A stretch of 64,000 nucleotides of DNA from the human T2T-CHM13v2.0 reference genome, Homo sapiens. Below the pieces are notes generated by a model. The model saw nothing but the letters and a program-made list of their open reading frames with translations. It had not been told where the DNA came from and ran no database searches. The stretch lies in NCBI RefSeq assembly GCF_009914755.1, contig NC_060930.1; one strand, given 5' to 3'. A program made the position numbers and the translations under genes. Positions within the stretch are counted from its first letter, which is position 1. Each line of letters starts with the position of its first letter. Of this stretch, positions 1-64,000 are shown piece after piece.

Positions 1-1404
1 TCAGGGGAGTGCAGGAAATCAAATCCAGTGGGGCAAAATGTGACTATTAATGATAAAGTTGAGAGGGAAAATACAGAAAAGTCTTTAAGAAATGTAGTTA
101 TAAAGAGGAAAAGAGAAGGAAAATGGCAGCTAACAAGGTCTAGGCTAGGGAATGGTTTTTTTAAGGATAAGAAACATATGAGGATACTTCAATACCACCG
201 AGAATGTACAAAAAGAGGGACAGAGACAGATATACAAATAAAGAGAGGAAAGAGAGCAGGTGAGCTTATCCTCTGAAATGGCAGAAATCAAAGTAAAATC
301 TAATGCCAAGGCAAGTGATATCTAAGACAATGATCATAAAACTGAGACGTATCTGAAGATAATCTCTATGTTTTCTGTGAAGTAGAAGTCCCAGTTCTGA
401 CATAGCAGTAGAGTCAGGGAGAAGAGTGATACATGCAAAAGAGTGATATGCTTTACATTAGCCATTACTAGCAATAAGAAAGACAGGGATGGGTGAAGAA
501 AAGAAAGAAGAGTAGGAAGTAGGAAAGGGCATGCATATTATGAAAATCTTTTCTCTCACCTCTGTCCCCAGTCCCCACCACAGAGGCAATTACTGTCACT
601 AATTTATTGTGTATTTTTCCAGAGGTATTCTATTCCAATACAAGCAAATATCTATATTTATCCCTTTTTACATTTTTACATATGGTGCATACCATACACA
701 TTTACCTTGTTTTGGATAATTTAAATATACATAGGTATACTGCTACTCTCCCAATCCCTGAGATACCATCATTAACTCCTCCCTATCTACAAACAAGATG
801 ATCATGTCAGAGATGTTAATTGTCTTGCTCAAGATTCTTAGCTGACAAATAAGTAGTGAAGCAGGAAAAACAGATTCCACCATTATATCCATATAATAGA
901 TCTGTATTACATTTGGAACTGTTCTCTCAACCAGAAATTAAATCTAAGAGAAAAATACACTTGGAAATTTAACCTCAGAGTGAGTGACTTGAATGCTCCA
1001 ACTATGCTGTCATCATCATGAAATATTCTACTGCTGTGTTCTATTACTGTTTTGAAACTGTGTCAAAGACCAATTGATAGATAGTCCAGTCAGAAGATCT
1101 CAGCTGTGTATGGATATCAAGAGGCACTTAGCTCTAGGAAGGTAGCCTTCTTATGCCTCTTACAGAATTTCTCTCTCCAATTTAGTTGGAGACACAGTGG
1201 CCCTGCCTGCCAATTTTAGATCACTCTCCCGCTACAATTTACATAATTTACATTTTAACCTTACTTATCTACCGAAACAGGCCAATGACCCTCCTCAAAC
1301 AGCTGTGCGTTCTATTTCCTGAGTTTCTGCACTTGTTTCTTTCACTTGAAACTGCCCCTAACACTGCCTCACTTGGACAGCTTCTTTATCTTTCCAAACA
1401 TAGA

Positions 1405-3340
<1,936 letters not shown>

Positions 3341-4789
3341 AGAAGATTAGATGAATGGGGACAGTGGCTGAAAGAGTATGTAGAGCAAATAAATGTGCTT
3401 CTTCTACAGGCTGGAGTCACTTGAGTGTGTCTGTATCCCATGCTCCTTCCTCCAGAGTGGCTGACGTGGCCCTCGGTGCCTGGCTTGGGCTCACACCCTA
3501 TGCAGTTTCTATGCAAATCAAGCATACCTCCTTCTAGGATGTGCCTCACTTTGCTGTGATTGTTCTGAATGTACCGGCATTCTCGAGCCTCTGTCTGTCA
3601 CTCAGCAGTCCTCCCTTGGGGGTGGGTGACAGGTTAGGTTCCCACTTACTAATGAGCTCATTTACATTCGTGTAGCTTCCAGTATCTGCATCTTTAAGTA
3701 AATCTCTATATTTGGTTCAAAAGATGAGAAGGTAAGCAGTCAGTTATCTGAAAAAGCCTGATATTCCCCACCTCTCAACCCCTCCAAAACACATAGTCTG
3801 ATATGTGACTTGCTGTGAAAAAGAAAAACATCCTTTTGGAAATTGTTCTTCACAAGAGGAAACACTGCTCTGGCTGAAAGGTGATATTGTTAGCATATAA
3901 ACTGTACATTGCATTCTACTGGAGGTTTTCAGTGTGCACAAGATTTGGTCACAAAGAACAAGTTTGTCCTTGTATAGACTTGAACAAGTGTGTGTGTGTT
4001 TAATTCTAAGGACACCAGAGTTTTCAAATGTTGCTTCTTTACTGGTTTTGTTAGCTTGAGAATGGGCTCTGTCCTGACCTTGCATATACTTAGCATGTTC
4101 CCAGCAGCAGCATCTTGGCAGGGCCCTGCCAGGAAGCGAAGAAACCACACAGCCCTTCATTTGTTTCTAGGACAACGCGTAGTAAGTACGTAGGATGCGT
4201 CTGGCTGCCTCCCAGCTGTGTACATTTGCTGTCAGAGTATGCTGGTGGCCCAAGAGTGATTTCAGAAGAAAGGGCTGCCTGTCAGCTCTGAGGAAATGGT
4301 ATCAAACAAATAAACTGCTCCCAGACCCCTAGGTCAGCCCATGGTGTTGGGTCTCCACTCCAACAGCTAATTCTTCTGTCCTCTCTTGCCATTGATTGGC
4401 ACGATGAACGCAGGAAGCAGGTGAGAGAAGATGGAGCAACTGAGGGGCTGTGTTCTGACAAGGAGGGTGTGAGAGAGCTACAAGGACCTCTCCATCCTCA
4501 GGGCTCCAATTAAATGACTTCCTTCCCTAGGGCTAAAGACAGGTCATGAAGGATAAAATTACCAACCCAGGAAAGAGAAGACGTTTATAGCTTCTGCTAC
4601 TTTTACAAAAATAGATGAAAGGAAAGATTGTTTTTTCCACCCTTTGCAGCCTGTGAACTTCCTTAGCCCTGTGCATAACTTGCTCATTTTTCCAGAAATA
4701 GGAGACTTGTGGTTGTCAAGTGCATTGTACATACTGCTTACAAGGCGACACTCTCTACCTTAGAGAGATGTTTTGCTGAAGCTTCTCCT

Positions 4790-4890
4790 TATTCTTGCCT
4801 TTCTTCCCTTCCTCATTTGTTCCCTCCTTTCTCTCTTCCTTTTCTTTATCTTTTTGTTTTTTCTTTCATTTTTTCTCTCTCTTTCTTTCA
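4790..4890. repeat. CT-rich low-complexity tract (probable decayed L1 tail)
   Basis: Near-pure pyrimidine run abutting the L1M 3' end. Confidence 0.7.
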
Positions 4891-5595
4891 GCTTCGTGAG
4901 ATATAATTTGCATAATATAAATTCACTTTTTATAGAATTATGCAACCAATACCATAATTCAATTTTAAAACATTTCCATCACCCTCAAAACAGCCCTTCT
5001 ATCTATCAGCAACCACTCTCCATTCCCAACTCCAGGCAACTGTTAGTCTACTTTCTGTCTCTACGGATTTGCCTTTATGGGACTTTTCATATAAATCGAA
5101 TCATATATAGTATATATATATATACATAGTGGGTGTGTTTGTATCTGACTTCTTTCACTTAGCATAATGTTGTTAAGTTTCATCCATGTTCATTCATGTT
5201 GTTGCATGTGTGAGTACGTCGTTTCTTTCTATTGCTGAATAATATTCTTTGGTATTGAAATACTACATGTTGTTTATCCATTTTTCAGTTTACTGGCATT
5301 TGAATTGACTCCACTTTTTGATGACCATAAATAGTGCTGCTATGAACATATGTACAAGCATTTACGAGAACATGTTTTTATTTCTCTTGGGTAGATACTT
5401 AGGGATGGAGTTGCTAGGTTGTATTGTAAATTTATCGTCAACATTTTAAAAATTGCCAACTGTTTTCCAAAGTCACTGCACAATTTTACATTTCCATCAG
5501 CAATGGATGAGAGTTTATACACATGATCATCAATGCTTGCTATTGTCTGTCTTCTGGATTGCAGCCAGCCTGGTGGGGTGAAGTGGTATTGTAAC
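4890..5595 (-). mobile_element. Old L1 (L1MB/L1ME-type) 3' end
   Basis: Motifs 'gagatataatttgcataa', 'ttctttcacttagcataatgtt', 'gtttttccaaag...catttccatcagcaat' typical of L1M 3' ends. Confidence 0.75.
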
Positions 5596-5782
5596 ATTTC
5601 TTATAGGAGTCAGATTGAAGAAACCAAGTTTCTAGGTTTGGCTGGCTTGGTAAGGAGACACTCTGAGATGTAGAGACCAAACAAAATGAGGATAAAGTAA
5701 TGACTAACATGACAAGTGGTTACGGTTTTTAAAAGAAATGCTGAAAAGGATTTATTAATTTTAAGGATCAATAGTCATGAAC

Positions 5783-6078
5783 AGGCTGCACCCCATGACT
5801 CATGCCTGTAATCCCAGCACTTTGGGAGGCCGAGGGGGTGGATCACTTGAGGTCAGGAGTTCAAGACCAGCCTGGCCAACATGGTGAAACCCCGTCTCTA
5901 CTAAAAAAACAAAAATTAGCCAGGCATGGTGGCATAGACCTGTAATCCCAGCTACTTGGGAGGCTGAGGTAGGAGAATCACTGAACCCAGGAGGCAGAGG
6001 CTACAGCAAGCCAAGATCGTGCCACTGCACTCCAACCTGGGTGACAGACAGAGACTCTGACTCAAAAGAAAAAAAAAA
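5783..6078 (+). mobile_element. AluS element
   Basis: Full dimeric Alu with A-tail. Confidence 0.93.
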
Positions 6079-6113
6079 GCAGTGAACAATTCATATATAC
6101 TCTTATTCTCCAA

Positions 6114-6273
6114 AGGGAGAGAGAGAGGGGGTGAGAGAAAGAAGAGGAAGAAGAAGAAGAAGGAGGAGTAGAAGGAGGAAGAGGAGGAGAAAGAGGAGAA
6201 GAGAGAGGGAGAAGAGGGAGGGAGAACAGGAGGGGGAGAAAAAGAAGAAGATAAAAAATAAAAAGAAGAAGAA
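6114..6273. repeat. Polypurine (GA/GAA/GGA) low-complexity repeat
   Basis: ~160 bp almost entirely A/G. Confidence 0.9.
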
Positions 6274-8743
6274 TCAATTTATCATATCTCTCTCCTTGCT
6301 TCCTTATGGTACACACCCCTATCTCCTATTCTAGCAGTACCAGGTTGTACATTTACATCTTTTGGGACAACTGAGATATCAACTATGCTCACCATCTGGT
6401 TTGTTACTCCAGAACACTAGTAAGTGGGATGTATGTCAGGTTTTCTCTGTACCAGTTGTAATCAGTACATGTGGTAACCGCACTGAGATATTCTGACTCG
6501 AGGAGATACTTCACAGCTGGTAAACTGATAAGCTAGTCAAATTTAATAATTCTAATTTCTGTTTTTCCACATACTTATAATTTTCCCCAGTAAGTATTAT
6601 GTTGATCTTGTGTTATTAATAAAAATTATAGGGTGTTTTGATCATTTTTGTGACTGCTGGGACAGTTCTTAATCTTCCATGCTTTTTAAAGAATTTTGAT
6701 AAAGCAAAGCACTACTAATTTTCAGACAGCTACATCTGCTTAGCTTATATAATTAGGTTTTTATAAGTTTCTTTCAAATTTTGTCTGTGCCTCCCAGTAA
6801 ATTGTTTGAAAACTCACTGGTTAAAAATGACAATTTCTCACCATTAGTTCACACATTTTGAATGTTTGTGTATCCTGGAGTGGTCTTACCACTTTTAAAT
6901 CAGCTTTTCCTAAGTCAATTAGCTTTAAAAAATTATAAACTTATTTATGTCTACTGATGTTTACCTGCTTAGCACTAGTCTAAATTGTTCTTCAAATGTA
7001 TTTTTATATTCTTTTTATTTTTTATTCAAGAAAGAAAAAAATAAAACCTCTAAGAGGAATGAAGCCCTATTTTTATTGTAGTTTTTGATGGATATTACTG
7101 AAAAGAACATACAAATCGTAATTGTTTTCCTAACGTGGGAAAGCAAAACCTAGAAAAGTACCACCTTAATCTGCAATTAAATGAACTATAGTGTATTCAT
7201 TCAATACAATTTCATTTTATCATTTCTTTAATGACAGCAAATTTGTTATGTATAAGTTTACAAACTTGTTCTCATATTTTAAAAGCATGAAAGCAAGTTT
7301 CAGAGAAGTATGGGTAGCATGATTCTATTTGCATGCAAATGGTATAGACATATATATCTTTGCTTATGCAGAAGAACTCTTTGGAGGTACCCGCACCTGT
7401 TAACAGCAGCAATCCTGGGGCATAAAATGAAGATATTTTCTATAATGCTCTGACATTTGATTTTACTGAAATTGGATTTTTTTCTAATAAAAGCTTCAAA
7501 CAAAATTCCATGTTTCCAAAGAACAGGGGTATCTCCTTAAATTTTAGCATATCTGTTTAGTTCACCTATCTCTTCATACACTTTTGGTAATGCTCATCAA
7601 TGGATGGGGCCTGTACTGTGGCTGAATGTGATTAGGTCTTTTTACAGAAAGCTTTATTATTACTTACTGCTCCAGTAAAATTAAAATAACCAAGTGTCCA
7701 TTCTAATATTTTTCAAAGACTCCACTCTACTTAATTTCTCTTATCTCTTCCCACACCCAAGGCCATGCCTTCATCTCTAGCAGTGCAAACCTACCTGATA
7801 TGCCCTCAGAGCATATTTCTCTATTTGTTTTAGTCAAACCACTCATTCCTCTTCTGCAAAGCCTTACTTACAGCTCCCCTCTCTATGCAGCATTCCCATC
7901 GCCTTTGACCCTGAGACCACGGTTATCACTGTGACCACTGCGCAATACTGCTTCTTCCTCTCTCCTTCACATATCACTCAAGTTTGACCTTCTAGCCCAG
8001 AAAGCACACAGACAGCCTAACCTCAGAAATACTACTATTTAGTTCCACATGGGTTTGCAGAGCTTTCTGGTTACAACACATTTTGAAGAGAGACCTTTAG
8101 ATTTTGTCTTATCTCAAAGTTCAGGTAAGCAAATTAAGCTCAAAAAATCATTTCTGGGAGAACATCAATCTTTGGAAATTTTTTTCAGCCATTTCATATT
8201 GAGGCATTCGTGTTTTTTACTTTGCTTGTATTAAATAAAATCTAATCGCTGAAGAGGTTTTTCAGTATTCTTAAATGGTTCTACTTTGAGATTTAAATGT
8301 TTTTGCTTATAGACCATACCATAAACCCTTGTTACTTGTGTTTGGTTGGTTCATTTGTCTTCTGCCTAGCACCACTAAGCCCAGTATTCCAATATTAGCT
8401 GATCTCCTTAGTCCTTCCATGGCTACGGACTACGCAAATGCATGCCCTTGGTCAAAAGTAGGTGTGGCAGGAAGAAAGCCAAGGAAAACACTGAGAGGAG
8501 CTGGGGAACAGATGTGATTATTACTTTGACACTTTAAAATGTGCCCTAGTTTGCTTTAAGTACCTCATTCATAAACAAATAGTTTCAAACATTATTGGGC
8601 ATTTCATGGGCACTTTATGAGTATTTTCAAGGCTGCATCAATTAAGCAAGCAGCTAATCATTTCATCCACCTTTTTCAGGGTATGTCAGAGGAGATGTGG
8701 ACAGATAAGATATATGGACAAATTATTAACTATGTGAAATAAT

Positions 8744-8795
8744 TTCCCTAGAAATACCTAACTCATGTAAGCAAGTGTTAGGTATTTCTAGGGAA
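8744..8795. repeat. Perfect 19-bp inverted repeat with 14-nt spacer
   Basis: ttccctagaaatacctaac (8744-8762) and gttaggtatttctagggaa (8777-8795). Confidence 0.9.
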
Positions 8796-9559
8796 GAAAT
8801 GTAACTTTTTCTCTGAGAGACTGGGAATATATTCATAGTTAAAGGGACACTTGGCCTGGACTTCGAAGGATGGATACAATTTCAATAGACAGGTGAAAAG
8901 TGTCTTATGAATCACATGGCACAAAGGCAGAAAAATGATGAGGCATTTTCAGGGAATTTTTGGTAGTTATTTTGACTGAAGCAAGAAGTTTGAATAGCGA
9001 AAAGGCAAGTAAAGTTGGTCAATAAAGATGTTGCAGAACCTTCAATGTCAGACGAAGGAGGTGCACATCTTGCTATAGAGAATAGAAAATCATGCCATAT
9101 CATTGAGATGATCAGCTTATGACAAGATGGCAGCAACATGTCCCCTGGACTGGAGGGCAGGAGGCCTTGGGGACCCAGAGAAAACAGACTTCTCCGTTGC
9201 AACTGTATGTGAGGGGAAGAAAGATCGTTGCCTGAGCTAGGACAGTGTCCATGAAAACACAAAGGAAAAGACCACTGTGAAAAATGGTGTGAAGAAGTAA
9301 CGGAAGGGATTTCATAGCAGGTAGGATGTGCCAGGCAGGGTAGAGAGCAAAGGCAAGAGGACCTCAGATCTGCAAATCCGGATGACTATGGTAATATTTT
9401 TGTTAGTAAGTTGAGCGGAGAAATCAGCGAGAGGAGAGAAAATACCCAGTTCAGTTTTTGACATGTGTTATTTTAAGTGATCGGAAGAGGAAATTTCGGC
9501 AGGCATTTAGAAATGCGTTTGCCTAATGTAATTTAAGCGTCCATTTTTTACAAAGTTAA

Positions 9560-10400
9560 TTAAATTTCCTTCACTCGGGGTCCTTCCCTCCCGGGAAAAG
9601 TGAGCATGAGTCACACTGAGAAGCTCCTGCCTGGAGGAAACTGCAGATTCCATTGCTGTGAGGCCAATTGTTTCCGTGCAAAGTGACAAACGAGGTAACA
9701 TGAACCTTCCAAAGCCAACTGGGTTGTCTTTGTCTTTCCGTGCCAGGTAAGAAGAAGAGGACAAGCCCTGCCCAGTCCCAAGAAGTGTTAACAGGCGCTG
9801 GAGCTTTATCTGCGGCTGCACTCGCTTCTCCCTCCTGCAGACATTCTTGCTGCTTTCCGGTCCCACGGGACGGCTCCCAGGCTCCCGCCTCACGGCAAGA
9901 AAAATAAAGGCCTCCCCGCACAGCCAGCCAGCTTCGTTCATTCACGTCACCGACAAACACTCCTAGCAGGCGTTGTTAAACGTTCAGGGAGCGCCCGGGA
10001 CCTAGCCGAGGCCCCCTCCTGGCTGTGCCGCGGGGGGATGCGCAGCCCCTCGCACCGACTGCGGGAAGGAGAGTGTGGGTGGCCGGCGCGCCCGGTCCAG
10101 CTGCCGGCCTCTCGGGAGAACAATGCGTCTGTCACACAGTGACTGATAGGGCAGCGAGCGCTGAAAGGGAGGCGCACGTCTGTCCTGTCTTCCCACCAGG
10201 CTGGCTTGTGCACCTCCCACTGCTCTTAGGCAAAGAGCCAGCAACAGGGCCCCTGGACGATTCTTGCAAAGACGTACGCAGTCAAGGCGTAGGAACAGCC
10301 AGGGCTGACTTTTGCTGCTGACTACACCCAGGGGGTGGGGATGCCCAGGCAGAAATGCAGCCACCGCCTTCACGCAACTCCAGGCCTTGGGTCCTGCCCT
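9560..10400. promoter_or_regulatory. CpG-rich promoter/enhancer-like element (small CpG island)
   Basis: Non-repeat GC/CpG-rich block in AT-rich surroundings; AP-1 TGAGTCA 9607-9613, ETS TTCCGG ~9855, CRE-like TCACGTCA 9942-9949. Confidence 0.7.
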
Positions 10401-11797
10401 CCTCCAGCCGCCCACAGCCCCTCTTTCAGGAGAGGCTGGAGGGCATGAGGACTGATAAACTCGCCTGCCATTGTCTCCAAGGGCGACCCTGCAGGAGGTC
10501 AGGCTGCCTGATTATCGCTCAGGAATCCTGCTGTCGGCTATTCCTGGCTCTGACCCTCACCTGCTCTCTAACCTCAGGCAGTCCCCTTTGACTGCCCTTA
10601 TGCTCAATTTCCCCTTTTCGTCAATACTCAGATGCCCTCTGCGACATAAACCAGGGGCCATTTGGCAAAATATCAGTGACTCCCACCCCTGGGAGAAGGC
10701 TAGTGTTTTGAACGATTCATTTTAAAGAACAAAATCCTGTTAATTACTTTTCAACGTGAATATAAGCATACACACAATATACATATTCGTATATATTTTC
10801 ATAGGATTCTTTCACATACACATATATTTACTACTAATAAGTAAACTATAAACGTTCCTTCAGGAGCTAGTAAAATAAACAAGACATATATAATAATTCA
10901 ATTGATCATTGGCAGTTCATTTAAGATTATTTATCCTTTTAAGCACAGTCCTACTGTAATCTGGTTGCCAGACCCCTCAGGTGCACTGTAATTCTCCTGA
11001 ACCCAAGTCAGTCTCAAAAATCCTTGTTACTGGGGTGGTGATTAGATTCCACAGAACATACAAGAAAACCTTCATCAAATTTTCAAAATTAGGTTAGGGA
11101 CAGAACGTATGAACGAAATGGTTCCCAGGAGTCTGAATTTCCAATTCAGTATTCTATTCGTATCACATGGCTTATTCAGGATCTGATTCTTCAGCTAGGT
11201 TATAATTTTCTAGAAGGCAAGACTATGCTGTACATCTTATTCTCAACACAGAGAACTGTGCCTTGCATACAGCTGGTGCTGAATAATGGCTGCTACTGAA
11301 CAAGTTGATTTCTCTAAAATCCCTGGAAAGAAAATGAGATGAGCAAAGAGAAATATGGCTTCATTTAGTGCTACAAAAGGAAAAATAAACTCCACTACTC
11401 TACAAAATACAAGTGAGACCTAAAAAAGAGGTAGGTGACAACTATACATGGATAACAACTAGAAACTTTGGTTATACTGGCACTTGCTGTAATTCTGAGA
11501 GACATTTCCATGGCCAGAAAAGAGCCTATGAGGTCAGTTTTAAGAGAAGAGTAATAGATGATGGCTTAGGAAAGTTTTTCTGGAAAAAAAAGAAGAGAAC
11601 TTCTGGCTTGATTTTGCAATACTATTATTATAAGTAGGTCGCAGATAAAAAACTGTCTGTGTCCAGACTATTCAGAAATCAAACTGTTGCCAGAAGAAAC
11701 TAAAGAAATGCTGCAAAATGTAAATCGGATGAGTGAGACTTTTGATTGTTTTAGTCAGAAAAATATAACTGTGGAGGAGACATGTATTAGAATAGGT

Positions 11798-11975
11798 CAC
11801 GTGGGTGAAGCTGGTGGACATTATGCTAAGTGAAATAAGCCAGGCACAGAAGACAAATACTGCATGATCTCACTCATATGTGGAATCTAAAAACATTAAA
11901 CTCGCAGAGACAGAGAGTACAATGGTGGCTGCCAGGGACAGGGGAGGGCGAAATAGCGTTATGTTGGCTGAAGTT
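11798..11975 (+). mobile_element. L1MA/MB 3' fragment
   Basis: 'ggacattatgctaagtgaaataagccaggcacagaagacaaatactgcatgatctcactc'. Confidence 0.8.
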
Positions 11976-12374
11976 TAAATACAAAAGATTTAAGGAAAAA
12001 AAAAAAGGCTAGAAAAGATGCTTTGGTGAAAAAAAAAGGCTAGAAAAGATTCTTTGGCAAAAAAAAAAAAGTTTTTAGAATGGAGAGTGCAAACCTATCA
12101 AATTTCAGTGGACGCGAAAGAAACAAATATCTTAGTGTAAGGTAAATAGTCCCACCTGGTAAGGAACGACAGAGTCAGTAGAGAGAACCAGACAATCAAG
12201 AAGGGGATAAAAGGACAACCACATTGAAGTTCTTTAGGATGACCACTGAAGATGAAAGGGAAGAAAGGGACCAAAGGTAAAAGACATTCAAAGGAGCACG
12301 GTGTAACCACTGCATTCTCCTCAGATGCGTCTTCTGAAGACGGTTATTTGAAAAGGACTCCCCATGTACAACTT

Positions 12375-12738
12375 TAATATGGTTTAGCTCTGTGTCCCCA
12401 CCAGAATCTCATCTCCAATTACCATCTCCAGGTGTTAAGGGAGGGGCCAGGTGGGAGGTGACTGGATCATGGAGGTGGTTTCCTCCATGCTATTCTTGTG
12501 ATAGTGAATTCTCACAAGATTTGATGGTTTTATAAGTGTTTGACAGTTCCTCCTTTATACTCGCTCTCTCTCTCCTGCCACCATGTAAGACGTACCTGCT
12601 TCCCCTTCCACCATGATTGTAAGTTTTCTGAGGCCTCCCCGGCCATGCAGAACTGTGAGTAAATTAAACTCCCTTTCTTTATAATTTACCCCATCTCATG
12701 TGGTGTTCTTCATAGCAATGTGAAAATGGACTAATATA
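12375..12738 (+). mobile_element. THE1D/MSTA-like MaLR solo LTR
   Basis: Starts taatatggtttagctctgtgtcccc, ends ggactaatata; 5-bp TSD aactt at 12370-12374 and 12739-12743. Confidence 0.9.
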
Positions 12739-13452
12739 AACTTCATGAGAAGGAGAGACAGAACATAGGGATATAGAACTACTACTCCCTTTTCTTTTTC
12801 TTTTATTTTCACTACAGGAGATGGAATTGGAAGAGAACACTGGACAGGGTTGAAGAAGGAAAATTCTCCCCTGTTGTGAACATGAATTAAGATGATGTTG
12901 CTACAAGTCCCCATTCCGTGAATCTGCCTGAACTGGGCAACTTGCTGCCTTTCAGTGAGTCAGGATGTTTTATTTCAGGCAGCAGGAGCTAAGGCAGCAA
13001 CCTCTGTGGTTGTGGGCTACAGAGAGCTCCTGTGCAAAACTACAGAATATGCAGAATTGGTCTTTGTGCTTCTTTTACCTCCCTTTCGGAATCTCTCTCC
13101 TACCTCTTGCTCTTTCCCCCATCTTCCAGATACTCAGCACCCCCATGCTCCTTTCAGAGACAAATATCTTTAGCTCCCTTCACAAAGCACTTCCACATAA
13201 AATAGCTTATTTGAGTTACACCTCAACAAGCAATTCAACATGTATGCTGTTAACAGTCCTACGTTACAGAAATGTTAAGAAGTTATTTGCCCCAAGGTCA
13301 TTAGGGAAGAAAATCTCAGAGCTGAGACTTGAACTCACATCCTCAGAAGTCCAATTCTCTTGGGAGCACTTTCCATGGAGGAATTCTAGTTCTGATATGA
13401 AACTGCTCATTCTCCACACTGCCACGGCAGTCAGATAATAAAAAGAAAATTG

Positions 13453-13588
13453 GGGCCAGGCACAGTGGCTCATGTCTGTAATGACAGCACTTTGGGAGGC
13501 CAAAGTGAGATGATAGCTTAAGGTCAAGAATTGGAGACCAGCCTGGGCAACAAGGCAAGATCCCCATCTCTACAAAAACAAAACAAGA
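13453..13588 (+). mobile_element. Alu left monomer (FLAM/AluJ-like)
   Basis: Single monomer with A-rich tail. Confidence 0.85.
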
Positions 13589-13871
13589 AGTTCAGGATTG
13601 CTGTGACATCTACTTTTCCCATTTGCTCACTTTTATAAGGAACTCTTGATTCCTCCAGGACTCAGCACAAACATTTATTACTCAGGCAAAAAGGCGGTTT
13701 GGCTCAGCAAGCTGGGAGTGTTAGAAACTGTGAATCACCAATGGAACAGGGAAGACATTCTGAAGTGAAAATGGGGAAGAACATGTGAGAGAAGGGAAAA
13801 GATAACAAAAAGCAGTGAAGCTGATTCCCTGATGAGAAGGATTGTGCTTGAGGGTGAATTTAAGGGGGTCT

Positions 13872-14021
13872 AGCTGGGCAAGGTGGCATGAGCCTACGAC
13901 TCCAGCTATTAAGGAGGCCTAGGAGGGAGGTTGGCTTGAGACCAGCGGTTCAAGGCTGCAGTGAGCTATGATCCCACCACTGTACTCCAGCCTGGGCAAC
14001 AGAGCAAGACCCCATCTCAAA

Positions 14022-14060
<39 letters not shown>
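13872..14060 (+). mobile_element. Alu right monomer (FRAM/AluJ-like) with (TAAA)n tail
   Basis: Right-arm sequence, (TAAA)~10 tail, degenerate TSD taagg(gg/a)gtcta. Confidence 0.85.
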
Positions 14061-17000
14061 GGAGTCTATTGAGCTTGATAAGCTATGGAAAAAGGAGTAT
14101 GGTGAGAGGAAATGCAGGCTCTCTCAGCTGGGGACCAGCAGAAAAGTGGAGGGGAAAACAGCTGATGTGCTGCATACCTGGATAGTTGTCTCAACTTGAT
14201 GGGGAGAAATGCTCCTTGTTCAGATCTGTCACCTTGGTACATAGCGCATCATCTGAGGTAGCAGGTGTTCGATACATATTTGTGGAAGTAAACCTTAACA
14301 TGTATTCCAAGCAAGAACTGAGTTCAGGAAAAGAAACTATGATATGGGCATGAGATGAGTAAGTAATGGCAAAAATAGAATTGAGGCCAAATGTTAAAAG
14401 TTATTGGTATTCAGAGACAAACACTGATTGTATTGCATTTGAGACGCTGAAGGCCTAAAGGAACAGAGAAACCACTGAGAACCACCTGCTAATTTTATGA
14501 GGGAAGAAAGTGAACCAGAGACAGGTTAAGTTCTTTTCCAAAGCATAAATAGCTAGTTAGGGGAAAAGAAGGAATTTGCACCTGGAAATGCCAATTTAAA
14601 ACTGGAATAAGAACAAAAAGGCCAGCATCCTACCCTAGTCCCAGAGTGAAGAGAGCCTTGGCTTTACTTGCAGTAGAACTTGTTCAAGTTCCAGCTCAAA
14701 TTCCTTTGTGACGCCAGACAAGTCCTATAGGGTTTTCACTTCTTGTATTATTTAAAACGTTTGGAGGATAATAATAACTACCCCCATTCCATCACAAAGT
14801 TTTTAGGAAAATCTGTGAGATAGTATGTCAAAAGATTGTAAAAAATTAAAAAATTTGCAAGGGTAAATTATTTTGAATGTCTTTTAGTATTTAGACAAAA
14901 GGTTTCACTTTTTATAGTATAATTTTCCTTTGTTGTTATTATCATACAAAATCTGTGTCAGAACAAAAAACATTTTTTCAATGTATGCTATTAAATCTCA
15001 AGTGATAAAGAATATGCTTGTGGTTTACACAGATTCACGTTAAAAAACAACTTCATGAAAATAATATTCTGCCTGCCAATCACATGGCAAGTCTTGTTTA
15101 GATAAGGTTTTACATTTTTTCTTTTTTCTATTTACATTCTTTCTCATTTATCTATATGCATATGGTTATATGTACAAGTTTATCTTTAGTTTCAAGTGTG
15201 GCATCTTGACAAGTTTTATTGCCTGCTGGAAAGGTAGGGTGAATAGATTTTGAAGAATCCTAATGACTTTTCCTCTTAGGGAAGCAAAAGACTGTAGATA
15301 ATGGGTTCAGAGCTTTCCTTTACAGGGACTTTGAGTTATTGTTGTTGCTACTATTTCAACTAGGAGGAAAGGACATTGTGAAAAGAGGTGTTTCAACTTT
15401 CTCATTGGGAATGTTGATGAAAGAGTTGATTCTCCTCCAAAGAAAAAAAAATGGGAAAGGGGCAAGGTGGTGAAATAACATTGGCAGACAGATGAATAGC
15501 TGGCAATTGAAACCTAAATATGGAAAATAACCCAGGCAGCTAGCTACCTTGAAGGAAAATTATGTAAACAAACTTGAATTTGAAAGAGAAAAATGCTAAA
15601 TACATTCTGAGAGGTCCTAAGAAAATAGGAAATAGCCCAATAGAAATCCTGAGAAAATCGAAATCAGAAGTATGTCTAATGATTATAAATCGAAGAACAA
15701 AACACAGGGTCCCCGAGACTAGCAGGGTTATATATATGGTAAGAGTTTTGGGTAGCAAAATCATGGGGAATATGGAAATGTCTGAATGGCATGGACGAGG
15801 GTGCAGATTATGTTAAAATATAATGAGAAGCCTCTAGAACTAGAATATCAAAGAACGGTGATTTACCCACCAAAGATAATGGTTTAGGAAGAAGATTGAC
15901 ACCATAAACATTCTTAGAAAAACTAAATAATGGAATCAAAACACTAAGAGAAAAGAGAAGACAACTAATAAGCAAGGAAAGACAGACAAATTAGAAAATG
16001 GAAAAATAAGGGAGAAATAATATAAGGAAAATCATCCATCATGGATAGTTGTTTGGTCTGGTTTGGTAGTATGTTTGCAGGTTTGACATTTTGTACATAT
16101 TTTTAAAACTAGATAGCTAATTATAATGGAGGTGAGAGGAAAAGATGAAAATAAAACCGAATATAATCTAAAGACATAAAAGAATTTTAAAAAATAAATG
16201 TAAATAATATTGAAGAAGTTTCTCCAATACCTAAGAGGAGAGTCTTCTTGTAACTCCATACATTTCTATGAAAAGGAGGAAGAAAGCTGCTTTGTATGAA
16301 GCATAGGCATTTTCCTACTTTAAACCTATAAGGAAATTTGGATGACCACAAACTATAAGTTTTTTAAATGACTAGGATATAAAAGGAGAAAGCCCAAAGC
16401 AACTTGTGGGTGATGGTTTTAATATCTAATACTTACCACATGTTAAGTTCATCTCTGCTCCAAAGAGTTTTAAAAATACTAATATATAGAAGTATCATAT
16501 AAAATTATTTTACTATTTGTGTTTTTATTTAAATAATCATATTTCTGTCAATATTGATATTTAAGCTATCAAATATTGACTTTTTATATCATCAGAGAAA
16601 TGTCACAGGACACTCAGAAAGTAGTTTTATAAAACTTTCTAGTACAAGAACTTTTGTCGAACCATCAAGGGAAATAATGGTAGATTAAAAATTATTTTGC
16701 CCCTGGCTTTCATTAGTGCCTAAAAACCCAGGCCCAAGTGTCAACTGATGCATTACCATCAGATTATTTACTTCACAGATCAGTGACTAAGTTTATTTGA
16801 GTCCGATTTTCATGGAATAGCATGGATTTTTTGTTTTATTTTTAAATCTGATAAGTATAAGCTTACAGGTGTACCTGTTTCCTGCTGTTCTGAAAACGTG
16901 ACCAGGCTCTCTCTGTGACAGGATCACACCACAGCTCGTAGCCACTCTGTGCAATAATCTGCAGATGATAACGCCTTTGCAGAGCAGACCTGCACGTGTA

Positions 17001-17893
17001 CTTGCAGAAAGGTCTCTGTCAGACACAGCGGGTGCCTGTGATATCTGAGAGTGGGTCAGCAGGACTGGCACGTTCAGCAGCTCAGGAAGCCAACTTCCAA
17101 CGGCAGGAGCAGGACCCTCTGCATGTGACTCTGATGGGGCAGATGGTCCTTGGGGCTTCCCTAAAGCCAATGGTACCAAATAAAAGAGAACATCATCTAC
17201 CCTTGAGACTGCTAAGTGGCTTTAAGAGGCAGAAAAATGCCAAGCATGGACCTTAACCCCCAGATGACAGCAAAATGGGCAGAAAGCAAGCCATCTCAAA
17301 AATGTCAGTGGAAATAACTTTGAGACCCCTGGGAAGTGTTTCAACTTGGAATAAAACAAAAGAGTGTATTTGGCAAGTAAGCGTGGGGTGTGGAGTGTTA
17401 ACTTCTGTTCCTGAGCTAGGATTCTTAAAGCATCGCACACACATGATCCCCTCACAGACAATGGATAAATGGGGAAGAATTTTCTTAGCTGGAATAAATA
17501 GCACTCATCTTTATAAAAGGAAGTTTCAAAGCCTGAGAGCTTATTTGGACAAAAACATGAAATACGTTCTTACATAAACCTGGCCCTGGGCCATTTATTC
17601 AGATAAATCATATTTTCTCACTTTAAACTCTTGAATTCTAAAGTTTGATATAGAGAGGGCTAAAGGAGCAAACTTAAGAAAGATTAAATAGCATAACCAG
17701 GTAGCGGAACTTGAATGCAAGTGCTCTGATTCCCAGGAAACTTGGGACTTCATTGATTTATTGTCTTAATATCATTATATGAAAAAGTAAGGTAATGTAT
17801 ACAACATTTTATGTTTTATTAAAATAACAGAAATATAATAAATACACCTTTGTCCTTACTGATATATGTATTAAACACTTTGAACCTGAGGAG

Positions 17894-18538
17894 TTTTTTT
17901 TTTTTTTTAATTTTTTTTTTATTATACTCTAAGTTTTAGGGTACATGTGCACATTGTGCAGGTTAGTTACATATGTATACATGTGCCATGCTGGTGCGCT
18001 GCACCCACCAACGTGTCATCTATCATTAGGTATATCTCCCACTGCTATCCCTCCCCCCATCCCCCGACCCCACCACAGTCCCCAGAGTGTGATATTCCCC
18101 TTCCTGTGTCCTTGTGATCTCATTGTTCAATTCCCACCTATGAGTGAGAATATGCGGTGTTTGGTTTTTTGTTCTTGCGATAGTTTACTGAGAATGATGG
18201 TTTCCAATTTCATCCATGTCCCTACAAAGGACATGAACTCATCCTTTTTTATGGCTGCATAGTATTCCATGGTGTATATGTGCCACATTTTCTTAATCCG
18301 GTCTATCATTGTTGGACATTTGGGTTGGTTCCAAGTCTTTGCTATTGTGAATAATGCCGCAATAAACATACGTGTGCATGTGTCTTTATAGCAGCATGAT
18401 TTATAGTCCTTTGGGTATATACCCAGTAATGGGATGGCTGGGTCAAATGGTATTTCTAGTTCTAGATCCCTGAGGAATCGCCACACTGACTTCCACAATG
18501 GTTGAACTAGTTTACAGTCCCACCAACAGTGTAAAAGT
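17894..18538 (-). mobile_element. 5'-truncated young L1 (ACG/G 3'UTR; L1HS pre-Ta-like)
   Basis: Poly-T tail; ORF2 C-terminus in ORF 18127..18498; 3'UTR reads gatgacACG and aacttaGagtat; TSD tgaacctgaggag(tttttt) at 17881 and 18539. Confidence 0.92.
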
Positions 18539-18585
18539 TGAACCTGAGGAGTTTTTTAAAAAATAAAAAGTATGAGCTACTCAAT

Positions 18586-18765
18586 AAAGAAAAGACAAAT
18601 ATTTAAGGTGATGGGTATCCCAATTACACTGATTTGATCTTTATAAATCACATGAATGTATTAAGTTAAAGCCTGTGTTTCGAAAATATGTACATCTATT
18701 ATCTATCAATAAAAAATTTAAAAACCCCACAAAATTGCTGTCTCAAAAAGAACAACAACAACAAA
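18586..18765 (+). mobile_element. L1MA 3' terminal fragment
   Basis: 'atatttaaggtgatgggtatcccaattacactgatttgatc...tcaataaaaaa'; degenerate flanking repeat atgagct(ac/gt)tcaa. Confidence 0.7.
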
Positions 18766-21159
18766 AAACATGAGCTGTTCAAGAAAACTAGCTCCATTAA
18801 TTCACAGATTTGTTTTATTTTAATCAAGCACAAAACTATGGGGGTGTAATGGGGCTTGTTATTATTTTCTGTTGAAATTATTTGGTTATTTTATAATGCT
18901 TTTACCTAGATTAACTTCATTCTCGTATATGTTTTGTTTCTATATAACTTTGAGCCTATATAAAAATCACAATAATGTTTAAAATTTGATTTTCTGTCAC
19001 CATTACGGACGTTTAAATAACACTCTTTAAGAAATGACAAGTGAGAACGAAAAAATCCCCATTTGCAGCAATAGCATCAACATTGGTAGAACTTCAATGT
19101 AAGAATTACTCTATAGTTTAAACCTTGTGATTATTTCCATAACCATCTATGAATGGATACACATATGGCTGCAAATGAGCTTAGAATCAAGAGAGATGAA
19201 ATCAGTCTCCATTCTACGTGTTTTACATTTCAATCTCCTTCTGCCCCTTGCCGGTGCTCCAGATTGCTTTCAGTCCAGTTAAACTCTACCTCAAAGACAA
19301 ATCATTAATCAAGTTTAGGATAATAATAGTAAAAATAGTTAATAGTAATGGGGCACTTATTGCACTCTGAGATGTGCTAACTCTTCACATTCATTCGATC
19401 ATTTTATCCTCACAATTCTACGAGGTACGTATCTTTACTGCATTTTAGGGATTCTAATATGCACCCCACACACATGCTGACATCTCTGAAATTAAGATGC
19501 ATCCTCCAAAACAGACAAGTCATTGAATTCTGCTTTCTTTGTTAAATATAAATTAATAGTGCATTTACAATTAACGATGTTTTAGAATTGAAGACACACA
19601 GCCCTTTCCTCATTTTCTGAAGTTTTAAATTAAGTCTAGAGAGGTTGAAGAACTTATCCAGGGCCACATGACTAGAGGGACTCAGGCAGTCTGGCTGCAA
19701 AGCACACACGGAAAGCCATTCTTACCTCCCAAACTCTTCTTCTCCATCAGTCTCCCCGGCCCCTTTCCTAGGGCATTTCTCATGAAATCATAAGTCCTCC
19801 CTCAGGAATGAAGAAGTTCATACACTCTGCATTTAAATCCATCTCTGGGTTATACAAAAATCAGCAACTCTAAAAGTCCAGGAATAGAAAAGACTGTTTT
19901 GTTTTAAAAGACAAGAAAAGGGAGAAAGAATAAGATAGGGAAAAAACCCATAATCAAACAATCACTCATGACTTTCTGTATTTTTCTAATTCAAAGTTTC
20001 AATTTAAAGAACTAAACTTTTAGACCTGCTAAATTAGGAAAGAAATATTTATTTAATCAAGCCCCAAATGCTAATTTGTGTTTGAGATTATACCCAATTA
20101 CCAAAAACAGAAGAGTATAGATGGTTTTTAATATTTTCCTTTTTTTAAACTATAAATTTAGTTGATCAGAAAAAAATCTTCTGTGGTTTTTGAGTACAAT
20201 AAATGTACAATAAAAACATTGATAACACAGCCGCTAAACTGTAGAAAGAGTGTGACTACTAGCATTATCTCTGGTAGCTCTCTTTATCTTTCTATATTTG
20301 TTAAATCATTTCATTAATTGTGTCAAATAAAGTGTAAAGTGACATCAGTTGACAAATAAATGGCAAAATGTTCATGTTCAATATTGCTGAAGGTCAACGC
20401 AAGGAACTCATCAAGCTTACATGTTTTTTACTTGCTTATGTTAAAAAAATTTACAGAGCAAATATTTACATTCTAAAATATACTTGCTACCAAGTGCATA
20501 AATAAATCATGCTATAGTTTTAGACATTTTTACTTCTTAGAAACGTGTAGTTGCCTTAGTAAAAGGAATTTAGTGGAAAAATACTGTAAACACTTACTCT
20601 GGTATCTTCATGTTAGAAAGCATTAAATCCTTTACTGATATTAAACTTGTAATATTGTTTTGGGGCTCAGTTTTTCAGGCAACAATCATTTATTAATTGA
20701 CTGCCGTGCATCAGAAGCTGAGATCAGCATTGATATCCACAAGAGACCAGAATGGCGATCTTGCCTTCCAGGGATTCACACTGCAGAAGAATGTGTAGAT
20801 AGATAAAGATAGCACGGTGCTGCATGGCATCATAGACATATTAAAAAAGAACTACAGGAGAAGTCGATTCAATTTATACTCAGTTGCACATAGATGCAGA
20901 TATGTGCCTTATTTTCAGACTGCCTAAGCTTCAACAGTTTTATGTGATTACCTCTTATAAGAATTTTTAAACCACTAATTTGCTGTTTACTTCTTCGTAG
21001 TATTGTCACTTCTTCAGCTTATTAGTATCTTTTCTGATTGACTGCCCGTACTATTTACCACCCAAAGGGAAGGACATTTGAAGCTGCTTCTTTAAACACA
21101 TTTTCAAATGCCCATACCCCCCACCCCACCCATTCCGCTGCACGACAAATGGCAGCATA

Positions 21160-21268
21160 AGCCAGTGTGATGGCATATGCCGCTACTCCCAGTTACTGGG
21201 GACGCTGAGGGGAGAGAATTCAGCCTAAGCAATACAGTGAGACCTTGTCAAAAAAAAAAAAAAAAAAA
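21160..21268 (+). mobile_element. Internally deleted Alu monomer with A19 tail
   Basis: 'tcccagttactggggacgctgagg...cagcctaagcaatacagtgagaccttgtc' followed by poly-A. Confidence 0.65.
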
Positions 21269-21569
21269 GTCTAATTATCAAGATGAAAGAAAAAAATAGC
21301 CATTTTCATATTCGTGCTTTATTCTGCATTAGATTAAACGCCACAGCCCACTCCCAGATCCTTAATGGGAAACAGGGAAGTAGGGCAACTTTCTCACATT
21401 TACATTAAAACAAGTAATCTATTCACTTGGCTTAACATTGTTTTAATGTACAAAACATTTCAAAATATTTAAAAGGTACAAAGTACATGACCCCAGCTGA
21501 CAGTTGCTGTCCCAAGAGACAAGTCCTCCAGAGATATTTTCTGAATATTCAAGGAAATGTTATTCTTTT

Positions 21570-21735
21570 ATCCCTTCATTTTCTCCCCCTTCCTTCCCTT
21601 CTTCCTTTTTCTCTCCATTCATTCCTTCCTCCTTCCTTTGATTGATTTCCTTTTTTCTTTCCCCTCCTTCCTTCTTTTCCTCTGTTTATTCCTTCCTTCC
21701 TCTCTCCCTTCCTTCCTTCCTTCCTTCCTCTCTTA
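21570..21735. repeat. (CCTT)n / CT-rich simple repeat
   Basis: Pyrimidine tract with ccttccttcctt units. Confidence 0.85.
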
Positions 21736-23607
21736 TTTTGAACATATTATACTAAACTCACTGTCCTTTCCTTTGACATTTTTCATTTAGCGATATGAAA
21801 TCTTTTCACACGAATAAGTGATGCATTTTGCCATTTTTTTGCAGCTGTCTGCTATTTCCTTAAATAGATATATCAGAATATGTTTTGTATTTTTTCACTT
21901 ATGAGTAACCTTGAACATATGTTATTTCAATATTGTAAGTATACTTATACTTAGGGCAAATTCTCAAAGGTGAAAATACTATGCTGAAGGATATTTCCAA
22001 TTGGAACTATAATAGGTATTACCAAACAACCAAAGATTTTTTACTGCCTTCAATTAAAGAGCACCTCGAAACTCTAGTGAAAATATCAGAAAATGACAAT
22101 ATCAGAATTATTTCAACAGTAACAGGAATATCTGGTTCTTAGTTAATTTGCCATTTTTCAGGTTTCAGGTTTTGTCTCTTTGCAGACATGATCAAAAGTT
22201 ATCTGCTGAGTACAAAAGCAGAATGAAATCATAATAATGATTTAATCTTAAAGACACATAATACATAGATAGAAATTTTAATTCTACTCCACCTCTGTCT
22301 TCTCTCATCTTCTCCATCATTTTGGCCACTGATGTTCAAAGCAAATCTGTCTTTAATATAGTTCCTTAACTCTAGGATTTGGATAATCTTTTTGCATGCT
22401 TTTATGAGCTGGAATTACAGACAGCAAACACAATTCAGCCTCTTGCTGTGGAAACCACAAACTTCTAAAGGGCATTTTGCCTGGACATCACTTCATAGAG
22501 AATAAGCTCTGTCCCTTGGGCAACTTGAAGACTGCCTGCATGACTTGTTGCATCATGTGACCTTTGGCAGTAAAAAATTTAAACCAGAGACAAAACAGGG
22601 TATTTCACCTCTGAACAATGGAAATGCCTCCAATTTCTGTGAAAGCTCTCTTCCTATTATACCTTCCACTCCAGTTTATCGTCTAAGCACTCCTGGTTTG
22701 AGATCTTGTGAAAAGTGTCAACTTATCTCAGAGAATCATTCAACATGGGCCAAGTGGCCCAGAGAGTAACAGTTCTCACTCTAAGAAAGAAGGTGGAGGG
22801 AAAGAATATTGGTTGGCTCCTTGTCTTAAAAATTCCACCTAATAGACAAGGGTTATAGGAACCTGTCTGTTTACTTTGTGGAACTCTTCATGATTCAAAA
22901 GAATACCGATGTTAAGATGGGTTTGTGGTGTTGGGTGGTGTGGTGGGATATTATATATTATGGGATGAAAATGTTGCCCAATATTTTCACGAGTTGTCTT
23001 GAAAGAGTGGGGGGAACAAATGAGTTTATTAACTAAACAGATCATTGTATCTTTGGTTACTTTGACACAAGAGAATTTCCTCAGCAAGAGAATCCAGTCT
23101 CTGAAGATCATTCAGCAACATCCTTATACCTCTAACATGGTGCTACACTCAATGAATCATTGAGGAGTGAAATTAGAATATGAGTTTTCACAGTGCTTTT
23201 CCTAGAACACTGTTTTGTTTCTTTGGGGAAGTCAGGAAAGCTCTCTTTCAAAGAGACAGCTAATATGGAAGCAATAAGACAACAAAATGGCTAGAAAAGC
23301 CAAGTTGTGTTAAATAAAAAGATGACACTGCGTGATAGCACATTGCTTAGCCAATGTTTTATTAGCAAGATCTTGCAGCAACTTTGACTTTGGGAAAATG
23401 AGATGAGGGTCAGTTTAGACCTCGAGTCCCATATGTAATTGAAGAGCCAAGGAAAAAACGGTCAAAGGCTGATGGAACCATAATAAGGGCTGAAGACCAC
23501 CATCCTTGATCAGTGTTGAGCTATGCAGAGAAAAAGGGAAGGTGAGTAATTAATATGATCCTAAAAACCATTGTAAATGATCAACTAAAAAGTAAAAAGT
23601 CACTCCT

Positions 23608-23735
23608 GGCAGGTTGTGGTGGCTCGCCCCTGTAATGTTAGCACTTTAGGAGACTGAGGTGGGAGGATTGCTTGAGGCCAAGAGTTCGAGACCAGCCTGG
23701 GCAAAATAGCAACACCCTATCTCTACGAAAAATAA
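23608..23735 (+). mobile_element. FLAM (Alu left monomer)
   Basis: Monomer sequence; flanking repeat aaagtcact. Confidence 0.85.
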
Positions 23736-24119
23736 AGTCACTTTGAAAAACAGTAGAAATGAAAACAGTGGGAAAACACAAAGACGAAGGGGTGATGGCT
23801 TTGAAACAGTCCATCAAGGAGAAAGAATAGAAGGAAGTGCCTATGATTTGACCAGGTGGTGAGACTAATGAGGGGCTAAAAGCACAAAGGAAACTGTGGA
23901 GATGTGAGAGACTGGTGTTTAAAAAAGTTTTTTTAAAAAACCAAGCAGTGAGCTAGCTGCTTTGGTATGAACTTTCTAAAGAGTAAAGGAATAAATAGAA
24001 GAATATGGGGCTTTACTGTAAACCAGATCTCAGGATCTCACAGGCCAGTGTCTTCGCAGTACTGAAAATTCCACAGCCTCCCTGGAAGCTCTTGCCATCA
24101 GTAGAAGCTTGTAGCTGGC

Positions 24120-24400
24120 TATGTTAAACACAAACAACAGCAACAACAAACAACGGAGGCTGCTGGCCCTGAGAAAGAGGATGCGCAATGTTTACACTGG
24201 AGGAGAAATATTTTGCCACCCCACAAGATGTGGCGCAACTCCCCTCCCTTTCTTCTTGGGCAAAGCAGAGGAGTGACTGAGTTTTATCTCATGTTCCTTT
24301 TCTTATGAGGGATACGGGCCCCCATGCTGCTCAGGCTGACTTCTCATGGAAGAGGGGCTGAATCTGAGTCATTAGAAAACCACATATGGTTTCACTTCCA
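24120..24400. promoter_or_regulatory. Candidate enhancer motif cluster
   Basis: C/EBP-like ATGCGCAAT 24181-24189 overlapping forkhead TGTTTAC 24189-24195; AP-1 TGAGTCA 24365-24371; RUNX AACCACA 24378-24384. Confidence 0.35.
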
Positions 24401-27400
24401 ATGACATCTGGAAAGCAAGAGGTCAGATAGCATCATAGAGATGTCTTGGTGAAAACAGGGACTGAGCTAACGCTGTTCTCTTTGGGAGATTAGTAGGGAG
24501 CGAAATGTGGATGGAATTTTAGTGGAGAATTAGAATAATGTTTCTTTTCCTTTACTCGCCTTCTCAAATTACCCTGAAGAGGAGAGGTAAGGACAGAGAA
24601 AAATAGGGAAGAACAGCAGAAGGAGCTACTTGAGGGATCACAAGAATTTAAATAAAATCATAACCCTCCAAAAAGAACTGAAAGTTTTTCAACCTCATTT
24701 AAGTACTCCCCTTGTGTCTCAGCACTGAGTGGATTCTCATTAACATTTTATATTTAAAGAATTTAGAAATAACTTCTATACATTTTGCTAAAATTTGTTT
24801 CTCAAGGCATAATAATTTTCATTTAATTTAACGTGATCAAATAACATAAACCTTGCTACATTTAAACAAATAAAAATAGTATTGGTACTAAAGAAAGCAT
24901 GTTCTTGTTATAATAGAATCAATTATGACCAATTCATACCCTCCCCAGAATTGGCACCAAGAAACGTGATGGGCACAATAGAAAGATGAGGCAGAAAGCA
25001 CTCCCTCTCCCTCCCTAAACACAGAACAAGTTCCCTCAAGTCTAATCCCCCCAGCAAGGGATCCCACAGTTTTTCATTAATACAGTACAAAAACATATGG
25101 TTAAGAAATAAAAAGAATATAAAGAAATGAGTAGAAGAGCTACGGAATTCAAAGAAAACACATTCCCTGGTTCATACCCACATCTAACTGCCTCAGAAAT
25201 TTCAACAAACATCAGATGTGATTTTCAAGATGTTTTTTGCTTATTTATGAGCGAAATGCAGGGACTTCCCTATGGGGTAGTAATAATATTTTCTTTCCTT
25301 GTATTGAGTTATAATTGTATAGGGTTATTGTGAGGATTAAAATGGGATCTTTGTAAACTGTTGAAGAAATATATAAATTTGTATTTCCAAATTATGAAAA
25401 CTAATTCTTACTGTTCAGGAAGTGTGGATATGGTTATAGAAGAAAGGAAAGGATAGATTTTTGCCCTAAGTGTGTACCAATCTAAAGATAAAAATTGAAA
25501 GTTGTTTTTGGAGAAAAAAAATCCTGACATTAGCCATTTAACAAAAAAATCATTCTTCTTTTCTAGAAGTAAATTCCAGAGAAAAGTAATCCAGTACTGA
25601 TTTCTATGTGTGTGTCTTACAGTGGAATATAACATATGGGAAGAAATGCCCTGCCCAAAAGGTTCCAATTTTCTTAGAAAGCCCTGAGATCAGGATGAAA
25701 GACTGAAAAGAGGGAGGAAAGAAGGGGGGATGAAAGAAAAGTAGGGGAGGAGAGGGAAGGAACAAAGGAGGAAAGAAAGCCACAATAAGACCCAACAAGC
25801 AAATGTCTTTTAGCTTCTTAAGAGTAACTTGCTGTTATCCTGCGTGCACACACTGCAGCCCAGCGCCACTATTTGGGCGTTAGCTAGTTTTTTAATCTGA
25901 GGCTTTGACTTCCTTTCATCTTCCTGAATCTGATCTAGTTCATCTTTAGAAAGTGCTTAAGGGACTGAGGATCGCAAAGACTCACTCTAAAGAAGATTAA
26001 GGTAAATAACAGGTTGGGAAAGGGTTTTTTTCTTCCTTTTGAGTTCAGGCCTTTGAGAATATTTTCACATTTATTTCTATTTAAAGCAAAATATAATTCT
26101 TTTACAGGAGTTGAAAGTTGGAATCATTATATCAGCAGGAAAGAGTATCTACTCCACATTCATCTACACATGATGGCAGGATAGTGAGAGTAAAAATGTT
26201 AGCAAAATCCCAACCCCGTTCTCCCAAAGTGTGCAGTCATCCCTTCGATTAACACATAATTTACTGAGCACCTACTATGTGCTGTGCATTCACTGTCCCA
26301 GGCCTTGGAGATATAGTAGTGAACAAAACAGATGAAAATTTCTTCTCTCAAGAACTTGACATTCTTGGAGTAAAAGGTAGTGAACTGGAGATGCTCTAAA
26401 ACATCACTAATTTGTCAGATATTACTTGCTTTAAATGCTCTCATATATGTGCATATTGAGTAAGTCTAAGAGTAAGATAAGATTTTTTGAAATTCTAGAA
26501 GCAGGAAATAAATGTTTTAAGATCCTTGACCATTTAAGAAAGTTGGAATATATACAAAATATAAGTTTTAGTAGTTTTAAAGCAAATCTAAAATGATTTT
26601 TTTAGTTTGAAGAACAAAAGTAGGTTATATAAAATGATTTTTTTCCAGAAATTTTTAATTTTTGGTATTCAGAGATTGACAGTTCGGGTGCCATATAAGC
26701 AAGGAAGAAAAATATTTTTCCAACATATTTCACGGGAGAGATGGGAATTGGAGGGAAAGTTTTAAAAAATATTTCTCCCCAACTTTTCTAATTTCATTTT
26801 TGTTGTGCTCTCATAAAGCCCAGCCCAGTGTCCTGTCTTTTATAGCTTTTCAACGAATATATGTTGCACAATTATTTTGTCAGTGTGAGGCAAATTCTTG
26901 ATGTAGAAAACACCTCAAATGTATTGTAGAGCAAAATGTTGTATTAGTTTATGAGACTGACGCACTGCCTACCGTGATAAGAAGGCACCATTATTTTATT
27001 AGTTTAAAGCTAAAAAATAACCATATGATTACATGGTTTACAATTAACTCAAACCTTTTCATCCTCAAAAGCGCAAGCTTTCTTTTTAGAAATGAGTAGT
27101 GCTTGCCTTCTATTGTTCAAAATTTAATGGAAATGATGACATTGCTTTATTTTTTAACCTGTTAAAAAGATAGTTTTTATAAAATTGCTTCATTATTTTA
27201 TAACTCTAGAAATTCTATATTATTAAATTACTTACAATATGACTTGCTCTTACTTAGCATAGTTGGAGAAATCAATGGTTTGCTTCATCCGTAGGTACAG
27301 GACAGAGGGATAATGCTATGGCAGGCGTAATGAGAGTCTGGGCAGATCCCAAACCAAGGAGTAAACATAGTTGCAGAGGAGCTATGATCAGAGCATTGGG

Positions 27401-27748
27401 TTTATTTTGTGGTCCAGGAGGTGGAGAGTTAGAGGTCAGCCAAAGTTGATTACTAGGAGCCAAGCGGGGGAAGTGCCAGAGACATGACTGGGAGATGGAG
27501 TGGAAAATCCGCAACCTGTGACACTAACCCAGGAACTGAAGGCAGGAACGTGGGAAGCCCAGTAAGTCAGACAGCTCTTCTTCAGTCTAGCAACGCAATT
27601 TTAAAGACCTGGCCATGTACTTCTATGCATCGTTTTAAAGGCATTGCCAAACACCTAACTACTGGAATTAATGGATTTTAGTTTGGTGAGAAAGTAGACA
27701 TTTTTCCAAAGAATTACGGGTGTGTTCAATGAGATCAATGACTGCACT

Positions 27749-28311
27749 TGTATTAGTTATCCATTGTTGTATAACAAATTAACCCAAAACTTAGCAGCTT
27801 AAAACAGCAAATATTTATTATCTTATCATTTCTGTGGGCTAGTAACTCAGGCATAACTTAGCTGGGTGTGTCTGGCCCGTGATATCTTAACAAGGCTGCA
27901 ATCGAAGTGTTAGCTGGGGCTGCAGTCATCTCAAGTAGGAGAGTAGGAGAAGATCCACTTCCAAGAACACCAGCCTGGCTGTTGGTAGGACTCTTTGCAG
28001 CCTGTTGGCCAATGATCTCAGATCCTTGCCACATGGGTCTTTCAGCAGGGCCGCTCACAATATGGCATTCAGACCTCCCTCAGAGTAAGCTAGAGAATGA
28101 AAGAGAGCGAGAGGGAATGGGCAAGATAGAAGTCATAGTGTTTCCGACCTCATCTCGGAAGTGACATCCCATCCCATCCCTATTGCCCTCTTCCATATGT
28201 CAGAAGCCAGTGGCCATGTGCAGCCCACACTCAAGCAGAGGGGATTATACAAGAGTGTAAATGTTAGGAAGTGAGGGCCATTGGGAGTCAACTTAGAGCC
28301 TGCCTTCTGCA
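27749..28311 (-). mobile_element. MLT1 (F/G-type) MaLR solo LTR
   Basis: 'tgtattagttatccattgttgtataacaaattaacccaaaacttagcagcttaaaacag'; 5-bp TSD gcact at 27744-27748 and 28312-28316. Confidence 0.85.
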
Positions 28312-29511
28312 GCACTCCACAAAGAATTCTGTATCATTAGGTATTTTAGAACTGAATAGACAACAGATGATCATGTAAGAAACAGGTATTCACCTGCTGG
28401 AAGGCAAGAACTGCCATTATCTTAAAGTTTCTTTCACACCTATGACTATATTCTCTGAAATGAAATGGGTTCTTTGTATATTTTTCATAAATTTTGTCTA
28501 ACACACAATGGTAGTTCAACCACCATCTCATCTATTGTCATATAAGGACCAAAGTCTGGCTAAACTTTCCCTAAGCAGTGGAACAGTAGTTAAGAGAAAG
28601 ACTGCCAGGATTTGATCCCAGTTTTTTACTTACTAGCTGCTTGATGTTGTTGCCTCAATTTTCTGTTCTGAAAAATGGAAGCAATAGTTTTACCTCACTC
28701 ATAGTGTTCTAAGAATTAAATTAAGTGTCTAGTACAGTCCCGGGTACATGTTATATGATCAATAAGAGTGAGCTAACTAAAGAAATTTGACCTGTCCTCT
28801 ATTGACAACTTTTTTGGGAAAAGGAAATTCATATTTTTCATATGATTTCCCATATGTCAGCCACATAGATATTTTTTGTTTCCCTACTTCCTAAGATCTT
28901 CATCAAATTAGTCATGCCGTTATTGGTATAAAACTCTCCAACAGCTAAGCACAGTGGCAAGACAATAAAATGTATGTGATTTTAGAGCCAGTCAAAGAGA
29001 TTGGGACTTCAATTATCTATTTCATATTCTAAGGCTATATCAAGTCCTTCACTCTTTTATAATATATTTATATTTCAGACATTATTTACAGGTATTTGTC
29101 TTTTCACTCTCCATGAAACAGCTAGAATTCAAAATAGAAAAATTCCTTTGATGTCTTTTTAGTTCATTCTTTATAGCCTTTGATTTTTTAAATTAAAAAA
29201 GTATGCTTATTCTAGAAAAATGAGAGTTCAGCTAAGTAAAAAAGAGAGAGAAAAAGAAAAAGAAAGACATATATGGATTATCCCAATGTTAGTGATCTCT
29301 TAGTTGATTTTTAAAGCTTTGGATTTTTAATTTTTTAAAAAATGTATACTTATTTTAGAAAAATAGAGAACATAGATAAGTAAAAATACAGAAAGAAAAA
29401 CAAAGGAATATTCGCTCATAACCCTAATATCCATAGGAAGCCATGACTAACTTAAGTCTATCTTTCTAGGTATTTTTCTATGCATATATAAAAAATATAA
29501 TAATAAGAAAA

Positions 29512-29640
29512 GGCCTGGTGGCTCACGCCTATAATCCCAGCACTTTGGGAGGCTGAGGCAGAAGGATTGTTTGAGCCCAGGAGTTTAAGACCAACCCTGG
29601 CAACACAGCGAGACCCTATCTTTACAAATAAAAATAAAAT
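29512..29640 (+). mobile_element. FLAM (Alu left monomer)
   Basis: Monomer sequence with A-rich tail. Confidence 0.85.
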
Positions 29641-31669
29641 GTAATAGTATGAACATGATATTGTAATCTGTCTCTTTGTTTTTTTTCCTTCCAAAGCATA
29701 TGTGGGTAAGATGATTTACTCTAAACGAAAGTAAACCAACAGGGAAAAAAAGCTGTTTAGAATATGAAAGAGAAGAGAATGGATTGAGTCTGAGAGCAGG
29801 GAGATATGGAGATAATAAGACTGGAGAAGAGAAGAGGAGAGAAGCAAAGGGAGGGAGTTCATTTTGCTACCAGGGAATGCTGGGTTTAACTCTTCTTTCC
29901 CTGAAACGTGCAGACACCTGCAACCGCTCACTTTTGACCCTGGGTGGAAGAGATCCCTCCAGCACAGAGATAGTGGCAGGTTTTCTTCATGTTCACATTT
30001 TATGAATTTGGTGACTACTCTTTGGATATAGAAGGTGGTTCTTGAGAAAACATTCTGTTGAACACTCAACACACATACTTGCAGAACTCATTTTCATAAA
30101 GACCCCATATATGCCTCTTTAGGGGACTGAATTGAAAAAAACCAATGCCCACTAAAAAATACCTTTTCCTTCCAAAAATATCACCCTCAAACTGAAATCC
30201 ATATAATCATCTAATATGACATTTTGTCTAACCTGGATGAAAGTACCAGTCTGACCCACTTTTGAACTTGAACATAATAACAAACTTTCTAGTATTTTTA
30301 AAAAATAATCTAATACCCGTATTTGGCATTTAAAAAATGTATCTCAATAATTAGTTGCTTCTCTATTAAAGAAGGAAATTTAGTCTTAACTCTTGGAAAA
30401 ATAATTTCTATTTTCCTTTTATAAGGGAAAGTTCCTTTCCACTTTCCTGTAGGCCAGTGATGCACTGTTTAATTTATTGAGAAGTCATTCAACTGACACT
30501 CCTTAGTTGGTCCTGAGCTATCAGTCTTTCCCTTTCATTTTCTGCTGGTCTAAAAGATACACATGTCCTCCTCTTTTACATGTATTTTTCTACTTTTTAG
30601 AATTCATACCCTTCAATTTATCTGATTTATTGGCATAGAATTGTTTATAATATTTCCTCGTTATTGTTTTAATGTTGATAGAATATGTAATAAAGTCTCA
30701 TTATTCTAGAATTTAGAAATTTCTGGGGATTTTTCCCGGTTTATCTTAGCCAATCTAATTACTTTACCTATATATTATTAATCACTACAAAAAATTGGCT
30801 TTTGGTGTCTTTGGTTTTCTCTATTGTTTGTCTGTTTGCTATTTCATTGACATTTATTCTTGTCTTTACTATATCTTTCCTATGCTTATTTGAGTTTCAT
30901 TTCATTCTTTTTATAACTTCTTAAGGTAAAAACATATATTATTGATTTTAAACCTTTTTTCCTAATACGAACATTTAGAGTTATAAATTTTTCTCTAAAG
31001 CACTGCTGTGTCTACAATTCCCACATTTTGAAATATTGTATTATCAGTCAGGTCTAAATACATATTTGTTAGTTTTCTTTGAGATTTCTTATTTGATCTA
31101 TAGGTGATATAGAAGTTTGTTGCTTAATTTCCAAATCTTTGAAGATTTCCAGATATATGTTTCTTATTCACTTCTGAAGTAGTATTGTTTTGTTCAAAGC
31201 GTGTTTAGAACTGTTTCAATTATTTAATATTTATTGAGACATTTTATAGCTTACACAAGTGCTCTATCTCTGTGAATGTCTCATGTGCACTTAAAAATAA
31301 TATTTATTCTACTGTTGCTGGATGTAGAATTCTACAAATGTCAATTTGATTTTGTTGACAGTATTGTTCAAATCTTCAATATCTTTACTGATTTATGCCA
31401 TTTTTTAAAAATCATTTACTGAGACGGGAGTATAAAAACCTTTAATGACAATTGTGGATTTGTCTACTTCTCCCTTCAGCTCTGTCATTCTTTGCTTCAT
31501 ATATTTTGAAGTTCTGTTTTTAGGTGAATACCCATTTATGATTGCTGTCTCCTCTTAATGAACTGACCTGTTTAAAATTGTGAAATGTTTCCCTTGATCA
31601 ATACTTTCATTCTGAAGTCTACTTTGATCTTAATATGGACACAACTACTTTTCCTATTCTTATCTTTTA

Positions 31670-32278
31670 ATTTTTATTTCTATTAACTATTTCTTAATTG
31701 ACAAGTAAAAATTGTATATATTTATGGTATGCAGCATAATGTTTTGGTATATGTGTATATTGGGGAATAGTTGAATTAAGCTATTTAACATATACATTAC
31801 CTCACATGCCATTTTTCTTGGTGTGAACACTTAAAATCTACTCTATTAAATAGGCAACTTTCAAATCGACAATATATTATTAACTGTAGTCATCATAATG
31901 TGCAATAGATCTCTTGAACATATTCCTCCTGTCTAACTGAAATTTTGTGTCTGACTGACATCTCCCCAGTGAACCATGCCTCAGCCTCTGGTAACCACCA
32001 TTTAACTCTGTTTCTATGAGTTTGACACTTTTATACTCCACATGTAAGTGAGATCATATGGTATTTGTTGTTCTTTCTTTGCCTGTCTTGTTTCACCTAA
32101 TATAATATACTCCAGGTTCATTCATGTTGTTGCAAATGGTTTCCTACTTTTTAAAAGATGAATAGTTATTCCATTGTGCATATATACCACATTTTCTTTA
32201 TCTATTCATCCAATAATGAACACTTAGGTTAATTTTATATTTTGGCTATTGTGAATGATGCTTCAATGAACATGGAAT
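31670..32278 (-). mobile_element. L1MA (MA8/9-type) 3' end
   Basis: 'ttaattgacaagtaaaaattgtatatatttatggta...catgtaagtgagatcatatggtatttg'. Confidence 0.8.
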
Positions 32279-32653
32279 AGGCACAACTTTCTTTTTAAAT
32301 TCATGTTTGCATGACATACATTTTACCACCCTTTAATTTTAAACTATTCTTGTCTTTACATCTAATGTATGTCTCTTTTAAGCAACTTATAGTTGGGCCT
32401 TGGTTTTTAATCTAATCTGGTGAACTTTATCTTTGATTGGGCAGTTTATTTCATTTACATATAATGCAGTAATTGCTACATTGTTTATAAATATGCTACC
32501 TTGTAATTTTTTGTAATTTTTTATTTGTTTCAGATTCTCTCTAGTCTCTTCCCCTTTTTTTCTTCCTTTTTTTTGGATTGAGTACATGTTAGTATTTTAT
32601 TTCATCTCCTCTACTGGCTTCTGGTTTATCATCATATTTTTTTGTTTTCATTT

Positions 32654-33906
32654 ACTTTTGTTTGTTTTATTATTATACTTAAAGTTCTGGGGTACATGTG
32701 CAGAACGTGCAGTTTTGTTACATAGGTATACACGTGCCATGGTGGTTTGCTGCCCATCAACCCGTCACCTACGTTAGGTATTTCTCCTAATGTTATCCCT
32801 CCCCTAGCTCCCCACCCCTACAGGCCCCAGTGTGTGATGTTCCCCTCACTATGTCCATGTGTTCTCATTGTTCAACTCCCACTTACGAGTGAGAACATGT
32901 GGTGTTTGGTTTTCTGTTCTTGTGATAGTTTGCAGAGAATGATGGTTTCCAGCTTCATCCATGTCCCTGCAAAGGACATGAACTCATCCTTTTTTGTGGC
33001 TGCATAGTACTCCATGGTGTATATGTGCCATATTTTCTTTATCCAATGTATTATTGATGGACATTTGGGTTGGTTCCAAGTCTTTACTATTGTGAATAGT
33101 GCTGCAGTAAACATACATGTGCATGTGTCTTTATAGTAGAATGATTTATAATCCTTAGGGTGTATATCCAGTAATGGGATTGCTGGGTCAAATGGTATTT
33201 CTAGTTCTAGATCCTTGAGGAACTGCCACACTGTCTTCCACAATAGTTGAACTAATTTACACTCCCACCAACAGTGTAAAAGCATTCCTGTTTCTCCACA
33301 TTCTCTCCAGCATCTGTTGTTTCCTGACTTTTTAATGATCGCCATGCTAACTGGCATGAGATGGTATCGCATTGTGGTTTTAATTTGCATTTCTCTAATG
33401 ACCAGTGATGATGAGCATTTTTTCATATGTCTGTTGGCTGCATAAATGTCTTATTTTGAGAAGTGTCTGTTCATATCCTTTGTCCACTTTTTGATGGGGT
33501 CGTTTGTTTTTTCTTGTAAATTTGTTTAAGTTCCTTGTAGATTCTGGATATTAGCCCTTTGTCAGATGAGTAGATTGCAAAAATTTTCTCCCATTCTGTA
33601 GGTTGCCTATTCACTCTGATGATATTTTCCTTTGCTGTGCAGAAGCTCTGTAGTTTAATTAGATCCTATTTGTCAATTCTGGCTTTTGTTGCCATGCTTT
33701 TGGTGTTTTAGACATGAAGTCTTTGCCCATGCCCATGTCCTGAATGGTATTGCCCAGGTTTTCTTCTAGGATTTTTATGGTCTATCTATTTTGTTGAGCT
33801 TTTCAAAAAACCAGCTCCTGGATTCATTGATTTTTGGGAGGGTTTTTCGTGTCTCTGTCTCCTTCAGTTCTGCTCTGATCTTAGTTATTTCTTGTCTTCT
33901 GTTAGA
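32654..33906 (-). mobile_element. L1PA7-like truncated element with internal deletion
   Basis: ORF2 C-terminus ORF 32872..33426; L1PA7-type 3'UTR; TSD tttgttttcattt at 32641-32653 and 33907-33919. Confidence 0.88.
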
Positions 33907-34078
33907 TTTGTTTTCATTTTATTAGCAGTTGCTTTACAATTTACAACATGAATTTTTAATCTATCAGAGTCTACCCCCAGTATCATACTAATTTATGTAT
34001 ATGGTAAGAATCTTACAATAGTATACTTCCATTTTCTCCCTTCCCATTTTTGTATTATTGTTTGCTATGTATATTTTA

Positions 34079-36710
34079 TTTTTTTTATTTATTTTTTTTT
34101 TTTTTAAGAGGGGAAAGCTTTATTTGTTTTGTAGTTAAATTCTTTTTTTTTTTTTCTTTTTTTTTTTATTTATTTATTTATTTTTTTTTTATTTTTTATT
34201 TTTATTGATCATTCTTGGGTGTTTCTCGCAGAGGGGGATTTGGCAGGGTCATAGGACAATAGTGGAGGGAAGGTCAGCAGATAAACAAGTGAACAAAGGT
34301 CTCTGGTTTTCCTAGGCAGAGGACCCTGCGGCCTTCCGCAGTGTTTGTGTCCCTGGGTACTTAAGATTAGGGAGTGGTGATGACTCTTAACGAGCATGCT
34401 GCCTTCAAGCATCTGTTTAACAAAGCACATCTTGCACCGCCCTTAATCCATTTAACCCTGAGTGGACACAGCACATGTTTCAGAGAGCACAGGGTTGGGG
34501 ATAAGGTCACAGATCAACAGGATCCCAAGGCAGAAGAATTTTTCTTAGTACAGAACAAAATGAAAAGTCTCCCATGTCTACTTCTATCCACACAGACCCG
34601 GCAACCATCCGATTTCTCAATTTTTTCCCCACCCTTCCCGCCTTTCTATTCCACAAAACCGCCATTGTCATCATGGCCCATCCCCAATGAGCCGCTGGGC
34701 ACACCTCCCAGACGGGGTCGTGGCCGGGCAGAGGGGCTCCTCACTTCCCAGTAGGGGCGGCCCGGCAGAAGTGCCCCTCACCTCCCAGATGGGGCGGCTG
34801 GCCGGGCGGGGGGCTGACCCCCCCACCGCCCTCCCGGACGGGGCGGCTGGCCAGGCAGAGGGGCTCCTCACTTCCCAGTAGGGGCGGCCGGGCAGAGGCG
34901 CCCCTCACCTCCTGGATAGGGCGGCTGGCCGGGCGGGGGGCTGTTCCCCCCACCTCCCTCCCGGACGGGGCGGCTGGCCGGGCAGAGGGGTCCTCACTTC
35001 CCAGTAGGGGCGGCCGGGCAGAGGCGCCCCTCACCTCCCGGACGGGGCGGCTGGCCAGGCAGGGGGCTGATCCCCCCACCTCCCTCCCGGACGGGGCGGC
35101 TGGCCGGGCAGAGGGGTCCTCACTTCCCAGTAGGGGCGGCCGGGCAGAGGCACCCCTCACCTCCCGGACGGGGCGGCTGGCCAGGCAGGGGGCTGATCCC
35201 CCCACCTCCCTCCCGGACGGGGCGGCTGGCCGGGCAGGGGGCTGACCCCCCCTCCCCCCTCCCAGACGGGGCGGCTGGCCGGGCGGGGGGCTGACCCCCC
35301 CACCTCCCTCCTGGGCGGGGCGGCTGGCCGGGCAGAGGGGCTCCTCACTTCCCAGTAGGGGCGGCCGGGCAGAGGCGCCCCTCACCTCCCGGACGGGGCG
35401 GCTGGCCAGGCGGGGGGCTGACCCCCCACCTCCCTCCCGGACTGGGCGGCTGGCCGGGCGGGGGGTTGACCCCCCCACCTCCCTCCTGGACGGGGCGACT
35501 GGCCGGGCAGAGGGGCTCCTCACTTCCCAGTAGGGGCGGCCGGGCAGAGGAGCCCCTCACCTCCCGGCCGGGGCGGCTGGCCGACCCCCCCCCCCCGGCC
35601 TCCCTCCCGGACGGGGCGGCTGGCCGGGCAGAGGGGCTCCTCACTTCCCAGTAGGGGCGGCCGGGCAGAGGAGCCCCTCACCTCCCGGACGGGGCGGCTG
35701 GCCGGGCGGGGGGCTGACCCCCCCCACCTCCCTCCCGGACGGGGTGGCTGCCGGGCGGAGACGCTCCTCACTTCCCAGACGGGGTGGTTGCCAGACGGAG
35801 GGGCTCCTCACTTCTCAGACGGGGCGGTTGCCAGGCAGAGGGTTTCCTCACTTCTCAGACGGAGCGGCCGGGCAGAGACACTCCTCACCTCCCAGACAGG
35901 GTTGCGGCCCAGCAGAGGCGCTCCTCACATCCCAGACAGGGCGGTGGGGCAGAGGTGCTCCCCACATCTCAGACGATGGGCGGCCGGGCAGAGACGCTCC
36001 TCACTTCCTAGATGGGATGGCGGCGGGGAAGAGGCGCTTCTCGCTTCCTAGATGGGATGGCGGCCGGGCAGAGACGCTCCTCACTTTCCACACTGGGCAG
36101 CCAGGCAGAGGGGCTCCTCATATCCCAGACGATGGGTGGCCAAGCAGAGACGCTCCTCACTTCCCAGACGGGCTGGCGGCCGGGCAGAGGCTGCAATCTC
36201 GGCTCTTTGGGAGGCCAAGGCAGGCGGCTGGGAGGTGGTTGTAGCGAGCCGAGATCACGCCACTGCACTCCAGCCTGGGCACCATTGAGCACTGAGTGAA
36301 CGAGACTCCATCTGCAATCCCAGCACCTCGGGAGGCCGAGGCTGGCGGATCACTCGCGGTTAGGAGCTGGAGACCAGCCCGGCCAACACAGCGAAACCCC
36401 ATCTCCACCAAAAAAAAACGAAAACCAGTCAGGCGTGGCGGCGCGCGCCTGCAATCGCAGGCACTCGGCAGGCTGAGGCAGGAGAATCAGGCAGGGAGGC
36501 CGCAGCGAGCCGAGATGGCAGCAGTACAGTCCAGCTTCGGCTCGGCATGAGAGGGAGAGGGAGACGGGAGAGGGAGAGGGAGACGGGAGAGGGAGAGGGA
36601 GACGGGAGAGGGAGAGGGAGACGGGAGAGGGAGAGGGAGACGGGAGAGGGAGAGGGAGACGGGAGAGGGAGAGGGAGACGGGAGAGGGAGAGGGAGACGG
36701 GAGAGGGAGC
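34079..36710 (-). mobile_element. Full-length SVA (young, tentatively SVA_E-like) with 3' transduction
   Basis: Hexamer head 36549-36709, Alu-like ~36186-36548, GC-rich VNTR ~34705-36185, SINE-R ~34201-34705, two poly-A tails; TSD tgctatgtatatttta at 34063-34078 and 36711-36726. Confidence 0.97.
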
Positions 36711-38454
36711 TGCTATGTATATTTTAAACTCCATGATATTTTGTTATTTCTGCTTTAAAGAATCAATTAATTTTTGAAGAAATTACAGTATGAAAAAGAA
36801 TTTTAGATTTGCCTGTATACTAACCGTATCTGGCACCCTTTATTCCTTTGTGTAAAATCAAGTTTTCATATATCATTATCCTTCACCTGAAGACCTTCTT
36901 TATACACTTCTTGTAGTTGAAGTCTCCTGGCAATGTATTCTCTCAGATCTGGTTAGTCTGATAATCTCTTTATTTCAACTTCATTTTTGGTGGATATTTT
37001 AACTGGTTACAGAATGTTAGGTTCACAGTCTTTTTTTTTTTTCATTTAAGAAAAAAATGGTAATTCATTATTCTATTTCCATTATTTCTGATGAGAAGGC
37101 ATTATTATTATTATTATTAATATTATTATCACTATTAGTCATTGTTATTATCATTCTCCTGTAGGTGATGTGTGTTTTTCTGTCTGCTTTTAAGATTATG
37201 TACCTTGGGACAATCATGGGCTCCCTTCATTTTTGCCTTCTCTGCCAAAGTTCACTGTGCTACGTGCTGTTAAAGATCTGAACTGGTGATTTCATATAAT
37301 TTTACCCAGGTGAATAGTCATTTATGTCTTAGCACAAGTTTAGCTAGTACTAGTCCCAATATCTGACTGAGCAGAAGCCTGATAGGATAGTTTTAAAACA
37401 GCAAACCAATAAGGAGTTTCCTAGGAATAGAGAATTCCCAGCTTGGATTTTTTCTTTTTTCCTTTTCTTTAAGCACTAAGTCATTGACGATTTTAAAGCA
37501 AGGTTTTGACTTACTCGGTGATATTATTTAGAGTGTTTTGGCTAATAATTTTAGCAAGACTATATTGAGATGAGGGGAAAAAGGAGGCTTGCTGACCCAA
37601 TAGGATGCTTTCAATTGTGCGGGTGAGAAATAGTAAAATACCTACACTAACATGAAGGTGCAGAGAAGGGAGAGGAGGGAGAATGAAAGAGATCCCATAG
37701 ACATGGATGAGGCAAAAACAACCCAACCTAGAGAAGGGCATGAATTCTGACCAAAAGTAGGTAAATGCATAGGAAGAAGGAGTACATTTATTTTAGGCCA
37801 GAAGAAAGTGAAAAGGAGAAGACTGAAAGCTCAGGGTCAACTGAGGGATGTCATTTTGAGTCACTTAATAAATTAAACAATGAATCATTGGCCTAGAGAG
37901 AAGTAGGAAGGGCACTTGGGATAAAAGGAGAACAGGAATCATTTTTCTAATAGTAAAGATTACCTTTCTCTCTTTAATGGAGAAACAACTGATTATTGAG
38001 GTTAAAATATAAAAGCAAAAAAGGTACCTTTGTATAATCCTTATACCATCAAAGAGGCAGAAGATCTCATAATAATCAGATCAGGAAAACTTTACTTACA
38101 GTCCGATCTTCACCAGTGATATATAGCAAAACCTCTCATGACATCAGGCATCTAGGCAACACTGCATCATGTCATTGCAGCTTGCTTATTTTGCTGCTGA
38201 AACATGTAGTTAAAAGTTTGATTTTATAATTCTATTCTGTTCCTGAAATGCGTTCTGAAGGATTTTTACAAACAAGGCAGTTTCTAAAAGAAGCAAGTGT
38301 CTGGATGATAGAAGAAAGCTCAAAAGTGGCCTTTTCTGCAAATCTAGCTGGCAGATCCATTTCCATCACCTGGTCACTGTATTCCCAAATTCCTAGAGGA
38401 ATTAATGAAATCTAAAGCTGGGGAGCACATTACACCTCTCATTCAAGCCCCTCA

Positions 38455-38577
38455 CTTTACAGACAATGGATCAATTAAACCATGGGTCACTGGCCTAGAG
38501 AGAAGTAGGAAGGATATTACTTTCTACTTCTCTCTAGGTCAATGATCCATGGTTTAATTGATGCATTATTTGTAAAG
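38455..38577. repeat. 58-bp-arm imperfect inverted repeat (hairpin, 7-nt loop)
   Basis: 38455-38512 versus reverse complement of 38520-38577: 51/58 identities. Confidence 0.9.
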
Positions 38578-38685
38578 AGAAGAGGAAGATAGGCTCATAG
38601 CTTCTCTCAGCTCACAGATGTTATGTGATTGGTACAAGGTCACACAGCTATTACTAGTAGAGCCTTGATTAAAAATCACATCACA

Positions 38686-39000
<315 letters not shown>

Positions 39001-40905
39001 CTACTGTTTATTAAGCATCCTGTACCCAGTATTATGCTACATGCTTTGGTGTCACAATAAATTCCACTGAAAAAACATATCAGAGAGGTTAAGTAAATTG
39101 GCAAGGTAACCAACTAGTAAATGGCAGAGATGAAATTTGCTTCAAAGCCTGTCTGACTCCACAGCCTATGCTTTTATCCAATACCCCACAGTGTTTTTTC
39201 CCCATTCGTACCACACTTCTTGCCCAGTGTCCCACTGGTAACAGTGAAAGCCAGAACTGACAGTCTTATCAAAACTTGACAGATAGATTTGTAGAAAAAC
39301 AAATGGGCAAGACTATTGAAACAGCCCACACTATTGTACCTCAGATTCTGACACCAGGAAATCCAATGCTGGGGAAGAAAATGTAGGTTTTTCTCCTTGG
39401 TGGCCCCGCTGAAACCCTATACTTCCTCTTTCTCAGGCCACACTACCTTGAAGAATTACGCATCTGGGCCACTCACAGCATCCAATCTACATTTTTTCCA
39501 ACTCATAAATGGGCTCCCATAAGACTGGTGTTTTTTCCAACTGAGGATCATGACCCATTAGTGCACCAAGAAATCAGTTCAGTGGGTCATGACTAATGAA
39601 TTTTTTCATCAAATAAAATAGAGTATACTCTTTCCTTTGTCATGGACCCCCAGTAGTAATATTTTAGGCTTGAAAGGGATTTTCTTTATCGTATTGGGTG
39701 GCCTTGGGTAGAGGTGGTTTCTTTTAATTTTGATTTCTCTTGAATTAACATTCATTCCATATTTAGTTTGCTGGAATCAGCCTAAATCCTGACCAAAAAA
39801 ACTCCCTTGCAGAGGCTCCTTAAAAGAAGAGACACTGTTTCCTTATGATCTGTTTATATGATAATTAAACCAGGGTGCTGTTGCAGTCTTTCCATCTTTC
39901 TCCTTGCCTAGGGCGTAGAATCTATAGACTTCTCAGGTTAATTGCACCCAATCTAATTCTGCCTCCCCTGTGCAAGTTAGAGCCTAAGTGTCTCCTCAGA
40001 GTCTGGAGGACTCTTTGAAGCTTCAGCTGCCTCAAGAGCACAGGGCTGAGAGGCTGAGAATCAGCTGGAATGCAAGTGTTAGTCCCACTCCCTCCCCAAA
40101 TGAAAAACCACATTGAAGTATTTGTCCTCTGTGCTTTGTTCCTAAAACAAACAATATTTAGCTAAGTATGGTATAAAGGGTGACCATTTGCCACAACTGA
40201 TAAATAAACTGGTAACCACAATGATGAGGGAGAAGTGGGGTATTTTGTGGTTTTGGGGGGAATTGAAAGCTCTCTTTCAGCGGTGACAGGCCACAAAAGA
40301 TGAACATCATCAAAACAAGGAAATACATCTTTTTCTTAGAACAGAAGCTTTCTTGGCTGCAGTGGGGAAGCATGTTTTTATTTTTAGGCGATTGCTCTTT
40401 AACAGGTAAAAGACATTGTGGAATCATTTCTCTGACATGGAGATTAAGGGTAGAGGTACAGTTCAAATTTCACTTTTCTGGTTTTTTTTTTTAAATTAAA
40501 ACCATTTTATTTAAAAATCACACTTGGGGTCCTAATAAAAACTGAAAACTTAATGAGATGGCTGGATTTTGCCTGTCAAAGCAAATTTAATGGGACAAAA
40601 TTTAAAAATAGGGTATTCTGTGATGCCATGTGTTCAGGTAAAGTTAAAATTTTAGCTGTGTATAATAGTTCAAGATAATTTTTTAAAACTCTGTCTTTTC
40701 TATAATTATAATGCAAATCTTTTCTATTTATGTAATCTTTTGGTTTGAAGAAGATTTGATGAAATTTGCCCTATTTAGATTAGGGGCATATAAATTAATG
40801 CTAAAAAATATATCAAATAATTTTTATAGCATCTACTAACCAGGAGCATATCTAAATTTACATTTATTTTTCTAAAAGATAAAAATATAATTTTGGCAAT
40901 AGAAT

Positions 40906-41275
40906 TGTATTCGTCCATTTTCATGCTGCTGATAAAGACATACCCAAGACTGGGAAATTTACAAAGGGAAGAGGTTTCATTGGACTCAGAGTTCCACGTG
41001 GCTGGGGAGTCCTCACAATCATGGCAGAAGGCAAGGAGGAGCAAGTCACATCTTGGATGGTGGCAGGCAAAGAGAGAACCTGTGCAGTCAAACCCGTTTT
41101 TTTTTTTTTTTTAAACCATCAGATCTCGTGAGACTTACTATCACGAGAACAGCACGGGAAAGACCCGCCCCCATAATTCAATCACTTCCCACCAGGATCC
41201 TCCCAAGACATGTGGGAATTGTGGGAGTTACAATTCAAGATGAAATTTGGGTGGGGACCCAGCCAAACTATATTA
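40906..41275 (-). mobile_element. THE1 (B/C-type) solo LTR
   Basis: 'tgtattcgtccattttcatgctgctgataaagacatacc'; TSD agaat at 40901-40905 and 41276-41280. Confidence 0.92.
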
Positions 41276-43067
41276 AGAATCTGTTTTTGTATCTTATCTG
41301 TAGATACCAGATGTGTTTAAAGAGATAAAGGTAGTAGGGAGAAAATAACTTTTAAAGTTCCATTTACATTAAAAACTTTTTGAATCATCTGTACTTGAAA
41401 TGTGGCTATGAACTATTTGTGACTGTGGTAATATATAGCAGTATAATTATCCAAAATGACTTTTCTCAAGGCTAGAATCCATCTCCAGTGGCATCTACAA
41501 TACCCATAATTTAAAGCAGCTCTGAATTTTTTTTCTAGGTGTGCAATGTTCAAGATTTGAGGAGGACCTTCCTAATTCTAGGACTTAGTAGAAAAGTCAG
41601 TGTTCACTTTTCTATATATTCCCTTAATAATTTTATAAACTTATGTAATTCGTCCTTATAGTTATTTTTATTTAATAGACTTAAACATGTCATACTTTTT
41701 CCATTTATATAAATGTATTTATAAGATTTTTGTTTATATCTTTGCAGTCATTTTATACATATTATGTAGCTGATGTACATTTATGATTATATTAGATCTA
41801 TAGTATCTTGAAACTTTATAATAGCTATTTACTCATATCAATAAAATTGATAAAGATATAATTTTAATTGCTGCATATTTCATAATATGGATCTGCTATA
41901 GTTTATTTAACCACTCTGCTTTGTTATAAAAGGGTTAGTTCTTTCTGACCTTTTGTTATTTTAAATAGTGCTATGATTAATTTATTTGTTCAGGAATTTT
42001 TTACTTTCTCTTTTACTAACTTCTTAGAATGAATTTCAGACAGTGAAAATACTGGTTCAAAGATATTTTCCCCATTGGTTTAGGATGTTTCTTTCATCAT
42101 ATATTAGGTTCTTATATATTACAGTCAACACCAGGCCTATGTATTTTGTTACATCAATCTGTCTACTGATTTTAGCACCATATTAAATTTTATATAAAGT
42201 TTTAATACCTTATAACATAAGTTCTTCCCTAGCTACTCTTTTTCAAACTTCTTAAAACATTTTGTCCCCAAATATTCTTGACTAAGTTTGTCTCTTTATT
42301 CTTCAAAATGAAGTTTACAAAATTTTTAATGTCATAAATTTATACCTTGTGAAATTTTATTGGACTTGAATAAATGTATAAATAACTTTGGGAAGAATTA
42401 ACATATTTCATGTTTCGGGCACTTCCAAGATGGCCGAATAGGAAGAGCTCCAGTCTACAGCTCCCAGCATGAGTGATGCAGAAGATGGGCAATTTCTGCA
42501 TTTCCAACTGAGGTACCGGGTTCATCTCACTGGGGCTTGTTGGTCAATGGGTGCAGGAAAGGGGGTGCAGCCCACCGAGCATAAGCCAAAGCAAGGTGAG
42601 GCATTGCCTCACCTGGGAAGTGCAAGGGGTCAGGGAATTCCCTTTCCTAGCCAAGGGAAGCTGTGACAGGCGGCACCTGGAAAATCGGATCACTCCCCGC
42701 CTAATACTGCGCTTTTCCAATGGTCTTAGCAAAGGGCACACCAGGAGATTATATCCCGCAGATGGCTTGGAGGGTCCCATGCCCGTGGAGCCTCGGTCAT
42801 TGCTAGCACAGCAGTCTGAGATCAAACTGCAAGGTGGCAGTGAGGCTGGGGGAGGGACGTCCGCCATTGCTGAGGCTTGAGTAGGTAAACAAAGTGACCT
42901 GGAAGCTCGAACTGGGTGGAGCCCACCGCAGCTCAAAGAGGCCTGCCTGCTTCTGTAGACTCCACCTCTGGGGGCAGGGCATAGCTGAACAAAAGGCAGC
43001 AGAAACCTCTGCAGACTTAAATGTCCCTGTCTGACAGCTTTGAAGAGAGTAGTGGTTCTCCAAGCAT

Positions 43068-43256
43068 ACTGGTTGGTATGCTTGTGGTGAAGGATTTCTC
43101 TTGGTTGGTGGGTTTAATGTGTTATAGTTAGTCAAGGTATTCTAGTTCTTGCTTGTAAGCATGTTTGCAAGGTGATTATTGTGAGACTTGGTTTTATACG
43201 TACTATGTACAGTCAAGCATTTATAGTACTATATAATATTCATGGTGGCTAGCAGT
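43068..43256 (-). other. NUMT: mitochondrial control-region (D-loop HVS-I/ETAS) fragment inside the L1 5'UTR
   Basis: Reverse complement reads ACTGCTAGCCACCATGAATATT...TAGTACGTATAAAACC...CATGCTTACAAGCAAG...AACTATAACACAT...ATACCAAC, colinear with recalled human mtDNA ~16103-16285; L1 sequence is continuous on either side. Confidence 0.92.
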
Positions 43257-43626
43257 TTGAGATCTGAGAACAGACAGACTGCCTCCTCAAGTGGGCCCCT
43301 GACGCCCAAGTAGCCTATCTGGAAGGCACCCCCCAGTAGGGGCAGACTAACACCTCACACGGCCGGGTACCCCTCTGTGACAAAGCTTCCAGAGGAATGA
43401 TCAGGCAGCAACATTTGCTGTTCAGCAATATTTGCTGTCCTGCAGCTTCCACTGCTGATACCCAGGCAAACAGCATCTGGAGTGGACCTCCAGCAAACTC
43501 CAACAGACCTGCAGCTGAGGGTCCTGACTGTTAGAAGGAAAACTAACAAACAGAAAGGACATCCACACTAAAAACCCATATGTACGTCACCATCATCAAA
43601 GACCAAAGGTAGATAAAACCACAAAG

Positions 43627-44676
43627 ATGGGGAAAAAACAGAGCAGAAAAGCTGAAAATTCTAAAAATCAGAGCACCTCTCCCCCTTCAAAGGAACGCAG
43701 TTCCTTGCCAGCAATGGAACAAAGCTGGATGGAGAATGACTTTGATGAGTTGAGAGAAGAAGGCTTCAGATGATCAAACATCTCTGAGCTAAAGGAAGCT
43801 CGAACCCATTGCAAAGAAGCTAAAAACCTTGAAAAAAGATTAGATGAATGGCTAACTAGAATAACCAGTGTAGATAAATCCTTAAATGACCCGATGGAGC
43901 TGAAAACCATGGCACGAGAACTACGTGACAAATGCACAAGCTTCAGTAGCCAATTCGATCAACTGGAAGAAAGGGTATCAGTGATTGAAGATCAAATGAA
44001 TGAAATGAAGCCAGAAGAGAATTTTGGAGAAAAAAGAGTAAAAAGAAATGAACAAAGCCTCCAAGAAATATGGAACTATGTGAAAAGACCAAATCTACAT
44101 CTGATTGGTGTACCTGAAAGTGATGGGGAGAATGGAACCAAGTTGGAAAACACTCTGCAGGATATTATCCAGGAGAACTTCCCCAACCTAGCAAGCCAGG
44201 CCAACATTCAAATTCAGGAATTACAGAGAATGCCACAAAGATACTCCTCGAGAAGAGCAACTTCAAGACACATAATTGTCAGATTCACCAAAGTTGAAAT
44301 GAAGGAAAAAATGTTAAGGGCAGCCAGAGAGAAAGGTCGGGTTACCCACAAAGGGAAGCCCATCAGACTAACAGCGGATCTCTTGGCAGAAACTCTACAA
44401 GCCAGAAGAAAGTGGGGGCCAAAATTCAACATTCTTAAAAGAAAGAATTTTCAACCCAGAATTTCATATCCAGCCAAGCTAAGCTTCATAAGTGAAGGAG
44501 AAATAAAATCCTTTACAGACAAGCAAATGCTGAGAGATTTTGTCACCACCAGGCCTGCCCTAAAAGAGCTCCTGAAGGAAGCACTAAACATGGAAAGGAA
44601 CAACTGGTACCAGCCACTGCAAAAATATGCCCAATTGCAAAGACCATCAATGCTAGGAAGAAACTGCATCAACTAA
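43627..44676 (+). pseudogene. L1 ORF1 (RNA-binding protein), disrupted
   Basis: ATG at 43627 (MGKKQSRK); premature TGA at 43771; residual ORF 43894..44676 with the native stop changed to CAA. Confidence 0.9.
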
Positions 44677-44703
44677 CGAGAAAAATAACCAGCTAGCATC
44701 ATA

Positions 44704-48528
<3,825 letters not shown>

Positions 48529-49579
48529 GCAATGAGAACACTTGGACACAGGAAGGAGAACATCACACACTGGGGCCTGTTGTGGGGTGGGGGGAGGGGG
48601 GAGAGATAGCATTAGGAGATATACCGAATGTAAATGACGAGTTAATGGGTGCAGCACACCAACATGGCACATGTATACATATGAAACAAACCTGCACATT
48701 GTGCACATGTACCCTAGAACTTAAAGTATAATAATAAAAAAGAAAGAAAAACATATTTCATGTTTCATTTTCCATGAAATATGGTATATTTCTCCATATC
48801 GTAAAACCTTCTTTTATAGCTCAGTAAATATTTGTTCTCTTAGCATAAACTCAGACATTTCTTGACAAAGTATTACTAGAACTTTTAACAATTAGATTAT
48901 TAGATTTTTATTAGGCCTAATATTTTTATTATGCCTTATAACTGCTTCTTACAAGCATATTTTATTAATTATTAGCTTATCTTGGATTTTGTCAAAAGAA
49001 AATCATATTATATACAAATTACATTATTAATTCAATGACAAGTAAGTATCTACTATGTGTCAGCCAAACTTAATAAGCACTGAGAATACAGTACTGAAGC
49101 AATCAAAAAATGAAAAACAACAAAAAGACCCAAAACAGATTATGGAGGTTATAGTTCCAGCAGGAGAGAAGAGCAATAAACCAAATTTTACAAAAATAAT
49201 GTATAAACTAGGATAAATGGTGCTTAAAGCAAAGGAAGAACAATTGAGCAGAGAAGAGGCATATAAAATAACAAGAGTGGGTGTTGAAATTTTTGGAGTA
49301 GAGGGCCTCACTAAAAGAGTAACTTCTGACTAAGGAACTCAGAGCAAATCTGAAACAGAATAGTCATATATAAAATATTTTTAATGTAATGAAAGATCAG
49401 ATTTTGGAGGTTCTTATGGATGGTATTTAGAGTTTTTACTTGGAGTGATTTGGGGAGATGTTGGATGATTTTCAGCATAAAAGTGGCATGAGATGCCATA
49501 GATTCTGTGGTTCTGACTGTGTTAAGACCAGATTTAAAAGGACAGAAGTAAGACCAGTTGGAAAGTAGAGTAGAAGTTG

Positions 49580-49966
49580 TAGTCACCCCTTCCTATAGCC
49601 TTGGTTCACCCTGAGACACCTGTATGTAGACAATCCCCACGTATATTAACTGCTTCCTTTTTCTCTGCCTGAAAAGCAGTGAGCACGAAAGTGCCAGGGA
49701 CGTATGCCTAGAATTGACCCTTACCAAGTTCGGAAGAGAGTTGGTGCCTAAAGACTCCAATTTTCCTCAGTGAGACAATTCTGACGTGTTTTCTATATAG
49801 TCTATTAGAGGGTGCCCTGTAGAACTAGCCTTCAGTGTCAAACAGCATTAACTCACTCATCCATGCACGCTTCATCGGCTTTTCCTATTACACTCTCCCA
49901 CTATCCTACCATGCTTCCTGGGATTACCCTCTTAGAGTCAGGTTTTGGAGGAACCCAACTAACACA
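49580..49966 (+). mobile_element. ERVL-class (LTR16/LTR33-like) solo LTR within L2
   Basis: Ends 'gtcaggttttggaggaacccaactaacaca'; family assignment tentative. Confidence 0.45.
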
Positions 49967-50506
49967 GAGGTTGTTGTAATAATCTAGGCAAGACAGAATA
50001 AATAATACCTAGGACCAACGCATAGTCTTAAAATGGTGATAATTGATTTAATGCTGGATACACTATAAGGAAGACCTGAAATAATTTGCCAATGTATTCA
50101 GTGTGAAATAAAAGAGAAAAAGAGGGATTGGGATGACTCCAAAAATTTTGTTCTGAGCAATTGGAAGGACATAGTGTCCATTAACTGAAACGGGAAAGAG
50201 TACAGTTCATCTGGAAGAGACTTAGTATATGGTGTGAGCTAGGAGTCATTTTTACAATATGAGCATAAAGTTGATTCAATGCCATTTATGAAAAAGAACC
50301 TCCTTTATACACTGCAGTGATACTTTTGTCAAAAATCAAGTGACCATATACATGTGAATATTTGTCTGTATTTCATGTTCTGTTTCATTAACCTGTCTAT
50401 TCTTACACAAATATCTGACCATCTCAATTTCTGTAAATTATAAGTCATAATATTTGGCAATGCAATTCTTGCAGCTCTGTTAATCTGGAAGATTACTTTT
50501 TGTTTC

Positions 50507-50809
50507 CTTTTTTTTTTTTTCTTATTTTTGAGATGGAGTCTTGCCCTGTGGTCCAAGCTGGAGCACAGTGGTGCAATCTCAGCTCGCAGCAACCTCTGGC
50601 TCCCAGGTTCAAGTGATTCTCATGCCTCAGCCTCTCAAGTAGCTGGGATTACAAGCACGTGCCACCACACCCGGCTAATTTTTGTATGTTTTATGGAGAG
50701 GAGTTTTGCCATGTTGGCCAGGCTGGTCTTGAACTCCTGACCTCAAGTGATCTGCCTGCCATGGCCTCCCAGAGTGCTGGGATTACAGATGTGATCCACT
50801 GCACCTGGT
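50507..50809 (-). mobile_element. AluS element
   Basis: Antisense dimeric Alu with T-rich tail. Confidence 0.93.
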
Positions 50810-53562
50810 TGAAGACTACTTTTTATAGCATTATTAGTCTTGCAACTTTATAACAAATCTTAACATCCATCATGTAATTCCTCCAACACTCTTCATCTTG
50901 AATAGATTTTCATATTCAATAGTGCAATTCCTTGAACTCTGTTCTTCAAGTCCCATTCAATTTCATTAAACTTTAGAAACATCTTATCTCTTTACGTACA
51001 CACATAATGTTGATATTTTTAGAATGCTGACCAATTTGGGAGGAATGTAGATCAATTTAAATTAATAAATAATTGATTTAAGTTGATAAATTTATATCAA
51101 TTTGAGAAAGAATTAACATCTTTACTATATTGAGCTTCCTACTCAAGAGAATTTTTAATATGGGAAAATAACAGCATATTTCTATACTTATTACACTAGT
51201 AAACAGGGAAAAGTAATGATACAAGAAAAGAATTCTTGGAACAATATTTCAGAGTGAGAAAGGGTAGATAAGATCTAATATCTAAGTGGCAGGATCCACC
51301 TTAGCTAGGTACATGGCCAGTTCATCAATAATAATAGAAAAGAAGAAAGAGTAAATAGTCACATATGGAAGTAGTTCGGTAAAGTGGTGGTGATGGGATC
51401 TCATGAGCATTCTCTTTTGACTGCTTCAGTTCAGTGAAATAGCCTGAAAATGACATGGAAAGGAGGTATTAAAGATTTCAGCAAGAGCAGAACATGTAAA
51501 TAATCATCTAGAAAAGTGGTAAAGTGAATGAAATTTGTAAATATATAAAAATTTTAGGGCAGCATTAAACTACCACTGGAGATTAGTGAGCAAAAATTTT
51601 AACTAAGAACAGTCATCACGGCTGTATGCTTTTCTCCAGCAGTTTTTAACTTCAGGACAGGAGATGGCAGAGAGTAAACCAACAAAGTTGTCTTCATTCC
51701 AAAATTATTACTTTTGTGATTATTTCCTCTCTCATTGCATAGGCTGCAAATCCAAGAACACACAAAAAAATGACAATGGTTAGGGTAACTATCCTTAAGT
51801 TGTTCTAGTTTTTAATGAGAATGCCCATAATAGGGCATCATTAAGTACAAAGATGGCTGCTGGTTTAAGACAGCTAGTTTGTTACCTCTTAAAAGTGTTT
51901 TTTTCTAAGAGTTGCCAGTGAAATGTGTCCTCTTTCCCTATGTCTTTTGAGATGAATGTCCATTTATTTTAATTATTTTTACTTTCTCTTGGTATTAAAA
52001 TCTTCCATAGATTGAATATTTTTTACTTTCCTTTGGTTCTTCTCTAGCTCTATCATGTCTTTTGTCAGGTGTATCAATCAAGACATCATAATCCAGTATG
52101 AACTCACCAGGTTTTGTGTAAGGAAAGGGATAACATATATGTGGGTGGTGGCAGTGTGTTTCTGTATCTGATTCATACCAGACAATGTTGCTCAGCTTTT
52201 TTTGGTCATGGAAGGATGTTGAGAACAGTCTGCAATAATTATGTCAGTTGCTAGCATATAGTTGCTTTGGTAGCTTAGAGACAATAATCATAATTAACTT
52301 AAAAATGTTTTTTCTCTAAAATATATTATCTTACAATGGCTCACACTGATTATTTTTTGCTGTATTTCTATAAATTGCATACTTTTATTAAATGTTTCTC
52401 ATGATTTTTATCCTCCAATGTGGGCTTTCATTTCCAAGAATAACTTAATTTACCAACTTGGTGCACTACAACAATTAATAAAGATCAGAGAAGGTCTGAA
52501 TACTGATTCCTAATGAATATACATTTTGCACATTTTGTCCAAAAATGAAACTGTTTATACCGATACCTTTCTTCTGTCTAAAATCCAATTCCTAGTTCAA
52601 AACAAATAGTTTCCCCAATTCCAGTACAAGACATAAATAAATGTCAAAATGTGAGTGATTACATCCAGGCTGTGACAGTTTCTACCAGTGACCATAGTGA
52701 ATGATATTAACAGGGTGGTCAAAGCAAAGCACTGCTGGTGTGGGAGGCTCACCTGCACTCAGGGGGCAGGTGAATTATTGCATCAGTCTTTAGAGGAAGA
52801 TGCTATGACTGAGGTGGGAACCACAGATGTGAATGGGGATGGAGAGAGTAGGGGTGAAAGTTAATGCCATTAAAAACTGAGATTGGGAACAGGTAATCAA
52901 TTTGAACTGAGAAACTAATGGGAAAAGAATGAGAAGATAAGATGGATCCAGGAATCAAAGAACAGATAAGGGAACACTGGTAATTAAATTTATTCATCAA
53001 ATGAGAATCACAGCCAGTTGATATGGGGCCCATGAAAAATATGGAAGTCAAATTTGTCAGAAGAACCAGAAAGATTGGGATCTTCCTCATGGATTGTGTC
53101 TAATGCTGGTTCAGAGGGTGTCTTCTCATCTGTATCTTCCTTATATAGATAAGCCTTCATATATTTTGGGGACAATATGATATAAAATAAGAGGAATTTT
53201 GTATGATATCACCAATTATTGTATGGAATCAAATACAGTACAGGTTACCTCATATTTCCAAAAGAGATTATCTTTGTTCAGTCAAAGTTTGAAATAACAC
53301 AATTTCCCTGGGAAGTGGCTGTATTTCTGCTGCCATGTGTTATGCTAAAGATTTTCCACTAAAGCAGAACTGGCTGTAACAGGGACTGAACAGATGGTGG
53401 TCCATGGAATTTGTCCCAATAGTCTCTTCAAAGTCCTGCCTACTCTTAGTCACCTCTCTCTCATACCAGGCACTTGAATTCTCACTGTTAGAATACCATG
53501 TTTGCATGAAGGCATTATCTCCAGTTTTTTTAAAATTACGGAATTACAGTATCAAAAAGTAC

Positions 53563-54010
53563 TGCCAAGAACTAAAAAGGGTCTCAAATTTTATCCTATT
53601 TGCAGGCTAACAAGTTAGTCAGTTGCAGTTTCTTGGATGCTGGCAGAAGACATAGACAAAGGAGAGTTTGTTATTCACAGAAATAGCGGTAGTCAAAGTA
53701 TCAGTATTTTAACTCTGGTTCCCTGAGCCCCAGTTCCCACAAAGCAATACAAAGAGGACCAAATGATACCTGCATGTGCCGTGGATGCATGAGAGGAGAG
53801 GAATCATGAGCTTAGGGAACCCAAATATTTTATAATAGGCAGCAATCTGGCCTGCCCTTTACCAGGAAAAGAGAAGCTACCTTTATTACACTGAACAGTA
53901 AACAAATCCACACTTTGCTCTGGAAGGAGACACTATATCTAATTTCTAAGGCTGTTTGCTGTATAAACAAATTTGAAAATATAGTTCGGCACAGAGGCAA
54001 TCTATATAAA
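53563..54010 (-). mobile_element. ERV1-class LTR relic (MER31-like, tentative)
   Basis: 'ggtctcaaattttatcctatttgcaggctaacaagttag...ggatgctggcagaagaca'. Confidence 0.45.
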
Positions 54011-54174
54011 CCACGTTTTGTAGTTTCTGTAACTTGATGAATTAACATCTTCAAGATGGAATGTCAACCACTTTAGGTAAACAATTAGGGACCTGAGATA
54101 ACCACCTGACATCCCCACACTCTTAGCCCCGCATGAGTTTATAGGGGTGACACTTTTAAATATAGCAAACCAGT

Positions 54175-54280
54175 CCCAGTGTATCCTTTCCTGCCTCAGC
54201 AGAAACCACTGTATCCTTTCCTTCTCCCAGTGTATCCTTTCCCAGTGTATCCTTTCGTTCTCCCAGTAGAAACCACTGTA
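54175..54280. repeat. Short imperfect tandem array of (cccag)tgtatcctttc
   Basis: Four copies of tgtatcctttc and two of agaaaccactgta. Confidence 0.8.
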
Positions 54281-54691
54281 AGGCACTTATCTACTCTCTT
54301 TCTACCTTATAATTGATCCTGATCTTCCCCTATGTGGCCCCACATGGCATGCTGTATTTTCTCTTAAGAGAACTGTGAGAATAATAAACTTCTGTGATTT
54401 CAAAGCAGCTCTCTTTGTGCCTCACCATACTTTAATCAAGATTATGTTTAAAACACAGTCAGTAACTCTGCTCACAAAATATGGAAAAACATGAGTGGTC
54501 AATGGAGAATTGTCTCCCAATAGATACTAGCCCAAAGGCCATTGGTTCAAATCTCTAAAGATACCCAAATCCTCTCCAAAAAGAGAATTCCCTGCTCCCG
54601 CAAAACAACCTAGTCTGTCTTTCAAACATTTTTATTCAGTAATTCTATGTTATCTGTTATTTTTATCTTCTGGGCCTTCTTTTATACTTTG

Positions 54692-55126
54692 TGTTCTATG
54701 AAAGGGCCATATATGCAAAGTGGCCCCCAAGGGCCAAAGGAGTTGTGGAACCAAAGAAGGAGGCAGATAAATCCAGTTTGTTGAGATGGGATGATTTACT
54801 AGGCGGAACTTACAGTTGAAAGTGTGGTCTTGGGTGGCTGCAAAACAGGTAGCTCTCCATACCACAACACCCCAGACCCAGGGCTTATATTTGGGGAAAG
54901 TATAGTATACATGCTCTAGAGAGAATGTGTAGGTGACTATGGGTGTCACAGCCTATGATTTCTGCAACAGCATCAGGAGTTGTTTTGGAGGAAACTTACA
55001 GTGAACAGGTGTTTCCACATAAAGAGTAATACAGCAACGAGACATTTGGAGGCATTTCTGGACCTGGGATTAGTCAGAAGTTACATGGCAGGTTAACATT
55101 TAAGGTGAAGTCACTCTTTTCCCCAC
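54692..55126 (-). mobile_element. ERV1-class solo LTR (family uncertain)
   Basis: 'tgcaaagtggcccccaagggccaaaggag...gaggcagataaatccagtttg'; TG...CA-like ends. Confidence 0.45.
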
Positions 55127-55927
55127 ACCTGGAATCCAAAAAGAACATACGTATTTGTAGGCAACCATAATGTGCATGTCTTTCTCCCACTATTCTAGTT
55201 CCTGGAAACTTTTTTTTAAGTAAAATTATCTACAGTTTTTTCAACCATGTAGGTGACACTCTATTAAATGCAATCTTATTTGTCTACTATTAAAATATAT
55301 TGCCCATAGAAAATATTTTAGGCGCAGTCTGAATAGACAACCCAGAGTAGAGTAGAATAGAACTGTTAACTCCTTGATTTACCTGCTACATGGTAAATCA
55401 CTTCCTTATAAGCCATAGTGCACCTCTACTGATCAAGAGTCAATTATGAACTAAAGCCTCTAGGTCATTAACCTTGCCATGCCATAATTCACCCACCCTT
55501 TATTTTGTTTTTTTTTCTCTAAAATACAGGACTTTATATTTATTGCTGTAAAATTGAATCTTAGATGCATTTCTTTTCTCAAGCATCTGAAAAGTCTCTC
55601 AGGTTCTGAAAATAAAATAAGTTATTCTTCCGAGCCTCAAAGGATCTGAAAATTTACTCTAATTTTATATAACCTAATCCTACTCCTTGGTTATAATGTA
55701 GAGCAGGATAGAGCTGAGGATAGGGCCCTATGTACTTGAATAGAATCTCCCATCGGGTTTGCTTGGTTGAATGCTCATTGAGCACAGTTGTTCAACAAAA
55801 GAATTCATTTAACTGAACTTTCTTCCAGACATTACTGGTTAAAAACATTCTCTTTGGAGGCTTTTGACTACTGCATTTCTAAATGCTGTCCTGTCAATTT
55901 GCTAACTAAAGAAAAGAAGATGGTATG

Positions 55928-56267
55928 TGACATGGTTTGGCTCTGTGTCTCCACCTAAATCTAACCTTCAATTGTAAGAATTCCCATGTGCCAAGGGCAG
56001 GGTCAGGTGGTGATAATTGAATTATGGGCATGGTTTACCCCATACTGTTCTCATAATAGTGAATAAGTCTCAAGAGATTTGATGGTTTTATAAATGGGAG
56101 CTCCCCCGTACAGTGTCTCTTGCCTGCCGCCATGTAAGACATGACTTTGCTCCCCCTTGCCTTCCGCCATGATTGTGAGGCCTCCCCAGCCATGTGGAAC
56201 TGTGAGTCCGTTAAACCTCTTTGTCTCAGGTATGTGTTTAATAGCAGAGTGAGAATGAACTAATACA
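55928..56267 (+). mobile_element. THE1 solo LTR
   Basis: tgacatggtttggctctgtgtc...gaactaataca; TSD gtatg/atatg. Confidence 0.9.
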
Positions 56268-56918
56268 ATATGCCATGACTTATTCTTACAGAATTCATGA
56301 TGGCACCAGTGATCATTTTCTCTGTCATCTAGAAGCTCATTATTTTTTATATGTGCATGTGTCTCTTCTTAATAACAACTCAGAATAGGTTAACGTTTGG
56401 TTAATATATGCTTGCTGTGTGTGGTTCTGTTGTATGATTTGTCATGAAAATATAATATAAAGAAAAAATTTAATTGAAAAAAAAAAAAAGATTCCAGGAA
56501 GCATTCAAAGAATGGAGAGGACTGGGCACATCATTAGGGTCAGAAGGAAGGGCACTGGGGAGGGGAATATACCAAAGTGGAGAAAAGAAATTAAGTGAGG
56601 AAGAAAACAGTGCATTTAACCTCTTTTAATTGAAATCTAACTTATTTTGGGGAGAATTACATTTTAAAAATTATTTTTCTGGCCACATAATCATTTGGGC
56701 CCTCAATTTGCATGTTTATTTCATTATCTGGTGCATAATCCTGGAAGGCAGGGACCATATCTAATTTTTCAGTATTTTAACCCCACAGTTTGAGAACATA
56801 GCTTGCTTATCCAATGCACTCAGTAATAATTTTGGAATTGAAATGTTTAATTTTGTGGGATTACATGCCAGAGTCTATTTAAGCTTGGACAATGACCCCT
56901 AGAAAGATGGAATGATTT

Positions 56919-57325
<407 letters not shown>

Positions 57326-59549
57326 CTAGAATCTCTGTACAGGCTGCTTACAAGACAGTTAAGCCTATTGTGGTTATTTGGCTTGGTGGAACTAGTTTAT
57401 ATATTAAGAAATGTACACTTTGATCCCAGAGTCTGAATAGTTACTTCTAATACCATTTGTTGGCTATCACATAGACACAGACATAAAAACATTTATCCCA
57501 GAGGGCCAAAAGGAGTTTTTCTGAGATGCTGATGTATATTTAGGAGCTAATGGTATATATTTAGAAGGGTCTCTTTCCCAGTTATTTTTATTAGCAATTG
57601 GAATAGTGCCAAAAATCATGAAATGAAAGTAAGCATTTCACTAAAATGACCCAAAAAGCACACCAAATTTGTCTGTAGTCCGAGGAAGGGCTAGCTGTGG
57701 CATATTTATGGCAGCGTTAACCAGAAGCCATAGCTTCTTTGATGACTGCACTCGTCTAAGCACTCTTAATGTGACTCATGGAAACAACAAGCAGTTGTGA
57801 CCATGGCTTCAACAGCTGGGCTTGGAAAACTCCAAGGATCTTATGTGTCAACCAACTCCCAGTCCTTCCTTGTCCTTCCACTTAAGGATCTTCCTGACCT
57901 GGGGCCTTCTACATGCACATTTCTACCCAGCGTATTTCCAAAATTATTCCTTTCATCCCTGAGAGATCTGATTTTTTAAAAAAGTAATCAAAAAATTATT
58001 CTTCATAAATGACTGGATTGTTTTTATTAGCTGGTATATTTAAAAAATATTTTAGAAAAGGGGAACACCATAACATCCGTCTTTGCCCACATCCCATTAG
58101 AAATTCTGAAAGCATAGTGCAATATCAAGGAGCCCGGAGTACTTCTTTTCTTTATGTTTACTACCCCAGTTTTTAATTTGTAAAAGTATTCTGGCTTATT
58201 TGTATGTACAGGAACAGAGAGACTACCATTGCAGAAATTTTGTAAATGGGATGTGATATAGGAAAGCATTCACACCTCTCAGTAAATAGCTCTGAAACTC
58301 TTCTCTTACAGAAAGTCCCTGGATAGCCTTTTGCTAGAACTTTTCGTGTTTGAAAACTTAGTATTTGTCATCTATGTTTCCAAGAGCTATTCAACAAGAA
58401 ATTTCATAGAAATATGCTTTATGTTCTTTGGAGAAAATGATAGATAACTATGTCATTTTGAAATTGACTTTGTTTCCTCCCAGGAGGAAGGGAGGAGCCG
58501 GGCACTTCCCAGTACCAGAAAAACAAGGCAGGCAAGGGCAACAGCAGAGAAGAGGAAAGGAAAAGAGACTGTGTCCTCCTTTCATGAGAAGAAATAGCTC
58601 TTCCTGGGGCCACACAGACCAATAATACTAAAGCTTAAAGGAGGTTGAAAGTGGGAAAGTGCCTCTGCTGCTCAAGACTCCTCATGGCCTTCTGCTGCCA
58701 TGAAGGCCAGCATCTCATGCAGATGTCCAAAAGGCTGCTTTTGGCTGCCACATCTGCAAGCTCAGTTGCTGGACTGTCCAGATCATTCTCTAGGGCAGCC
58801 TAGATGGAAAGGGAAAAATTGAACCAAATTTTATTTTTATGACCATAGAACTTACGTTTTCTCCTCAAGTTTGGAGAAGGAACCAACTAGATCTTACTTA
58901 AAATGCAAGAATACACCCAGTACCATGAGATGAGCTTTTATATTCCAAGACAGAGCCTGGAGCCCATCTTTTTAATTATGTTAAAAGACCCAGAAACTCT
59001 TACTTCATAATGACAATAAGACTGTATTGGAGCTGGAGGATACCTCCAAAACATTAACGCATCAAAGATGGTCATGTATTTGGTTTAATTGAATAAAAGA
59101 AAACGTCATGAAAATCTTTAAGTCAGCTGAACCCGGTTAAATTTTTCAAAATCTTGGAAAATTCTCTTTCATCTACGCTGGTGAGGTTTTTAAACTTTTA
59201 TTTCGGCTTACTAATTTGCTCATCTTTGAAGTGTTGAATTGGAAGCAAACCATTTAGCTTTTGATGATTATTTCCAGAATTTGGAGTCTGATCTCTTGGT
59301 TAATTTGCCTCGTGTTGACATGAAGTGTATTCTAGTGGCATATCATAAGTAAAAGTATAAATGTTCCTTTCTTCATCATCCTGAATCTAAGCAGACTCTA
59401 TGTATGACATGCAGAGTCAATAGCAACAGGACCAGGGATAGGCATTCTCCACTAGTGAGTAATGTATTTCAAACTCCTACACTAGACCTGCCTTCGCACG
59501 TTAATATGTCCTTGGAAACTTTTAATCAAATTATTAAATTCAAGTATAT

Positions 59550-59911
59550 TGTATTAGTCTGCTTAGGCTGCTATATCAAAGTCTGGGTAACTCAAACAAC
59601 TGACATTTATTTCTCATAGTTCTGAAGACTGAAGCATAAGATCCGGGTCTAGCATGGTTGGGTTTTGGTAATGGCCTGCTTCTAATCTTGCAAATGGTTA
59701 CCTTCTTACTGTATCCTAACATGGCACAGAGAGGAAGCTCTGGTGTTTGTTCCTCTTCTTAGAAGGGTATTAATCCCATCATGGAGGCTCTAGCCCTCAT
59801 GACCTCATCTAAACCTTATTACCTCCCAAAGGCCCCTGCTCTTAATACCATCATGCTGCGAGTTAGAAGTTCAGCTCGAGAATTTGAGGGAGACACATTC
59901 AGTCCATAGCA
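59550..59911 (-). mobile_element. MSTD/MLT1A-type MaLR solo LTR
   Basis: 'tgtattagtctgcttaggctgctata...gggagacacattcagtccatagca'. Confidence 0.85.
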
Positions 59912-60564
59912 TAAACAATTACTAATTTCAATTATTAAGTATTGCTTATAGTTAGCTATAGTACGATTTTTTTTGTTTATAAATTTCTTTTATTTGCAAA
60001 TATAATTTAAGCCCCATGAAGTCCTTGTGAAATGTTTATCTTGATCTACATTTTGTAGAGAGGACAACAGCTTGAAGACTAGAGCTTGATGAAACAGCAA
60101 AGTGTCGGAGCCAGTGCTTGCCTTCAAGTTTTGACCATTTCATGCTTTTGTTACACTTCACTTGCAGTGGTGAGAAATAATAATTTTATGTACGCACGTA
60201 TGTAAAGAGGCACTAAAAATACAAAAGCACTAGATTTTTCAAAATCATCATGAAATGGAGAAGGATTTCCTAAAGATGACATAAAACCAAGAATCCAAAA
60301 TGAAAAAAAAGACAAATCTGACTGGATAATAATATTAAAGTTCTATAACGTATAAAATAAATAAGAAATAAGAATATGAAAATCACAGAACAGATAGGAA
60401 ATATTTAAGATGCATATGACAGATGGGGGCTAATTTTCTTAATATACAAAGAGCTATTATAAATCAAGAGCAACAAAAATGATTTAAAAATGAACAAAGA
60501 ACACGAATAAGACATTAACAGAAAGAAATACAAGTATATAAAAGTAAGCTTGCTCTCTCTTACA

Positions 60565-60785
60565 CAAGTTGAGCATTTCTGTTCTGAAAATCTGAATTCA
60601 AAATGCTCCAAAATCCAAGAATTTTTGAGCACTGACGTGACGCCAAAAGTGAAAAATTTTACACCTGATCTTCTATCATGGCTCACAGTCAAAACACAGT
60701 CAAAATTTTGTTTTCTGCACAAAATTATTTAAAATATTGTATAAAATTACCTTCAGGTTGTGTGTATAAGGTGTATATGAAACAG
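60565..60785. mobile_element. MER46/Tigger4-type DNA transposon relic
   Basis: 'caagttgagcatttctgttctgaaaatctgaattcaaaatgctccaaaatcc...tttttgagcactgacgtgacgc'. Confidence 0.7.
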
Positions 60786-61062
60786 AAATCTCAGTTTTCT
60801 TTTCTGAATTTAACTAAGAGTAATACTCAGGTACTTGATATTTGTTTTAAAAACAAATGAATAAATGGGTTAAAAATTGGTAGCTTTGTCCTAAAAACAA
60901 AAACAAAAACAAAAACAAAACTCCTATACATAAATAAGACAGCACAGCCATGTTAGCCAGAGCTGTCCTTCACATCATGTTTTTAGTCACAGGTCTTCAT
61001 AAAATTCTTACTCTTCTCATAAAGAATTTTCTGAGATTGCAAAATGTAAATAGCTTGGTCAG

Positions 61063-61415
61063 TGTATTAGTGCATTTTCATGCTGCTGATAAAGACATAC
61101 CTGAGACTGAGCAATTTACAAAACAAAGAAGTTTAATTGGACTTACAGTTCCACGTGGCTGTGGAAGCCTCACAATCATGGCAGAAGGCATAAAGGAGCA
61201 AGTCATGTCTTACATGGATGGCAGCAGGCAAAAAGAGCTTGTGCAGGGCAACTTTCCTTTTTAAAACCATCATATCTTGTGAGACTTATTTGTTACCACA
61301 AGAAGAGCACAGGAAAAACCTGTTCCCATGATTCAATTACCTCCCACTGGCTTCCTCCAGTAACACGTGGGAATTTAAGATGAGATTTGGGTGGGGACAC
61401 AGCCAAACCATATCA
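61063..61415 (-). mobile_element. THE1B-type solo LTR
   Basis: TSD gtcag at 61058-61062 and 61416-61420; canonical termini. Confidence 0.92.
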
Positions 61416-61977
61416 GTCAGTAACATTTATTCAAAGCCACAAATCATAGAGTAATCCAGGGCAGAAGAAAAGAAAATAGATATAAAGGTTGACCTCAAGG
61501 TTCTTAAGAGCCAACAGGATATCTAAACCTACTGTGAAACATATATGTTAATAGATAGAGATATAAGAATATATGTGCTACGTATAACAAGGTCAAGGTT
61601 TATGGAGTGAAGGACATGAGTGTTGTAGAGGGATAGGGAGGTTGTCAATGCAATAGAATGACCATAGGACCATATCTTCTGACTAAAGTGTGGTTCCTAT
61701 TGGACCTCATGGTGTGCCCACATTTTTTGGCATCTCTCCTAGCTCCCTACCTCTTCGCTCCCGTTGCAATCACATTCATCCATACTTCCTGAGCTGCACA
61801 TGTCTAGATTGAAACAAATGTTTCCATGTAGCAAACACACAGAATTCTCCCATAGGCAAAAAAGTACTGAGGTGTAATTAATGTCTTTTCAGACTATTGT
61901 CTGTATTTCCTTGAGCCCTCAGACTGATTGTCCTGTTCTAGTTCTAAGCCAAGGAGATCAGACTTAGATTAGGTTGA

Positions 61978-62328
<351 letters not shown>

Positions 62329-63346
62329 CCCTCATGTCCTTTCTATGAACCATCACATTTTTCTATGATGGGATATTCTGAGCAAATATGGCATTGTGGA
62401 GAAGAGACTATTTATTATAAGCACTGCATTTGGCTTTGTCCTACAGAAAAGAAATGACCAGAAGAATATAATAATTAGGTCAGAATGTCTTGTGATCAAA
62501 GTTGCATTATTGATACTTAGGACAACACCAAATCTTTGAACTAAGAAACTAGTTCATAGATTCAATGTCTATGACTAACTGTATTGCATCAACACCAATT
62601 AGTCATCTAACTTACTTTATTAAATGGGTCAGAAATGAAATATAAACAAAAGAAACATTTTTTAACTGTAAAACACCATGAAAACCACAAGTCAGCCTGT
62701 GATTCTCTTGGTAAACAAGGCAAAGACATTTTTTTCTTTTCTTTTTTAATATTTTGCCGGAGGGAATCCTAAGAGGTCATCTACTTCATTCTTTTTCTTT
62801 CAAGCAAGACCCATTCTAGCTATCTCTAAATAATAGAGAAGTCTTATCATATCTTATTCTTTTTTTATTAATTTATTTAGCTAAAAAGTTTTGGAGCATC
62901 TACTAAATGGCAGGCATGCTACTAGGATTGGAGCTAACAAGATAAAAAGAAAAGGAAAACATGATGTTTACCCATGAGGAAGTAGTTTAGTTAGGAAAGA
63001 CTGGCTTGGGTACTTAAATTCCTTAAGCAAAATGGGGAAAGCAAGAGGATGCATAAGTTTGAGGGAGAAGAAAACATGTGGGTTTAATGGTATTGGGCTT
63101 GAGGCGCCCATGGAGGGGCCAGTAGGCTATGTGGGCCTGGAGAAGTTCTGATCTAAAAATACAGATATAGGAGTCACTTTCAACAGGGTTCTTAAAGCTG
63201 TGAGGATAGGAAAACCACATAAGAAGCCCACCTAGAATGAAAACCAGTCTTAGCAAAGGTGCTTCTTAGAAACCCAATTCAGCATTGTTATTATTCTGAC
63301 AGTCCTGGTTACCTACCCATGTCTATCATCACTCTTTTAAGAATCA

Positions 63347-63998
<652 letters not shown>

Positions 63999-64000
63999 GT

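What the first reader, a model, noticed from the sequence alone, without database searches (positions are those of the whole stretch)
37871..38577. De novo 123-nt hairpin apparently built by template switching from a donor 600 bp upstream
Seen: 38455-38512 and 38520-38577 form a 58-bp stem (51/58 Watson-Crick; four of the seven mismatches are G-U wobbles on the + strand) with a 7-nt loop. The inner 41 bp of the left arm (38473-38513) is a direct copy of 37871-37911 (37/41, including the exact 23-mer tggcctagagagaagtaggaagg). The structure interrupts a MIR-like sequence (ctcactttacaga...aaggtcacacagcta). Inference: a local templated insertion followed by fold-back synthesis created a pre-miRNA-sized hairpin in one event, a possible snapshot of miRNA or hairpin-RNA birth.
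Basis: partly seen in the sequence, partly recalled or inferred. Interest (0 to 1): 0.7.

Follow-up and report, generated by a model that had tools for sequence, protein, structure and literature searches.

The report
Old copy-error hairpin inside a MIR
A real, single-copy 123-base DNA hairpin in a human non-coding RNA intron likely arose tens of millions of years ago, when a DNA polymerase likely copied a stretch 600 bases upstream twice and then folded back on itself; it is probably a decaying scar of a known kind of copying error, not a newborn microRNA.

Summary
Observation confirmed: 58-bp stem (51/58 paired), 7-nt loop, donor match 37/41. It is not a MITE: the shared 23-mer has 3 genome-wide hits at up to 2 mismatches (2 local, 1 distant; control 1). 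The anatomy is richer than reported. Removing 38464-38580 (117 nt) rejoins a MIR-type SINE with no loss at the site. The insert reads as: a 10-nt copy of the donor, a 16-nt slip back, a 40-nt copy of the donor, a short loop, then a 58-61-nt fold-back that also copies host MIR bases. Three of four junctions show 1-3 nt of microhomology. An older 74% inverted copy of the donor region at 30322-30614 shows the donor came first. Donor and both arms each differ at 4 of 39 sites, and the arms differ by 12% (5-23%), like local Alus (13%). So it is old, with no sign of selection on pairing. The stem is too long and the loop too short for the preferred pri-miRNA shape, processing motifs are missing, and the G-U excess is on the strand opposite the annotated host RNA. 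Verdict: a clear new example of a complex germline template-switch insertion. 'One event' is plausible, not shown; miRNA birth is unsupported.

The parts
38449..38463 (+). Left piece of the host MIR-type SINE; its last 9 bases (38455-38463) are the outer part of the left arm
   Evidence: Aligns to profile positions 46-60
38464..38473 (+). First, short copy of donor 37878-37887 (inferred abortive synthesis)
   Evidence: 38463-38473 matches 37877-37887 at 10 of 11; 8 of 20000 background windows reach this; it fits the MIR profile no better than background (835 of 4000)
38474..38513 (+). Main direct copy of donor 37872-37911, after a 16-nt slip back
   Evidence: 37/41 over 38473-38513; junction table
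38514..38519 (+). Loop bases not explained by the donor (origin unresolved)
   Evidence: Junction J3
38520..38580 (+). Right arm: reverse complement of the assembled left arm, including the host MIR bases and the short copy (fold-back product); ends at 38577 or 38580
   Evidence: 51/58; 61 nt at 87%
38581..38674 (+). Right piece of the host MIR, resuming at the profile position right after 38463
   Evidence: 38581 onward fits profile positions 61-78; 4 of 4000 background stretches reach the score
38599..38615 (+). Separate 17-nt insert in the MIR; weakly resembles right arm 38527-38541; placement ambiguous by a few bases
   Evidence: Removing it as well raises the profile score to 38.6-38.8 bits; resemblance reached by 94 of 5000 background windows
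37872..37911 (+). Donor of both direct copies
37733..38020 (+). Longer region holding the donor; it has an older inverted copy 7 kb away
   Evidence: 222/299 identical to 30322-30614
30322..30614 (-). Older inverted copy of the donor region; serves as outgroup, and abuts the broken end of an old L1

Best explanation
The hairpin is a 117-base insertion in a MIR-type repeat, likely made by several template switches during repair or restart of DNA synthesis in an ancestral primate germline, and it is likely a neutral, decaying relic. Inferred path of the nascent + strand: (1) it stops after 38463 and re-primes 586 bases upstream at 37878 on 1 nt of microhomology, copying 10 nt; (2) it slips back 16 nt in the donor (3 of 4 bases match) and copies 40 nt; (3) it gains a few loop bases, folds back and copies 58-61 nt of itself, including host MIR bases; (4) it returns to the original site on 2-3 nt of microhomology with no loss of host bases. 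Shown by sequence: the pieces, their sources, their order, and that the right arm was templated by an already assembled left arm. Inferred: the polymerase path, the pathway (MMBIR/FoSTeS-like rather than canonical short-range Pol theta joining), the age (about that of local Alus, some tens of millions of years) and neutrality. I put about 0.55 on all switches falling in one event.
For: Cutting 38464-38580 raises the MIR profile score from 20.6 to 28.7 bits and joins model positions 60 and 61. 38581 onward fits the next MIR positions (4 of 4000 background) while 38464 onward does not (835 of 4000). Short copy: 10 of 11, 8 of 20000 background. The right arm contains the reverse complement of host MIR bases and of both new junctions, so it cannot be an independent copy of the donor. 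The donor is collinear on both sides with an older 74% copy, so it is the source. Single copy genome-wide. Star-like divergence, 4/4/4 of 39. Arms 12% (5-23%) against Alu pairwise non-CpG median 13.3%, 36 Alus. Complex germline insertions from up to five templates with at least 1 bp microhomology are reported (PMC8421209). Templated inserts carry about 1 error in 30 bases in worm (PMC5068794), enough for one shared change.
Against: No outgroup genome was available, so the pre-insertion state and age are reconstructed, not observed. Boundaries are not unique: among 2040 single cuts the best was 38471-38608 (32.3 bits) against 30.1 for a 117-nt cut, and a free two-jump alignment that picks a 6-mer from inside the insert scores as well (37.4 against 36.8-37.1 bits). 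Those alternatives leave the MIR-matching 38581-38598 unexplained. Microhomologies of 1-3 nt are near chance level, and junction 3 has none that I can show. The shared change at 38481 also fits two steps. The intervals are too wide to detect weak selection.
Confidence: 0.8

Rival explanations
1. Two separate events: a templated insertion from the donor first, then, after some time, an ordinary two-switch fold-back (a standard TSM), or later arm-to-arm conversion.
For: Both arms share C at 38481 where the donor, the older copy and both short copies have A. Two-switch fold-backs are common: 31,007 stem-forming TSMs in genic regions of the human lineage (PMC10710096).
Against: Donor-arm and arm-arm distances are equal (4, 4, 4 of 39). 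Two rare events would have to hit the same few bases. One error in about 50 copied bases is within reported error rates.
Confidence: 0.3
2. The hairpin is a functional or proto-functional small-RNA locus (miRNA or endogenous siRNA) made from the intron of LOC102723341.
For: It folds very stably on both strands. It lies in a lncRNA intron (hub annotation), the context in which TSM-born miRNAs are enriched.
Against: Stem 58 bp against a preferred 35, loop 7 nt against 10 or more. No basal UG at 0 of 5 offsets, no CNNC and no apical UGU on either strand (motifs recalled). No miRNA row in the hub's annotation; 0 of 20 Rfam matches reach the gathering score. Not found among the TSM-miRNA loci by searching the supplement table for '125' and '126'. 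Prior 57 of 6054. No excess conservation between arms (Fisher P=1.0).
Confidence: 0.03
3. The hairpin is a MITE or another dispersed palindromic repeat, and the donor is a fragment of the same family.
For: Palindromic, 123 nt, with a possible 3-nt direct repeat at the ends (38461-38463, 38578-38580). A third related stretch exists in the window.
Against: DNA search finds only local matches. The 23-mer at up to 2 mismatches has 3 hits against 1 control, while each copy 19% apart would hit with probability 0.16. A 29-mer from the older copy at up to 3 mismatches finds only that copy and the donor. The outer arm is host MIR sequence.
Confidence: 0.02
4. 38464-38472 is native, diverged MIR sequence whose chance 10-of-11 similarity to the donor is what attracted the switch, and the insert runs 38471-38608.
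For: Best single cut in the scan; it would explain why this donor was chosen.
Against: Priming there should continue at donor 37888, but the copy starts 16 nt earlier. The stretch fits the MIR profile at background level and 38581-38598 fits well.
Confidence: 0.08

Closest known systems
Complex germline MMB-TI (microhomology-mediated, multi-template insertions; PMC8421209, passages and part 1 of section 10 read)
   Same: Insertion copied from several nearby templates in direct and inverted orientation with 1-3 nt microhomology; 33 and 26 complex germline events in two people
   Different: Their search looks for inverted templates within 100 bp and for variants against the reference; here the direct donor is 586-602 bp away and the event is old and in the reference
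Template-switch mutation (TSM) hairpins and TSM-born miRNAs (PMC10710096, parts 1-4 of 6 and part of Dataset S1 read; PMC7954356, passages)
   Same: A fold-back makes a whole stem at once; intronic, inside or near a SINE
   Different: Their model has two reciprocal switches and misses multi-switch cases by its own statement; this needs four or more, imports foreign sequence, has a 58-bp stem (their class: 30-55) and has no miRNA annotation
Pol theta templated insertions / SD-MMEJ loop-out and snap-back (PMC7165422, PMC5068794, PMC5728401, passages)
   Same: Repeated rounds of abortive synthesis, 1-nt priming, direct and inverted copies, error-prone tracts
   Different: Templates are typically within 30 bp and first tracts rarely exceed 10 bp; here the template is about 600 bp away and tracts are 40 and 58 nt

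Membership tests
Complex germline MMB-TI | Insert copied from more than one nearby template | tested here: met
   Two donor copies plus one fold-back copy
Complex germline MMB-TI | Inverted copy within 100 bp of its template | tested here: met
   7 nt between arms
Complex germline MMB-TI | Microhomology of at least 1 bp at junctions | tested here: inconclusive
   3 of 4 junctions show 1-3 nt, near chance level; the fold-back junction is unresolved
Complex germline MMB-TI | An allele or outgroup without the insertion | not testable with these tools
   No relatives are held for this genome; the empty site is inferred from the MIR profile only
TSM hairpin (four-point model) | Inverted fragment of 15 nt or more at 80% identity or more | tested here: met
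   58 nt, 88%; criteria
TSM hairpin (four-point model) | Explained by two reciprocal switches | tested here: not met
   At least four switches if one event; the fold-back alone would qualify under the two-step rival
TSM hairpin (four-point model) | miRNA-like class: stem of 30-55 bases | tested here: not met
   58-61 bp
TSM hairpin (four-point model) | Hairpin absent at the parent node of a phylogeny | not testable with these tools
   No primate alignment available
Canonical miRNA gene | About 35-bp stem and loop of 10 nt or more | tested here: not met
   58 bp and 7 nt; preference stated
Canonical miRNA gene | Basal UG, apical UGU, flanking CNNC (recalled; each optional) | tested here: not met
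   None at 5 cut offsets on either strand
Canonical miRNA gene | Transcribed | tested here: inconclusive
   Within an intron of LOC102723341 on - by the hub annotation; no expression data seen
Canonical miRNA gene | Precise 22-nt reads from both arms | not testable with these tools
   No small-RNA data
Canonical miRNA gene | Member of a described family | tested here: not met
   0 of 20 Rfam matches reach the gathering score
MITE | Many dispersed copies | tested here: not met
MITE | Terminal inverted repeats belong to the element, not the host | tested here: not met
   The outer 9 bp of the stem are host MIR and its reverse complement
Pol theta TINS | Template typically within 30 bp; first tract rarely over 10 bp | tested here: not met
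   586 bp away; tracts 10, 40 and 58 nt
Pol theta TINS | Dependence on POLQ | not testable with these tools
   Historical event

The most novel reading that the evidence does not exclude
One multi-switch repair event imported sequence from 600 bp away and folded it into a long intronic hairpin that is processed into small RNAs, so a small-RNA gene's content came from a non-local donor; and that same donor stretch served as template on two occasions far apart in time (the 74% copy at 30322-30614 and this insert), marking a recurrent donor site.
Probability: 0.04. Interest if true: 0.65.

Novelty: new member of a known kind. Interest (0 to 1): 0.3.

Why it matters
It is a well-resolved fossil of a small, non-local, multi-switch copying event, a class that the main template-switch surveys say they do not capture (PMC10710096; PMC7954356). 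The host SINE and an older duplicate let each switch be read without an outgroup, and that approach could be used to count such events genome-wide. As biology it is probably one of thousands of neutral hairpins: 57 of 6054 TSM hairpins are annotated miRNAs.

Tried and rejected
MITE or dispersed repeat: rejected. The DNA search did not find the known 74% copy, so only the pattern scans carry weight for old families, and a family of a few dozen very old copies is not excluded (hit probability 0.035 per copy at 26% divergence). A MIR profile from the window alone failed; it worked with 200 kb of flanks. My impression from recall that the donor region is an L2 remnant got no support: no hit below E 0.3 besides the two copies in 264 kb. 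G-U bias as a sign of selection: P=0.34. Loop bases taken from the donor after a 9-nt skip: a 3-nt match, chance level, not claimed. The 17-nt insert as part of the same event: 94 of 5000 against the hairpin but 700 of 5000 against the surrounding 1 kb, chosen after the fact, not claimed. A staggered-break inversion for the older inverted copy: the predicted L1 continuation at 38021 onward was not found. Literature on the locus: 'LOC102723341' gave 1 paper, seen as a listing only; 'HDDC2 + novel miRNA + hairpin' gave 0; a search for breakpoint template distances gave 0. Dataset S2 of PMC10710096 could not be read, and its list of 6054 hairpins was not seen, so the locus may be in it.

Full report
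Observation. The stem, loop and donor match are as described: arms 38455-38512 and 38520-38577 pair at 51 of 58, with 4 G-T, 2 A-C and 1 G-G mismatch on +, and 37871-37911 matches 38473-38513 at 37 of 41. Folding is far beyond shuffles on both strands (z -15.5 and -12.8). In 264 kb (window plus 200 kb of flanks) it is the best stem of 25 bp or more with a loop up to 30 nt; the only other one is a tandem repeat.

Not a dispersed repeat. A genome-wide DNA search returns only the four local matches. That search is insensitive, since it missed a 74% copy, so I relied on pattern scans. The 23-mer at up to 2 mismatches gives 2 local hits and 1 on another chromosome, against 1 for the reversed control. 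A 29-mer from the older copy at up to 3 mismatches gives only itself and the donor, control 0. Per-copy hit probabilities are 0.16 at 19% divergence and 0.035 at 26%, so large families are excluded and a very small old one is not.

Host and boundaries. A profile bootstrapped from a neighbouring SINE copy gathered 33 copies in 264 kb with the focal region masked; I name it MIR from recall. The intact locus scores 20.6 bits. Removing 38464-38580 gives 28.7 and joins consecutive model positions, leaving a 17-nt insert at 38599-38615; removing that too gives 38.6-38.8. Against this: of 2040 single cuts the best was 38471-38608 (32.3, against 30.1 for a 117-nt cut), and a free two-jump alignment preferred a 6-mer from inside the insert, scoring 37.4 against 36.8-37.1. 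The anchored test separates them: bases from 38581 fit model positions 61-78 at a level reached by 4 of 4000 background stretches, bases from 38464 at a level reached by 835 of 4000. I therefore take a clean 117-nt insertion as the most likely reading.

Anatomy of the insert. 38463-38473 matches donor 37877-37887 at 10 of 11 (8 of 20000 background windows; the 9-mer without its flanking bases 132 of 20000). The one mismatch is a G that the main copies in both arms also carry, so the donor probably changed later. The sequence then restarts 16 nt earlier in the donor and runs to 37911. After 6 loop bases, the right arm copies everything back into the host MIR, and the MIR resumes. Junction overlaps are 1 nt, 3 of 4 nt, unresolved, and 2-3 nt. 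Because the right arm holds the reverse complement of the host bases and of both new junctions, it was templated by the finished left arm.

Direction and order. 37733-38020 has an inverted copy at 30322-30614, 222 of 299 identical, collinear on both sides of the donor, so the donor is older than the hairpin. The arms are closer to the 37.9-kb copy than to the 30.4-kb one. At 38481 both arms have C where the donor, the older copy and both short copies have A. That change arose after the short copy and before the fold-back, or was spread later between the arms. An error within one event is plausible, since about 1 in 30 bases of templated inserts is wrong in worm (PMC5068794, passages), but two steps cannot be excluded.

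Age and selection. Over 39 shared sites donor-left, donor-right and left-right each differ at 4. The arms differ at 7 of 58 (12%, interval 5-23%) and contain no CpG today. Thirty-six Alus in the same 264 kb differ pairwise by a median 13.3% at non-CpG sites. From recall, most Alus are about 30-65 million years old and human and chimpanzee differ by about 1%, so this is not recent. Hairpins may mutate faster than average, which would make the estimate too old. The arms are no more alike than each is to the donor (Fisher P=1.0), which gives no sign of selection on pairing, though power is low. Four G-U of six transitions has P=0.34, and they are on +, while the annotated host lncRNA is on -.

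miRNA test. The preferred pri-miRNA has a 35-bp stem and a loop of 10 nt or more (PMC10710096); this has 58 and 7. No basal UG, apical UGU or CNNC was found at 5 cut offsets on either strand (motifs recalled). None of 20 Rfam matches reaches its gathering score. The hub's annotation lists no miRNA here, and searching that paper's locus table for '125' and '126' showed no chromosome 6 entry near my rough GRCh38 estimate (HDDC2 offset recalled). Only 57 of 6054 such hairpins are in miRBase. Reads could not be checked.

Mechanism. Most likely a stalled or broken nascent + strand re-primed about 600 bases upstream, aborted, slipped, extended, snapped back on itself and returned to its site. This matches complex germline MMB-TI events, 33 of 103 and 26 of 99 calls in two people, with up to five templates (PMC8421209). 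It works like SD-MMEJ loop-out plus snap-back (PMC5728401, passages) and iterative Pol theta synthesis, but the distance and tract lengths exceed the typical 30 bp and 10 bp (PMC7165422, passages), so I do not file it as TINS. Template switching and TMEJ are argued to act at meiotic breaks in the human germline (PMC7615360, passages), one possible setting. The standard TSM model allows two switches and its authors note multi-switch cases it misses; a second survey calls small non-local switching unresolved (PMC7954356, passages).

Verdict. Real, single-copy, old and probably neutral: a new member of a known kind, of modest interest as an unusually legible example. Interest 0.3.

Noticed in passing
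window 30322-30614 (-) and 37733-38020 (+): Ancient local inverted duplication of about 290 bp, 74% identical, with no other copy found in 264 kb or by a genome-wide 29-mer scan. It starts where an old L1 on the - strand breaks off inside ORF2 (L1 homology ends near 30600), so the L1 remnant is bracketed by the two copies. Origin unexplained.
   Followed up: partly
window 38599-38615: 17-nt insert in the same MIR, ending in a repeat of the preceding 5 bases and weakly resembling the right arm at 38527-38541; possibly a fifth switch.
   Followed up: partly
window about 30600-37050: Old L1 on the - strand (label recalled; ORF2-like pieces by tblastn), interrupted by a younger L1 piece at about 32640-33915 and an SVA-like element ending near 36705; 30614-32100 is largely unmasked in the hub's list.
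   Followed up: partly
window 36549-36705: Perfect 19-bp purine-rich tandem array at the end of the SVA-like element (label recalled), overlapping the RefSeq enhancer 36606-37082.
   Followed up: no
flank, about 95857-95955 in window coordinates (locus L028): Tandem repeat with a 25-bp self-complementary unit that forms the only other long stem in 264 kb.
   Followed up: no

What the first reader, a model, noticed from the sequence alone, without database searches (positions are those of the whole stretch)
43068..43256. Mitochondrial D-loop fragment embedded in the 5'UTR promoter of a full-length L1
Seen: the L1 5'UTR breaks after '...agtggttctcc' and resumes at 'agtttgagatctgagaac', with ~185-190 bp of non-L1 DNA between. 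Its reverse complement has exact 16-nt anchors of the mtDNA control region: AGCCACCATGAATATT (43235-43250) and CATGCTTACAAGCAAG (43148-43163). By eye only about 46/60 nt match recalled human mtDNA over the first 60 nt. Inference: a fossil of an ancestral ape D-loop whose maximum age is set by the L1PA5-like host (roughly 20 My). Repeat masking would probably hide it inside the L1 annotation. It could serve as a dated outgroup for hominoid HVS-I evolution.
Basis: partly seen in the sequence, partly recalled or inferred. Interest (0 to 1): 0.85.

Follow-up and report, generated by a model that had tools for sequence, protein, structure and literature searches.

The report
Known mitochondrial DNA fragment inside L1
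A 189-base piece of the mitochondrial control region really does sit inside an old, dead L1 retrotransposon on human chromosome 6, but it is already listed in a published catalogue of such fragments and is ordinary.

Summary
Window 43068-43256 is a nuclear mitochondrial DNA segment (NUMT) from the 5' part of the control region (HVS-I), lying on the minus strand inside the 5'UTR of a full-length L1 (42417-48749, 17-bp target-site duplications). All 19 other L1 copies compared run straight through the break. In five same-genome relatives of the insert it lies about 80 bp after tRNA-Pro, in the order tRNA-Glu, cytochrome b, tRNA-Thr, tRNA-Pro. The junctions show 1-6 nt of microhomology, loss of at most 5 L1 bases and no duplication, so the fragment was captured by end joining into an L1 already in place.

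It is not new. A 2026 pangenome NUMT map lists it as numt_717, chrM:16102-16282, chr6:126585072-126585256, minus strand, fixed, present in GRCh38. The L1PA4/5-like host and the age limit of roughly 15-20 My are plausible but rest on indirect estimates. No primate mtDNA or orthologous loci could be examined.

One extra point: the mitochondrial end of the insert lies within a few bases of the mapped 3' end of 7S DNA (16105/16106). Four other independent NUMTs in this genome start within about 8 nt of that position, and all five run into the D-loop. This fits the published enrichment of NUMT breakpoints in HV1 and TAS2.

The parts
42400..42416 (+). 5' target-site duplication of the L1 (AACATATTTCATGTTTC)
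   Evidence: Read directly; the identical 17-mer follows the poly-A tail.
42417..43067 (+). L1 5'UTR, part upstream of the insert. The L1 starts at GGGCACTTCCAAGATGGCCGAATAGG.
   Evidence: The stretch 42860-43067 is 95-97% identical to 19 other L1 copies.
43068..43256 (-). NUMT: mitochondrial control-region (HVS-I) fragment, catalogued as chrM:16102-16282. The junction bases 43066-43067 (AT) and 43251-43256 (AGCAGT) could come from either L1 or mtDNA.
   Evidence: homology to NUMTs with mitochondrial gene order. (catalogue row numt_717, chr6:126585072-126585256 = window 43072-43256).
43061..43084 (.). Perfect 9-nt inverted repeat CAAGCATAC / GTATGCTTG with a 6-nt loop, spanning the L1/NUMT junction
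   Evidence: An inverted repeat of 9 nt or more across the junction arose in 13 of 20000 shuffles, and one of 7 nt or more in 407 of 20000.
43257..48749 (+). Rest of the L1: end of the 5'UTR, decayed ORF1 and ORF2, 3'UTR and a short A-rich tail
   Evidence: The longest open pieces are 260-281 aa, so both ORFs are broken.
48750..48766 (+). 3' target-site duplication of the L1

Best explanation
A fragment of about 185 bp from the mitochondrial control region (HVS-I, human chrM about 16102-16286) left the mitochondrion in a germ-line cell of an ancestor. It was ligated into a double-strand break in the 5'UTR of an L1 that was already in the chromosome. Repair was by non-homologous or microhomology-mediated end joining: 1-2 nt (AT) are shared at one junction and up to 6 nt (AGCAGT) at the other, at most 5 L1 bases were lost, and no target duplication was made. 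The result is an inert fossil, now fixed in humans, in an intron of lncRNA LOC102723341. Shown: the identity of the insert, the intact L1 around it, the junction anatomy and the catalogue entry. Inferred: the repair pathway, the order of events and the age.
For: (1) Mitochondrial origin.
- The insert matches 18 other places in the same genome.
- Twelve loci were fetched and scanned with aragorn -mtmam. Three (L002, L003, L006) show tRNA-Pro on the complementary strand about 80 bp upstream of the match.
- Three (L002, L006, L010) show tRNA-Glu(c), a gap of about 1.1 kb, then tRNA-Thr. L012 also shows this but has one extra spurious call inside the gap. L002 and L010 also show tRNA-Phe downstream.
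- The gap in L002 translates under code 2 to a Pfam Cytochrome_B match, E 8.9e-20. The match therefore lies in the control region just after tRNA-Pro.

(2) Not L1 sequence. In 19 of 19 other L1 copies the flanks lie 5-8 nt apart. None of the 18 other hits of the insert examined has L1 5'UTR flanks.

(3) The host is a complete L1 insertion with 17-bp target-site duplications. So the L1 arrived first as one unit.

(4) Junctions. NUMT relatives read ...CATTACTGCTAGCCACC... and ...ACCAGTA(T/C)... at the two ends. This places the mtDNA limits at 43066-43068 and 43251-43256.

(5) Independent published mapping. Supplementary Data 3 of PMC13179385, row 567: numt_717.chrM:16102-16282, chr6 126585072-126585256, strand -, source reference, type fixed, present in GRCh38 Yes.

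(6) NUMTs are reported to post-date neighbouring retrotransposons: 93 of 103 cases, 10 indeterminate, 0 reversed (PMC3467031, passages).
Against: - No modern mtDNA could be aligned here, because chrM is absent from the held assembly. The chrM coordinates rest on the published table and on nuclear relatives.
- A NUMT lying inside a retrotransposon is uncommon: 10 of 557 in PMC3467031. The configuration is therefore atypical, though described.
- The order 'L1 first' is inferred from the intact duplications and from the absence of sister copies, not from orthologous loci.
Confidence: 0.95

Rival explanations
1. The mitochondrial sequence was picked up while this L1 copy was being made. The L1 reverse transcriptase would have switched to a mitochondrial transcript or to 7S DNA and then back. 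Alternatively the insert was already present in the source L1.
For: On the L1 sense strand the insert has H-strand sense. By general knowledge (recalled), that is the sense of light-strand-promoter transcripts and of 7S DNA. A 9-nt inverted repeat spans one junction, which could hint at template acrobatics.
Against: Two precise switches would be needed, returning to within 0-5 nt of the point of departure. No other L1 in the genome carries the insert: 0 of 18 other hits are L1-flanked. Published comparative data favour NUMT arrival after the retrotransposon.
Confidence: 0.03
2. The insert was copied from another nuclear NUMT, by templated repair or duplication, rather than coming directly from mitochondria.
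For: Other NUMTs cover the same control-region stretch.
Against: The closest relatives are only 84-86% identical over 119-185 bp, and at most 89% over short stretches of 57-63 bp. That is far more divergence than the 3-5% branch length of the L1 around it. The flanks of the relatives are unrelated.
Confidence: 0.02
3. The segment is a normal part of some L1PA 5'UTR variant, or a chance resemblance to mtDNA.
For: None found.
Against: 19 of 19 L1 copies lack it. E-values to NUMTs with mitochondrial gene order reach 7.5e-46. It has a catalogue entry.
Confidence: 0.005

Closest known systems
numt_717 (chrM:16102-16282) in the pangenome NUMT map, Nat Commun 2026, PMC13179385, Supplementary Data 3
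   Same: It is the same object: chr6:126585072-126585256 in T2T-CHM13, minus strand, fixed, present in GRCh38.
   Different: In the parts I could see, the catalogue gives no host repeat, no junction anatomy and no age for it. Its primate-comparison tables (Supplementary Data 8-10) were not held. My limits extend 4-6 nt further at the low-coordinate end of the window (43066-43068 against 43072).
NUMTs straddled by a retrotransposon (Tsuji et al. 2012, PMC3467031)
   Same: A NUMT lying within a retrotransposon that was there first, flanked by repeat sequence on both sides.
   Different: This is the rare class in that study: 10 of 557 NUMTs within 1 kb of a retrotransposon (passages). I did not see whether this locus is one of the ten.
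NUMT breakpoint enrichment in the D-loop, HV1 and TAS2 (Wei et al. 2022, PMC9630118)
   Same: The mitochondrial breakpoint of this NUMT lies in HV1 at the 3' end of the D-loop. Germline breakpoints are reported as enriched in HV1, and tumour NUMT breakpoints as about 4-fold over-represented in TAS2 (passages).
   Different: That study covers recent polymorphic and tumour NUMTs at region level. Here the coincidence is at nucleotide level and involves old, fixed NUMTs. That TAS2 covers position 16102 is recalled from MITOMAP, not seen in a call.
numt_850 (chr9, chrM:16100-16479), numt_938 (chrX, 16103-16454), numt_582 (chr3, 16104-16163)
   Same: Independent NUMTs whose low mitochondrial coordinate is within 2 nt of this one and which also run into the D-loop. 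Their flanks are non-mitochondrial right at the boundary (L005, L007, L009).
   Different: Different chromosomes, flanks, lengths and sequence ages (72-89% identity to this insert). None lies in an L1 5'UTR.

Membership tests
NUMT (nuclear mitochondrial DNA segment) | Colinear homology to mitochondrial DNA | tested here: met
   Homologous to the control-region stretch about 80 bp after tRNA-Pro in NUMTs that carry tRNA-Glu, cytochrome b, tRNA-Thr and tRNA-Pro. A published alignment maps it to chrM:16102-16282. No direct alignment to chrM was possible, because it is not in the held assembly.
NUMT (nuclear mitochondrial DNA segment) | Embedded in nuclear chromosomal sequence, with nuclear flanks on both sides | tested here: met
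   Both flanks are L1 5'UTR, continuous in 19 of 19 other copies. The locus is in chromosome 6 of T2T-CHM13.
NUMT (nuclear mitochondrial DNA segment) | End-joining type junctions: no target-site duplication, little or no deletion, short microhomology | tested here: met
   At most 5 L1 nt lost; AT and AGCAGT shared at the junctions; no duplication.
L1PA4/L1PA5 subfamily of LINE-1 | Subfamily-diagnostic sequence positions | tested here: inconclusive
   Primer pair 3 of PMC12432230 (observed targets L1PA4 and L1PA5) matches with 1 mismatch per primer. The L1HS and L1PA3 pairs match with 2-3 mismatches per primer. The L1PA5 5'UTR forward primer has 3 mismatches. No Dfam or RepeatMasker library was available.
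L1PA4/L1PA5 subfamily of LINE-1 | Age-appropriate divergence (L1PA6 to L1PA3 lineages placed at 26.8-7.6 My in PMC4083085) | tested here: inconclusive
   The star-tree branch of this copy is 3.8-5.3% at all sites and 2.6-3.1% at non-CpG sites. That is similar to the 16-17 comparison copies. Converting it to years needs a rate I could only recall.
Full-length L1 insertion made by target-primed reverse transcription | Complete 5' end, A-rich 3' end and flanking target-site duplications | tested here: met
   The 17-bp duplication lies at 42400-42416 and 48750-48766. The element spans 6333 bp, or 6144 bp without the insert.
7S-DNA-derived NUMT (hypothetical class) | One end at the native 3' end of 7S DNA (16105/16106), and the body inside the 7S DNA span | tested here: inconclusive
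   The junction lies at chrM 16102-16107 and the body runs to about 16286. The 7S 3' end is mapped at 16106/16105 (PMC4627069). A double-strand break at the same site would look identical. No catalogue row ends at 16758-16763, the main 5' end in doubled coordinates.

The most novel reading that the evidence does not exclude
This NUMT, and at least four other independent fixed NUMTs in the human genome, may descend from the D-loop third strand (7S DNA) with its native 3' end, or from breaks at that replication-termination site. If so, the end of the D-loop has been a recurrent, nucleotide-precise source of nuclear mtDNA insertions over tens of millions of years. The five are the loci at chr9:35018326-35018692, chrX:134381539-134381897, chr3:167207093-167207151 and near chr6:43320410-43320614, plus this one. 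All five begin within about 8 nt of chrM 16097-16105 and run into the D-loop, and none of them exceeds the length of 7S DNA.
Probability: 0.3. Interest if true: 0.5.

Novelty: already known. Interest (0 to 1): 0.18.

Why it matters
As a locus it matters little. It is a fixed, inert, catalogued NUMT in an intron of a lncRNA, inside a dead L1. It is a tidy example of the uncommon 'NUMT within a retrotransposon' arrangement, and the host L1 gives it an upper age bound.

The more useful point is the side observation. Several old, independent NUMTs share a mitochondrial end at the mapped 3' terminus of 7S DNA, next to coreTAS. If a full breakpoint census confirmed this, it would tie the published regional enrichment of NUMT breakpoints (HV1, TAS2) to a specific mitochondrial DNA end. 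It would also say something about which mitochondrial molecules reach the nucleus.

Tried and rejected
- Direct comparison with human or primate mtDNA: impossible. The held assembly has 24 contigs and no chrM, and no primate genomes are held.
- Rfam scan of 42000-44500: only two sub-threshold snoRNA-like chance hits, nothing in the insert.
- T2T NUMT catalogue of PMC10671835: the held supplement is cut and contains only the accession list, so a search for the coordinates found nothing. This says nothing about whether the NUMT is listed there.
- Supplementary Data 8-10 of PMC13179385 (primate comparison): not in the held text.
- Khan et al. 2006 on L1PA ages: not held under the id I tried. The ages cited come from passages of PMC4083085 and section 4 of PMC12432230.
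- Catalogue rows ending at 16758-16763, which would mark a full-length 7S-DNA NUMT in doubled coordinates: none.
- Literature link between NUMT ends and 7S DNA. Searches 'numts' + '7s dna' + 'breakpoints' gave 7 papers. 'numt' + '7s dna' gave 46 papers, of which 25 were listed. None shows the idea in its title or abstract start. In PMC3467031 the passages I saw mention 7S DNA only in a figure legend.
- A maximum-likelihood tree of the NUMT relatives was not built. Many relatives cover only 57-140 of the 189 bases, and non-homologous flanks would have entered the alignment. I report motif groups and BLAST identities instead.

Full report
What is at the coordinates.

Window 43068-43256 (T2T-CHM13 chr6:126585068-126585256) is a 189-bp block that interrupts an L1 5'UTR. 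I fetched 19 other L1 copies from the same genome with the 208 bp upstream of the break (2022 candidates, 40 scored, 19 other copies stored as loci). In 19 of 19, the sequences matching the two flanks of the insert lie 5-8 nt apart. In the 17 of 19 that my anchor motif picked up, the L1 reads ...GTGGTTCTCC CAGCAT GGAGT TTGAGATCTGAGAAC without interruption. The window reads ...GTGGTTCTCC AAGCAT [insert] TTGAGATCTGAGAAC.

That it is mitochondrial.

The held assembly has 24 contigs and lacks chrM, so I used nuclear relatives as proxies.

- The insert hits 18 other places in the genome at 72-89% identity, with E from 7.5e-46 to 8.4e-8.
- aragorn in mammalian-mitochondrial mode, run on the 12 fetched loci, finds tRNA-Pro on the complementary strand ending about 80 bp before the match in L002, L003 and L006.
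- It finds tRNA-Glu(c), a gap of about 1.1 kb and then tRNA-Thr in L002, L006 and L010. L012 shows the same with one extra spurious call in the gap. tRNA-Phe follows downstream in L002 and L010.
- The gap in L002 translates under the vertebrate mitochondrial code to a sequence that matches Pfam Cytochrome_B at E 8.9e-20.

This is the mammalian mitochondrial gene order, and it places the match in the control region just after tRNA-Pro. The window's own locus matches these relatives only over the insert.

It is already catalogued.

Supplementary Data 3 of the 2026 pangenome NUMT map (PMC13179385) has row 567: numt_717.chrM:16102-16282, chr6 126585072-126585256, strand minus, source 'reference', type 'fixed', genotypable, present in GRCh38. 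That is window 43072-43256. In the NCBI mask quoted with the finding, 43065-43578 is also unmasked. I could not check the T2T catalogue of PMC10671835, because only its accession list is held. The primate-comparison tables of PMC13179385 are not held either.

The host L1.

- The element runs from 42417 to 48749 on the plus strand.
- It is flanked by a perfect 17-bp target-site duplication, AACATATTTCATGTTTC, at 42400-42416 and 48750-48766.
- Without the insert it is 6144 bp long, that is, full length.
- Its reading frames are broken into pieces of at most 260-281 aa.

For the subfamily, only indirect tests were possible. The primer pair reported to amplify L1PA4 and L1PA5 (PMC12432230, Table 1) matches with one mismatch per primer. 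The L1HS and L1PA3 pairs match with 2-3 mismatches per primer, and the L1PA5 5'UTR forward primer with 3.

I also estimated this copy's own branch length from pairwise distances under a star tree, without building any consensus.

| Block | Window span | Columns | Sequences | All sites | Non-CpG sites | Rows dropped for aberrant length |
|---|---|---|---|---|---|---|
| A | 42417-43067 | 630 | 17 | 5.3% | 3.1% | L014, L018, L025 |
| B | 43257-44756 | 1488 | 18 | 3.8% | 2.6% | L018, L020 |

These values sit in the middle of those of the comparison copies. Passages of PMC4083085 place the L1PA6-to-L1PA3 lineages between 26.8 and 7.6 My. [quoted passage not shown] With a neutral rate of about 0.17% per My, which I only recall from Khan et al. 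2006 (not held), the non-CpG branch gives roughly 15-18 My. So 'L1PA4/5-like, about 15-20 My' is plausible, and with it an ape-lineage upper age bound for the NUMT. Neither is demonstrated.

Junctions and mechanism.

NUMT relatives that run through the region read ...CATTACTGCTAGCCACCATG... at one end and ...ACCAGTA(T/C)... at the other.

- At the high-coordinate junction, AGCAGT (43251-43256) is the reverse complement of the mitochondrial ACTGCT. It also resembles the L1's own GGAGT (11 of 17 copies) or GCAG variants (3 of 17).
- At the low-coordinate junction, AT (43066-43067) can belong to either partner.
- The L1 therefore lost between 0 and 5 bases, nothing was duplicated, and 1-6 nt of microhomology are present.

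These are the marks of capture of a DNA fragment at a double-strand break by end joining. That is the accepted origin of NUMTs. It also agrees with the report that NUMTs post-date neighbouring retrotransposons (93 of 103, 10 indeterminate, 0 reversed; PMC3467031). The same paper found only 10 of 557 NUMTs lying inside a retrotransposon, so the arrangement is uncommon but described.

None of the other 18 hits has L1 flanks. This argues against an insert carried by a source L1. The nearest relatives are only 84-86% identical over 119-185 bp. This argues against copying from another nuclear NUMT.

Relative age among the fossils.

In the alignment of all 19 loci the insert groups by shared motifs with L002, L003, L004, L008 and L037 (GCTTACAAGCAAGAACTAG, AATACCTT). 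L005, L006 and L009 form a second type. L007, L010-L012, L033-L036 and L038 form a third type (GCATATAAGCA, AATAATATATAG). The insert thus belongs to the group that looks youngest, but I could not calibrate this against living mitochondrial lineages.

A side observation on the mitochondrial breakpoint.

The catalogue maps window 43256 to chrM 16102, so the ambiguous junction bases 43251-43256 correspond to chrM 16107-16102. Jemt et al. mapped the 3' end of human 7S DNA to 16106, or possibly 16105, which is 4-5 nt from the conserved coreTAS motif (PMC4627069, passages).

Own-genome evidence:
- Among the 19 loci that overlap the insert, five have non-mitochondrial flanks beginning within about 8 nt of this point, and all five run into the D-loop. 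They are this one, L005 (chr9), L007 (chrX), L009 (chr3) and L034 (chr6:43.3 Mb).
- Ten loci run through the point: L002, L003, L006, L010, L011, L012, L033, L035, L036 and L038.
- Four begin elsewhere: L004, L008, L037 and L039.
- No further mitochondrial sequence or tRNA lies within 1.5 kb upstream of L005, L007 or L009. For L034 only about 400 bp of flank were held.
- Searches with relatives spanning the point gave 3 hits (L002 query, 41 matches) and 2 hits (L012 query, 41 matches) that start within 8 nt of it, and none that end there. About five further BLAST starts lie 19-35 nt upstream. At least one of those (L039) is not a true boundary.

Catalogue evidence:
- NUMT identifiers start at 16100 (chr9), 16102 (this one), 16103 (chrX) and 16104 (chr3).
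- None starts at 16105 or 16106.
- Whole-word counts are zero for 16097-16099, 16101 and 16105-16108.
- Two further occurrences of '16102' remain unidentified. They could be one NUMT ending there.

By my own arithmetic, about 1,054 catalogued NUMTs (774 fixed plus 280 polymorphic, abstract seen) give 0.32 expected starts in a 5-nt window. Three besides this one has a Poisson probability of about 0.004. The window was chosen after the fact.

Against a simple 7S-DNA origin, no catalogue row ends at 16758-16763. A double-strand break at the same termination site would also give the same picture. The pattern fits the published enrichment of NUMT breakpoints in the D-loop and HV1, and of tumour NUMT breakpoints in TAS2 (PMC9630118, passages). 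Two literature searches showed no paper that ties NUMT ends to the 7S DNA 3' end in its title or abstract start. I have not read those papers in full.

A small unexplained detail.

A perfect 9-nt inverted repeat, CAAGCATAC / GTATGCTTG with a 6-nt loop, spans the low-coordinate junction. Such a repeat arose in 13 of 20000 shuffles. Its second base, A at 43062, differs from all 17 displayed L1 copies (C in 16, T in 1). At the time of insertion the complementarity may therefore have been only 7 nt, which arises in 407 of 20000 shuffles. It could be chance, or a trace of snap-back pairing during repair.

Verdict.

The object is an ordinary, already catalogued, fixed NUMT. The age and subfamily statements are reasonable but untested against primates. 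Its claimed value as a hidden, dated outgroup is weak.

Noticed in passing
window 43251-43256; L005:1499, L007:1501, L009:1501 (oriented as); L034 (G000:C6:43320151-43321007): Five independent NUMTs in this genome begin within about 8 nt of the same mitochondrial position (chrM about 16097-16105). That position is next to coreTAS and the mapped 3' end of 7S DNA (16105/16106). All five run into the D-loop. No hit ends there.
   Followed up: partly
window 43061-43084: A perfect 9-nt inverted repeat with a 6-nt loop spans the L1/NUMT junction (13 of 20000 shuffles reach this). Its base at 43062 (A) differs from all 17 displayed L1 copies.
   Followed up: partly
e.g. G000:C16:89738765, C2:126247696, C9:90903143, C3:68704369: A second loose cluster of NUMT BLAST starts lies 19-35 nt upstream of the same boundary, in or near the coreTAS region. 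Only L008 and L039 had their flanks checked, and L039 is not a true boundary.
   Followed up: partly
window 43375-43505 (approximate): The L1 5'UTR carries a stretch of roughly 130 bp that, by my recollection, is absent from the youngest human L1s. It may be the element bound by ZNF93 and deleted in young L1PA3 and later families. The identification is from memory only, and no call tested it.
   Followed up: no
window 43065-43578: In NCBI's soft-mask list given with the finding, both the NUMT and the adjoining 320 bp of L1 5'UTR are unmasked. That mask is therefore not a full repeat annotation of this L1.
   Followed up: no
L029 (G000:C24:62359685-62362888) and L030 (G000:C23:154162697-154165900): These two L1 loci, on contigs 24 and 23, give identical BLAST figures and identical junction sequence. 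This is as expected if they lie in a region shared by the sex chromosomes.
   Followed up: no
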